DNA from: Solirubrobacteraceae bacterium
GTDB taxonomy: Bacteria > Actinomycetota > Thermoleophilia > Solirubrobacterales > Solirubrobacteraceae
Assembly (NCBI GenBank): GCA_036389195.1
Contig: DASVQH010000432.1
Location: 7,910 to 71,909, forward strand
Length of the DNA: 64,000 bases
Reading direction: 5' to 3'
A program made the position numbers and the translations under genes. Below the pieces are notes generated by a model, which saw only the letters and a list, made by a program, of their open reading frames with translations, did not search any database and was not told the DNA's origin. Shown piece after piece: positions 1 through 64,000 of this stretch (position 1 is the first letter of the stretch; every line of letters starts with the position of its first letter).

Positions 1-2340
1 GGTCGTCCCGACATCGTCGCGGCTGTCGGGGAGCGTGCGGTGTCGATCGCGACCGACAAAGACCACCTGACGACCTCAGTGGCCTACCGGCTTGATCTGC
101 GCGGCCCTGCGGTGACGGTCCAATCGACGTGCTCGACGTCCCTGGTGGCCGTGCACATGGCGTGTCAGAGCCTGATCCTCGGTGAGTGTGACCTCGCGGT
201 CGCCGGCGGCGTCTCGCTGCGGGTTCCGCAGGAGGTCGGCTACACGGCTCAGGACGGCGTGACGTCCGCAGACGGCGTCTGCCGGCCGTTCGACGCCGCC
301 GCGGGTGGATCGATACCCAGCGGCGGAGTCGGGGTGGTGGTGCTCCGTCCGCTTGCCGCCGCTCTGGCTGACGGGGATCCGGTCCGCGCTGTCCTCATCG
401 GGACGGCCATCAACAACAGCGGCGCGGGGCGGGTCGGCTACACGGCCCCGAGCGTCGACGGGCAGACCACGGTGATCGGCGAGGCGCTCGACGTCGCGGA
501 CGTCGACGTGGAGTCGATCGCGTATGTCGAAGGTCACGGGACGGCGACGCCGCTTGGTGATCCGATCGAGGTGGCCGCTCTCACGCAGGCCTTCGGGAGA
601 CGAACGCGGCGCACCAGGTTCTGCGCGCTCGGGTCGGTCAAGGCGAACATCGGCCACGCCGACTGCGCCGCCGGCATCGCCGGGCTGATCAAGGCCGTGC
701 TCGTCGTCGAGCGCGGGGTGATACCGCCCCATCCGACTTTCACCGAGCCGAACCCGGCGATCGACCTCGAGGGCAGTCCGTTCTACGTCAACACCGAGCC
801 TTGCAAGTGGCCCACGACCGCCGCGCCGCGCCGCGCCGGCGTCAGCTCCTTCGGCATCGGCGGGACCAACTCCCATGTCATCCTCGAAGAGGCTCCCGAG
901 GCGGCGCCTGCGGCGGAAGCGGCCGAGTGGCAGATCCTGCCCGTGTCGGCTCGCACGGAGGCCGCCCGTGAGCGCATGCTCACGGATCTGCGGGCCCTTC
1001 TCGACCGCCCGGGGGTCGACCTTGCCGACGCGTCGTACACGCTGCGCGTCGGCCGCCGGACGTTCGCCTCGCGCGCCGTCTTGCTCGCCCGCGCGGGCGG
1101 CAGCGGCGCCGCCCTGAGGGGCGCTCGTGATCGCGAGGAGATCTGCGGCACCACCGCAGACGTTCAACCCCCGGTGGCTTTCCTCCTCGCCGGCGCGGGC
1201 GTTCAGCGGGAAGGTCATTCGCGGGAGCTGTATCGCTGGGAGCCGCGATACCGCGAGGTTGTGGACGAGTGCTGCGAGCTGCTCTCCGAGCGGACCGGCG
1301 CGGGTCTCCGGGACATCCTCGTACGGGACACCGGATCAGAGCCCGGGCCGGCGATCCTCGATCCGCGGCTGGCGGTGCCCGCCGCCTTCATCACCGAGTT
1401 GGCGACAGCGAGCCTGTGGACCTCGTGGGGAGTCGCCCCCGAGGCGCTGCTCGGCTACAGCACCGGCGAATACGTCGCCGCCTGCCTCGCCGGCGTCCTC
1501 ACGCCCAGCACGGCGCTGGAGCTGCTGGCGGCGCGCGGCGAGCTGCTGACCGCCCTCCCGCCCGGCGGGATGCTCTCCGTTGCACTGTCGCAGTCGGAGG
1601 CGGCGGCATGGACGACGTCCAGCACGGTGGTGGCCGCCATCAACGCGCCGTCCTCCGTCGTGCTATCCGGACCGTCGTCAGAGATCGAGCACATCAACGC
1701 GAAGCTGGACGAGGCGGGGATCCCAGCCCGACCCGTGCATGTGCCACATGCCTACCACTCGCCGGCGGTCGATCCGGTCCTGCCGGAGTTTCGGGCGCTG
1801 GTCGCTACGGCGGCGTTCTCCAGCCCCCGGATGCCGTACGTGTCCAGCGTCACCGGGACCTGGGCGACGGCCGACCTCGTCACGGACCCGGAATACTGGG
1901 TCCGGCACATGCGGGAGCCGGTGCGCTTCGCGGACGGCTTGAGCTGCCTGCTCCAGGATGCTGAGCGGATCGTGCTGCAGCCCGGTTTCGGGCAGGACCT
2001 GGCGACCCTTGCGAGGATGAGTCCCGCGTCCGTCACGGGGGGCCCGATCATCTCGGCCAAGCCATCGCCGGCGGATGGCCCTCCGGGCCTGCGGGCGCTC
2101 TTCGGAGCGGCCGCTCACCTGTGGGTGCGCGGCGCGAGACTCGACTGGGCAGCTTTCGGCGGCCAGTCGGCGCGCCGTCGCGTCGCGGTCCCGACGCACC
2201 CGTTCGAGCGCACACGTCACTGGCTCGGTGATCCGCCGGAGGCGCGTGGCGAGTCGACCGGGCCGTCGCTGTTCGAGTCGCTCAACGCTCAACTCGACGA
2301 GATGGGCCGGCAGCTGACCACCATCTCAGGGAGGTTCTGA
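1..2340 (+). CDS. Modular type I PKS fragment: ketosynthase (5' end cut by window edge) + acyltransferase, no carrier domain
   Basis: The frame is open from nt 1; the listed ORF only begins at an internal GTG at 40. KS signatures: '[16 protein letters not shown]' (active-site Cys), '[14 protein letters not shown]', '[12 protein letters not shown]'. AT signatures: '[14 protein letters not shown]' (GHSxG position) and 'VPHAYHSP' (HAFH/YASH position). Post-AT linker '[10 protein letters not shown]'. Stop at 2338-2340 with no GxDS phosphopantetheine motif before it. Confidence 0.88.
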
Positions 2341-2342
2341 CC

Positions 2343-5300
2343 GTGTCGCAGACGACCGCCCGGCCGGCCGTGGCGCCTTCGACTGCCGCCGTGGCCGGGG
2401 CGCCGTGCGACGAAGACGCCCGGCCAACCCCGCAGCAGCGAGAGATCTGGTTGGCATCGAGGATGAGCGAAGCGGCCTCCCGCGCCTACAACTGGACCAT
2501 CGTCCTGGAGGTGCATGGCGAGCTGGACGTCTCACACCTCAAGGCGGCGGTCGAGTCGGTGAGCGTCCGACATGAGGCGATGCGCGCTGGATTCCCGTCT
2601 CCGGACCGGCTCGTCATCCACGCCTCGTCGGTTGTCGACCTGCCCGTCGTGGACGTCACCCACTACGGCGCTTCGGACCGTGAGGCGGCCGCAGCGCGGT
2701 GGCTCGCCTCGCTCACGTCGACCGCGATGGATCTCGGCGAACCGCCGCTCATCCGCTTTCAGGCGCTTCGCCTGGCGCCGGACCATCACCGCGTGGTGGC
2801 GCTCTGTCATCACACCGCGATCGACGCCTGGGGAGGGCGGGTCCTCGTCGACGAGCTCGCCGCGGAGTACCGCAGCATCGTGGCCGGCGGCACTGCGCCG
2901 CAGCTTCCGCCCGCACCCACCTGGGAGGACCATCGGCGCCGCCAGGCCGCACTCGAGCACTCGCCCCGGACCTCGGCGGCACAGCGCTACTGGGAAGGCA
3001 AGCTGCGCGACGCGCCGCGATTCACGTTCCCGCTCGCGACCGCGGAGTCTCGCGCCGGTTATCTCGGTGACCGGCTACGACACGAGCTCTCGCTCGATCT
3101 GCCTCCGAAGGTGAAGCGCTTCGCGGCCGCACGGTCCGCGACGCCGTTCATCGTCTTCCTCGCCGCCTTCGTCGAACTCGGCCGCCGGCTCACCGGCAGC
3201 CAGGACATCCTCCTCGCCACCCCAGTCGCCAATCGCGTGCTCCCCGAGGACGCGGGGCTGGTCATCCACTGCGCCAACCTGCTGCCGCTCCGCTTCGAGC
3301 TGCACGGGGCGCGGACGTTCGACGACCTCGTGGCGCTCGTACGCGAGGAGGTTCTCGCCGCCCAGGAGTACGCCGCATACCCGTTCGACCGGTCGCGCTC
3401 TGCGTTCGGCCAGAAGCGCGACGCGAGCTACGCAGCGCCGATCCCCACGCTGTTCGACGTCGAGCGTGTGCGGTCCGCTATCGACTTCGGCCCCGGGCTC
3501 GAGGTGTCCTCCGCCATCCCGCCAACGCCGCGGAACGCGCACTTCGAGCTGATGGCCAGCATGATCGAGGATGGCCCGGCGCACTCGCTCGACGTGATCT
3601 TCCGGCCCGATCTGCATCCGCCGGAGGACGTGAAGCGCTGGGTGGGCGAGTTCGAGCGCATCCTCGAGGCCGGCATCTCGGAGCCGCATAGGTCCATCGG
3701 TGCGCTGCCCGGCGACGAGCCGGGTGCTCCGCGCACGACGGCCAGCGCGCCGACGGATCCGGTCGCCGATGCCCGCGGCACGGGCCGTCGGCTCGAAGCG
3801 CTGTTCGAGCGGTACGCCGAGGCGAGACCCAGTGCGCCCGCCGTTCGCTTCGGCGACGAGGTGGTCACCTACGGGGAGCTCGACCGCCGCGCCGGGGCGC
3901 TCGCAGGACGGTTGCTCGCGAGCGGAGTGCGACGCGAGGACGTCGTCGCCCTCATGCTCGAACGATCGGTCGACCTGATCGTCGCCATGCTCGGGGTGCT
4001 GAAGGCCGGAGGCGCCTACCTCCCCTTGGATCCTCACTACCCCGAGGACACGCTCCGCTTCACCCTCGCCGACAGCGGCGCGGAGCTCGTGCTGACCCAC
4101 GGCGCGACCGACGGTGCGACGTGGCTCGGCGAGTACCGCAGGCTGAATGTCACCGACCGTGCGCCTCACTCGGCGCCCGCCGTGGCGCAGGGAGGCTCGC
4201 TTGATGCGTCCGATCTCGCCTACGTCATCTACACGTCCGGCTCGACCGGGCGCCCGAAGGGCTCGCTGATCGAACACCGCAACGTCACGGAGCTCCTCGC
4301 CGGGACGAGCCAGGTGTTCGACCTCGGCCCCGACGACGTCTGGCTGTCGGCGCATTCGGCGGCCTTCGACTTCATGGTCTGGGAGGTCTGGGGCGCGCTC
4401 ACCAGCGGCGCGTGCGTGATCGTCGCCCCCTCGAGCGCCATGCGCGACCCAGTGGCGCTGGCCCGCCTGGTGCTCGACTCGGGGGTCACGGTCCTCAGCC
4501 AGACGCCGCTGGCCTTCCGTCAGTTCTCAGAAGCCGACGACCGGCTGACCGCCGGTGAGTCGAGCGCGCTTCGTCACGTCGTGCTGGGCGGTGACCGGCT
4601 CGACCCGGAGATCGTCCGGCGCTGGCGCCGCGCACGTTCGCGTGATGCGCCCCGGGTGACGAACATGTACGGGATCACGGAGACCACGGTGTTCGTGACG
4701 CACGAGAACGTCGATCCTCTCGCTCCCGCCGACGGCCGTACCGTCATCGGACGCCCCTTGCCGGGAATGACCGTGGCCGTGCTCGATCCCGAGCTGCGTC
4801 CGGTGGCCCCAGGACAGGTCGGGGAGATCGCGGTCGGGGGCCCGTGCGTCTCGCGTGGCTATCTCAATCGCTCCGATCTGACGGCCGCGCGGTTCGTTCC
4901 CGACCCAGAGTCGCCGGGTGCGCGCAGGTACCTGTCCGGCGACCTGGCGCGCCAGCTCGACGACGGGCGCCTCGAGTACCTTGGCCGAGCGGACGACCAG
5001 CTGAAGGTCCGCGGGTTCCGCATCGAACCGTCCGAGATCGAGCACTGCTTGCGAACGCACCCGGCGATCCGGGATGCGGCCGTCGTGGTGTTCGACGGGC
5101 GCCTCGTCGCCCATGTGGTCGCCGGCAGCGCAGCGGCCGCTCCCGACGCGCTCCGTGAGCACGTCGCGTCTCGCCTGCCGCGGCACCTCGTTCCCTCCCG
5201 GTTCGAAGTCGTGGCGGCTCTTCCGATGACGTCGAACGGCAAGGTCGACCGCCGAGCGCTCTCGGGGGCGCCCGTCGTCGCGGCCGAGCAAGCGGCGGGC

Positions 5301-5561
5301 GAGGCGACGCCGGCGTTGGAGCCCGAGGTGGTGGCGGCGTTCGCCGAGGTGCTCGACATCGCGGACGTCGATCCCCATGCCGACTTCTTCGAGCTGGGCG
5401 GCGACTCGCTTCTGGCGACTCGGCTGATCGGGCGGGTGTCGGAGCGGTTGGGCGTCGAGGTGCCGCTTCCGACGCTGTTCGAGGCACCGACGCCCGCCGG
5501 CCTGGCGTTGTCGGTGGCGGTGTTGCAGGCCTCCGCGGCGGGCGCCCGCTGGCCGGGCTAA
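2343..5561 (+). CDS. Non-ribosomal peptide synthetase module, C-A-T
   Basis: Condensation motif 'HHTAIDAWGG'. Adenylation cores: 'LAYVIYTSGSTGRPKG', 'FDFMVWEVW', 'NMYGITETT', 'YLSGDLAR', 'GRADDQLKVRGFRIEPSEIE', 'SNGKVDR'. Thiolation motif 'FFELGGDSLLATRL'. GTG start lies 2 nt after the PKS stop. Confidence 0.93.
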   Translation: MSQTTARPAVAPSTAAVAGAPCDEDARPTPQQREIWLASRMSEAASRAYNWTIVLEVHGELDVSHLKAAVESVSVRHEAMRAGFPSPDRLVIHASSVVDLPVVDVTHYGASDREAAAARWLASLTSTAMDLGEPPLIRFQALRLAPDHHRVVALCHHTAIDAWGGRVLVDELAAEYRSIVAGGTAPQLPPAPTWEDHRRRQAALEHSPRTSAAQRYWEGKLRDAPRFTFPLATAESRAGYLGDRLRHELSLDLPPKVKRFAAARSATPFIVFLAAFVELGRRLTGSQDILLATPVANRVLPEDAGLVIHCANLLPLRFELHGARTFDDLVALVREEVLAAQEYAAYPFDRSRSAFGQKRDASYAAPIPTLFDVERVRSAIDFGPGLEVSSAIPPTPRNAHFELMASMIEDGPAHSLDVIFRPDLHPPEDVKRWVGEFERILEAGISEPHRSIGALPGDEPGAPRTTASAPTDPVADARGTGRRLEALFERYAEARPSAPAVRFGDEVVTYGELDRRAGALAGRLLASGVRREDVVALMLERSVDLIVAMLGVLKAGGAYLPLDPHYPEDTLRFTLADSGAELVLTHGATDGATWLGEYRRLNVTDRAPHSAPAVAQGGSLDASDLAYVIYTSGSTGRPKGSLIEHRNVTELLAGTSQVFDLGPDDVWLSAHSAAFDFMVWEVWGALTSGACVIVAPSSAMRDPVALARLVLDSGVTVLSQTPLAFRQFSEADDRLTAGESSALRHVVLGGDRLDPEIVRRWRRARSRDAPRVTNMYGITETTVFVTHENVDPLAPADGRTVIGRPLPGMTVAVLDPELRPVAPGQVGEIAVGGPCVSRGYLNRSDLTAARFVPDPESPGARRYLSGDLARQLDDGRLEYLGRADDQLKVRGFRIEPSEIEHCLRTHPAIRDAAVVVFDGRLVAHVVAGSAAAAPDALREHVASRLPRHLVPSRFEVVAALPMTSNGKVDRRALSGAPVVAAEQAAGEATPALEPEVVAAFAEVLDIADVDPHADFFELGGDSLLATRLIGRVSERLGVEVPLPTLFEAPTPAGLALSVAVLQASAAGARWPG

Positions 5562-7495
5562 GGGGCGAGGGGTGGTGCCGGACCGTCCGCCGCGAGGCCG
5601 AGCAGACGGCCGTAGTGGGCGAGCTCGGCTTCCAGCGCGCGCCGGCGGGCTGACTCGCGCCCGAACCCGTGGCCTTCGCCGCAGAACTCGACGACCTCGG
5701 CGAAGACGCCACGTCGCCTGAGGTCCTCGGCGATGGCGGCGGACTGCTCCAACGGGACCACGTGATCTTCGGTCCCGTGCAAGAAGAGGACCGGGACTTC
5801 GATCGCTTCGGCGTTCCGAAGGGGGGACCGCTCGTCATAGACCGCTTCGGCCTCGGGCAGCGGGCCGATCAGCCATGTCAAGAAGAAGGACTCGAACTTG
5901 TGAGTCGTGGCAGCGAGTCGCCTCAGGTCCGAGATGCCGTAGTACGCGGCACCGCCGGCGAACACGTTCGTCCTGACGAGCGAACACAGCGCCGTGAAGC
6001 CGCCTGCGCTGGCGCCGCGGATGACTGTCCGGCTCGGGTCCACGAGCCCCCGCGACGCGAGGTCGCGGGCCGCGGCCACGCAGTCGTCGACGTCGGCCAC
6101 TCCCCAGAGCTCCTTCAGCCGCTCGCGGTGGGCGCGACCGTGACCGGTGCTGCCGGCGTAGTTGACTTCGGCCACGGCGAAGCCGCGGCTGGTCCAGAAC
6201 TGAATGTCCGACCTGAGCTCCGGGAGCACCTGACCCACCGGCCCGCCGTGAGCGACTACGAGCAACGGCGGCAGCTCGCCGGCGATCGGCTCGAAGCTCT
6301 CGTTGAACGGCATCGAGAGGATGACCGGCACCTTCGTGCCATCCGCGCCGTCGATCTCCAGTTGCTGCCCCGTCGAGACGGTCGCCGCCTCGACCGACGT
6401 CCGCGGCGGCCGGATCGCCGTGAGCGCGCGGGTGTCGAGATCCATCGTGAAGACGGCCTGGGTGGCGTACGGGCTCGACGCGGCGAATCGGACGCTGCGC
6501 CCACTGCCGCGAACACCGAGGTAGGAGGTGTGTGGCAGCCCGAGATCCTCGACGCCGGCGGAGCCCGGGCGGATGTAGCCGAGGCGCTCACGTCCGCCGG
6601 TGGTGTACATGCAGACGACGGCGCCGTCGTCGCACACCGTGTACGCGTGCAGCCCCAAGAGCCATTGCGCCCACCCGAATTCCGCCGGCGCAGGCGCGAG
6701 TGGTTCTAGCCTGCCGTCTTCCTCACGGTAGAGATTCCACCAGCCGCTGCGGTCGGAGACCAGGTGAAGCGCACACGACGGGCCGCCCCACTCGGGTTGG
6801 AACACCGACTCGCCGACGCCGCCTGCGACCCGGGTCGGGGTATGGACCCGCAGGTCGTCGGTCAGCTCCGCCCGCCAGAGCTCACTGGCATCCCACGGCA
6901 TCGCCGGATGGTTCCACGAGATCCATGCCAGCCCGCGCCCGTCTGGCCGGGGTCGAGGTGAGGCGTAGAAGTCCGCGCCGGAGACGAGCACCGTCGCGCC
7001 CGATCCATCGCAAGCGACGGCCACGATCTCGTGCCGCGGCTCCTCGGTGCGCCGGTCCTCGCGGACCGCGAGGAGGTGCCGCTCGCCGGCGACGAGCTGT
7101 AGGTCGGCGTACCGCCAGCGCCCAGGCTTCTCCCCGAAACCGGTGATCGCGACGGCCGCCGCGCCGTCCCACGGGCGCCGGTGGATCTGCCCGTCATCGC
7201 CGTCGACATAGAAGAGCGCCGCGTCGCCGACGGCGTACGCGCCGCCGCCGTACTCGTACACGCGCGTGCCGACGTCCACCTCCGGAGGCGTGACCGGGAA
7301 CGTCCCCGTCCCCGGTGAGTGCATCGTGATGCGCGTGCCCTCCGGGCCGTGCTCCAGCCACAGCGTGTCGTCGCCGTGGGCTGCGATCTCCGTCACCGGG
7401 ATGATCGCTGTGGCGGCCATCTCGACGCTGACCGGAGAGGGCCAGGTACCACACGGAAGCGGTCGCCGGGCCCCCGGCCCGGGCTGGCGGTTCAC
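5558..7495 (-). CDS. S9 family serine peptidase (prolyl oligopeptidase / acylaminoacyl-peptidase-like)
   Basis: C-terminal alpha/beta-hydrolase part carries 'IRGASAGGF' (GxSxGG nucleophile elbow), 'FLHGTEDHVVP' (Asp) and 'CGEGHGF' (His). The N-terminal ~400 aa are beta-rich (propeller-like). The GTG start overlaps the stop of the upstream aminotransferase (GTGA at 7492-7495). Confidence 0.85.
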   Translation of the reverse strand: MNRQPGPGARRPLPCGTWPSPVSVEMAATAIIPVTEIAAHGDDTLWLEHGPEGTRITMHSPGTGTFPVTPPEVDVGTRVYEYGGGAYAVGDAALFYVDGDDGQIHRRPWDGAAAVAITGFGEKPGRWRYADLQLVAGERHLLAVREDRRTEEPRHEIVAVACDGSGATVLVSGADFYASPRPRPDGRGLAWISWNHPAMPWDASELWRAELTDDLRVHTPTRVAGGVGESVFQPEWGGPSCALHLVSDRSGWWNLYREEDGRLEPLAPAPAEFGWAQWLLGLHAYTVCDDGAVVCMYTTGGRERLGYIRPGSAGVEDLGLPHTSYLGVRGSGRSVRFAASSPYATQAVFTMDLDTRALTAIRPPRTSVEAATVSTGQQLEIDGADGTKVPVILSMPFNESFEPIAGELPPLLVVAHGGPVGQVLPELRSDIQFWTSRGFAVAEVNYAGSTGHGRAHRERLKELWGVADVDDCVAAARDLASRGLVDPSRTVIRGASAGGFTALCSLVRTNVFAGGAAYYGISDLRRLAATTHKFESFFLTWLIGPLPEAEAVYDERSPLRNAEAIEVPVLFLHGTEDHVVPLEQSAAIAEDLRRRGVFAEVVEFCGEGHGFGRESARRRALEAELAHYGRLLGLAADGPAPPLAP

Positions 7496-8832
7496 CGAGC
7501 GATCGCGCGCGGCGTCTCGGCGACGGCGCCGTCGACTTCAGTCAGCGCGACATCGATGGACGAGAAAACCTCGAGCAGCTCGTCATCGCTCATCACCAAC
7601 GGCGGCATGAGCATGACGCCGCCCACTTGCCCGCCGTCTGAGAGCAGGACCCCATGGCTCTCGCAGATCGCGCGGATGCGCCGGCCGACCGATGGGTGGG
7701 CAGGCGTTCCGTCGCGCGCCGCCAGGTCGCAGCACCACATCATCCCGACGCCCCGGACCTGCGAGACGGTGTCGTGGCGGCCCCGGAGCGCCGCGAACTG
7801 AGCGGCGATCAGCTCGGCGCGCGAAGCGATGGTCTCGAGGAGGCCGTCTGCGTCGAGCACCTCGAGGACCGCCAGCGCTGCCGCCATCGCGACGGGATGT
7901 CCGTCGGTGGTCGACCCCGCCGACGCGAACGGCGCGGTCGCGGGATGGTCGAAGAGCTCGTCGTAGATGTCCTCCGAGACGGCGACGGCCGCAGCCGGCG
8001 CATATCCCGAGGTGATGCCCTTGCCGAGGGTGATCATGTCCGGGGTGACACCGGCGAGGCCGGCGTGGGTCAGTCCGCCCGTACGGCCGAAGCCCGTCGT
8101 GACCTCGTCGAAGATCAGATGGACGTCCAGGGACCGGCACCGGGCAGCCAGCTCGGCGAGGAACGCCGGCGGCAGCTCGATGACACCGGTGCCCATGACC
8201 GGCTCGACGATGACGGCGGTGACGCGCTCCGGCCCGAGGCGGTCCAGCGCCCGCTCCAGCGGGGCGGTCGAAGGCGCGCTGCCCATCGCGTCGGCGACGG
8301 GGACGTGGTGCACATCGGGCATGACCGGGCCGCAGGAGCTGTGGAGATACGGCTCGCCTGTCAGCGCGGACGAACCCGAGCCGGTGCCGTGGTATCCGTC
8401 CCATAGCGCGATGACGGCGGTGCGTTCGGGTTTCCCGTCCAGACCGCGTGCGTACCGGGACAGCAGCACCGCGGTCTCGTTGGCCTGGGACCCGGTGTTG
8501 GCGAAGCGGATCCGGCGGACGTCTTCCGGGAGTCGCGCGGCCAGGGCGTTGGCGTACTCGATCGTGATGTCGCAAGGATGGTGGAAGCGCGTAGCCGTGG
8601 CGAAGGGCAGCCGCTCGAGCTGGTGGGTCATCCGCTCGATGATGCGACGCTCGCTGTAGCCGAGGTTGACGTTCCAGAGACCCGATCGAGCGTCGATGTA
8701 CCACCTCCCGGAGGCGTCGCGGACGCGGACACCCTCGCCCTCGACGAGGAAGTCGCCCGGCGACACCGCCGTTAGGTACTCACGCATCGGGGTGAGTCCG
8801 TGCCATGCCGCGTAGCTTGTCCGATCGATCAT
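7492..8832 (-). CDS. Class III (omega-type) PLP-dependent aminotransferase
   Basis: Typical family blocks: 'GLWNVNLGYSERRIIERM', 'NTGSQANETAV', 'WDGYHGTG', 'IFDEVTTGFGRTGG', 'DMITLGKGITSGYAP' (PLP Lys). I chose the internal ATG at 8832 ('MIDRTSYAAWHG') because a GGAGG lies just upstream on the minus strand. The track ORF extends to 8886. Confidence 0.88.
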   Translation of the reverse strand: MIDRTSYAAWHGLTPMREYLTAVSPGDFLVEGEGVRVRDASGRWYIDARSGLWNVNLGYSERRIIERMTHQLERLPFATATRFHHPCDITIEYANALAARLPEDVRRIRFANTGSQANETAVLLSRYARGLDGKPERTAVIALWDGYHGTGSGSSALTGEPYLHSSCGPVMPDVHHVPVADAMGSAPSTAPLERALDRLGPERVTAVIVEPVMGTGVIELPPAFLAELAARCRSLDVHLIFDEVTTGFGRTGGLTHAGLAGVTPDMITLGKGITSGYAPAAAVAVSEDIYDELFDHPATAPFASAGSTTDGHPVAMAAALAVLEVLDADGLLETIASRAELIAAQFAALRGRHDTVSQVRGVGMMWCCDLAARDGTPAHPSVGRRIRAICESHGVLLSDGGQVGGVMLMPPLVMSDDELLEVFSSIDVALTEVDGAVAETPRAIAR

Positions 8833-8879
8833 CTGCCCCTCCGTCGCAGGATTCGAGTGACAGCATACGGCCCGACGAA

Positions 8880-8892
8880 GTTGCAAAGCAAC
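8880..8892. promoter_or_regulatory. 13-bp perfect palindrome GTTGCAAAGCAAC in the 85-nt divergent intergenic region
   Basis: Read directly from the sequence. It sits in the only AT-rich patch between the aminotransferase start (8832) and the NRPS start (8918). This is an operator-like position only; no regulator is identified. Confidence 0.3.
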
Positions 8893-8917
8893 ACCTCGTC
8901 ACCTACGATTCTCCCGG

Positions 8918-11900
8918 ATGACAGCTTCCGCACCGCAGGCGCCGTTGTCATTCGCGCAGGAGCGGTTGTGGTTCGTGCACCAGCTCGATCCCGCCGCGCA
9001 CACGCATGTCGTGACCTCGACGACACGCGTGCGAGGACCCCTCTCGGTTGAGGCGCTCCAGACAGCGCTGTCCGGACTCGCATCCCGGCACGACCAGCTT
9101 CGAGCCAGGTTCGACGAGCTGGAGGATGGGACCCCCGTGCAACGCATCGAGGCCGATGTCACGCCACGGCTCGCGCTTCACGACCTGCGATCGGCCGAGC
9201 CGGATGTCCGGGCAGAGGCGGCTGAGCAGCTTCTGCACGCGGAGAACCGCACCGTCTTCGACCTGAGGCTCGGGCCTCCGGTCCGGGCGCTGCTTGTGCG
9301 AGTCGGGGCTGCCGAGCATCTGCTGGCCGTCTCGGCTCACCACATCGTCTGCGACGGCCGCTCGATCGCCATCGTGCACCGTGACCTCGCCGAGCTCTAT
9401 GCCGCCGCCCTGGACGGGCGGCCGCCGGATCTCCCGCCTTTGCAGGCGACGTACCTCGGTCTGGCGGAAAAGGACCGGGCGCGTCTGGCGTCGCAGGAGG
9501 ACCGGCTGCTGGCATACTGGCGCGAGAAGCTGGGCGACCTGGCGTCGAGCGTCTCGCCGAGGTCGCCGAGTGGTGAGCTCACTGCGGGGCAAGTCTCGCG
9601 CACCTTGCCGCTGGGGCTCAGCAGGCAGGTCTCGAGCGTCGCGCGCTCGCTGCGGGTCTCACCCTTCATGCTCCTCCTCTCTGGGTTGCTCCGAGCACTC
9701 GCGCGCGAGGGATTCGGCGAGCAGGTGCCGATCGCGACGGCGATCGCGAACCGCTCGCATCCTGGGAGCGAGGACGTCGTCGGGATGTTCGTCAACGTCC
9801 TCGTGCTTCGGACGGACATCGCGCGCGCCGCGAGTTTCGCCGAGATCGTCGGGCGGGTGCGCGAGACGGCCCTTGGCGCCTACAAGCATCAGGAGCTGCC
9901 CTTCGAGGCGCTCGTCCGCGGCCTGCACATCGACCGGGACCCCGCCCGGTTGCCGCTCGCGGACATCAGCTTCGCGCTGCAGAACGTGCACGGACCAGGG
10001 CTGCGGCTCCGCGGACTCGAATGCGACCGCGTCGAGCTTCCTCGCGACGTCACGGAGTGGCGCGACGAGATCAACGCCTTCCGCGAGGTGACCGGTTACG
10101 TCGTGGAGTACTCGTTCCGGACCGTCGACCGGTCGCCGGCAGCCGCCGAGCAGGTACTGGCCTCGTTCGCAGAGGTGCTGCGCGAAGGCCTCGACGCGCC
10201 GCACGCGGCGCTGCCGAGCCGCAGCCGTCACTCGAGCTTCGCGGGTCCCGTGCTCGCGAGAGCCGGTCGGGAGCCCGATCCGTCCGTGGTGGCTGAGATC
10301 GAGCGCCACGCGCGGTCGGTACCGGACGCGCTCGCGGTGCGATCCGGCGCAGACACGCTCTCCTACGCCCAGCTGACTCGAGCGGCCGGCGCTCTCGCTC
10401 GGCGTCTGGCGGAGCGCGGGCTGCCCGAAGACGGGCGTGTCGCAGTTCTGGCGCGTCCGTCCGTGCGCTTCGTGGCCGCGATGCTGGGCGTCATGAGGGC
10501 CGGCGGAGCGGTCTTGGCGCTCGACGTGCGCCATCCTGCGGCCCGTCACGCGGCGGTGCTCGAAGACAGCGGAGCGTTCCTGGTCATCGCCGACGATGCC
10601 GGGAAGGCCCTGCTGCGCGGCACCGCGCCCCCGGTGCTCGAGATCGGCGAGGGCCTCGCCGGCGAGCCGATCGAGGGCCGGCGCCGACCGCGCCAGCCCG
10701 ACAACCTCGCGTACGCGGTGTACACGTCCGGCTCGACCGGAAGGCCGAAAGGCGTCGCGATCACGCATGCGGGCCTTGGGAACCTGGCCGCGTGGCACCG
10801 CGAGGACTTCGGCGTGAACGCCGCGTCGCGCTGCGCACCAGCGGCCTCGCCGGGGTTCGACGCGTGGCACTGGGAGATCTGGCCGTACCTGGCTGCCGGA
10901 GCGAGCGTGATCTTGCCGCCGGACGACGCTCGTGGCGACGGTCCCGCGCTCGTCAACTGGATGGCGAAGAACGCGATCACCCACGCCTTCCTGACGTCCC
11001 CGCTCTTCGAAGCGGCGCTGGCGGAGGCCCCGCCCGACGATCTTGGCCTGAAGGTGATGTTGACGGGTGCCGACCGGCTGGAGCGAGTGCCCGACGCGGG
11101 CCAGCGGTTCGCGGTCGTGAACTGCTACGGCCCGACGGAGGCGTCCGTCATCAGCACGGCCGCGCGAGTGACGCCTGGAGCCATCCGCCCGCCCATCGGC
11201 CGTCCGATCCGGGGCGTCGACGCCCACGTGCTCGACGCGGACCTCCGGCCCGTCGCGGACGGCCAGATCGGCGAGCTGCACATCGCCGGCGTCAGCCTCG
11301 CGAGGGGGTACCTCAACGACCCCCGGCGCACTGCCGACCGCTTCGTTCCCAGCCCGTTCGACTACGGGTCCCGCATGTACCGGACCGGCGACAAGGTGCG
11401 CAAGCGCCCGTGCGGCGTGCTGGAGTACCTGGACCGCACGGATCGCCAGCTCAAAATCCGGGGTGTCCGCGTCGAGCCGGCCGAGGTCGAGGCGGTCCTC
11501 CTTCAGCACCCCGCAGTTCGAGAGGCGGTCGTCGTGCCCGACGGCGGAGACGGAACCACCCGACGCCGGCTGCTCGCTTACTGGGTAGCCGCGGGTTCGG
11601 CGTCGGATCGTGAGCTCCGGTCGTTCCTCTCCTCGCGGGTCCCGACGGCGATGGTGCCGTCGGCGTTCGTCGCGATGGACCGCCTCCCGCTCACGGTCAA
11701 CGGCAAGGTCGATCGGACCGCCCTTCCGTCCCCTGTCTTGCCGGCGAGCAGCACGTCTGACGACGCGCTCTCACCCCTCGAAGCCCACGTCGCCGCGATC
11801 TGGTCGGAAGTCATCGGCGTATCGGACATCGGTCCCGAGGACAACTTCTTCGAACTGGGCGGTCATTCGTTGCAGGCCGGACGGGTGCTGGCACGCCTCG

Positions 11901-12037
11901 CGAGCAGCACCGGCGTGCGTTTGCCGCTCCGGACCGTCTTCGAGGCGGCGTCGGTGCGAGATCTCAGTCTCCGCGTGCTCGAAGCCTCATCCCTGGAAGA
12001 TCAGGACTCGACCGTCGATCGCGACGGGGATCGCTGA
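8918..12037 (+). CDS. Non-ribosomal peptide synthetase module, C-A-T
   Basis: N-terminus 'LSFAQERLWFV' and 'HHIVCDGRS' (HHxxxDG). A-domain cores: 'LAYAVYTSGSTGRPKG', 'FDAWHWEIW', 'NCYGPTEAS', 'YRTGDKVR', 'DRTDRQLKIRGVRVEPAEVE', 'VNGKVDR'. T domain 'FFELGGHSLQAGRV'. No TE, R or E domain before the stop. Confidence 0.93.
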   Translation: MTASAPQAPLSFAQERLWFVHQLDPAAHTHVVTSTTRVRGPLSVEALQTALSGLASRHDQLRARFDELEDGTPVQRIEADVTPRLALHDLRSAEPDVRAEAAEQLLHAENRTVFDLRLGPPVRALLVRVGAAEHLLAVSAHHIVCDGRSIAIVHRDLAELYAAALDGRPPDLPPLQATYLGLAEKDRARLASQEDRLLAYWREKLGDLASSVSPRSPSGELTAGQVSRTLPLGLSRQVSSVARSLRVSPFMLLLSGLLRALAREGFGEQVPIATAIANRSHPGSEDVVGMFVNVLVLRTDIARAASFAEIVGRVRETALGAYKHQELPFEALVRGLHIDRDPARLPLADISFALQNVHGPGLRLRGLECDRVELPRDVTEWRDEINAFREVTGYVVEYSFRTVDRSPAAAEQVLASFAEVLREGLDAPHAALPSRSRHSSFAGPVLARAGREPDPSVVAEIERHARSVPDALAVRSGADTLSYAQLTRAAGALARRLAERGLPEDGRVAVLARPSVRFVAAMLGVMRAGGAVLALDVRHPAARHAAVLEDSGAFLVIADDAGKALLRGTAPPVLEIGEGLAGEPIEGRRRPRQPDNLAYAVYTSGSTGRPKGVAITHAGLGNLAAWHREDFGVNAASRCAPAASPGFDAWHWEIWPYLAAGASVILPPDDARGDGPALVNWMAKNAITHAFLTSPLFEAALAEAPPDDLGLKVMLTGADRLERVPDAGQRFAVVNCYGPTEASVISTAARVTPGAIRPPIGRPIRGVDAHVLDADLRPVADGQIGELHIAGVSLARGYLNDPRRTADRFVPSPFDYGSRMYRTGDKVRKRPCGVLEYLDRTDRQLKIRGVRVEPAEVEAVLLQHPAVREAVVVPDGGDGTTRRRLLAYWVAAGSASDRELRSFLSSRVPTAMVPSAFVAMDRLPLTVNGKVDRTALPSPVLPASSTSDDALSPLEAHVAAIWSEVIGVSDIGPEDNFFELGGHSLQAGRVLARLASSTGVRLPLRTVFEAASVRDLSLRVLEASSLEDQDSTVDRDGDR

Positions 12038-13350
12038 TGCGTCCGGCGCTGGCAGCGGTCATCACCGGGGTGACGGTGGACGACGTGCGATTCCCGACAT
12101 CGCGGACATTTGCGGGGTCGGATGCGATGAACTCGGCGCCCGACTACTCGGCTGCCTACGTGACCCTCCACACTGATCACCCGGCGGGCCTCGCAGGACA
12201 CGGCCTCGCGTTCACCATCGGACGCGGGACCGAGATCGTCGTCGCGGCCGTGCAGGCGCTCGCCCCACTGGTACGGGGGCGGTGCCTGGCGGACGTGGTC
12301 GCTGATCCCGGTGCCTTCTGGCGGCACATCACGAACGATTCGCAGCTGCGCTGGATCGGTCCCGAGAAGGGCGCGATTCATCTCGCGACGGCGGCGCTCG
12401 TCAATGCCGTCTGGGACCTCTGGGCGAAGGCGGAAGGCAAGCCGCTGTGGAAGCTCGTGAGCGACCTCAGTCCTGAGGAGCTCGTGCGATGCGTCGACTT
12501 CCGCTACATCACCGACGCCCTGACGCCGGATGAGGCGGTGGCGCTGCTGCGGTCCCGGGCCGAGGGGAAGGCGGCGCGAGAGTCGGAGATCCTGCGCGCC
12601 GGCTTCCCCGCCTACGTGACGTCGGTGGGCTGGATCGGGCTGTCGGACGCCGAAGTCATCGCGCGCTGCAGCGCTGCGATCGACGACGGCTGGCACTACC
12701 TCAAGATCAAGGTCGGAGGCGACATCGATGCCGACCTCCGACGGGCTGCTCTGGTCCGGGACGTCGTCGGATGGGAACGCAAACTGATGATGGACGCCAA
12801 CCAGGTCTGGGATGTCGAGCAGGCGATCGACGCGACGAGGCGGCTGCAGGCGTTCGATCCGTGGTGGATGGAGGAGCCCACCAATCCTGACGACGTGCTG
12901 GGACATGCGAGGATCGCGCAGGCGGTCGCGCCGGTGCGGATCGCCACGGGTGAGCACTGTCACAACCGGGTGATGTTCAAACAGCTGATGCAGGCCGGCG
13001 CGATTGGCGTCTGCCAGCTCGACATGTGCCGTCTCGGCGGAGTCAACGAGGCGCTCGCGGTGCTCCTCTTGGCAGCACGGTTTGAGATTCCGGTGTGCCC
13101 GCACGCTGGCGGCGTAGGCCTCGGCGAGTACGCCCAGCATCTGTCCCTGTTCGACTACGTCGCCATCGGAGCCGGGCTCGAAGGCCGGTTGACCGAGTAC
13201 GTGAGCGAACTACACGAGAACTTCGTGAACCCCGCCCGCGTCCTCGACGGCCGCTACCTCGTCCCGCGCACCCCGGGTTGCGGCGTCGAGATGCGTGCGG
13301 AGGCGATCCACCGGTTCAGCTACCCGAGCGGCGAGGCCTGGGCGGCCTGA
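12037..13350 (+). CDS. fucD: Enolase-superfamily L-fuconate dehydratase
   Basis: Near-continuous similarity (from memory) to characterised FucD: 'DVRFPTSR..GSDAMN..PDYSAAYV', 'NDSQLRWIGPEKG', 'DFRYITDALTPDEA', 'KIKVGGD', 'MMDANQVWDV', 'WMEEPTNPDDVLGHA', 'IATGEHCHNRVMFKQLMQAG', 'CPHAGGVGL'. The ATG overlaps the NRPS stop (TGATG, 12035-12039). Confidence 0.8.
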   Translation: MRPALAAVITGVTVDDVRFPTSRTFAGSDAMNSAPDYSAAYVTLHTDHPAGLAGHGLAFTIGRGTEIVVAAVQALAPLVRGRCLADVVADPGAFWRHITNDSQLRWIGPEKGAIHLATAALVNAVWDLWAKAEGKPLWKLVSDLSPEELVRCVDFRYITDALTPDEAVALLRSRAEGKAARESEILRAGFPAYVTSVGWIGLSDAEVIARCSAAIDDGWHYLKIKVGGDIDADLRRAALVRDVVGWERKLMMDANQVWDVEQAIDATRRLQAFDPWWMEEPTNPDDVLGHARIAQAVAPVRIATGEHCHNRVMFKQLMQAGAIGVCQLDMCRLGGVNEALAVLLLAARFEIPVCPHAGGVGLGEYAQHLSLFDYVAIGAGLEGRLTEYVSELHENFVNPARVLDGRYLVPRTPGCGVEMRAEAIHRFSYPSGEAWAA

Positions 13351-14303
13351 TCGACGGGCGGCGTGCCCACGGCCCTGATCGAGAAGTCCTCAAGCCCGAT
13401 CGCCCGTCGTTCATAGCTGCGCGATCGGCCGTCGAAAAGCCGGTCGACGGCCGCCGGAAGCTCTTCAACTCGCCACCGGCGGTCGCTCACCACCTCGGCG
13501 GCCACGTCCCACCCCGCCAAGAGCTCGATGGTGCCCGCGCGGACGGCGAGGACCTGTCCGGTCACATCGGCGGCGAGATCGCTGGCCAGGTACGCCACCA
13601 CCGGGGCCAGATTGGCCGGCGAGTACGGATCACGCTCACCGTCGTCGCCGGGCGGGATCGAGAAGAGGTCCTCGGTCATTCGCGTCCGGGCGGCCGGCGC
13701 AACTGCGTTCGCTGTGACGCCGTAGCGTCGAAGCTCCAGCGACGCGACGCGCGCGAGGGTCGCGACGCCCGCCTTGGCCGCGCCGTAGGCGGCCTGTCCT
13801 ACGTTGCCGTAGAGGCCGGATGCGGAAGTCACGAAAATCAGCCGCCCTGCTGGCGGCTCGCCTGCCTTGTGCCGCTCACGCCAATGGCCAGCGGCGGCGC
13901 GAGCCAGGAGGAACGGTGCGCGCAAGTGGCAAGCCAGGACGGCATCGAAGTCGTCGACCGGATTGTTCGCGAGCAGCCAGTCTCGAAGGATCCCTGCGTT
14001 GCTGACTGCGATGTCGACCCGTCCGAAAGCGGCGAGGGCCAGCTGGACCAGGGCGTCGCAGTCCTCGGCCAGTCGAACGTCATGTGTGCTCACGACGGCC
14101 TCACCCCCGTTAGCGACGATCTCCGCGGCCACCGATGACGCGACGTGCGGATCCTGTCCGCGTCCTTCGACGTCGCACCCAAGGTCATTAACCACCACTC
14201 GCGCTCCGCACCGCGCCAGCTCGAGCGCCTGAGCTCGACCCAGGCCGCGTCCCGCGCCGGTCACGACAGCGACCCTTTCGGCAAGCAGAGCCGGCGAGTT
14301 CAT
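13320..14303 (-). CDS. Short-chain dehydrogenase/reductase (SDR) family oxidoreductase
   Basis: 'VAVVTGAGRGLGRA' (TGxxxGxG), 'SNAGI' (NNAG-like), 'YGAAKAG' (YxxxK). I chose the ATG at 14303 ('MNSPALLAERVAVV') because GGAGG lies about 10 nt upstream. The track ORF extends to 14384. Its 3' end overlaps fucD convergently by 31 nt. Confidence 0.8.
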   Translation of the reverse strand: MNSPALLAERVAVVTGAGRGLGRAQALELARCGARVVVNDLGCDVEGRGQDPHVASSVAAEIVANGGEAVVSTHDVRLAEDCDALVQLALAAFGRVDIAVSNAGILRDWLLANNPVDDFDAVLACHLRAPFLLARAAAGHWRERHKAGEPPAGRLIFVTSASGLYGNVGQAAYGAAKAGVATLARVASLELRRYGVTANAVAPAARTRMTEDLFSIPPGDDGERDPYSPANLAPVVAYLASDLAADVTGQVLAVRAGTIELLAGWDVAAEVVSDRRWRVEELPAAVDRLFDGRSRSYERRAIGLEDFSIRAVGTPPVDQAAQASPLG

Positions 14304-14979
14304 CTTGAGGGCACCTCCGGAGTCTTGACCATGCAGAGCTGACGGAGCAACCGCCCCGTGAGACGGCGGCAGGGGGTCGCCCACCCGTCGATCGCGGCGT
14401 GCGCGGGCGCCCAGCCTGCGGGCCGCCGCGGGTGGGTGGCGCGTTCGACCGCGCGGCGTGGTGAGCGGCTCGCGGACCGCCGTGAGCCGACCAGCCAGAC
14501 GCGGGCGGCCGAGGCAGGAGCAACGTCGCGAAGACCACCACCGATGTCGGCGGGCGTCGTACGAGTCTTGGCGATTCCGGTGACCGGCTCAACTCGGTCA
14601 GCCACAGAACCCGGCACTGCTGAAACGCGATCGTCCATCGGCGGTCGCTCCAGGCGCGGACGTTGCCACCGGCGACCAACGCCGCGATCGTCCTTCCAGG
14701 AGAGAATCAGAGCCATCGCCACACCGTCCCTCGTCGTTGATCGGACGAACGCAGCAACTGCCGACTGACCACAGGCCGGCGGCGGAGTGGCTGCACGACC
14801 CAGACAGGCGATTGCCGCCCGTGCAGCGGTGAAACGGTCGTCAGGTGGTCACTCGCGTTCACAGGCTCGTCATCCGTTGTCCGGTGAGTGGAACCAGAGC
14901 GCCGCTTTGTGACGGCGTCCACCCCAGTCGAGCGATCAGGACAACGGCGCGCTCAAGATCACGGGCTAATCTACCGTGC

Positions 14980-15525
14980 GTGGCGCTCGACAGGCAGGAG
15001 ATCGACCACCTCTACCGTCGCCACGCCCGCGACGTGACCGTCTTCTTCGCGCGCCGGACGCGGGATTCCGAGATGGCGTTCGACCTCACAGCCGAGACGT
15101 TCGCAGCGGCCTTGGCCGACCGCGAGCAGTTTCGCGGAGCAGGGCCTGACGCCGGCAAGGCTTGGATCTTCGGTATCGCGCACAACCAACTGAGCGCCTA
15201 CAGGCGGCGCGGGGCCATCGAGCGCCGCGCGCTCGGTCGGCTCCACGTCGAGCCGAGGGCGCTTACCGACGGCGAGATCGAACGCATCGAAGAGCTGGCT
15301 GGGCTGAACGACTTGGCGGAGGCTGTGTCCGGTCAGCTCGCGCGGCTCGGCCCGCACTACGCCGATGCGTTGCGCCTCCGGGTCGTGGAGGAACTCTCCT
15401 ACCAAGAAGTGGCCGCGACGCTGGGTGTCTCGGGCACCAGCGCGCGTGCGAGGGTCTCGCGGGGCTTGCGCTCGCTCGCGGCCGCTCTCCGCGACCATCC
15501 GCTCCTGGCCGAGGACCTGAGATGA
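14980..15525 (+). CDS. ECF-type RNA polymerase sigma-70 family factor
   Basis: Region 2-like 'LYRRHARDVTVFFARR...AFDLTAETFAAAL' and 'WIFGIAHNQLSAYRR'. Region 4 HTH 'LRVVEELSYQEVAATLGVSGTSARARVSRGL'. The GTG at 14980 gives a typical 181-aa ECF length; the track ORF starts at 14845. Confidence 0.8.
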   Translation: MALDRQEIDHLYRRHARDVTVFFARRTRDSEMAFDLTAETFAAALADREQFRGAGPDAGKAWIFGIAHNQLSAYRRRGAIERRALGRLHVEPRALTDGEIERIEELAGLNDLAEAVSGQLARLGPHYADALRLRVVEELSYQEVAATLGVSGTSARARVSRGLRSLAAALRDHPLLAEDLR

Positions 15526-15761
15526 CCTCCCTCGGGGCGGTTGACCGCACCGCTTCAGCGCGCCGTTGCACCTTCGGCAAGCTGCGCGTCCCGCGAACCG
15601 CGGACTAGGAGGGGCGCCGAGCGCGATGCAAGGTCAGGTCGCGTTGACGCATCGGCGGCGTCGCGGTGGCGGCTACGGCGACTTACGATGCAGTCCGCCA
15701 GGTAACGTAGCGGCCGACGCATGCCACCACGTCGTGGGATCCGTCACATCTCCGCCGGCTC

Positions 15762-16760
15762 GTGCCCCTAACGGAGGTGGAGTGGCAGAGGGCTTCGAGG
15801 AGGCCGATTGTGGAGCGAGCAGTGACAGCGTCAGCGGTACGGGTGACGATCTTCGACTGGCCCGAAGGCTCTCGGAGCGGCAACCGGTTGACGACGCTTC
15901 TTGGGATGGCGCCGCTGGCGGGGTCGCCGACGGTCGTCACTGGATCGGTCGGGCAGCACCTTGTCTGGAGCGGACGGGCACACGGCGGTCTCGCGGCGCT
16001 CTACAGGGCGCTCGGCCCCGCGCTCCGAGCCTCCGGGCTGGCCGCCATACTTGCCGACCCGGGGCTGGAGATCTTCGTCGCACCAGCCGGCGAGATGACC
16101 GTTCTTTCGGCCTCACCCGAGCTCGACGCCACCCTGGGCCGGACCAACGCAGCCGTCGGCGGCACGCGGCTCCGTGACCAGCTCGAGCGGTTTGCGTCAC
16201 AGCACTCGGCGGGCGGCACTGAGGCGGACGGTCAGACTGGAGATAGCGAAGTCGATGCGGGCGCCCGTCGTGTCGCGGGCGAAACGCCGTTCATCGCGGG
16301 CGCTGTCGAGGCTGTGGACTTCGACCTGGTCATCGGCTCGGTGGCGATCGTGATGGAGCGCCACGACACCGACGGCTTCCTCGAGGAGGCATGGGTCTCT
16401 TGCGAGCGCGACGATCTGCGAACGGAGTTCCTCACGCCAGGGACATGCCGGGTCCCGGGCGAAGACTTCGACGACAGCCTTACCTGGCGCGCCGCTCAGT
16501 GGCGGTGGAGGCGGGCTGTGAAGGGGGAGGCTGAAGACCCGGGCTCTTGGCGGCTTTGCGGACACTGCGACGTGCATCCTCTGGCGGTACGTCAGCTCCT
16601 ACCGGAACGCCTCGGCCCGTGGGTGAGCGTGGCGACGCAGGAAGCTATCGACCTGTGCACCGATCTTGTCGATGGCGGCGACCCGAGGTTCGCCGACGCT
16701 CGTGACCGCCTTGCTCGCGAGCTGGCCGTACTGGACTTTCCCGGTTTCGTGGACTCTTGA
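15762..16760 (+). CDS. Hypothetical protein (332 aa)
   Basis: Long ORF with GTG start and non-repetitive, protein-like composition. I recognise no motif. Confidence 0.45.
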   Translation: MPLTEVEWQRASRRPIVERAVTASAVRVTIFDWPEGSRSGNRLTTLLGMAPLAGSPTVVTGSVGQHLVWSGRAHGGLAALYRALGPALRASGLAAILADPGLEIFVAPAGEMTVLSASPELDATLGRTNAAVGGTRLRDQLERFASQHSAGGTEADGQTGDSEVDAGARRVAGETPFIAGAVEAVDFDLVIGSVAIVMERHDTDGFLEEAWVSCERDDLRTEFLTPGTCRVPGEDFDDSLTWRAAQWRWRRAVKGEAEDPGSWRLCGHCDVHPLAVRQLLPERLGPWVSVATQEAIDLCTDLVDGGDPRFADARDRLARELAVLDFPGFVDS

Positions 16761-17100
16761 GAGCGCGAAGAAGGCTCAGCCCTCCGTGTCTCCAGCCGAG
16801 TTCGGCGATCGCCTCCGCCACCTAGCAGAACGAGCGCGCGTTCCCAGACGCCCGGAACACCGAACTGCGCCATGGGGACGGCGTCCGAGTCGTGCGCAAG
16901 CAAGTCGATCGGCGGGCGCGAACGACCGGAGTCCCCGTCCCGTGACCGCGTCCGGTGATGCGGACACCCAAGAGCTCACTTGGATCGGCGGGCGGAAAGC
17001 CGCGCGCAGCAAGGCCGTCGGCGTCGCCGCCTGCTGTCACCCGATTGCCGACGGCCGCCCCTACGTGCGTTCCTGGTAAGGATGGCCGCGGCGCTCCGGC

Positions 17101-17360
17101 GTCCAGGATGCCTCCTCGTGGCGGATCGTCCCGCCGGAGCGGGCCGACCACTTGCGCGCAGAGCTTGTCATCGATGCGTTGCGAAGGCCCTAGCCGGGGT
17201 CGCCTGCCGACTACGTCCGACCTCAGCACAAGAGCCAACTTGTGTCCCTGGCATGCGCGCATGGCGACCAAGCCTGTATCGCTCGCTCGGTGGGCAGCCG
17301 CCTGACTGCTTCGGATCACGCCGCCGCCGAGAGCTTGTTCGCCACACGGAGAAGGAGCTC
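17101..17360 (+). mobile_element. Heavily decayed IS3-family transposase (OrfB C-terminal) remnant
   Basis: A single frame reads 'VQDASSWRIVPPERADHLRAELVIDALRRP*PGSPADYVRPQHKSQLVSLACAHGDQACIARSVGSRLTASDHAAAESLFAT'. This parallels the IS3 pattern D.fSRRIVGW...mr.eLV.DAL..A...HSDrGSQY.S......gi..SvGsvGd.yDNA.AEsff.tlK. In-frame TAG at 17191-17193. The downstream 'KELIRRW' continues in another frame. Confidence 0.55.
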
Positions 17361-17509
17361 ATCCGCCGATGGTCTCGCGCCCTTCCCGCGCTGGCCTCAG
17401 GACCGGGGTGTTCGTTCAAGCGCGTGGGCTCCTCTGCAGATCCGCCCGCCGCAACGTCGACGCTCGGGATACTTCCACCCGGCCCTGTGTCGACGGCTTC
17501 ACGTCGGCG

Positions 17510-17930
17510 CCGTTTCTGTTCGCTGGCGCTGGCTTGTCGCGCCGCTAGCTGGGACTTGAGGACTGGAGCGGGCTCCTCAAGCGCCTCGCCGCGCTGACCG
17601 ACCAGCCCTACGACTACTACTACTCGAGTGCCAGCGGAGATTTGCCCACCGTGGCCAGCGCGATCGCTGCGGAGCTGCCCGAACGTTGGTGGAGAGAGCG
17701 GCGCTTCGCCAAGACCCGGGCCAGGTACGAAGGCCGGCTTCACTCGCCCCAGTCGGCGCTGAAAGCCGAGGCGAGCGAGTATCTCGGCCAGACCCTAGGC
17801 AGCCTCCCCGAGTCCGGACCGCTTTCCGCCGAGCTCGATCTGCTTCGCAACGTCGTCATCCACGGCGTGATCACGACCAACTTCGACCCGTTGCTGGAGA
17901 CGCTCTTCACCAGGGTTCTCACAGCTTCTT
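17510..17930 (+). pseudogene. SIR2-like (SIR2_2-type) gene remnant with in-frame TAG and degenerate 3' part
   Basis: One frame reads 'PFLFAGAGLSRR*LGLEDWSGLLKRLAAL...' with TAG at 17546-17548. It continues to 'LLRNVVIHGVITTNFDPLLETLF' (GAGxS and TTNxD motifs of SIR2_2 proteins). No KLHGS-type motif follows, and the sequence after about 17910 loses similarity. Confidence 0.55.
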
Positions 17931-18427
17931 GGTGTGATGCGTTCACAGAAGGACTGGGTCGCGAAGCGGCTCAGGACGGCCTCGACGCTCAAGGATCTGA
18001 CCGCGCAGCTGCCGATTACGAGGTGCTGTACTGCATTCCGGGGCTCAGGGAGGAGGAGCGCACCGCCTTCCCGATCAGGACTACCACTCACAGTGGGTCA
18101 AGCTCGCCTGCCTCTACGACTGGCTGCGATACGGACGCGCTCAGCAGCCCGGGCCCCCACGCGCCCGAAGAAGCCAGTCGACGCCCCGTAGGCGCAGCGG
18201 GTCCCCAAGCAAGTGAGCGCGGCTGGCCGACAGTGCGCTCGGTGAATCAACGCTGGCCTTGACCGCTATGACGGCGAGATCGCTCGAGCGGATCGCGGCC
18301 ATCGGACCGGTAGGCGGCGGTCGGTGGTGCCCTTCAAGTATGGGCGGCCGCATCAGCGAGAACTTCGACGTAGAACCCCTCGGTTCCCCGAGACTCTGAC
18401 CTACGCGCCATCGGCGCGTGACAGACT

Positions 18428-19390
18428 GTGCTCATCGAGCTGTCTGCCGCCGATATCGCGACCTACCGCAGGGACGGCTTCCTGGTGATCGAGGACTTCA
18501 TCACCATGGACGAGGTGGCGTTGCTGCGAGATCGCCTCGACTGTGTGCTCGATGGTCGATTCGATCGCGTCTGCGAGCCGGACGACTACCACTGGAAGAA
18601 GGGCCGCGATCGCGAGGACGTCACGCGATCGATGGGCGCCGTGTGGCGCTGCGATTCGCGGCTGGGGCGGTTCACGTTCTCCAGCGACCATGCCAGGATC
18701 GCGGCGGCGCTGGAAGGTATGGCGAGCGTGCGCCTCTACAACGATTACGTCTGGTACAAGCCCGAGGGCGGCAAGCCGATCGAGATGCACCAGGACGCCG
18801 CCTACAACACGTGGGTGCAGCCGACCCAGTTGGCGGCGTGCTGGATCGCGCTCGACGACACGCACGCCGATGCCGGAACGTTGTTCTACGCCAAGGGCAG
18901 TCACCGCTGGGGAGCCAAGCCGCCCGAGTCGGTGACCGCGCCCCCGCCGGGACCCGTCGATCCGGAGGACCGGCAGTGGATGGCCTATCTTCGCCGATGC
19001 GCGCCCGCCGGCGCAGAGATCGAGATCCTCCCGTTGGAGGTCAAGGCGGGGACCGCAGCTTTTCACTCTGGCTGGACATGGCATGGAAGCGGCCCGAACA
19101 CACGCGCCGGAACCGTCAGGCGCTCCTACACAGCGCACTTCCTCACCGGGGGGGCCACGCATCACGATCGCGTACGCGATCCGATCTTCAGCCGGACGCA
19201 TACGCCGGGTGATCGCCCGCTCGACGAGTCGACGTTCCCGATCCTCTGGTCGGCGCGTGGCTATCGTTCGCCGTGGATCACGCACTATCTGGCCGAGATC
19301 CCGCCGTTCATCGACTCAGAGGTCGCCGAGGTGGCTGAGGTCGTCGACTTCTCGGCTATCGACACCGTGCCGTGGGAGACCGAGGCCTGA
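18428..19390 (+). CDS. Phytanoyl-CoA dioxygenase (PhyH) family Fe(II)/2-oxoglutarate oxygenase
   Basis: 'YRRDGFLVIEDFIT' N-terminus, 'IEMHQDAAY' (HxD facial triad), 'FHSGWTWHGSGPN' (distal His), 'RRSYTAHF' (Arg). GTG start. Confidence 0.8.
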   Translation: MLIELSAADIATYRRDGFLVIEDFITMDEVALLRDRLDCVLDGRFDRVCEPDDYHWKKGRDREDVTRSMGAVWRCDSRLGRFTFSSDHARIAAALEGMASVRLYNDYVWYKPEGGKPIEMHQDAAYNTWVQPTQLAACWIALDDTHADAGTLFYAKGSHRWGAKPPESVTAPPPGPVDPEDRQWMAYLRRCAPAGAEIEILPLEVKAGTAAFHSGWTWHGSGPNTRAGTVRRSYTAHFLTGGATHHDRVRDPIFSRTHTPGDRPLDESTFPILWSARGYRSPWITHYLAEIPPFIDSEVAEVAEVVDFSAIDTVPWETEA

Positions 19391-19402
19391 GTCGGCGCCC
19401 GA

Positions 19403-21064
19403 TTGGCGGCTGATCGAAACAGGCCTCGTAATCCGGCGATGGAGGGAGCCGATCATGACGACGCTGCTCGCCGTGTCGCAATCGCGCGCCGGCTCGGCGA
19501 GCTCGGCGACTTCCTCCAGGCACGAGCCGCGGCCGGCGAGGTGCCGCGGGCCGGCGCGTCGCGGCCTTATGGCAAGTATCCGGCCAGAGAGTTCGACTAC
19601 TTGGCCGAGCTCGACGCGCTCGAGGACTTCATCGAGCCGCAGCCCGACCGCGTAGCGGACGAGGTCGCCGCGTTCTTTCGCGGGGCACAGCGGCCAGAGT
19701 CCAAGCTGTGCCTGTTCAACCTCAACGCGCTGCCGACGGTGGATGCGACGGCGGCGGCGTGCCTTTCGCTCATCGCCAACGTCAACGGTCTCATGGACGC
19801 CTTCGCCGGCGAAGCGCTGCTGGCGGAGCAGAAAGTCGCGCGGACCATCGGGCGCTGGGCTGGGTGGCCGCAGGCGATGGGGATCTCCTGCGGCGGAGGC
19901 AAGGCGACGATGATCTACGCGCTGCGTTGCGCGATCGCGCGAGCGGACCCAGATGCCGCGCGCAACGGTATCTCGCGGCCGATGGTCGTGCTCTGCAGCG
20001 CCGGCGCGCACTACAGCGTTGAGCACGTCGCTTCGATCGCCGGCCTCGGGAGCGGGCAGGTGCGGCGGGTTGCGCTCGACCGGCGCGGCGCGATGCGAGC
20101 CGATTCACTGCGCGACGTTCTCGACGACGCCCACGCCGATGGAGCCCTGGTGGCGGCGATCATGTGCAGCGGCGGCACGGTCATCGACTTCTGCTGCGAC
20201 GATCTCGTCGAGGTGCATCGGATCGCTCGCGAGCATTCCGCGAGGCACGACGTGACGATGCCCTACTTGCACTTCGACAGCGTGATCGGCTGGCTGTATC
20301 TCAGCCTTCGTGGCTTGCCCGAGTCGCTCGTCGAGGGCATGCTCGGCAGCGGAGCCGGACGGGAGCGCGCCGATGAGGTGCTCGCCCGGGCCGCCGGGCT
20401 TGAGCACTTCGACTCCCTCGGGGTCGACCTGCACAAGACAGGAATGTGCCCGTACGCGAGCAGCTTCTTCGTCGGGCGCGACAGGGGCTTCATGGACGCG
20501 CTCGGCGACGGCAGCTACGCCTACGGCGACGTAGATTTCCGGTCCGGCAGCTTCCGCACCTATCGCTTCACGTTGGAGAACACGAGGTCGACGCAGGGCA
20601 CGCTGGCTGCTTGGGTCAACCTCGTCGGTCTCGGCCGCCGCGGACTGGGTGCGTATCTCGCCGATCTGCACGAGGGTCGAGACGGCCTCGAAGCAGCCCT
20701 TCACCGCCACGGACGCTTCGCTGCGCTGAACACGAGCAGCCTCGGATGGGAGGTGGTGTTCGACATCCCGCAGCCCTCGAGCATCGGCGCCAGCTACCGC
20801 GAGTTCGCTATCTCCTTCATGGAGCACTGCTGGGCGCGGGTGGCGCGCGGAGAAGGGTTGCCTCTGTTCTCGATCGTGCCCGAGTATCAGATCGATCATC
20901 AGCCGGAGCTGTCTCGAGTCGCGTTCGTCCTCTACCCGATGGGTTCGCGCGCTTCGCAGGAGTGGGATTGGGTCGTGCGCAGCATCAGCGAGGCGCTCGA
21001 CGAGTTCGCGAGCGAGGGCGCTACGCGAGCATCACGGACGGGCTGGGAACGCCCGATCCGCTGA
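19403..21064 (+). CDS. PLP-dependent (fold type I, group II decarboxylase-like) enzyme
   Basis: 'GGGKATMIYALRCA', 'SAGAHYSVEHVA', 'HFDSVIGW', 'GVDLHKTGMCPY' (PLP-Lys in a D.HK context). The start is uncertain; an alternative ATG at 19439 gives 'MEGADHDD'. Confidence 0.7.
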   Translation: MAADRNRPRNPAMEGADHDDAARRVAIARRLGELGDFLQARAAAGEVPRAGASRPYGKYPAREFDYLAELDALEDFIEPQPDRVADEVAAFFRGAQRPESKLCLFNLNALPTVDATAAACLSLIANVNGLMDAFAGEALLAEQKVARTIGRWAGWPQAMGISCGGGKATMIYALRCAIARADPDAARNGISRPMVVLCSAGAHYSVEHVASIAGLGSGQVRRVALDRRGAMRADSLRDVLDDAHADGALVAAIMCSGGTVIDFCCDDLVEVHRIAREHSARHDVTMPYLHFDSVIGWLYLSLRGLPESLVEGMLGSGAGRERADEVLARAAGLEHFDSLGVDLHKTGMCPYASSFFVGRDRGFMDALGDGSYAYGDVDFRSGSFRTYRFTLENTRSTQGTLAAWVNLVGLGRRGLGAYLADLHEGRDGLEAALHRHGRFAALNTSSLGWEVVFDIPQPSSIGASYREFAISFMEHCWARVARGEGLPLFSIVPEYQIDHQPELSRVAFVLYPMGSRASQEWDWVVRSISEALDEFASEGATRASRTGWERPIR

Positions 21065-23734
21065 TCACGCGACGTCGGCGCCGGCGCCGCAGTGGAGCTC
21101 GACCTTCTCGCGAGCGCGCGCGGCCGCAGCGCTCTCGGGCCCGAGCAGCTTGATGAACGCCTGCAGCGCCAGCCGGAACTCGCGACATGCCTCGCGACCA
21201 TCACCACGAGCGTCGGCGACTTGGCCGAGCCCGTCGTGAGCGAGGGCGACCTGCATGTGGTGTGAGGGCAAATCGCTGCTGCGCCATTGCGTGAGCGTCT
21301 CGGCGAAGCAAGCGGCTGCGGCGTCGGGATCGCCGTTGGCCAACTGGATTCGCCCGAGGTTCACCAACGCCTGAAGCAACGTCGGGTGGCCCTGGGACAG
21401 CTCAGCGCGGCGGATCTCAAGCGCGCGCAGAGCGAGTGGGAGCGCTCCGGCGACATCCCCGCTCAGCCATCGATCGAGCGCCTGGGCGTTGACCGCCAGC
21501 CCGATGAGGAGCCGATCACCTCGTGCTTCGGCAAGCGCCCCGGCCTCCTCATCGAGCGTGAGCGCCGCAGCGAAGCTCGAGGCGTTGCCGGCTTTGCCGT
21601 GAGCGCGGTAGGCGCCGGCGAGCGAGGTCAGGCTGATCACAACGTGAGGATGGTCGTAGGGGAGATGCTTTCGGCGCAGTTCCAGCGCCCGGCGATGATG
21701 GTCCTCGCTGTCGCCGGGGCGCTCGAGGTTCTCGTAGAGCACGCCGAGGTTGGAGAGCGATCGCGCCACGAGCAGCGGGTCGGGCTCGGCGGCGGCCTCA
21801 GCCAGCGCCAGGGTCTCGTTCCAGGCGCGAAGCGCATGCTCGTAGTCGCCCACCGCCCAAGCGATGAGGCCGTCGTTGCTGACGGTGTCGATGACGTTCT
21901 TAGACTCCGGCCGATCTTTCTCGGCGACGACGCGGTCGTGGATCCGTCGCGCGCGCCCTATCAGCTCGCGAGCGCGTTCTGAGTCGCCCCGGCTATGAAG
22001 CGACAGCGCGAGATTCTGTTGCAGATCGGCACGGAGGGTGTCGAGTTCGAGGTCGCCTGTCGGGTCTGCTCCGACCTCCTCCAGGAGCGCGTGCATCAGT
22101 CGCACCGCCTCCTCGGAGTCGATGAAGTCGATCAGCGCCGAGTGGTCGAGCCGTACTCCGGCGCGCACCAGCCGCGGGACGCCGTCGATGGTGAGCGCCT
22201 GCTCGAACAGCTCCCGCGCCTGCTCGTAGAAGCCGCGCTGTTGGAGGTGGGTGGCCATGCGATCGAGCAGATGGACCGTGTCTTCGTCGGCGACACCAAG
22301 CCGGACGGCGTGCCCGCAAGCGACCGTGACGTGACCGACCAGAGGCGCATAGCTCGCAAATGAGCTTGCCAGCTGAGCATCGCCGGTCAGGGCGGCACGC
22401 AGTCCCCGCTGAACGCCGAGGATCCACGAGGGATCTTCTGGCTGCATGCGCCGCGTGACCTCCGCGACGAGGGCGTGCATCGATACGTGGGCGGGATCCA
22501 CCGCGACGACCGAGCGCGCGGCGAGCGCGCCAAGCGCGAGGTCTACCTCGATCTCGTTCAGTGCTTGTTCGGCTCTTGGCGCCGCCTGCAGCACGTGCAT
22601 CATGGCCCTGCGCGGCAGCTGTTCTGCGTCGAGGTATGAGAGCGCTCGCAGCGCGGTCGCCGCCAGGGGATGGCGCTCGGAGTCGATGGCATCGAGCGCC
22701 AGTGACAAGGTGACCAACACGGTGGCGTCGTAGTCCTCGGCTTGCGGCTGCGTTCCGAGCAGCTCGACAGCTGCGGTGTCGAACAGCTGCAGATAGCGTT
22801 CGAGGTCCACCCCGGTCGCCTCCACGTAGGAGGCCGCCTGTTCCAGGGCGAGTGGGAGTCCGCCGAGTCGACGGACGAGCGCACCTCCTCGCGCGTCGCC
22901 AGTTCGAGTCTTCAGATAGTCCGCGCCAATCGTCTCATCGAGCGGCGGCACCCGCTGGGGGTGGCCGAGACGTCGCCACGCCGGGCTCGTCGAGGTGATG
23001 AGGATGTGGCCGGCCGGGTCTTCAGGCAGCCACGGCTCGAGGGCGCTGGCGTCGGGCGCTCGGTCGAAGATCAGCAGGTAGTCGTCGCGCTCGGCCAGGA
23101 ACGCCCGGATTGCCTGGTGCCCTGCGCTCAGATCGTCGTCGAGCTCGATGCCGACATCGGCGGCGAAGGCGCGTAGCCCGCGCAAGATGGCTCCGGAGGA
23201 GGCGTCCACCCAGTAGACGACGCGGTAATCGCGCGCCTGGCGGTACGCGAAAGTCACCGCCAGCTGGGTCTTGCCGATGCCACTGAGACCGTAGAGCGCT
23301 TGGACGGGGTGCTCGCGCAGCCGCTCGCCGATCTCGTGCAACATCTCGTCGCGTCCGGCGAGGCGCCGATTGAGCGGGTGGGGAACATCCCAGACCACCG
23401 GCCCGCCGGACATCGGCATGGCCCGGGCGCGGACGCGCTCTTCGTGCGAGGTCTTCCAGGCCAGCAGGACTTCGCGGGGATGGTCGTCGGGTGCCCTGTC
23501 AGCGATCCGATGATGAGTAGGGCAGAGCAGGACGCGATTCTCGTAGCTGTCAGAACCAGCGTGTCGACCATCGCCACGTGGACCCCGCGGGCTCCGCGGG
23601 ATGATGTGCGCGTGCTCGCCGACGATGAACCGGCCGGCGTTCGGCATTTCGAGGGTCAGCTCGATCCCGCAGTCGGGCGCTGAGCAGCGGCCGGCGGCTC
23701 GGCCCCACAGAAGCGCGACATCGGCGACCTTCAT
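21065..23734 (-). CDS. HNH nuclease - NB-ARC (STAND NTPase) - TPR protein (889 aa)
   Basis: N-terminal HNH: 'CSAPDCG...GEHAHIIPRS...YENRVLLCPTHHRIAD'. NB-ARC: Walker A 'GLSGIGKTQLA', Walker B 'YLLIFDRA', 'GGLPLALEQAASY'. C-terminal TPR repeats such as 'SLSNLGVLYENLERPGDSEDHHRRALEL'. I chose the ATG at 23734 ('MKVADVALLWG'); the track ORF extends to 23983 through an Arg/Pro-rich, non-protein-like stretch. Confidence 0.85.
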   Translation of the reverse strand: MKVADVALLWGRAAGRCSAPDCGIELTLEMPNAGRFIVGEHAHIIPRSPRGPRGDGRHAGSDSYENRVLLCPTHHRIADRAPDDHPREVLLAWKTSHEERVRARAMPMSGGPVVWDVPHPLNRRLAGRDEMLHEIGERLREHPVQALYGLSGIGKTQLAVTFAYRQARDYRVVYWVDASSGAILRGLRAFAADVGIELDDDLSAGHQAIRAFLAERDDYLLIFDRAPDASALEPWLPEDPAGHILITSTSPAWRRLGHPQRVPPLDETIGADYLKTRTGDARGGALVRRLGGLPLALEQAASYVEATGVDLERYLQLFDTAAVELLGTQPQAEDYDATVLVTLSLALDAIDSERHPLAATALRALSYLDAEQLPRRAMMHVLQAAPRAEQALNEIEVDLALGALAARSVVAVDPAHVSMHALVAEVTRRMQPEDPSWILGVQRGLRAALTGDAQLASSFASYAPLVGHVTVACGHAVRLGVADEDTVHLLDRMATHLQQRGFYEQARELFEQALTIDGVPRLVRAGVRLDHSALIDFIDSEEAVRLMHALLEEVGADPTGDLELDTLRADLQQNLALSLHSRGDSERARELIGRARRIHDRVVAEKDRPESKNVIDTVSNDGLIAWAVGDYEHALRAWNETLALAEAAAEPDPLLVARSLSNLGVLYENLERPGDSEDHHRRALELRRKHLPYDHPHVVISLTSLAGAYRAHGKAGNASSFAAALTLDEEAGALAEARGDRLLIGLAVNAQALDRWLSGDVAGALPLALRALEIRRAELSQGHPTLLQALVNLGRIQLANGDPDAAAACFAETLTQWRSSDLPSHHMQVALAHDGLGQVADARGDGREACREFRLALQAFIKLLGPESAAAARAREKVELHCGAGADVA

Positions 23735-23937
23735 TCGCCCGAAGTATGGCGCCAGCCGTGCCGGAGGTGTCGAGGCGGGCCGGCTCTTGGAGCGTGACCC
23801 GACGCTGTGCCTCGCCCGGACGCGTCTCAGGCGTCGGGCACGGCTTCGACGGGGATGCCGTCCCGGCTTCGACGGCCGCAACACTGCGAGAAGGCCCGTC
23901 GAGGAGCTCTGGAAAGACCAGGTGCAGCACGGTCCGA

Positions 23938-24560
23938 CTAGCGGTCGTCGCTGCCGTCCAGGTCCAGCGACGCTAGCCGCCACCGCAGCGCGTACCTCGT
24001 GTGTGGCTCTCCGGCTTCGAGCGACCAGCTCATCGGCGTGTCATCAGTTCGCTCCACTTCGTAGGACTGCAGCTCCCGCCGGTTGTTGAGCTGACGGATC
24101 TCATGCACGCGGCGATAGCGGGGCGCCCGGCGGCGAGACACATCGGCGGTGAGGGCGAGCTTGGAGGGGAAGCTGGCGACGTCGATGGCAAGAGACGCCT
24201 CGGGGTCTGCGAGGTCGAAGTGCAGAGCTTCGGTGGTGCTCACCTCGACGGGTACACCGACCTGAAGGGGTGTCTCCAGGCCGACCACGAGCCGCTGCGG
24301 TCCATCAGGATGCGGTAGGCCTCAATCGAGAACGTCGTCCTCAGCTCCCAGATCGGTTCAGCGCGCCGCTCCACAAGGGAGACGGCGTAGGCAAGCGGGA
24401 AGTACCCCGGCCGCGAGTCAAGTCCAGGTGGGCCGCCGGCCCGTCCTCGAAGTAGGCCAGAAGACGCCGAACCAGGTCGTCCTGCAGCCCTCCCCGCGCG
24501 GGGACGGTCGACTGCGCCTGCTGTCGTGGCAGGTCTGGCGTTTCGCCCGCCAATCGCTGA
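23938..24560 (-). pseudogene. Frameshifted gene of unknown function (three frames)
   Basis: The coding-like signal (high GC3) passes through three minus-strand frames. Frame 1: '...GGLQDDLVRRLLAYFEDGPAAHLDL'. Shift near 24415. Frame 2: 'YFPLAYAVSLVERRAEPIWELRTTFSIEAYRILMD'. Shift near 24290. Frame 3: 'VVGLETPLQVGVPVEV...YALRWRLASLDLDGSDDR*'. Confidence 0.45.
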
Positions 24561-24723
24561 CGCTCGCCTGCGCGCGATGCGCGACAACTCTTCGCGTGCG
24601 CGGTTGGGGCCTCCGCGACCTTGCTCAGTGGCGCTGCCGGGCACACCGGGACGCTATCGAGCAGAAAGCCAGCACGATTCGAGCAGGACGGCAGCACGTT
24701 CGAGCGTACGGTCAGAAGCCGCC

Positions 24724-24963
24724 ATGGACACTGAGCGCCTGAACCTCATCATCGGCGTTGCCGGCCTCATCACCGGCTGTGCCGGGCTCGTAGGAACGAC
24801 CTTGTCTTTGCTCGTCGGCCCGGTAGCCGTCGTTGTCGTCCTCGCGTTCCTGCTTGGCGTCGCGATCGGCGGCGCGAGCGGTGCGTTGCTGAGCGGTCGG
24901 CGCCGCAGGACGCAGACCAGGGACGAACCCTCAGGCTCTTCGTCGGAGTCGCCCCGCCTCTGA
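24724..24963 (+). CDS. Small membrane protein (79 aa, two hydrophobic helices)
   Basis: 'MDTERLNLIIGVAGLITGCAGLVGTTLSLLVGPVAVVVVLAFLLGVAIGGASGALL' followed by a basic/Ser-rich tail. ATG at 24724 lies inside track ORF 24526..24963. Confidence 0.4.
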   Translation: MDTERLNLIIGVAGLITGCAGLVGTTLSLLVGPVAVVVVLAFLLGVAIGGASGALLSGRRRRTQTRDEPSGSSSESPRL

Positions 24964-25401
24964 GTGTGTAGACCCTCGGCGGGACTCGGGCGGCTGACAG
25001 CACCGGCGGCGCTCTTCGGATCGGGAGGCGATCCACGCGACCGTGATTCGGCGCTGGTTCTGGCGAAGGAACGACGGTGCGGGGGTTCCCGGCCCACACA
25101 CTCCCGGAGGACTTCGACCGTCCCTGTATCCGCTGTCGAGCCGCGATCGCCGCTTGGCGTTTCGACCGGATTCAGCCCGGGGTCAGAGCGAGGGCAATCG
25201 CCAGCACCGCGGCACCGTCCAGTCAGCGAACTGTCGGGGCCGCCCGCGGCGAGCAGGGTCAGAAGGCGGTCGTGTCCTCCTGGTGGCAGCGAAGACGTCG
25301 CGAGCCCTATCGCCCGATGAGCGGTGCGCCTAGACCCGCTCGTCGAGCCGGAACCCACCCGATCCGCTTCCGGAGCCCATTCGCGGCGTCGGGCGGAAAC
25401 A

Positions 25402-25417
25402 GGGTGGCCAACCACCC
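25402..25417 (-). terminator. Hairpin GGGTGG-TTGG-CCACCC immediately after the stop of the 318-aa gene
   Basis: The minus strand reads TGA GGGTGGTTGGCCACCC TGTTTCC. This is a 6-bp GC stem, 4-nt loop and a short T-containing tail. Confidence 0.3.
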
Positions 25418-26374
25418 TCACGCATTGTCCTGAGCTCTTGCCGGTAGCGCCGCGACCAGCCGGCTGGCAGCCTCGATCGCCGCGTGCATCTCTTGGCCCA
25501 GACGCTGGGCCAGCAGGTTGGGCGCCCCTTCGTCGGCGGTCGGCGTGCCGATCAGCTCCACGTCGCGAACGCCGCCTTTGAGCAGCAGCGGCGCGGCCGT
25601 GAAGAACTGGTACGGGGCATAGATCGCGCTTGTCAGCACCAGCACCGAGCTGCGGCGCTCGACCGAAGTGCGCGAGAGGAAGAAACGAACGGCGTCGGCC
25701 GTCCCTGCCCGGCGCTCGGGGTCGGGAGCCGGCGCCACCAGAAGGCGGAGCCGGTGTCCCTCAGCGTCGCGCAGCGCCTCGTCGCGCCAGCCTGACCACC
25801 CAGCGCCGCCACGGTCGCTGCTCGACTCCCGCAGCGGCCCGAAGGCTCGGTGCAGATAACGCGCGAGGTTGCGCCATTCGGTCTGGTCGTCGGCGCTGTC
25901 GAGTTCGCTTTCGTGCTCGCGGGCGCTCAACGGGCGCTCGGCTGACAGCCCCGCCAGCTCGTCGAAGTGAGTGCCGGTCTCGACCAGTTCGGCGGCGAGT
26001 GTGACGCGAAGGCGATTTCCGGTGGTCGCCCCGCCCAGCACCAGGCCGCAGTCGTAGCTCCGGCGCGTCGGCGGTGCAGTGCGCCGCAGTCCGAGCGGAC
26101 CGGCGGCCTGAAGCAGCGCCTGCACCCAGTCGGGCGGCCAGGTGGCGACTGCGGCATCGCGGCGCTCAGCGCCACGACGGGTGTCGAGCGCGGATGCGCT
26201 CCACGCCCGTAGCGCCTGCGGGCCAGCGCGCGCGGGCGAGGGCGCCTGAAGAGCGTCGAGTAACTCCTCGAGTGCCGGGCTGGCCAGCCAGCCTCGTGCG
26301 CGCGCCACCACGTCTTCGTGCCGACCCGCCCGCCAGGACGGCGTGTCGCTCGGTACGCCGACCGGTCGGTTCAT
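25418..26374 (-). CDS. Hypothetical protein (318 aa), partner of the SIR2-like gene
   Basis: The ATG overlaps the stop of the upstream gene (ATGA at 26371-26374). Only a weak by-eye resemblance to the DUF218/YdcF-type Rossmann-like fold: 'YDCGLVLGGATTGNRLRVTLAAEL', 'RRAGTADAVRFFL', 'SSVLVLTSAIYAPYQ'. Confidence 0.6.
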   Translation of the reverse strand: MNRPVGVPSDTPSWRAGRHEDVVARARGWLASPALEELLDALQAPSPARAGPQALRAWSASALDTRRGAERRDAAVATWPPDWVQALLQAAGPLGLRRTAPPTRRSYDCGLVLGGATTGNRLRVTLAAELVETGTHFDELAGLSAERPLSAREHESELDSADDQTEWRNLARYLHRAFGPLRESSSDRGGAGWSGWRDEALRDAEGHRLRLLVAPAPDPERRAGTADAVRFFLSRTSVERRSSVLVLTSAIYAPYQFFTAAPLLLKGGVRDVELIGTPTADEGAPNLLAQRLGQEMHAAIEAASRLVAALPARAQDNA

Positions 26375-28491
26375 ATGGGCAGCAGCCAGAGAACCCGTGG
26401 TTCGCCGACCGCCATCGCTCCCAGTGAACTAGTCAGGGAAGCGGCGGGCAGTCGTCCGCGCAGGCTCTGCCAGCGTGGCCCGAGATCGCGATCGGAGCAC
26501 AATCCGAGCCCGAGGAGCGCCTGCAGCTCAAGCCAGCCGGCCCCGTTCGCACGGCAGCGTTGCGCCAGCGAGTCGAAGTGTCGGGCGGCCGAGTGCTCGT
26601 TGCCGTCCAAGCGCTCGAGCTCGGCAAGCCCCAGCTGCGCCATGGCTTCGGCGGTGGGCGAGGCGGACCCGCCGACTACCCGGTTGAGCCGCCGACGTGC
26701 GTCCGTCAGATCGTATAGGGCGATGGCCAGGTCGGCCAGGATGAGGTCGAGGTCGTCGCGATAGCGCCCTGAGGCATCGGCAGCGCGTGCCTCTGCCAGG
26801 AGTTCGCCGGCGTTGTCGGGCGCGGACTTCTTCGCCATGGCGACTCGTAGTGTCAACAGCCGTACGGTGCGCAGGTCGTCGAGCAAGCCAGGCCGGCCGT
26901 CGGCCGAGAAGCGGCGCTGCGTCTCGGCGAGCGCTTGAGTCGCGTTCTCGGGGCGGCCCAGGTGGCACAGCGCGACCGCTTGCAGCCAGGCGCCCCAGCC
27001 GCGCCACACGGCGATGGCGTAGCGCCCGCGCCGGAAGCGCAGGTCGAACCCCCGCGCCAGCGCATCGTCGAAGCGGCCGGCGTAGACGGCGGCCAGGCCG
27101 GACTCGAGCAGCGCGCCGGCCAGACGCTCAGGATCAGAGACGGTCTCTGTCTCGAGGCCGCGCGCGGCAGCGTCCGCGTCGGCGCCGGCCAGCGCGGGGC
27201 GGAACTCATAGCGGCGAGCCTGGGCTCGATAGTAGAGGTCGACCGGGTATGGCTGACCATCCGGCCCTCGCCGCACCCGCGTGCTCCACTCCGCGAACTG
27301 CCCGAGCGGTTCCCAGCCGTCTCGCAGGCGCAGCGCGCTCGCCCGGGTGATCAAGTGATCGCGCAGTGGCAAGGGGCGCACCGCGTGCAGTACGCGCCGG
27401 TGTGCCGCCAGCCAGCGCACCAGCCGAGCTGCGGTCCCCGCGTTGTACAAGCTGCGTGTCACGGCCCAGCGCAGGTGGCCGGGGAGCGTGCTCGAGCGTC
27501 GCGCCAGCAGATCGTCCACGCGCGCGGCGCGCAGCGCTTCGGGGTGCACGGCCGGCGCCCCGAAGCGTTCGACCACCCGGGCCTGCACGATGCCCGGCGG
27601 CTCGGCCAGCTCAAGAGTCGGCGGACTCGGAAGGGTGTACGGCGAGATCACCGCCGCGCGGACCTCGGACTCGAGTTCTGTGCCGGCCGCCTCGGCCAGA
27701 TCGAGGAACGCCTGCGCGTTGGCCGCCACGTCGGCGCCCGAGTCGCCGCTCAGGCGGGGGCGGAAGGTCACGCGCTCGATATGCCGGAAGGCCTGCTGCA
27801 CTTCCCGGCGTGGCCCGACGAAGGGCTCATGCCACACCACCTCAGCGGCGCGACGCATCACCTCGTCAAGCAGCTCAGCCAGGTCGGCGTCGGCTCCGGC
27901 GTAGCCGAAGAACACAGCGATCCGGCCTTCCGCCAGCGCCGCCAATCGCTCGAGCTCGGCCGACGGCAGCGGCGACATGAGCTCTCGATCGGTGAAGGCC
28001 ATGCTGATCGGCACCGCTGCGCTGCCGTGCAGCTTGACGAACGTCCCTGGGGCGGCGACGCGCAGAGGCACCAGCAGCTCCGGGGCGCGGTCCGAGGCGC
28101 GTCCCGCCAATGGCGGGTCGATGCCCAACTGCGCGCAGGCGTGCTCAACGCCGAGGTCGACGTTGGTCGTCCACACACAGCCGCCCGCTCTCAGAACCTG
28201 CGCGGCCACCTGGTGCGCTGCGCCGGGCGGCGAGCAGCGAAAGAGCCGAGCCAACTCCTCGGCGAACTGAATTCCGAAGCGCTGCAGCGCACCGAACAGC
28301 ACTTCGGCCGAGAGGTCGGGATCTTTGAAGGCCGGGTAGCGGTCGTGGATCCAGACCCGCTCCGCGTCGGTTCGCGTCGCGCGCCAGCCCATGGCGCCCA
28401 GCACGCCGGCCGCCAGGTCGGGAAAGAGCGGCAAGCTGGTGGGCGGTGCCACCGAAGCGCCCGCGCCAAGGAAGAGAAGCCAGTCATCCAT
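26371..28491 (-). CDS. SIR2-like (SIR2_2) domain protein with C-terminal TPR-like helical repeats (~706 aa)
   Basis: 'LLFLGAGASVAP', 'CVWTTNVDLGVEHA' and 'FVKLHGSAAVP' are the three hallmark SIR2_2 motifs, all intact. The C-terminal ~450 aa are helical-repeat-like. No P-loop seen. I chose the start at ATG 28491 ('MDDWLLFLGAGAS'); the track ORF extends to 28611. Confidence 0.8.
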   Translation of the reverse strand: MDDWLLFLGAGASVAPPTSLPLFPDLAAGVLGAMGWRATRTDAERVWIHDRYPAFKDPDLSAEVLFGALQRFGIQFAEELARLFRCSPPGAAHQVAAQVLRAGGCVWTTNVDLGVEHACAQLGIDPPLAGRASDRAPELLVPLRVAAPGTFVKLHGSAAVPISMAFTDRELMSPLPSAELERLAALAEGRIAVFFGYAGADADLAELLDEVMRRAAEVVWHEPFVGPRREVQQAFRHIERVTFRPRLSGDSGADVAANAQAFLDLAEAAGTELESEVRAAVISPYTLPSPPTLELAEPPGIVQARVVERFGAPAVHPEALRAARVDDLLARRSSTLPGHLRWAVTRSLYNAGTAARLVRWLAAHRRVLHAVRPLPLRDHLITRASALRLRDGWEPLGQFAEWSTRVRRGPDGQPYPVDLYYRAQARRYEFRPALAGADADAAARGLETETVSDPERLAGALLESGLAAVYAGRFDDALARGFDLRFRRGRYAIAVWRGWGAWLQAVALCHLGRPENATQALAETQRRFSADGRPGLLDDLRTVRLLTLRVAMAKKSAPDNAGELLAEARAADASGRYRDDLDLILADLAIALYDLTDARRRLNRVVGGSASPTAEAMAQLGLAELERLDGNEHSAARHFDSLAQRCRANGAGWLELQALLGLGLCSDRDLGPRWQSLRGRLPAASLTSSLGAMAVGEPRVLWLLPI

Positions 28492-28933
28492 CACCTGAGC
28501 GCCATCGTCCCAGAGGCGCGGAGAGACACGCGCCCTGGAACTCGCTTGTGGAGGGCCCTTGGTCCGCGGCCCCACCGCCGACGTCCTCAGAGCTCTAGTC
28601 GGCTGCGTCATCGCCCACTCCGTCGGTGGAGAGTCCAGAGTCGACTGCCGCGCCGCCTACGCCGTCGGCGGAGAGCTCTGGGTCGGCGGCCGCGCCTTCC
28701 CAGCCGCTGCGGCTCGACGCCGAGCCGGACGCTGAGCCCGACCTTGAATAGACACGTCCTAAGCCGACCGATGACCTCGACGGCCGCACCGGCCTTATGA
28801 GCTGTCGACCGTGCTCGGGCGCCTCATCCCGCGATGCCGGTCCTGCCCAGAGCGCGGCGTCCTCACCCTTGCTTCATGCGGTGCTCATCTTCACCGCGGC
28901 TTCGGCGCTGACACCGATTCCCTCCGCGCGTGC

Positions 28934-30901
28934 TCAGACGCCGGCGACCTCGGCGGCCGGCGCCTTACGCGCTCGCAGGGACGCGAACATCGGCAGCAGC
29001 GCCCAGCGCACCACGGCCTGAGTGCCGAAACCGGCGGCGAAGGCGGTGACGTAGTCCTTGGTCGAACCCCAGGTATCGGTGTACAGCGGCACGACGTAGC
29101 CGACGATCGCGACCGCCACCAGCAGCGCGCTGAGCAGCAAACTCTCGCGCGAGATGCGACGCAGCAGCCCCTCGGCGTCCTCTGGCGGCCGCAGGCCGGT
29201 GGCGCCCGTTGCTGCGCTACCGGCCTGCTGGCCGAGCCGCTGCCGGATGCTGACGAGCATCGGCGCGTCGAGCGTGGCTCGCACTGCCGCCCTCGCCCGG
29301 CCGAGCAGCCCCGGTCGCGCGGGAGCCACTGCGTCGGCCGCCGCAGACGCGGCGGCCAGATGAGCCTCGACGGAGATCTGGCGCTGCAGCTCCTCGGCTC
29401 CCACCAGCAGCTCGATGCGTTCGGCGTCATCTCGCACGGGCTCGCCCTTGGGCGGGTCGGTGAAGGCGAACAGATCAGCGGCGAGCGCGGCTCGCTGGGC
29501 AGGATCATCAAGGTCCATGATCGCCCGCCACAGCGCGGCCACCTTGGTGTGCCAATCGCCTTGGCGGCGCAGGCGTGTCACAAGGCGCTCGGCCGCCGTG
29601 TCGTCGGCGGGGGCGTCGCGGACGGCGATCAGTAGACGCTCGGTGTCGCGGTACACGCCAGTGGTGTCCCACTCGCGACCCTCGAGATCGGCGGGATGCT
29701 CCTTGTCGGCGGTATCGCGCAACTCGGCGGTCTGCTCCTCGATGCGCAGCCAGCGCTGCACGCTGGTGATCAGGCTCTGCGCCCAGTCGGTGTCCTCGTC
29801 GAGATCGGCGTCGCTGCGCGCCCAGTGGATGGAGGAGAACAGCCCGGCGGCACCGTGCAGGCCGGGCAGAGCCAGCCACTCTGTCGTGTCCCACGGCTGG
29901 GGTCCGAGCAGCTCGTCGAGGTCGTAGGACAGCGGGTGTTCGCGCTTGGCCCGCTCGCTCTTGTAACGCTCGAGCGCGCCGCGTACGTTGGCCCGCAGCA
30001 CGTTCTTGCGGCGGCTCAGGCCGCCCAGATGTGGCAGCAGCCCGCCGACGAGCGCGCCAGCCAGCACGGTCAGGATCGCCCAGCCGATCCAGTGGTGCGC
30101 GCGCACGGTCAGCTCGACTCTTGGTTCGTCGGTCTGGTCCGAAAGCGGCAGGAAGCCCTTGTACTCGCCGGCTTCGGGCTCGCCCTCGAGGTGCACGGCG
30201 GCTTGGCGTCGACCGTCGCGCTCGACGACGGTCCACCCGACTGTCGCGCTGTGGCCCTCGGCGTTGCGCAGCACCGTGCGCCCGGTCAGCGGATGTGGCT
30301 CGGCCAGCAGGGCGTTGGCACGGGCGCCGGAGAGCACGACGACGGCGTCGTGGCCGCGGAAGCCGCGGCTCCAGAGAATCTCGGTCGTCTGCATCTCGAC
30401 GGTCGACGGACGCGCGACGACGTCGCTCAGCGGCTCGAGCGAGGCACGGACGGACACGGTGAGCGGCGCGACCTGGCGCCGCGCGCGGTCCGTCGGGCGA
30501 GCCTGCATCGTCAGCGTTCCGCTGAGGCGGTCACGGCGGGATCCGTCGGGCAGGCGGAAGCGCAGGCGGATCTCCGCCGAAGCCTGCGCGGCCAGCGTCT
30601 TCGCAGTGTCCTCGTCCGCATTGATGAGCGCGCCGTTGTCGCTGCGCGCCACGGTGGCGCCTTCACTGCCGTCGGCGGGCGTGAAACGCAAGATCAGCCG
30701 ACGACGATCGTCAGTGCTGTTGCGTACGAGCAGCGTCGCTGAAGCGTGGCGCGCGCCGTCGGCGACCGGACCGAGACGGACGTCGAGCTCGGCCTTGGCC
30801 GGAGCCAGCAGCTCGAGCGGGGCCGCGGCCGACGCCGGACCTGCCTCCATGAGCACGGCGGCGAACACGGCTAACAGCGCGCGGCGCAAGGCGAGGGACA
30901 C
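28934..30901 (-). CDS. Secreted/membrane-anchored protein of unknown function (655 aa)
   Basis: Signal-peptide-like N-terminus 'MSLALRRALLAVFAAVLMEAGPASAAAP' (GTG start). A ~260-aa beta-rich region follows. TM helix 'WIGWAILTVLAGALVGGLL', then a ~270-aa helical region. Two C-terminal hydrophobic segments: 'LLLSALLVAVAIVGYVV' and 'VTAFAAGFGTQAVVRWALLPMF'. Confidence 0.65.
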   Translation of the reverse strand: MSLALRRALLAVFAAVLMEAGPASAAAPLELLAPAKAELDVRLGPVADGARHASATLLVRNSTDDRRRLILRFTPADGSEGATVARSDNGALINADEDTAKTLAAQASAEIRLRFRLPDGSRRDRLSGTLTMQARPTDRARRQVAPLTVSVRASLEPLSDVVARPSTVEMQTTEILWSRGFRGHDAVVVLSGARANALLAEPHPLTGRTVLRNAEGHSATVGWTVVERDGRRQAAVHLEGEPEAGEYKGFLPLSDQTDEPRVELTVRAHHWIGWAILTVLAGALVGGLLPHLGGLSRRKNVLRANVRGALERYKSERAKREHPLSYDLDELLGPQPWDTTEWLALPGLHGAAGLFSSIHWARSDADLDEDTDWAQSLITSVQRWLRIEEQTAELRDTADKEHPADLEGREWDTTGVYRDTERLLIAVRDAPADDTAAERLVTRLRRQGDWHTKVAALWRAIMDLDDPAQRAALAADLFAFTDPPKGEPVRDDAERIELLVGAEELQRQISVEAHLAAASAAADAVAPARPGLLGRARAAVRATLDAPMLVSIRQRLGQQAGSAATGATGLRPPEDAEGLLRRISRESLLLSALLVAVAIVGYVVPLYTDTWGSTKDYVTAFAAGFGTQAVVRWALLPMFASLRARKAPAAEVAGV

Positions 30902-31016
30902 GCTGCGAGCCTAATGGCACTCCTGCGCCCGCGACAACTTACTGGTCGAGACGCCACACCGGGCGTGTCGGGCAGCAGCAGCCGACGACGCCGACCCGTC
31001 GCCGCCCCGACGTCCT

Positions 31017-31664
31017 TCAGACCAGCTCGCAGTCCATCGCACGCAACGTCGGAGCCAGCGGCAGGCAGACGCCGGTGCCGGAGCTGCGCTGGACGCCGAC
31101 CAGCAGCGCGACCGCCCGATCGGAGCGATCGACGAGCACCGAGCCCGAGTCGCCGTGGGCGGCGAAGCCGCCGTCGGCGCGCACGAAACGCACGCCTTCG
31201 TAGAACATGTACCGTCCGTCGGGCAGACGGACATTGCGATCACGCGAGCTGTTGTCGAGCAGCCCGACGCGCAACGTGCTGCGCGCGCCGCGCATCCGGA
31301 CCTCGATCTGGTCCTCCTCGTCGGGCGCGGTGATGTCGCGCAGGCCGCTGACCGGGCGGTTGCCGACGATCGAGCCGAGAGCGATCGGCTCAACGGCCTC
31401 GATCAGCGCCGCGTCGTGCGCGCTCTTGCGCGCCGTCAGCAGCGGCAGGCTGCGCGTCACAAAGCCCAGCGCCACCGGGTCGGCCGGATCGTCGAAGCTG
31501 TAGCCGTAGCCGTGGACCTCGATCGGCGCGCCAGGCTCGGTCAGACGCGCGAGCTCGCCGGCCACGTGCGCGGCGGTCAGCAGCGCGGTCGTGCCGCGGC
31601 GGCGGTCGCGCACCGGAAGGCCGTACGAGCCGCGCTGATCCCACTGACCGGCGACGGCCAGCAC
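31017..31664 (-). CDS. Trypsin-like (S1/chymotrypsin fold) serine peptidase, no signal peptide (215 aa)
   Basis: Catalytic triad motifs in order: 'LLTAAHVAG' (His), 'AHDAALIE' (Asp), 'HGDSGSVLV' (GDSG Ser). GTG start. No hydrophobic leader. Confidence 0.7.
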   Translation of the reverse strand: MLAVAGQWDQRGSYGLPVRDRRRGTTALLTAAHVAGELARLTEPGAPIEVHGYGYSFDDPADPVALGFVTRSLPLLTARKSAHDAALIEAVEPIALGSIVGNRPVSGLRDITAPDEEDQIEVRMRGARSTLRVGLLDNSSRDRNVRLPDGRYMFYEGVRFVRADGGFAAHGDSGSVLVDRSDRAVALLVGVQRSSGTGVCLPLAPTLRAMDCELV

Positions 31665-31714
31665 GAAGCCGGGCTGCGGCGCGCGCGTCGGCGCCGGAGC
31701 GGTCGGCGCGTGTC

Positions 31715-31930
31715 TCAGGCCAGCGCGGCGAAGACCGGCGAGTCGAGCTCGCCGACGACCGACAGGGAACCGAAGTGCTCGGGCAGCTTGCTCAGCGAGC
31801 TGGCCTCGTCCACGACGGCCACCAACACGCGGCGCCCGCCGCGGCTCTCCATGCGAACCTCGACGGCCACCGGCTCGTCGAGCACGAAGCGATCGATGAA
31901 GGCGCTACGGATCTGAGCTTCGTCGTACAT
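31715..31930 (-). CDS. Small hypothetical protein (71 aa)
   Basis: ATG start with AGGTG 5 nt upstream. Lies 50 nt upstream of the protease gene on the same strand. No motif recognised. Confidence 0.45.
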   Translation of the reverse strand: MYDEAQIRSAFIDRFVLDEPVAVEVRMESRGGRRVLVAVVDEASSLSKLPEHFGSLSVVGELDSPVFAALA

Positions 31931-32185
31931 GGGTCACCTATGAGCTTACCCGGAAGAGTGCGGGCACACCACCTTTCTCGACATGCGTCGCCCGCGACTT
32001 GAGCGCCGCGACGTTCCTCGACGTGCCGGCCGCCCGCATCGCGGGCGCTGATCGCCGTCGCCGAGGACGCGCTGATCTCGCGTGGATCGCGACCCGTCCA
32101 CATCGCGGGACGTCGCCGGCCCAGCGGGCCGCTGTCCGGTCGTGGCGGGGCGCCCGCCTGAGCCAGACGATCGGAGCCCCACTGT

Positions 32186-33382
32186 TCAACGTCTGAGGCT
32201 TGGCGGCGGGCGGTCGTCGGCTGGCTCGTTGATCATCCGAGCCATCAGGTCGACGTCAAGACGGAGACTGAGTGCGGCTAGGGTCCTCACACCGAGGCAC
32301 AGCGCTTCACCGGCGAGGATTCGCTCACAGACGCCGTCGATGGCCACCGACCGGGAACGCGTACGCACGACCTCGAGCGCCGTCCGCGCGAGGCACTCTC
32401 CGTCGGCAGGGTCGACGCTCGTACGAAGGTGATACTGGCTGCCTGGGCCGGTCGAGAAGCGCAGGAAGGCAAGACCGTCGGGATCGACGGCGACGTCGGC
32501 CTCTATCTCATCGGCGCGGTGGCGGAGAAGCGGGTCGTTCACGATGAGGGTGTTCAAGTCGGTGAGCTCGCGCCAGGCGCCGACGCTGGGAGCGTGGGAC
32601 ATCCAGAACGCAGCTGGGATGCCCCGGGCGGCGAACGGCAGCAGGAGCGATGGCTCGTCGCCGGGGTAGAGACACTCCGACATAAGCTCTGGCGTGCTGA
32701 ACAGATCGTCGCCGGCCCAAGCCACTCCGCGGCTGATCACGGGACGAGTGGTCAGGCCTTCGATGTCCAGCTTGCGCGCAAGCAAGCCGAACGAGGTCTC
32801 CTTTCCATCGGCCGACCATGCGTGGGGGACGACGGCGGAGCCGACTGCTTCAGCGTGCCCGCCAGGACCGCACGCGACGAGGAGAAGGGCCTTGCGCAGC
32901 CGAGCCGGCTTCAGTTGACCGGGACCTCCGATTCGGTCGTCGGGGATCTCGTCCCAGGAGATCCCGGCTCGCGTGCCGCTCGACTCGCCGTGCTTCTCGG
33001 GTTCACGGGTCGAGCTCTCGATGCGATCACGGATCATCTCGACGTGAATGGCCTCCGGCGGCTGGCGCAGACCTTCCTCGCTCAGCACGCCGTAGAGCGC
33101 TGCGTCGAGGCACCCGGAGTCGGCGAACTCGCCGGAGCGCTTGCTGAAGTCAGCCAACGCGCTGCGCAGGATGCGAGACCCGCCGTACGAGCCGTCCTCC
33201 GAACGCTGGCTGGCGCGGAGGAACACCGCGGAGCCGACTTCGTCGATGTACATCGTCGGCACCGAACCGCTGTTGTGCCCCTTGCGACGCGCCGCAGGAC
33301 GCACGCCATAAGCGCACGCGCGCTGATACGCTTGCGCGACGCGTTCTTCCACCCACTCGGCCGTCCCGTCCCATGACCCCAT
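32186..33382 (-). CDS. Hypothetical protein (~398 aa)
   Basis: Long ORF with protein-like composition. I chose the internal ATG at 33382 ('MGSWDGTAEWVEERV'); the track ORF extends to 33550 through a low-quality stretch. No motif recognised. Confidence 0.5.
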   Translation of the reverse strand: MGSWDGTAEWVEERVAQAYQRACAYGVRPAARRKGHNSGSVPTMYIDEVGSAVFLRASQRSEDGSYGGSRILRSALADFSKRSGEFADSGCLDAALYGVLSEEGLRQPPEAIHVEMIRDRIESSTREPEKHGESSGTRAGISWDEIPDDRIGGPGQLKPARLRKALLLVACGPGGHAEAVGSAVVPHAWSADGKETSFGLLARKLDIEGLTTRPVISRGVAWAGDDLFSTPELMSECLYPGDEPSLLLPFAARGIPAAFWMSHAPSVGAWRELTDLNTLIVNDPLLRHRADEIEADVAVDPDGLAFLRFSTGPGSQYHLRTSVDPADGECLARTALEVVRTRSRSVAIDGVCERILAGEALCLGVRTLAALSLRLDVDLMARMINEPADDRPPPSLRR

Positions 33383-33556
33383 CGGCCGCCTCGACACTAC
33401 GGAACGTAAGCGTCCAGTAGTAGAGCGCGAAAAAATGCCACCTTGAGCGAGCGTGGTGCGAGGTCGACTATCCCGCAGCGACAGCACGGTCGGCCCCGTC
33501 GCGCCGCCCGTGAACCGAACAGAACCGACCCGATGGGTTGATCGGACCACCGTTTA

Positions 33557-34648
33557 ATGCAGAGCATCAGCAGCGACAGCGCCACTGGGGCCGGCGAGGA
33601 GCCTCACTTTCGTGGCCAGGACGCTCGCGCATCGAGTGCGAGCGCCGCGGCGACGCAAGTCGGTCAGCAAAGCCTGGACCTCGACCGGCAGTACCGCCCG
33701 GCCGGCGACAGCTGGACGCCCGGCTCGGTCTTCACGCCGGTCCTTGACCGGCGCGGACAGCACATGCTCGTCCGGGACGAGCCTGATGGCGGTGTGCGAG
33801 CTATTGTCCCCGGCGGCGCACATCTGATCGACCGGCCAGATCAGCGAGACGTCCCCTTGCTGTGGCGCCATGCGTACTGGCGTGTCGCCGAGCATCTGAC
33901 TCGGGATCTGGCACCGACCTTCGTGCTCGACACCACCCTCCTGGACGCGGTTCGCCGTCAACCCGAGCACGCCGAGTGGATGTTCGACCGTGCGGCCGAG
34001 CAACTCACGGTGGTCATGCGCTTCCTCGAGCGCCGCGGGACGCTTGCAGCTGAATCCAAGGTCCTTGCCCGACGACGATCGCTGTTCGTCTTTCTCGAGA
34101 TCGACGCCGCAGCGTCCTACTACCGTGAGCGGACCGGCTTGCAGGTGCCGGCTTCCGCCCGATCTGCACTCGCACGAGCGCGGGCATTGGTCGACGGACC
34201 CGCGCTCGAGGGGATCGCCAAGCTCAATAGCTTCGTGGGCACGGTCGTCGTCCGCACCGGTCTGCTGCGCCTTCGCCGCTGGGAAGGTCTTTCCATCAAG
34301 CTGCTCATGGTCTTCATCAAGCTGTTCGAGCTTCAGCGAGCACTCGACGAGGGCGTGGAGCGCACGCGCCTCTGCGAGCGTCTTCGGCTCCTGCGTGGAG
34401 CACTGGAGCTTGCTCGCTACGGTACGTCTCGCGGATCCGCGCTCGCGCCACTCCGGGCGCTGTGCGACTTGGCCCTGGCGGCAGACCGCAACGGCCGCTG
34501 GAACGAGCAACTGACAGAGTCCCTCTCGTCCGGTCTTCACCAGCAGGCTCATCGCCTGGAGGCCGGGATCTCTCTTCCCCGGCAGGTTGCGACGGACCGG
34601 CGGCGACCGGCGCTGCTCGAGACTGACTTCGAGCTCCTTGCTGCGTAG
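33557..34648 (+). CDS. Hypothetical, mostly alpha-helical protein (363 aa)
   Basis: The plus frame has high GC3 (checked codon by codon around 34262-34380). The 395-aa antisense ORF 33554..34741 is therefore treated as a shadow. No motif recognised. Confidence 0.5.
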   Translation: MQSISSDSATGAGEEPHFRGQDARASSASAAATQVGQQSLDLDRQYRPAGDSWTPGSVFTPVLDRRGQHMLVRDEPDGGVRAIVPGGAHLIDRPDQRDVPLLWRHAYWRVAEHLTRDLAPTFVLDTTLLDAVRRQPEHAEWMFDRAAEQLTVVMRFLERRGTLAAESKVLARRRSLFVFLEIDAAASYYRERTGLQVPASARSALARARALVDGPALEGIAKLNSFVGTVVVRTGLLRLRRWEGLSIKLLMVFIKLFELQRALDEGVERTRLCERLRLLRGALELARYGTSRGSALAPLRALCDLALAADRNGRWNEQLTESLSSGLHQQAHRLEAGISLPRQVATDRRRPALLETDFELLAA

Positions 34649-34762
34649 CTGACGCCTTCCGGCTACAAGGACCGAGACACACGGTGCCTGCGCTTCGGCG
34701 TGGCGTGGGGCTCGCCGGGCGATCCGTGCTTGCAGTGGCAATTCTTGACCCCCTAGAAGAGG

Positions 34763-35410
34763 GTGCCGACCTCAGAGATCCTCGCAAGGGATCTCATGTC
34801 GATTCCGTCCGACACCATCCGCGCTTGGGGCGCGACAAACACCGTTCGTCCGTTGCGCGGAGATCTCGACGAGGTCCTCGACGGCACGACGCCCGCGCTT
34901 GTCGTGCCCGCGGCCGCCAGCGCGCCCCGGAGCCACTGCGTCGCGGTCTCAGCCAGCGCCGGCTCGGGGCAGTCAGCGCAGGCAACAGCCACCGCAGGGG
35001 CCACGACCGGTGGGCTCGCGATGACGGAGCTGCACCGCTCGGTGCAGTCGGCGCTGTCAGTCGCCAGCCCCGTGGGCCAGCTGCGCCGGAGCGCAGGCGA
35101 CCGCGTCGAGGTGGGAGCCCCAGCCTGCGGCCAGCTGCTCGCGGAGCTCTTCCTGACCGTGACCAGCACTTGTCGCCTCTACGTCTATAAGCGCCGCTGC
35201 ACACAGGAAGACGAGGTGCACCGTGGGGATGACGGTGGCTATGAGCCATGGCCCACGACGGCAGGGGTCGCGTTCGAGCGCATCGAGCTCTCGAACGGCA
35301 TGCTGATCGTGACGCGCGCCGACCACTTCCGCCGCCTGCGCACGGGAGCCGCTGGAGTTCTGGTGTACCGCGAGACCTTCTCACTGCCCGCGACCGAGGG
35401 CTCCGCGTGA
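34763..35410 (+). CDS. Hypothetical protein (up to 215 aa)
   Basis: GTG start at 34763; an alternative ATG at 35021 gives 129 aa. The C-terminal part is protein-like ('LYVYKRRCTQEDEVHRGDDGGYEPWPTTAGVAFERIELSNGMLIVTRADHF'). The stop overlaps the alaX-like GTG start (GTGA, 35407-35410). Confidence 0.45.
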   Translation: MPTSEILARDLMSIPSDTIRAWGATNTVRPLRGDLDEVLDGTTPALVVPAAASAPRSHCVAVSASAGSGQSAQATATAGATTGGLAMTELHRSVQSALSVASPVGQLRRSAGDRVEVGAPACGQLLAELFLTVTSTCRLYVYKRRCTQEDEVHRGDDGGYEPWPTTAGVAFERIELSNGMLIVTRADHFRRLRTGAAGVLVYRETFSLPATEGSA

Positions 35411-36066
35411 CGATTCGCCTCTACTGGGACGATCCCTACCTCAAGACGGCCTTCGCGCGCGTCGTAGCGGTCGAGGGCCGCGCCATCGTCCTCGACGCGA
35501 CGGTCTTTCATGCTCGTGGCGGTGGTCAGCCTGGCGACACCGGGACCCTTGGTGCCGACGTCGTCATCGACACCTACAACGGGCCTGACGGTCGAGTTCT
35601 CCATCTCGCCGATGGCGTCCCGTCGACCAGAGCGGGTCAGCGGGTCAGCTCGACGATCGACTGGGACCGTCGCTACGGCCTCATGCGCCATCACACTTTG
35701 CTGCACCTTCTGCATCTCGTGCTCAACGACGCTGTCGGGCCCGTCGAGCCGCTCGGCTCGGCTGTCGCCGCCGACAAGGCGCGGATCGAGTATCCCCTGC
35801 ACCGGACGGTGGATCTCGACGCGATCTCCGCCGGAATCTGCGAGCTCGTGGCGGATGACTTGGCGGCGACAGCGGAGTTCGGGGGCGACGGCGTGCGGCG
35901 ATGGTCGATTCCTGGCCAGCAACCGATCCCGTGCGGCGGTACACACGTCGCGCGGCTCGGCGAGCTCGGTCACATCTCGCTTCGCGCCAAGTCTGCGGGC
36001 CGCCGCGGCCTGCGCCTTTACGCCACCTGCGAGCTGCGGCCCGGCGGCCAGGGGACCGCGACCTGA
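35407..36066 (+). CDS. alaX: AlaX-type alanyl-tRNA editing protein (Ser/Gly-tRNA(Ala) deacylase-like)
   Basis: 'YWDDPYL', '[19 protein letters not shown]', zinc motifs 'HHTLLHLLH' (HxxxH) and 'IPCGGTHV' (CxxxH). GTG at 35407; the track ORF starts earlier at 35248. Confidence 0.75.
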
Positions 36067-38519
36067 TGGACACCTACGATCCGACGCAGATCGAGCGGCG
36101 GTGGCAAGCCGCCTGGGCCGCCGATCGGGCGTGGGAGGTGCCCAACGAGGGGGACGGCGAGGCGGCGTATGTCCTCGAGATGCTGCCCTACCCCAGCGGC
36201 GAGCCGCATATCGGGCATCTGAAGAACTACGCCGTCGGAGACGCAGTCGCGCACTTCCTCCGTCGCCGAGGCAAGCGCGTGATGCACCCGATGGGCTATG
36301 ACGCGTTCGGGCTTCCTGCCGAGAATCATGCGCTCAGGACCGGCCAGCACCCGCGCGAGTCGACCGAGGCGTCGATCCGGTCTTTTCGCAGCGCGTTTGA
36401 CGCCTGGGGCATCTCCATCGACTGGACGCGGCAGTTCGCGACTCACGAGCCGGCGTATTACCGCTGGACGCAGTGGCTCTTCCTGCGGCTCTTCGAAGCG
36501 GGCCTCGCCTACCGGGCGCAGGCCCCGGTCAAGTGGTGTCCCAACGACCAGACTGTCCTGGCCAACGAGCAGGTCATCGACGGTCGCTGTGAGCGCTGCG
36601 AGACGCCAGTGGAGTCTCGACGGCTGGAGCAGTGGTTCCTGCGCATCACCGACTACGCCGAGCGCCTGCTCGAGGGCTTGAACGAGATCGACTGGCCCGA
36701 ACACGTCAAGACGATGCAGCGGAACTGGATCGGACGCTCGCAAGGCGCCCAGATCACCTTTCGCTGCGACGAGCTGCAACACGAGCTCCCGGTCTTCACG
36801 ACACGACCGGACACCGCCTATGGCGCGACCTTCGTCATTTTGGCGCCAGAGCATCCGGACGTCCTGCGGCTGACCGCCGGCACGACGCGCGAACGGGAGG
36901 TGCGCGCCTATGTCGACCACGCGGCGACGATGCCCGCGGAGCAACGGAGCAACGACAGACGGGCGCCGACCGGCGTCTCGGTCGGCCGCGTCGTGACCAA
37001 CCCGGTCAACGGCGAACAACTGCCGGTGTTCGTCGCCGACTACGTACTTGGGGACTACGGCACCGGAGCAGTGATGGGCGTGCCGGCGCATGACCGCCGC
37101 GACTTCGCTTTCGCAGAGGCTTTCGACCTCCCGATTCGAAGGGTGATCGTCGAACCCGGAGCGCCGCCGGCGCCGCTGCCCTACGTCGGAGACGGCGTGC
37201 TTGCCAACTGCGGACCAGAGCTCGACGGCCTTTCGCCGAACGCCGCAGCGGCTCAGATCCTCCGGCGCCTCAGAGACAGGGACCTGGGCCATGAGCGTCG
37301 GTCGTATCGACTGCGCGACTGGTTGGTCTCGCGCCAGCGGTACTGGGGATGCCCGATCCCGATCATCCACTGTCCGACCTGCGGTCCGGTGGCCGTCCCC
37401 GACGCAGAGCTCCCTGTGCTCCTGCCCGAGATCGAGAACTACGCGCCCGAAGGCGTCTCGCCCCTGGCCGGCGCCCACGCCTGGGTCGAGGTCGTCTGTC
37501 CTTCATGCGCGAGCCCAGCGCGACGCGACACCGACACGCTCGACACCTTCGTCGATTCGTCGTGGTACTTCCTGCGCTATTGCGATCCCGCTAGCGCAGA
37601 GGCTCCTTGGTCGCCGGCCGCCGTCGATCGTTGGATGCCGGTCGACCAGTACGTCGGCGGCGTGGAACACGCCATCCTTCATCTCCTGTACGCGCGCTTC
37701 TTCTGCAAGGCGCTGCGCGACCTCGGACATCTGTGCGTCGACGAGCCGTTTCGCCGACTGTTCACCCAGGGCATGATCACGCGCAACGGCGCGAAGATGT
37801 CCAAGAATCGGGGCAACGTCGTCTCGCCGGCCCCGATCGTCGAACGCTATGGAGCCGACACCGCACGGGCCTACGTGCTTTTCATCGCCGCGCCCGAGCA
37901 GGACGCCGACTGGAGCGACGCCGGAGTCGAGGGGATGCACCGCTTCCTCGCTCGCCTGTGGCGGCTCTGCTGCCACGCTGCCGCGACGCCCGCATCAGAG
38001 CCGCCTCGCATCCCTGAGGACGGCAACGATGACGACCGGCGCATCATGCGCAAGACGCACTGGGCGATCGAGAAGGTCACCGGCGACATGGCCGAGCGCT
38101 TTGCGCTGAACACCGCCATCGCTGCCGTGCGCGAATTGGTCAACGAGGCCTCGCCCGAACGCCAGGGCGGCGCGGCGCCCGCGACCGTGCGATTCGCGCT
38201 CACGACCGCAGTGTCCCTCATCTTCCCGTTCGCCCCGCACACGGCGTGCGACGCGTTCGACAGACTCGAGGGTCGGGCGCTCTGGCGCGAGCCATGGCCC
38301 GTCGCCGAGCAGGTTTGGCTGCATAGCGACACCTTCGAGCTCGTCGTGCAAGTCGACGGACGTCTGCGCGATCGCGTGAACGCGTCGACGAGCGCCACCG
38401 ATGAGCAACTCGTGGCCCTGGCCACCGCCCAGCCCAACGCAGCCGCATGGCTGACCGGACGCGACGTGATCAGACACGTCGTGGTGCCCGGTCGCCTGGT
38501 CAACCTCGTAACCGGCTGA
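36066..38519 (+). CDS. leuS: Leucine--tRNA ligase
   Basis: '[21 protein letters not shown]' (HIGH), '[11 protein letters not shown]', the CP1 editing region, '[10 protein letters not shown]' (KMSKS). ATG at 36066 ('[14 protein letters not shown]') overlaps the alaX stop (TGATG). The track ORF starts at 35901. Confidence 0.95.
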
Positions 38520-38557
38520 CCGCCGCGCGCGGAAAAGTGCCCCCCTGGGCGCGGCGG
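38520..38557 (+). terminator. GC-rich inverted repeat directly after leuS stop
   Basis: CCGCCGCGC (38520-38528) pairs with GCGCGGCGG (38549-38557), giving a 9-bp stem. The loop is 20 nt and there is no T-tract, so the terminator function is doubtful. Confidence 0.25.
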
Positions 38558-38656
38558 TCGCGGGTCTCCACACTGCAAGGTGCATCGGAAATCGAATCCG
38601 CCCGCCGAGCCACTGCCAAGCGAACACGACGGGCGGAGGACCCACAGGAGCACTAC

Positions 38657-39478
38657 ATGCCCCGCACGGACGGTACCGCAGATCTACAGATCATCGACGC
38701 CGAGACACTGCGTCGAGAGGACATCATCGACGTGGCCGCCGGTAAGGCGCTGGCTCTCCGCGTCCCGCACTACTACACGACCGACGACTGCGAGATCTTC
38801 GCCGAGCGCCTGCTCGCGGCCGCCTCCCTGTGGACGACCTATGCACCGGGAACGGGGGCAGACGGCATCGGCACCCTCGGCGACTCGCTCTTCGGCTGTC
38901 TGGGGCAGGAGCTGTGCGAGCAGTACTTCGAGAAGGCGCGCAGCATGCACCCGCGCCTGCGCGAGGCGGTGCACCCGTATGAGTTCCCGGTCGACCGCGT
39001 AGTGCGCGAGCTTGACCGCGAGTGGCCGCTGGGCGCCGGGCTCTTGCACGTCGACGGGCGCGCCGCCTTCTTCGGCCTGGTGCGGCGCTTCAGCACGGGG
39101 GGCGCCGCGCTGCCCCACACGGATCGCGCCGACCTCGACTACCCGTGCTCCGAGACCGCGGAGCTCTGGACGCAGCTGTTCGTGAACGTCTACCTCTCCA
39201 AGACGGAGACGGGGGGCACGGTCCGTCTGTGGAGCCACGGAGTCGACACCGCCGAGGAGTACGACCAGCTACGACTCGCGCCTGGCCACTACGCACTCGA
39301 TCGCGACCGTCTGGACCAGGCGGCCCTCGAGATCGACGTGCCGGTGGGCACCCTGCTGATCGCCGACGCCCGGAAGATCCACGAGGTCACCCCCTGCCAC
39401 GGCGAGGGGGCGCGGCTCTCGGTGAGCGGGTTCATCGGCTACTCGGGTCCGGACTCCGCTCTGCGGATGTTCAGCTGA
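38657..39478 (+). CDS. 2-oxoglutarate/Fe(II)-dependent oxygenase-like protein (273 aa)
   Basis: 'LPHTDRADLD' (HxD), 'ARKIHEVTP' (distal His) and 'RLSVSGFIGY' (Arg) lie in the order and spacing of the 2OG-oxygenase jelly-roll. ATG at 38657 has AGGAG 7 nt upstream. The track ORF starts at 38447. Confidence 0.5.
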   Translation: MPRTDGTADLQIIDAETLRREDIIDVAAGKALALRVPHYYTTDDCEIFAERLLAAASLWTTYAPGTGADGIGTLGDSLFGCLGQELCEQYFEKARSMHPRLREAVHPYEFPVDRVVRELDREWPLGAGLLHVDGRAAFFGLVRRFSTGGAALPHTDRADLDYPCSETAELWTQLFVNVYLSKTETGGTVRLWSHGVDTAEEYDQLRLAPGHYALDRDRLDQAALEIDVPVGTLLIADARKIHEVTPCHGEGARLSVSGFIGYSGPDSALRMFS

Positions 39479-39812
39479 TCGCCTACGCGTGCCCGCTCGC
39501 TTGGGGCCCGCCGGGCGATCGGCTGCAGAGCCGCGCCCGGTAGGCCCCTTGTGAGCGCCAGAGACGACGGCGCCTCGGTAGCGGACTCCGATGGGGCCCG
39601 CCCGCCGCTCCGACTGGCTGAGGACCTGCTGCGGTCCTGCGAAGGATCGCAGCTACCGATCCGCGCACACAGCCCCTCATGCCGAGGTGGTCGCGCGACC
39701 AGAGACAGGCGGCGAAGTGACCGACTCGAAGGGCCGCTCGACACGGGCCAACGCCTCGTCGTTGGAGTGACATCGTCGCTTGGTCGGCGGATGAAGTGAC
39801 ACGAAGGACGGC

Positions 39813-40852
39813 ATGTCGAGCGCACCGCGTCAGCGAGTAGATGGACATGTGCGCGTCTCCCAAGTCGGTGGGCGACACGGGGAACGCTTCATCTTGCCAG
39901 CCGTGCAGCGTGAGGCGATCGAGTCGTGGACCGCCGGGCAGGGATTCGAGCTGCTCCAGATGTTCGAGGAGCTTGATGAGTCAGGGGCGCGGGCTGACCG
40001 GCCGCTGCTCACGCTCGCGCTCGGTCGGATCTCCTCGGGGGTGTCCTCGGGGCTGGTCGTCAACCGCGTGGACAGGTTCGGGCGGTCGCTGTCGACGGGA
40101 TCTTGGCCATCGACCGGGTGCGAGCTGTCGGCGGCGGCTTCTACAGCGTGGAGGAGGGGCTCGACGTCAACACGGACGCCGGCCGGCTCGTCCTGCACAT
40201 CCTCCTCAGCACCCCCGAGTACAACCTCGCCTCGACCCGAGCCGGCTGGGAGGAAGCGCGCGCCCGAGTCATCCGCCGCGGCGCGCACACCGGCCATCCC
40301 ACGCCGGTCGGCTACCGCCGCACACGCGCCGGGCGACTCACGCCCGACGCGCAGACCGCGCCGGTCATCACCGAGGTCTACCGGCGCCGGGCGGCCGGCG
40401 AGACGCTCGGTCTGCTCTGCCGCTACCTCGCAGACAGGGGCGTCCGCACGGGCAAGGGCAATCCCGGCTGGAGCACCGGCACGCTGAGCAAGATGCTGAA
40501 GTCGCCCGTCTACCTGGGCGAGGTCCACTCAGGGACGTACGTCCGCGCCGACGCCACGAGCCCCTCACCGACCCCGCCACCTGGGAGATCGCACAGCAGC
40601 CAAGGCGCTCACCCGAAAGCACGGACCCTCCGAGCCAGCCCTCGTTTCGGGGCTCGCCAGGTGCGCGACCTGCGCCGCTCCCTTGACGAGCTGGACGCCG
40701 TCGAGCGGCGCGAGCTGATCTCCAACGTCATCGACATGGTCTTCATCGCCGCTGGCCACGGGTCGCCCGAGCAGCGCGTCACCGTCTGTCCGGCCGGCAC
40801 CGCGCGGTTCGGCACCGGCGAAGGACCTACTTCGCGCGCGACAACGACGTAG
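39813..40852 (+). pseudogene. Large serine recombinase, decayed (at least 3 frameshifts plus internal deletion)
   Basis: Resolvase domain 'HVRVSQVGG...QREAI...ELDESGARADRPLL...LVVNRVDRFGRSL'. Frameshift near 40090, then 'VDGILAIDRVRAVGGGFYSVEEGLDVNTDAGRLVLHILLS' and recombinase domain 'GYRR...VITEVYRRRAAGETLGLLCRYLADRGVRTGKGNPGWSTGTLSKMLKSPVYLGEV'. Shift near 40553, then 'HEPLTDPATWEIAQQ'. Shift near 40630, then 'PALVSGLARCATCGAPLT'. The expected zinc-ribbon/coiled-coil part is mostly missing. Confidence 0.8.
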
Positions 40853-40959
40853 CGAGATAGAGAGATCCTCCTGTCCCGCGGCGACGAGCTCGCGATGCTC
40901 TGGGAAAAACGTTCGCCCGGCGCAAGACGTGCGCAGCGCGAGGTCGACCTGATCGTCGC

Positions 40960-41640
40960 TCATGCGTCGTCGGCGCGACTCGCCATCGCGCACCTGGTTC
41001 TTGCCGCGGGGACCTGCTGACGCGGAGGGAGAATGCCGCGTAGGGCACGGCATCGCCGGTACTCCGCGGGCGTCATGACGAATGTCTTGCCGCCAGCCGG
41101 CTTGCCGCCAAGAGCCTCGTCGCGAAGGACGCTGAAGGTCTTTCCTGCCTCGCGAGCGGCCGCGTCGACGCGGTCGACCGGGGCGAGGTCGTCGTAGAGC
41201 TGACCGAGCAGCCAGTAGCGCCGCTTGGATGGGGCAAGCTCCGAAGGCAAGCGGTCTCTGGCGAGCCGAAGCGACTCCCGGCAGCCCTCGATCGACCATC
41301 GCCGAGCGTCGACGCGCTTGCGGGACATCGGCGACGGTGTTCGATGATTCCGGCGACGCGCGCGAGGGTGGGAAGCCGCAGTCGGGGATTTAGGTCCCGG
41401 TAGGACGAGCAGTCGACCTCAGACAGCAGGCGCCAGCCGAGCGCGCGGGAGACTTGCTGCACGTGCGCGACCAGATCGGGTGCGCGGGACGGCTCGTTGA
41501 GGCACTCGCGCGAGAGCGCCAGGCGCGTTGAGCGAAACGCGCGACGTCCGCTACGCAGCCGCTTGCGAGGCGCCTCCATTCGGGGGATCGCCGGAATCTG
41601 TCCACGGTCGATCGCCTCCTCGATCTCGCCGTAGTCCCAT
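40960..41640 (-). pseudogene. Decayed minus-strand coding remnant(s) of unknown function
   Basis: Two minus frames carry coding-like signal. One reads '...WDYGEIEEAIDRGQIPAI...LSRECLNEPSRAPDLVAHVQQVSRALGWRLLSEVDCSSYRDL...ARVAGIIE'. After an apparent shift near 41340 the other reads 'MSRKRVDARRWSIEGCRESLRLARDRLPSE...GKTFVMTPAEYRRC'. GC3 is lower than in neighbouring genes. Confidence 0.3.
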
Positions 41641-41669
41641 CCCCGTACCTCACGCCAGTCCAAGAAGCC

Positions 41670-41890
41670 TTGGAGGTCTACCCGCGCGACGATGATCCCT
41701 GCAGCTGGGCGGGCACGATCTCCAACCTGGGCACGGCGCTGTTCGAGCGCCGGACGGGAGACCTCGCCGCGCACATCGACGCAGCAGTCGCCGCTCACGT
41801 GGGTGCGCTGGAAGTCCGCACACCAGCCGAGCACCCCTGGGAGTGGGCCGCGCCCCGCTTCAATCTGGGGCAGGCGCTGTGGCGCCGCTC
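41670..41890 (+). pseudogene. Orphan TPR-repeat fragment
   Basis: 'WAGTISNLGTALFERRTGDLAAHIDAAVAAHVGALEVRTPAEHPWEWAAPRFNLGQALWRR' matches the W-A-x-NLG-x-A...AL repeat pattern of TPR_10/12-type repeats. It has no N-terminus or continuation. Confidence 0.4.
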
Positions 41891-42083
41891 GTCGGCTTCG
41901 CCTCGGTCGACGAACGCGCCGTGCGGGAAGACAAGTCGCACGGACTCACTGCGCCGCGCGCCGGATGGCTGTCGTCGAGGACGGCCACTGCGAGAAGGTC
42001 CGAGGTCGGAATCTGCGCAAACTGCGGGCTCTGCGTGCGACCACGCTGGCGGCGCACCGTATTCAACGGTAATGATCAGTCGA

Positions 42084-42104
42084 GATTTCGCATTGAGCGA
42101 AATC
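42084..42104 (+). promoter_or_regulatory. Perfect 8-bp stem / 5-nt loop hairpin (GATTTCGC-ATTGA-GCGAAATC) 20 nt upstream of the TcA start
   Basis: Read directly from the sequence. It is embedded in an unusually AT-rich stretch (42061-42105) of an otherwise ~70% GC window. Confidence 0.35.
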
Positions 42105-42124
42105 CCTGGGAACTGGGGCCGCAC

Positions 42125-45100
42125 ATGCGAATCGACAGCGCCGAACAGCTGCACCTCCCAGCATTCGGCGCGGCGAACCCCGCCTTCGACGTGCTCAGAG
42201 CGGACCTGCTCGATGATGACGCGCTCGACAGGCTCGACTGGACCGGGTCCGACCGCGAGGAGGCGGTGCCGACCCTCCGGCGGCTGCAGCGCCTCCTTCG
42301 TATCGAGCCGGACCTAGACACCGTCGCGCGGCTTCTCGACCACGGCTTCGACTCTGCGCAGCACGTCGCGCGGATGCCGCGCACGCGCTTCGTCGAGCTG
42401 CTGGGCGCGGAACTCAACGGAGGACGCGCCCACGCCGCGCGCGTCTATGACAGCGCGCTCACGGTGAAGTCGCGCGCCATGCACCTCGTGGCGAACGTGC
42501 ATGGGCTCGCCTCACCGCACTTCCGCGGCATGCGCGCCAACCACCTCGACGATGCGCTGCCGTCCCACTTCGAGAGCCTCTCCAGCTACGAGGAGATCTT
42601 CGGGTCGCTCGACTACTGCGAGTGCCCGGAGTGTGCGTCAATCCTCGGGCCGGCGGCATACCTGGTCGATCTGCGTCGGATCATCGACCTCGCCGTCACG
42701 CAGGCCAACACCATCCAGGCAGGGCTTGCGTTCGACGCGCGGCGACCGGACATCGGGACGATCGCGCTCACTTGCGCGAACACCGAGGGCGAGGTCCCGT
42801 ACCTTCAGATCGTCGCCGCAGTGCTCGAGCAGACGGTCGGGCCCCTGCTCAACCCGCCGGCCGCGGACTTCGACGCGGTCTATCGGGCCCTCGCCACCGC
42901 CGTCTATCCGTTCGGCCTCCCGTTCAACCTCCCGCTCACACGGATCCGCCGTTACCTCGACGCGCGCGGCGCAAGCCTCGCCGGCGTGTACTCGGCGTTC
43001 GAGACGAGCGACGCGCTCGCCGCCGAGGAGGCGCGCGAGATCCTAGGTCTCACCGCTGAGTCGTTTGCCGCCCTGGCGCCGCCGTCGACGGCGCAGCTCG
43101 CGGCCGTGGTCTCGGCGGACTACGCGTCACCAGTCGGCGCCGACGACCTGCGCGGCCTCGACCACCTCGACGTCTATGAGATCAAGACCGGCCTCCAGAC
43201 CACCGATATCCAGGCCCTCCTCACCCAGGGGCTCGGACCCCAAGAGCTGTACGACACGTCGGGCGTCTACGGGGTGACCGCCGGCAAGGGCACGAAGCTC
43301 ACGCTCGTCCAGGACGGCGCCGCGGTGACCGGGACCTACGACGCGAACGGCGGCTCGGTCGAGGGAGTGATGCAGGGTCCGACGCTCGCCGGAACCTGGC
43401 AGGAGACGAGCGGCGACGCGACGGTGCGGGGTAGCTTCGCCCTGACCTTCGCCGCCGACGGCGGGTCCTTCACCGGCGCCTGGGCGACCAAACTCGGCGC
43501 CACGGGGACGAAGACCGACTGGAGCGGCACCCGGGACCCGTCGACGCCCTCGACGCAGGGGCTGATCCCCCACAGCCTCTTCGTGAACCACGTGCTCGGC
43601 GCGCGGCAGTACCTTCAGCTCACCCGAAACGTCTCCGACCCCGACAACCCGTACGAGCAGATCACGGGCCAGTCGCTCGCCACGCTCGACACGCTGAGCC
43701 GCTTCATACGCCTGGCGCGGGCGCTCGGCTGGTCGTGGGCCGACCTCGACTGGACCCTCACGAGCATCCGGTCGCCGGTCGTCGACGGCTCCGGCAACAT
43801 CACCTCGGGCGCGGAGCTCGACGCGCCGACGCTGGTCGAGCTGGCGAAGGTGGTGCAGCTCGTCGAGGGCTACGGGCTGCCGCTGCCGCTGGTCCAAGCG
43901 CTGTCGTTCGACCTGAAGACCACGGGCCGGGGCAGCGGCGCCAGCTCGGCGGCGCCGTTCGACCTGATCTTCAACGACCCGACGGTCCTGGCGCAGTCGC
44001 TCGGCCGCGCCCCTTATCACCCGGAGTTCAAGGGCACGGGCGGCTTCCCCAACCCGCTCTACCGCGACACGGTGCAGGACTGGACGATCGGATCGACCGG
44101 CGGCGGGACGCCCGCGGGCCAGATCGTCGCGAGCCTGCCGGCCGCGCCCGGGGACCTTCAGCGCATCGCCGTGGCTCTGTTCGGCGCCGACGCGACCGTA
44201 CCCCTGACGGTGGCCAACCTGTCGGCCCTCCACCGCCACACGGCGCTGGCCACCGAGCTCGGGCTGGACGGCGGCTCGTACGTGACGTTGGCCGGGCTTG
44301 TCGGGCTGGCCGCTGAAGGTTCGCTGCCGCTTGCACTCGACCGCGACCAGACGCTGAAGCTGCTGACCACCGCCCGTTGGATCGCGGGGACCGGGCTGAG
44401 CGTCGACGACGGCGCCTACATCGTGGCGGGCACCGCGGCGCCCAGTGTCACCATCGGCTACGATCCCGCGGGCCTCCCCGGCTTTCTGGCTGGGCTCGCC
44501 CAGTTCTTCCAGCCGGCGCTCGTCAGCGCGGCGACCTTCGAGTCGCAACTCGTCGACGGCCCCACCGCGGAGGCGGTCCTCCAGCCGCTTATCAACCAAG
44601 GCTACGTTGACCCGCTCGGCGTGGTGGCGAAGGACCCCGCCGCGACGGCGCCCGACTTGTCGGACCTCGCCGGCTACGCCCCGGCGATCGGGGCGCTGTC
44701 CGCGGCCCAGCAGGTCGACGTCCTGGCACGGCTGAGCGCGGCGCGCGCGCGTCAGCAGGCGTCGCTCGGCAGCCAGCTCAGCGGGCTGCTCGGCCTGGCT
44801 CAGACTGCGGCGGTCACCCTCGCCGCCGGGTCTGCGGCCTGGCTGCGGCTCGCCGACCCTGTCGAGCCGTTCATGACCAACCCGCTGTTCAGCGTCGCGC
44901 CGGCCAGCGTGTTCGTCGCCGGCGCACTCGACCCGGCCCGCGTGCAGGCCGCCTTCGGGCTGCACGGCATCACGCTCGAGGCCGTGCCGGAGATCGACAC
45001 CCTCACCGTCACGAGCTGGGAGGTGACCGCGACCGAGAACGATGCGGCGGTCGGTTTCACCGCCGTCATGCCGGACGGCGAGACGGTGACGTTCTACGCG

Positions 45101-64000: not shown

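Follow-up and report, generated by a model that had tools for sequence, protein, structure and literature searches.

A conserved SIR2-TPR gene pair from a Solirubrobacteraceae bacterium as a candidate two-gene NAD+-depletion defence cassette

The gene pair at positions 25418–28491 of the window (the whole 64,000-nucleotide stretch analysed here, from a soil actinobacterium) is best read as an undescribed two-gene variant of SIR2-based NAD+-depletion defence, in a SIR2-TPR/partner system best read as restricted to Actinomycetota. On balance, we favour the interpretation that the pair is a mobile anti-phage cassette of the abortive-infection type, consisting of a NADase (gene A) and a partner (gene B) that gates or complements it. 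Under this model, the cassette would move horizontally between genomes, and the C-terminal TPR solenoid of the gene A product would act as a scaffold for protein binding and regulation. The translation of gene B would be coupled to that of gene A and yield an obligate partner, in which a pocket on the Rossmann-like core probably accommodates or processes a nucleotide-like ligand. The two products may form a physical complex. The partner might tentatively be assigned as a sensor or regulatory subunit; a role as an NAD/ADPR-directed enzyme appears less likely, and one as an antidote unlikely.

Both genes lie on the minus strand. Gene A (26371–28491) encodes a 706-aa SIR2-TPR protein, and gene B (25418–26374) encodes the partner, a 318-aa alpha/beta protein that probably belongs to the Rv3785_N family (PF27209-like). 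Direct reading of the sequence confirmed that the two minus-strand open reading frames are joined by an ATGA stop/start overlap (26371–26374, minus strand), as had been claimed: at the junction (ccc ATA TGA / ATG AAC), the SIR2 stop codon at 26371–26373 overlaps the partner ATG at 26372–26374. This overlap suggests translational coupling of the two genes, and most homologous loci likewise showed an overlap or a gap of no more than 20 nt. The longest open reading frame for gene A reaches 28611 (746 aa), and translation from 28491 starts with MDDWLLFLGAGAS and includes VWTTNVD and VKLHGS. We regard 28491 as the better start because the NCBI 706-aa product is 100% identical to the translation from this position and most homologs begin at its MDDW. 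The cassette promoter presumably lies in the intergenic region between gene A and a 655-aa gene upstream (28492–28933, minus strand), although no sigma-70-like site was found on the minus strand of this region. The 655-aa gene was rejected as a cassette member because it is not conserved alongside the pair. A 255-aa open reading frame at 24654–25421, annotated as a gene in the ENA copy, overlaps the stop codon of the partner; it was likewise rejected as a third operon gene, since its product has a high Arg, Ser and Pro content and no homolog in any related locus.

Domain analysis of gene A revealed an N-terminal SIR2_2 domain (approximately residues 1–270; 27682–28491, minus strand), a predicted NADase identified by Pfam, invariant motifs and Foldseek. 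The Pfam SIR2_2 profile (PF13289) matched residues 105–217 with 28.7 bits (cut-off 24.5), and was also present in the homologs, 59 of which are near full length with 39–63% identity. The three motifs GAGAS (9–13), TTNVD (107–112) and KLHGS (153–157), described as intact in the sequence-only reading, proved to be so: G9-A-G-A-S13, T108, N110, D112, K153, H155 and G156 were invariant in 29 homologs. Gene A thus retains the Rossmann GxGxS loop together with the catalytic Asn/Asp and His (N110, D112 and H155), and its sequence contains no CxxC zinc-ribbon cysteines. SIR2_2-type sirtuins without a zinc ribbon act as NADase effectors in the Thoeris, DSR, SIR2-HerA and SPARSA systems (PMC11850899, PMC11514289). 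From these features, gene A is a putative sirtuin-like NADase.

The remainder of gene A (approximately residues 271–706; 26374–27681, minus strand) was predicted to form a TPR-like alpha-solenoid ending in a conserved tail, PRVLWxxT, in which L701 and W702 were invariant among the 29 sequences. In the AF2 model (pLDDT 92.8), the part between about residues 251 and 680 is exclusively helical, and Foldseek matched it to APPBP2, APC subunits, MalT domain III and Rap proteins with E values from 3e-5 to 1e-3, whereas the SIR2 part matched the SPARSA SIR2 subunit 8y80_E and DSR2 8wyb. Pfam showed a weak match to TPR_21. The C-terminal helical-repeat region anticipated at about 450 aa was therefore borne out at about 430 aa, and neither Pfam nor PADLOC identified NTPase, SLOG, TIR, HerA, APAZ or pAgo domains in gene A, in agreement with the earlier claim that it lacks such domains. 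We also considered whether effectors are exchanged on a common TPR core, the helical domain of gene A then being homologous to proteins beside distant partner relatives. This idea was rejected by hhalign comparison of A2 with the L018 upstream protein, P0211, P0243, the L054 TPR protein and the L051 931-aa protein, which gave probabilities below 1%.

The 318-aa partner is considered a real gene because it has 74 homologs, and its family comprises 1423 representatives at 50% identity. Precomputed annotation assigned PF27209 (Rv3785_N) to approximately 60 of the 74 homologs, some of them marked as weak, and most homologs with 40–56% identity have it; the window protein itself, in contrast to most of its homologs, has no precomputed PF27209 match. 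The AF2 model (pLDDT 94.4) showed a helical bundle at the N-terminus and a Rossmann-like core, whose conserved pocket contains many Arg, Glu, Asp and Tyr residues; the conserved motifs were LDxRxGxER, LGGxTTGNxLR, RRAxTxD, TSxIYxPYQ, ExxGTPT and QRxxQExHA. Foldseek revealed no significant structural match to this model in the PDB or BFVD; Pfam searches gave no match for the partner or for four of its homologs, and PADLOC none for the partner. Sequence searches of the PDB returned nothing with partner profile A1 and only pantothenate synthetase, at a non-significant E value of 0.19, with profile A4. The partner, described as a protein of unknown fold in the sequence-only reading, is not without a family, as its homologs carry PF27209. 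The faint DUF218/YdcF-like pattern previously proposed was not substantiated: there was no PF02698 or other Pfam match, and the hhalign probability for a match to YdcF, SanA and ElyC of E. coli was 0.24%. The sole trace of DUF218 was a Foldseek match in BFVD to a phage DUF218 protein, which was non-significant (E 0.079) with a TM-score of 0.52 normalised on the 170-aa target.

Neighbourhood analysis revealed that the partner lies within 2 kb of the SIR2-TPR gene in approximately 19 of 20 loci, mostly overlapping and sometimes divergent, and that the loci have no flanking genes in common, the cassette occupying a different position in every genome. The conservation of the pair as neighbours, named beforehand as a check, was thereby established. 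In the window and in L006, L007, L010, L014, L024–L026, L031–L037, L049 and L050, the partner immediately follows the SIR2-TPR gene; in L008 and L027 the two genes are divergently oriented, and in L048 the partner is 1.7 kb upstream. The two genes also co-diverged, with a mirror-tree correlation of r = 0.78 that was reached in none of 5000 Mantel permutations. The distribution of the family is patchy (approximately 60 clusters at 90% identity) and pseudogenisation is frequent. Searches of IMG/VR, INPHARED and PHROGs gave no relatives and no phage-borne or prophage copies, and thus no support for a phage or prophage origin. Nearly all sequences of this rare family come from MAGs and metagenomes, and frameshift and context calls therefore carry assembly uncertainty.

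Several observations count against the favoured model: the lack of a PADLOC match for the partner or the pair, the absence of phage-borne or prophage copies, the presence of distant family members in non-defence contexts, the occurrence of close partner homologs in Pseudonocardiaceae with no SIR2 gene within 10 kb, and one SIR2-TPR gene without a partner (L030). This asymmetry, in which solo SIR2-TPR genes are rare (1 of approximately 20 loci) while solo partners persist, is what would be expected if gene A were a constitutively dangerous NADase and gene B a neutralising antidote, released or degraded under stress or infection; the overlap and co-inheritance of the two genes are also compatible with this explanation. 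However, most solo partner copies represent one syntenic locus that is decaying, and for this reason they resemble remnants rather than retained antidotes. In addition, the partner is large (318 aa), encoded downstream, and has enzyme-like invariant residues across more than 1400 clusters, and partner-family members are also fused to STAND NTPases (P0243 and P0211) at the position where effector or sensor domains normally sit. We therefore consider a toxin-antidote pair improbable.

Returning to the defence cassette, its genomic context contains both defence and mobile-element genes. An HNH-STAND-TPR gene is located near the pair in the window, and other loci contain a restriction-enzyme helicase, ParE, an integrase, a ThsA-like SIR2 protein, PD-Lambda-3_B, PDC-S28, ArdC and TrwC; DUF4238 and the anti-restriction gene ArdcN are present in L024. 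In five loci (the window, L026, L027, L049 and L050), the pair has defence genes within 10 kb. The pair thus shows the general behaviour of defence cassettes, being kept across varying contexts with defence or mobile-element genes nearby. A housekeeping or regulatory pair, in which the SIR2 protein would act as a protein deacylase or ADP-ribosyltransferase regulating a partner enzyme, for example in cell-envelope synthesis, could draw on the naming of the partner family after Rv3785, a M. tuberculosis chromosomal gene near the arabinogalactan genes, and on the occurrence of distant family members in non-defence contexts, some among metabolic genes. The partner belongs to no recognised housekeeping family, however, and the literature searched reports no function for PF27209 or Rv3785. 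The patchy distribution with a different site in every genome, the mobile-element and defence neighbours, the frequent pseudogenisation and the SIR2_2-type domain devoid of zinc-ribbon cysteines all argue against such a role, which we regard as very improbable. The conservation of the pair, the lack of a housekeeping assignment, the lack of a PADLOC model and the recurrent defence context together support the proposal of the sequence-only reading that this is a candidate new SIR2-based defence module, and we infer a defence role from them.

Analysis of the wider partner family showed that TIR-STAND-WD40, DUF4062-STAND and CHAT proteins adjoin other members. A TIR_2 protein (83 bits) adjoins a partner relative in L003 and L011, and a DUF4062 protein (29.7 bits) does so in L053; an apparent NAD synthase beside the L053 relative proved to be a PP-loop protein of the GMP-synthase type and was therefore not used as evidence. 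Partner relatives are thus found beside three unrelated NADase folds, namely SIR2 (approximately 19 loci), TIR_2 and DUF4062, the last of these being a TIR-like NADase (bioRxiv 10.64898/2026.05.01.722283). This pattern would fit a partner that is not a sensor but an enzyme or binder of NAD+, ADP-ribose or nicotinamide serving NADases of several unrelated folds, as would its Gly-rich loop after the first strand and its many invariant Arg and Glu residues. Phages can reconstitute NAD+ from ADPR (bioRxiv 10.1101/2024.02.11.579819), and such a partner might destroy ADP-ribose, blocking this reconstitution, or might make or read an ADPR-derived signal. Against this explanation, the TIR genes, found in two related MAGs only, are not co-transcribed but convergent, the DUF4062 case is a single locus, and other neighbours, namely a CHAT protease, a TM-helical protein and a wHTH protein, are no NADases. 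The partner also showed no significant similarity to known NAD- or ADPR-binding folds, and we judge this explanation to be unlikely.

A broader and rather doubtful extension is that the Rv3785_N-like protein is a new, widespread NAD+/ADP-ribose-centred conflict component, recruited independently by SIR2, TIR and DUF4062/NIR proteins and built into STAND receptors. It might degrade or convert ADP-ribose or nicotinamide set free by the NADase and so keep phages from restoring NAD+, or it might generate or read a signal derived from ADPR. If this extension were true, the SIR2-TPR pair would be the first member of a new defence family whose fold lacks any solved relative. Bacterial immunity relies on NAD+ depletion by SIR2 proteins as one of its main effector strategies, and the systems differ in how the NADase is kept off and switched on. 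To this repertoire, the cassette contributes a control or accessory module for which no relative is described in PADLOC, in the literature or, judged from the pLDDT-94 model, in structure. Because the module recurs beside TIR, DUF4062 and CHAT proteins and inside STAND receptors, knowing the function of the partner could make sense of many loci that lack annotation, among them the Rv3785 family of M. tuberculosis. The defence repertoire of Actinomycetota is poorly explored, and the phylum is relevant to industrial phage resistance.

Comparison with known systems revealed that, as had been suggested, the pair matches no known SIR2 architecture: no PADLOC (2023) model matched it, with only weak pAgo-associated SIR2 matches over the SIR2 core, and the literature searched on PF27209, Rv3785, SIR2-TPR and DUF218 with SIR2 contains no description of it. 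Type II antitoxins are small, labile proteins that neutralise the toxin directly, usually encoded by the upstream gene and bearing a DNA-binding domain, whereas the partner has 318 aa, is encoded downstream and shows an enzyme-like alpha/beta fold with no HTH. A scan of the neighbouring genes found no HerA or P-loop partner as in SIR2-HerA. Avs5/SIR2-STAND and other Avs proteins resemble gene A in joining an effector domain to a repeat-type sensor region, and the partner domain is itself fused to STAND NTPases elsewhere; gene A, however, contains no NTPase module, with no P-loop/NTPase match and only helical repeats after the SIR2 domain in the AF2 model. Type I Thoeris (ThsA SIR2-SLOG and ThsB TIR) shares the two-gene logic of a SIR2 NADase controlled via a Rossmann-like nucleotide-binding module, but Pfam identified no SLOG or TIR domain in either gene and no TIR in the immediate neighbours, precomputed Pfam annotation showed no TIR among the called genes within 10 kb on either side, and the fold resemblance of the partner to SLOG/YspA proteins was non-significant (E 0.2).

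The SIR2 core closest to that of gene A was found in SPARSA (PADLOC Aga_SIR2, 4e-5; structure 8y80_E, 5.5e-4), although these matches cover the SIR2 core only (residues 88–215), the C-terminus of gene A is a TPR solenoid rather than APAZ, and no Argonaute gene lies nearby. DSR2 is a single gene of approximately 1000 aa, whereas gene A has 706 aa and a conserved second gene; PADLOC showed no DSR1 or DSR2 profile match at E ≤ 1, and the TM-scores of gene A were only about 0.25. Nevertheless, Foldseek matched gene A to the DSR2 chains 8wyb and 8z18 (E approximately 1e-3), and the two proteins share an N-terminal SIR2 NADase domain followed by a long alpha-solenoid, the region that in DSR2 binds a phage protein and thereby releases the NADase activity.

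Two minus-strand ORFs were identified in this window (G+C approximately 70%), gene A encoding the SIR2-TPR protein and gene B (25418–26374) encoding its 318-aa partner. The longest form of the gene A ORF spans 26371–28611 (746 aa), and we read gene A as 706 aa (26371–28491) because the 100% identical NCBI product and most homologues begin at MDDWLLFLGAGAS, corresponding to the ATG at 28491. The junction sequence (ATA TGA / ATG AAC) revealed that the gene A stop codon overlaps the gene B start codon, in agreement with the ATGA-coupled arrangement proposed in the sequence-only reading. A 255-aa GTG-start ORF (24654–25421, minus strand) overlaps the gene B stop codon (GTGA), and the ENA version of the contig annotates it as a gene. 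It was rejected as a third operon gene, as it is Arg/Ser/Pro-rich with no homologue at any related locus, and is on these grounds probably spurious. Upstream of the pair, a minus-strand gene with coding-type GC3 (28934–30901) encodes a 655-aa protein that had no match in Pfam, PADLOC, PHROGs or PDB and was not conserved with the pair at the related loci compared.

A survey starting from SIR2-TPR relatives or protein lists revealed pairing in about 19 of 20 SIR2-TPR loci, not all of which are independent. In the window and in L006, L007, L010, L014, L024/L025, L026, L031–L037, L049, and L050, the partner directly followed the SIR2-TPR gene in the same orientation; the two genes were divergently transcribed in L008 and L027, and in L048 the partner was located 1.7 kb upstream with two genes between. 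The only SIR2-TPR gene of the family lacking a partner, within the 1.2 kb of downstream sequence present, was that of L030. Contigs of matching length in the two homologue lists implied ten further pairs. Pairwise identities of gene A and gene B were correlated (r = 0.78 over 16 pairs), a value reached by none of 5000 Mantel permutations. None of eight ORFs flanking the pair in the window had a homologue at any related locus, and since no flanking ORF was common to these loci, the mobile unit is the two genes alone. The two genes are thus conserved as neighbours, as expected of the module that had been proposed.

Gene A matched Pfam SIR2_2 at 28.7 bits (cut-off 24.5). The three hallmark motifs noticed earlier proved intact, and alignment of 29 homologues (40–64% identity) showed that GAGAS, T108, N110, and D112 (TTNVD), and K153, H155, and G156 (KLHGS) are invariant. 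In defence sirtuins these motifs form the loop that binds NAD and supply the catalytic Asn and His residues, an assignment established for ThsA and DSR2. No CxxC pairs able to form a zinc ribbon were present in the sequence. The AF2 model (pLDDT 92.8, pTM 0.91) consisted of an alpha/beta domain to approximately residue 250 followed by about 20 helices. Foldseek related the helical part to the TPR solenoids of APPBP2, APC subunits, MalT domain III, and Rap proteins (E 3e-5 to 1e-3), confirming the predicted helical-repeat C-terminus. For the SIR2 part, the matches were to DSR2 and the SIR2 subunit of SPARSA, all at low TM-scores. PADLOC gave weak matches to pAgo-associated SIR2 (residues 88–215) and none to DSR1, DSR2, ThsA or HerA systems, and NCBIfam and PHROGs gave no match. 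In the SIR2-TPR homologue alignment A2, the C-terminal tail G-x-P-R-V-L-W-x-x-T (26374–26410, minus strand) was nearly invariant, with L701 and W702 fully so, and was better conserved than the preceding helices; this tail may serve to dock the partner.

Gene B had no match in PADLOC, NCBIfam, PHROGs or a Pfam copy predating the PF27209 model, which is precomputed for most of its 74 homologues and is named "Rv3785_N" in neighbourhood tables; the literature on Rv3785 reports polymorphisms and no function. In its AF2 model (pLDDT 94.4, pTM 0.92), a helical bundle at the N-terminus is followed by a Rossmann-like alpha/beta core that contains a beta-meander insertion. Foldseek returned nothing significant from PDB (best E 0.0096, TM < 0.3) or BFVD, and PDB sequences searched with gene B profiles gave no significant match. 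The top weak BFVD matches, a phage DUF218 protein (E 0.079), a LabA-like protein, and YspA/SLOG proteins, are compatible with a generic Rossmannoid core in the model and nothing beyond. The faint DUF218/YdcF pattern suggested earlier did not survive, as hhalign against E. coli YdcF, SanA, and ElyC gave a probability of 0.24% and the lone DUF218 structure match was non-significant. An exhaustive profile search recovered 1423 cluster representatives at E ≤ 1e-3 (226 at E ≤ 1e-30), across which W29, R66, L94, G95, L113, G115, R123, R147, E153, E166, G276, and E295 were invariant, as might be expected of a pocket for ligand binding or catalysis.

Scanning genomes for the partner profile yielded 23 loci, five of which carried a SIR2-TPR gene. 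The closest partner relatives, in Pseudonocardiaceae (about 51% identity), had no SIR2 gene within 10 kb. These solo copies occupy what is in essence one syntenic locus (L002, L005, L009, L017, L019, and L023), flanked by genes for a MobA-like NTP transferase and an HTH_31 regulator, and were intact, truncated, internally deleted or fragmentary, most being decayed; we read them as remnants of a single ancestral cassette. The asymmetry between solo partner genes and solo SIR2 genes would also suit an antidote, and the partner may act as one towards the SIR2 protein.

Other loci placed the partner family beside different genes. A convergent TIR_2-nSTAND1-WD40 gene lay immediately downstream, about 30 nt away, in L003 (2810–8073) and L011 (1–3739), and a co-directional DUF4062-STAND gene (DUF4062 29.7 bits, cut-off 24.7) lay 19 nt downstream of a distant relative in L053 (2456–6532). 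Recent work demonstrated that DUF4062 acts in anti-phage defence as a TIR-like NADase (bioRxiv 10.64898/2026.05.01.722283). As the family is associated with three unrelated NADase folds, the partner may alternatively be an NAD/ADPR enzyme. Partner relatives were overlapped by genes for a 931-aa wHTH protein in L051, which also has an NB-ARC-TPR gene close by, and for a 631-aa membrane and helical protein in L018 (a Clostridia MAG). A CHAT-domain protease gene immediately preceded a partner-family gene on pYYL1.1, a conjugative plasmid of Rhodococcus ruber (L054, record 129833–132252); there, a gene for a TPR protein was convergent and an NYN-domain gene lay upstream. Two further distant contexts were unremarkable. 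The partner domain was fused N-terminally to a STAND P-loop NTPase in P0243 (1404 aa, low-GC organism) and C-terminally in P0211 (1213 aa, actinobacterial), whose N-terminus resembles, by eye, a Cys/His protease-type domain. We favour a role for the partner as a ligand-binding subunit that senses or regulates, based on its conservation pattern, its Gly-rich loop, and this placement in STAND proteins.

The surroundings of the pair varied. In the window, 1.4 kb downstream, a 972-aa protein (21065–23983, minus strand) carries an HNH endonuclease domain of the CBASS type (PADLOC 5e-23) together with a STAND NTPase, assigned from a weak nSTAND6 match, and TPRs; it is a candidate Avs-like single-gene defence. 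Elsewhere, the contexts included a restriction-enzyme-like helicase (2e-120), ParE, and an integrase (L026); a second, ThsA-like SIR2 (L027); PD-Lambda-3_B (4.5e-70) and ArdC (L050); PDC-S28 (5.7e-113) and TrwC relaxase (L049); and DUF4238 and ArdC (L024). No relatives turned up in the phage collections searched. A housekeeping role is unlikely given the patchy distribution, variable context, and gene decay. The window also contains a complete Tc toxin-complex locus on the plus strand, unusual in a Solirubrobacteraceae soil MAG, encoding a 3176-aa protein (41843–51373) related to the TcA subunits YenA2, TcdA, and XptA (E 2.6e-138) and a 2354-aa protein (55583–62644) related to fused TcB-TcC (TcdB2-TccC3, E 3.5e-220).

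The pair fits a mobile two-gene defence cassette in which the predicted SIR2 NADase of gene A would be the effector. Analogy with DSR2 and the TPR receptors MalT and Rap suggests that the gene A solenoid binds a protein; the partner and a phage product are both candidates, singly or together. Neither the partner nor the pair is modelled in PADLOC 2.0, and full-text literature searches turned up no description of the pair; a newer DefenseFinder/PADLOC release or a subscription-journal paper may name it. Its architecture matched no SIR2 system modelled in PADLOC 2.0, as had been supposed, and we classify the pair as a new two-gene form of putative SIR2-based NAD+-depletion defence.
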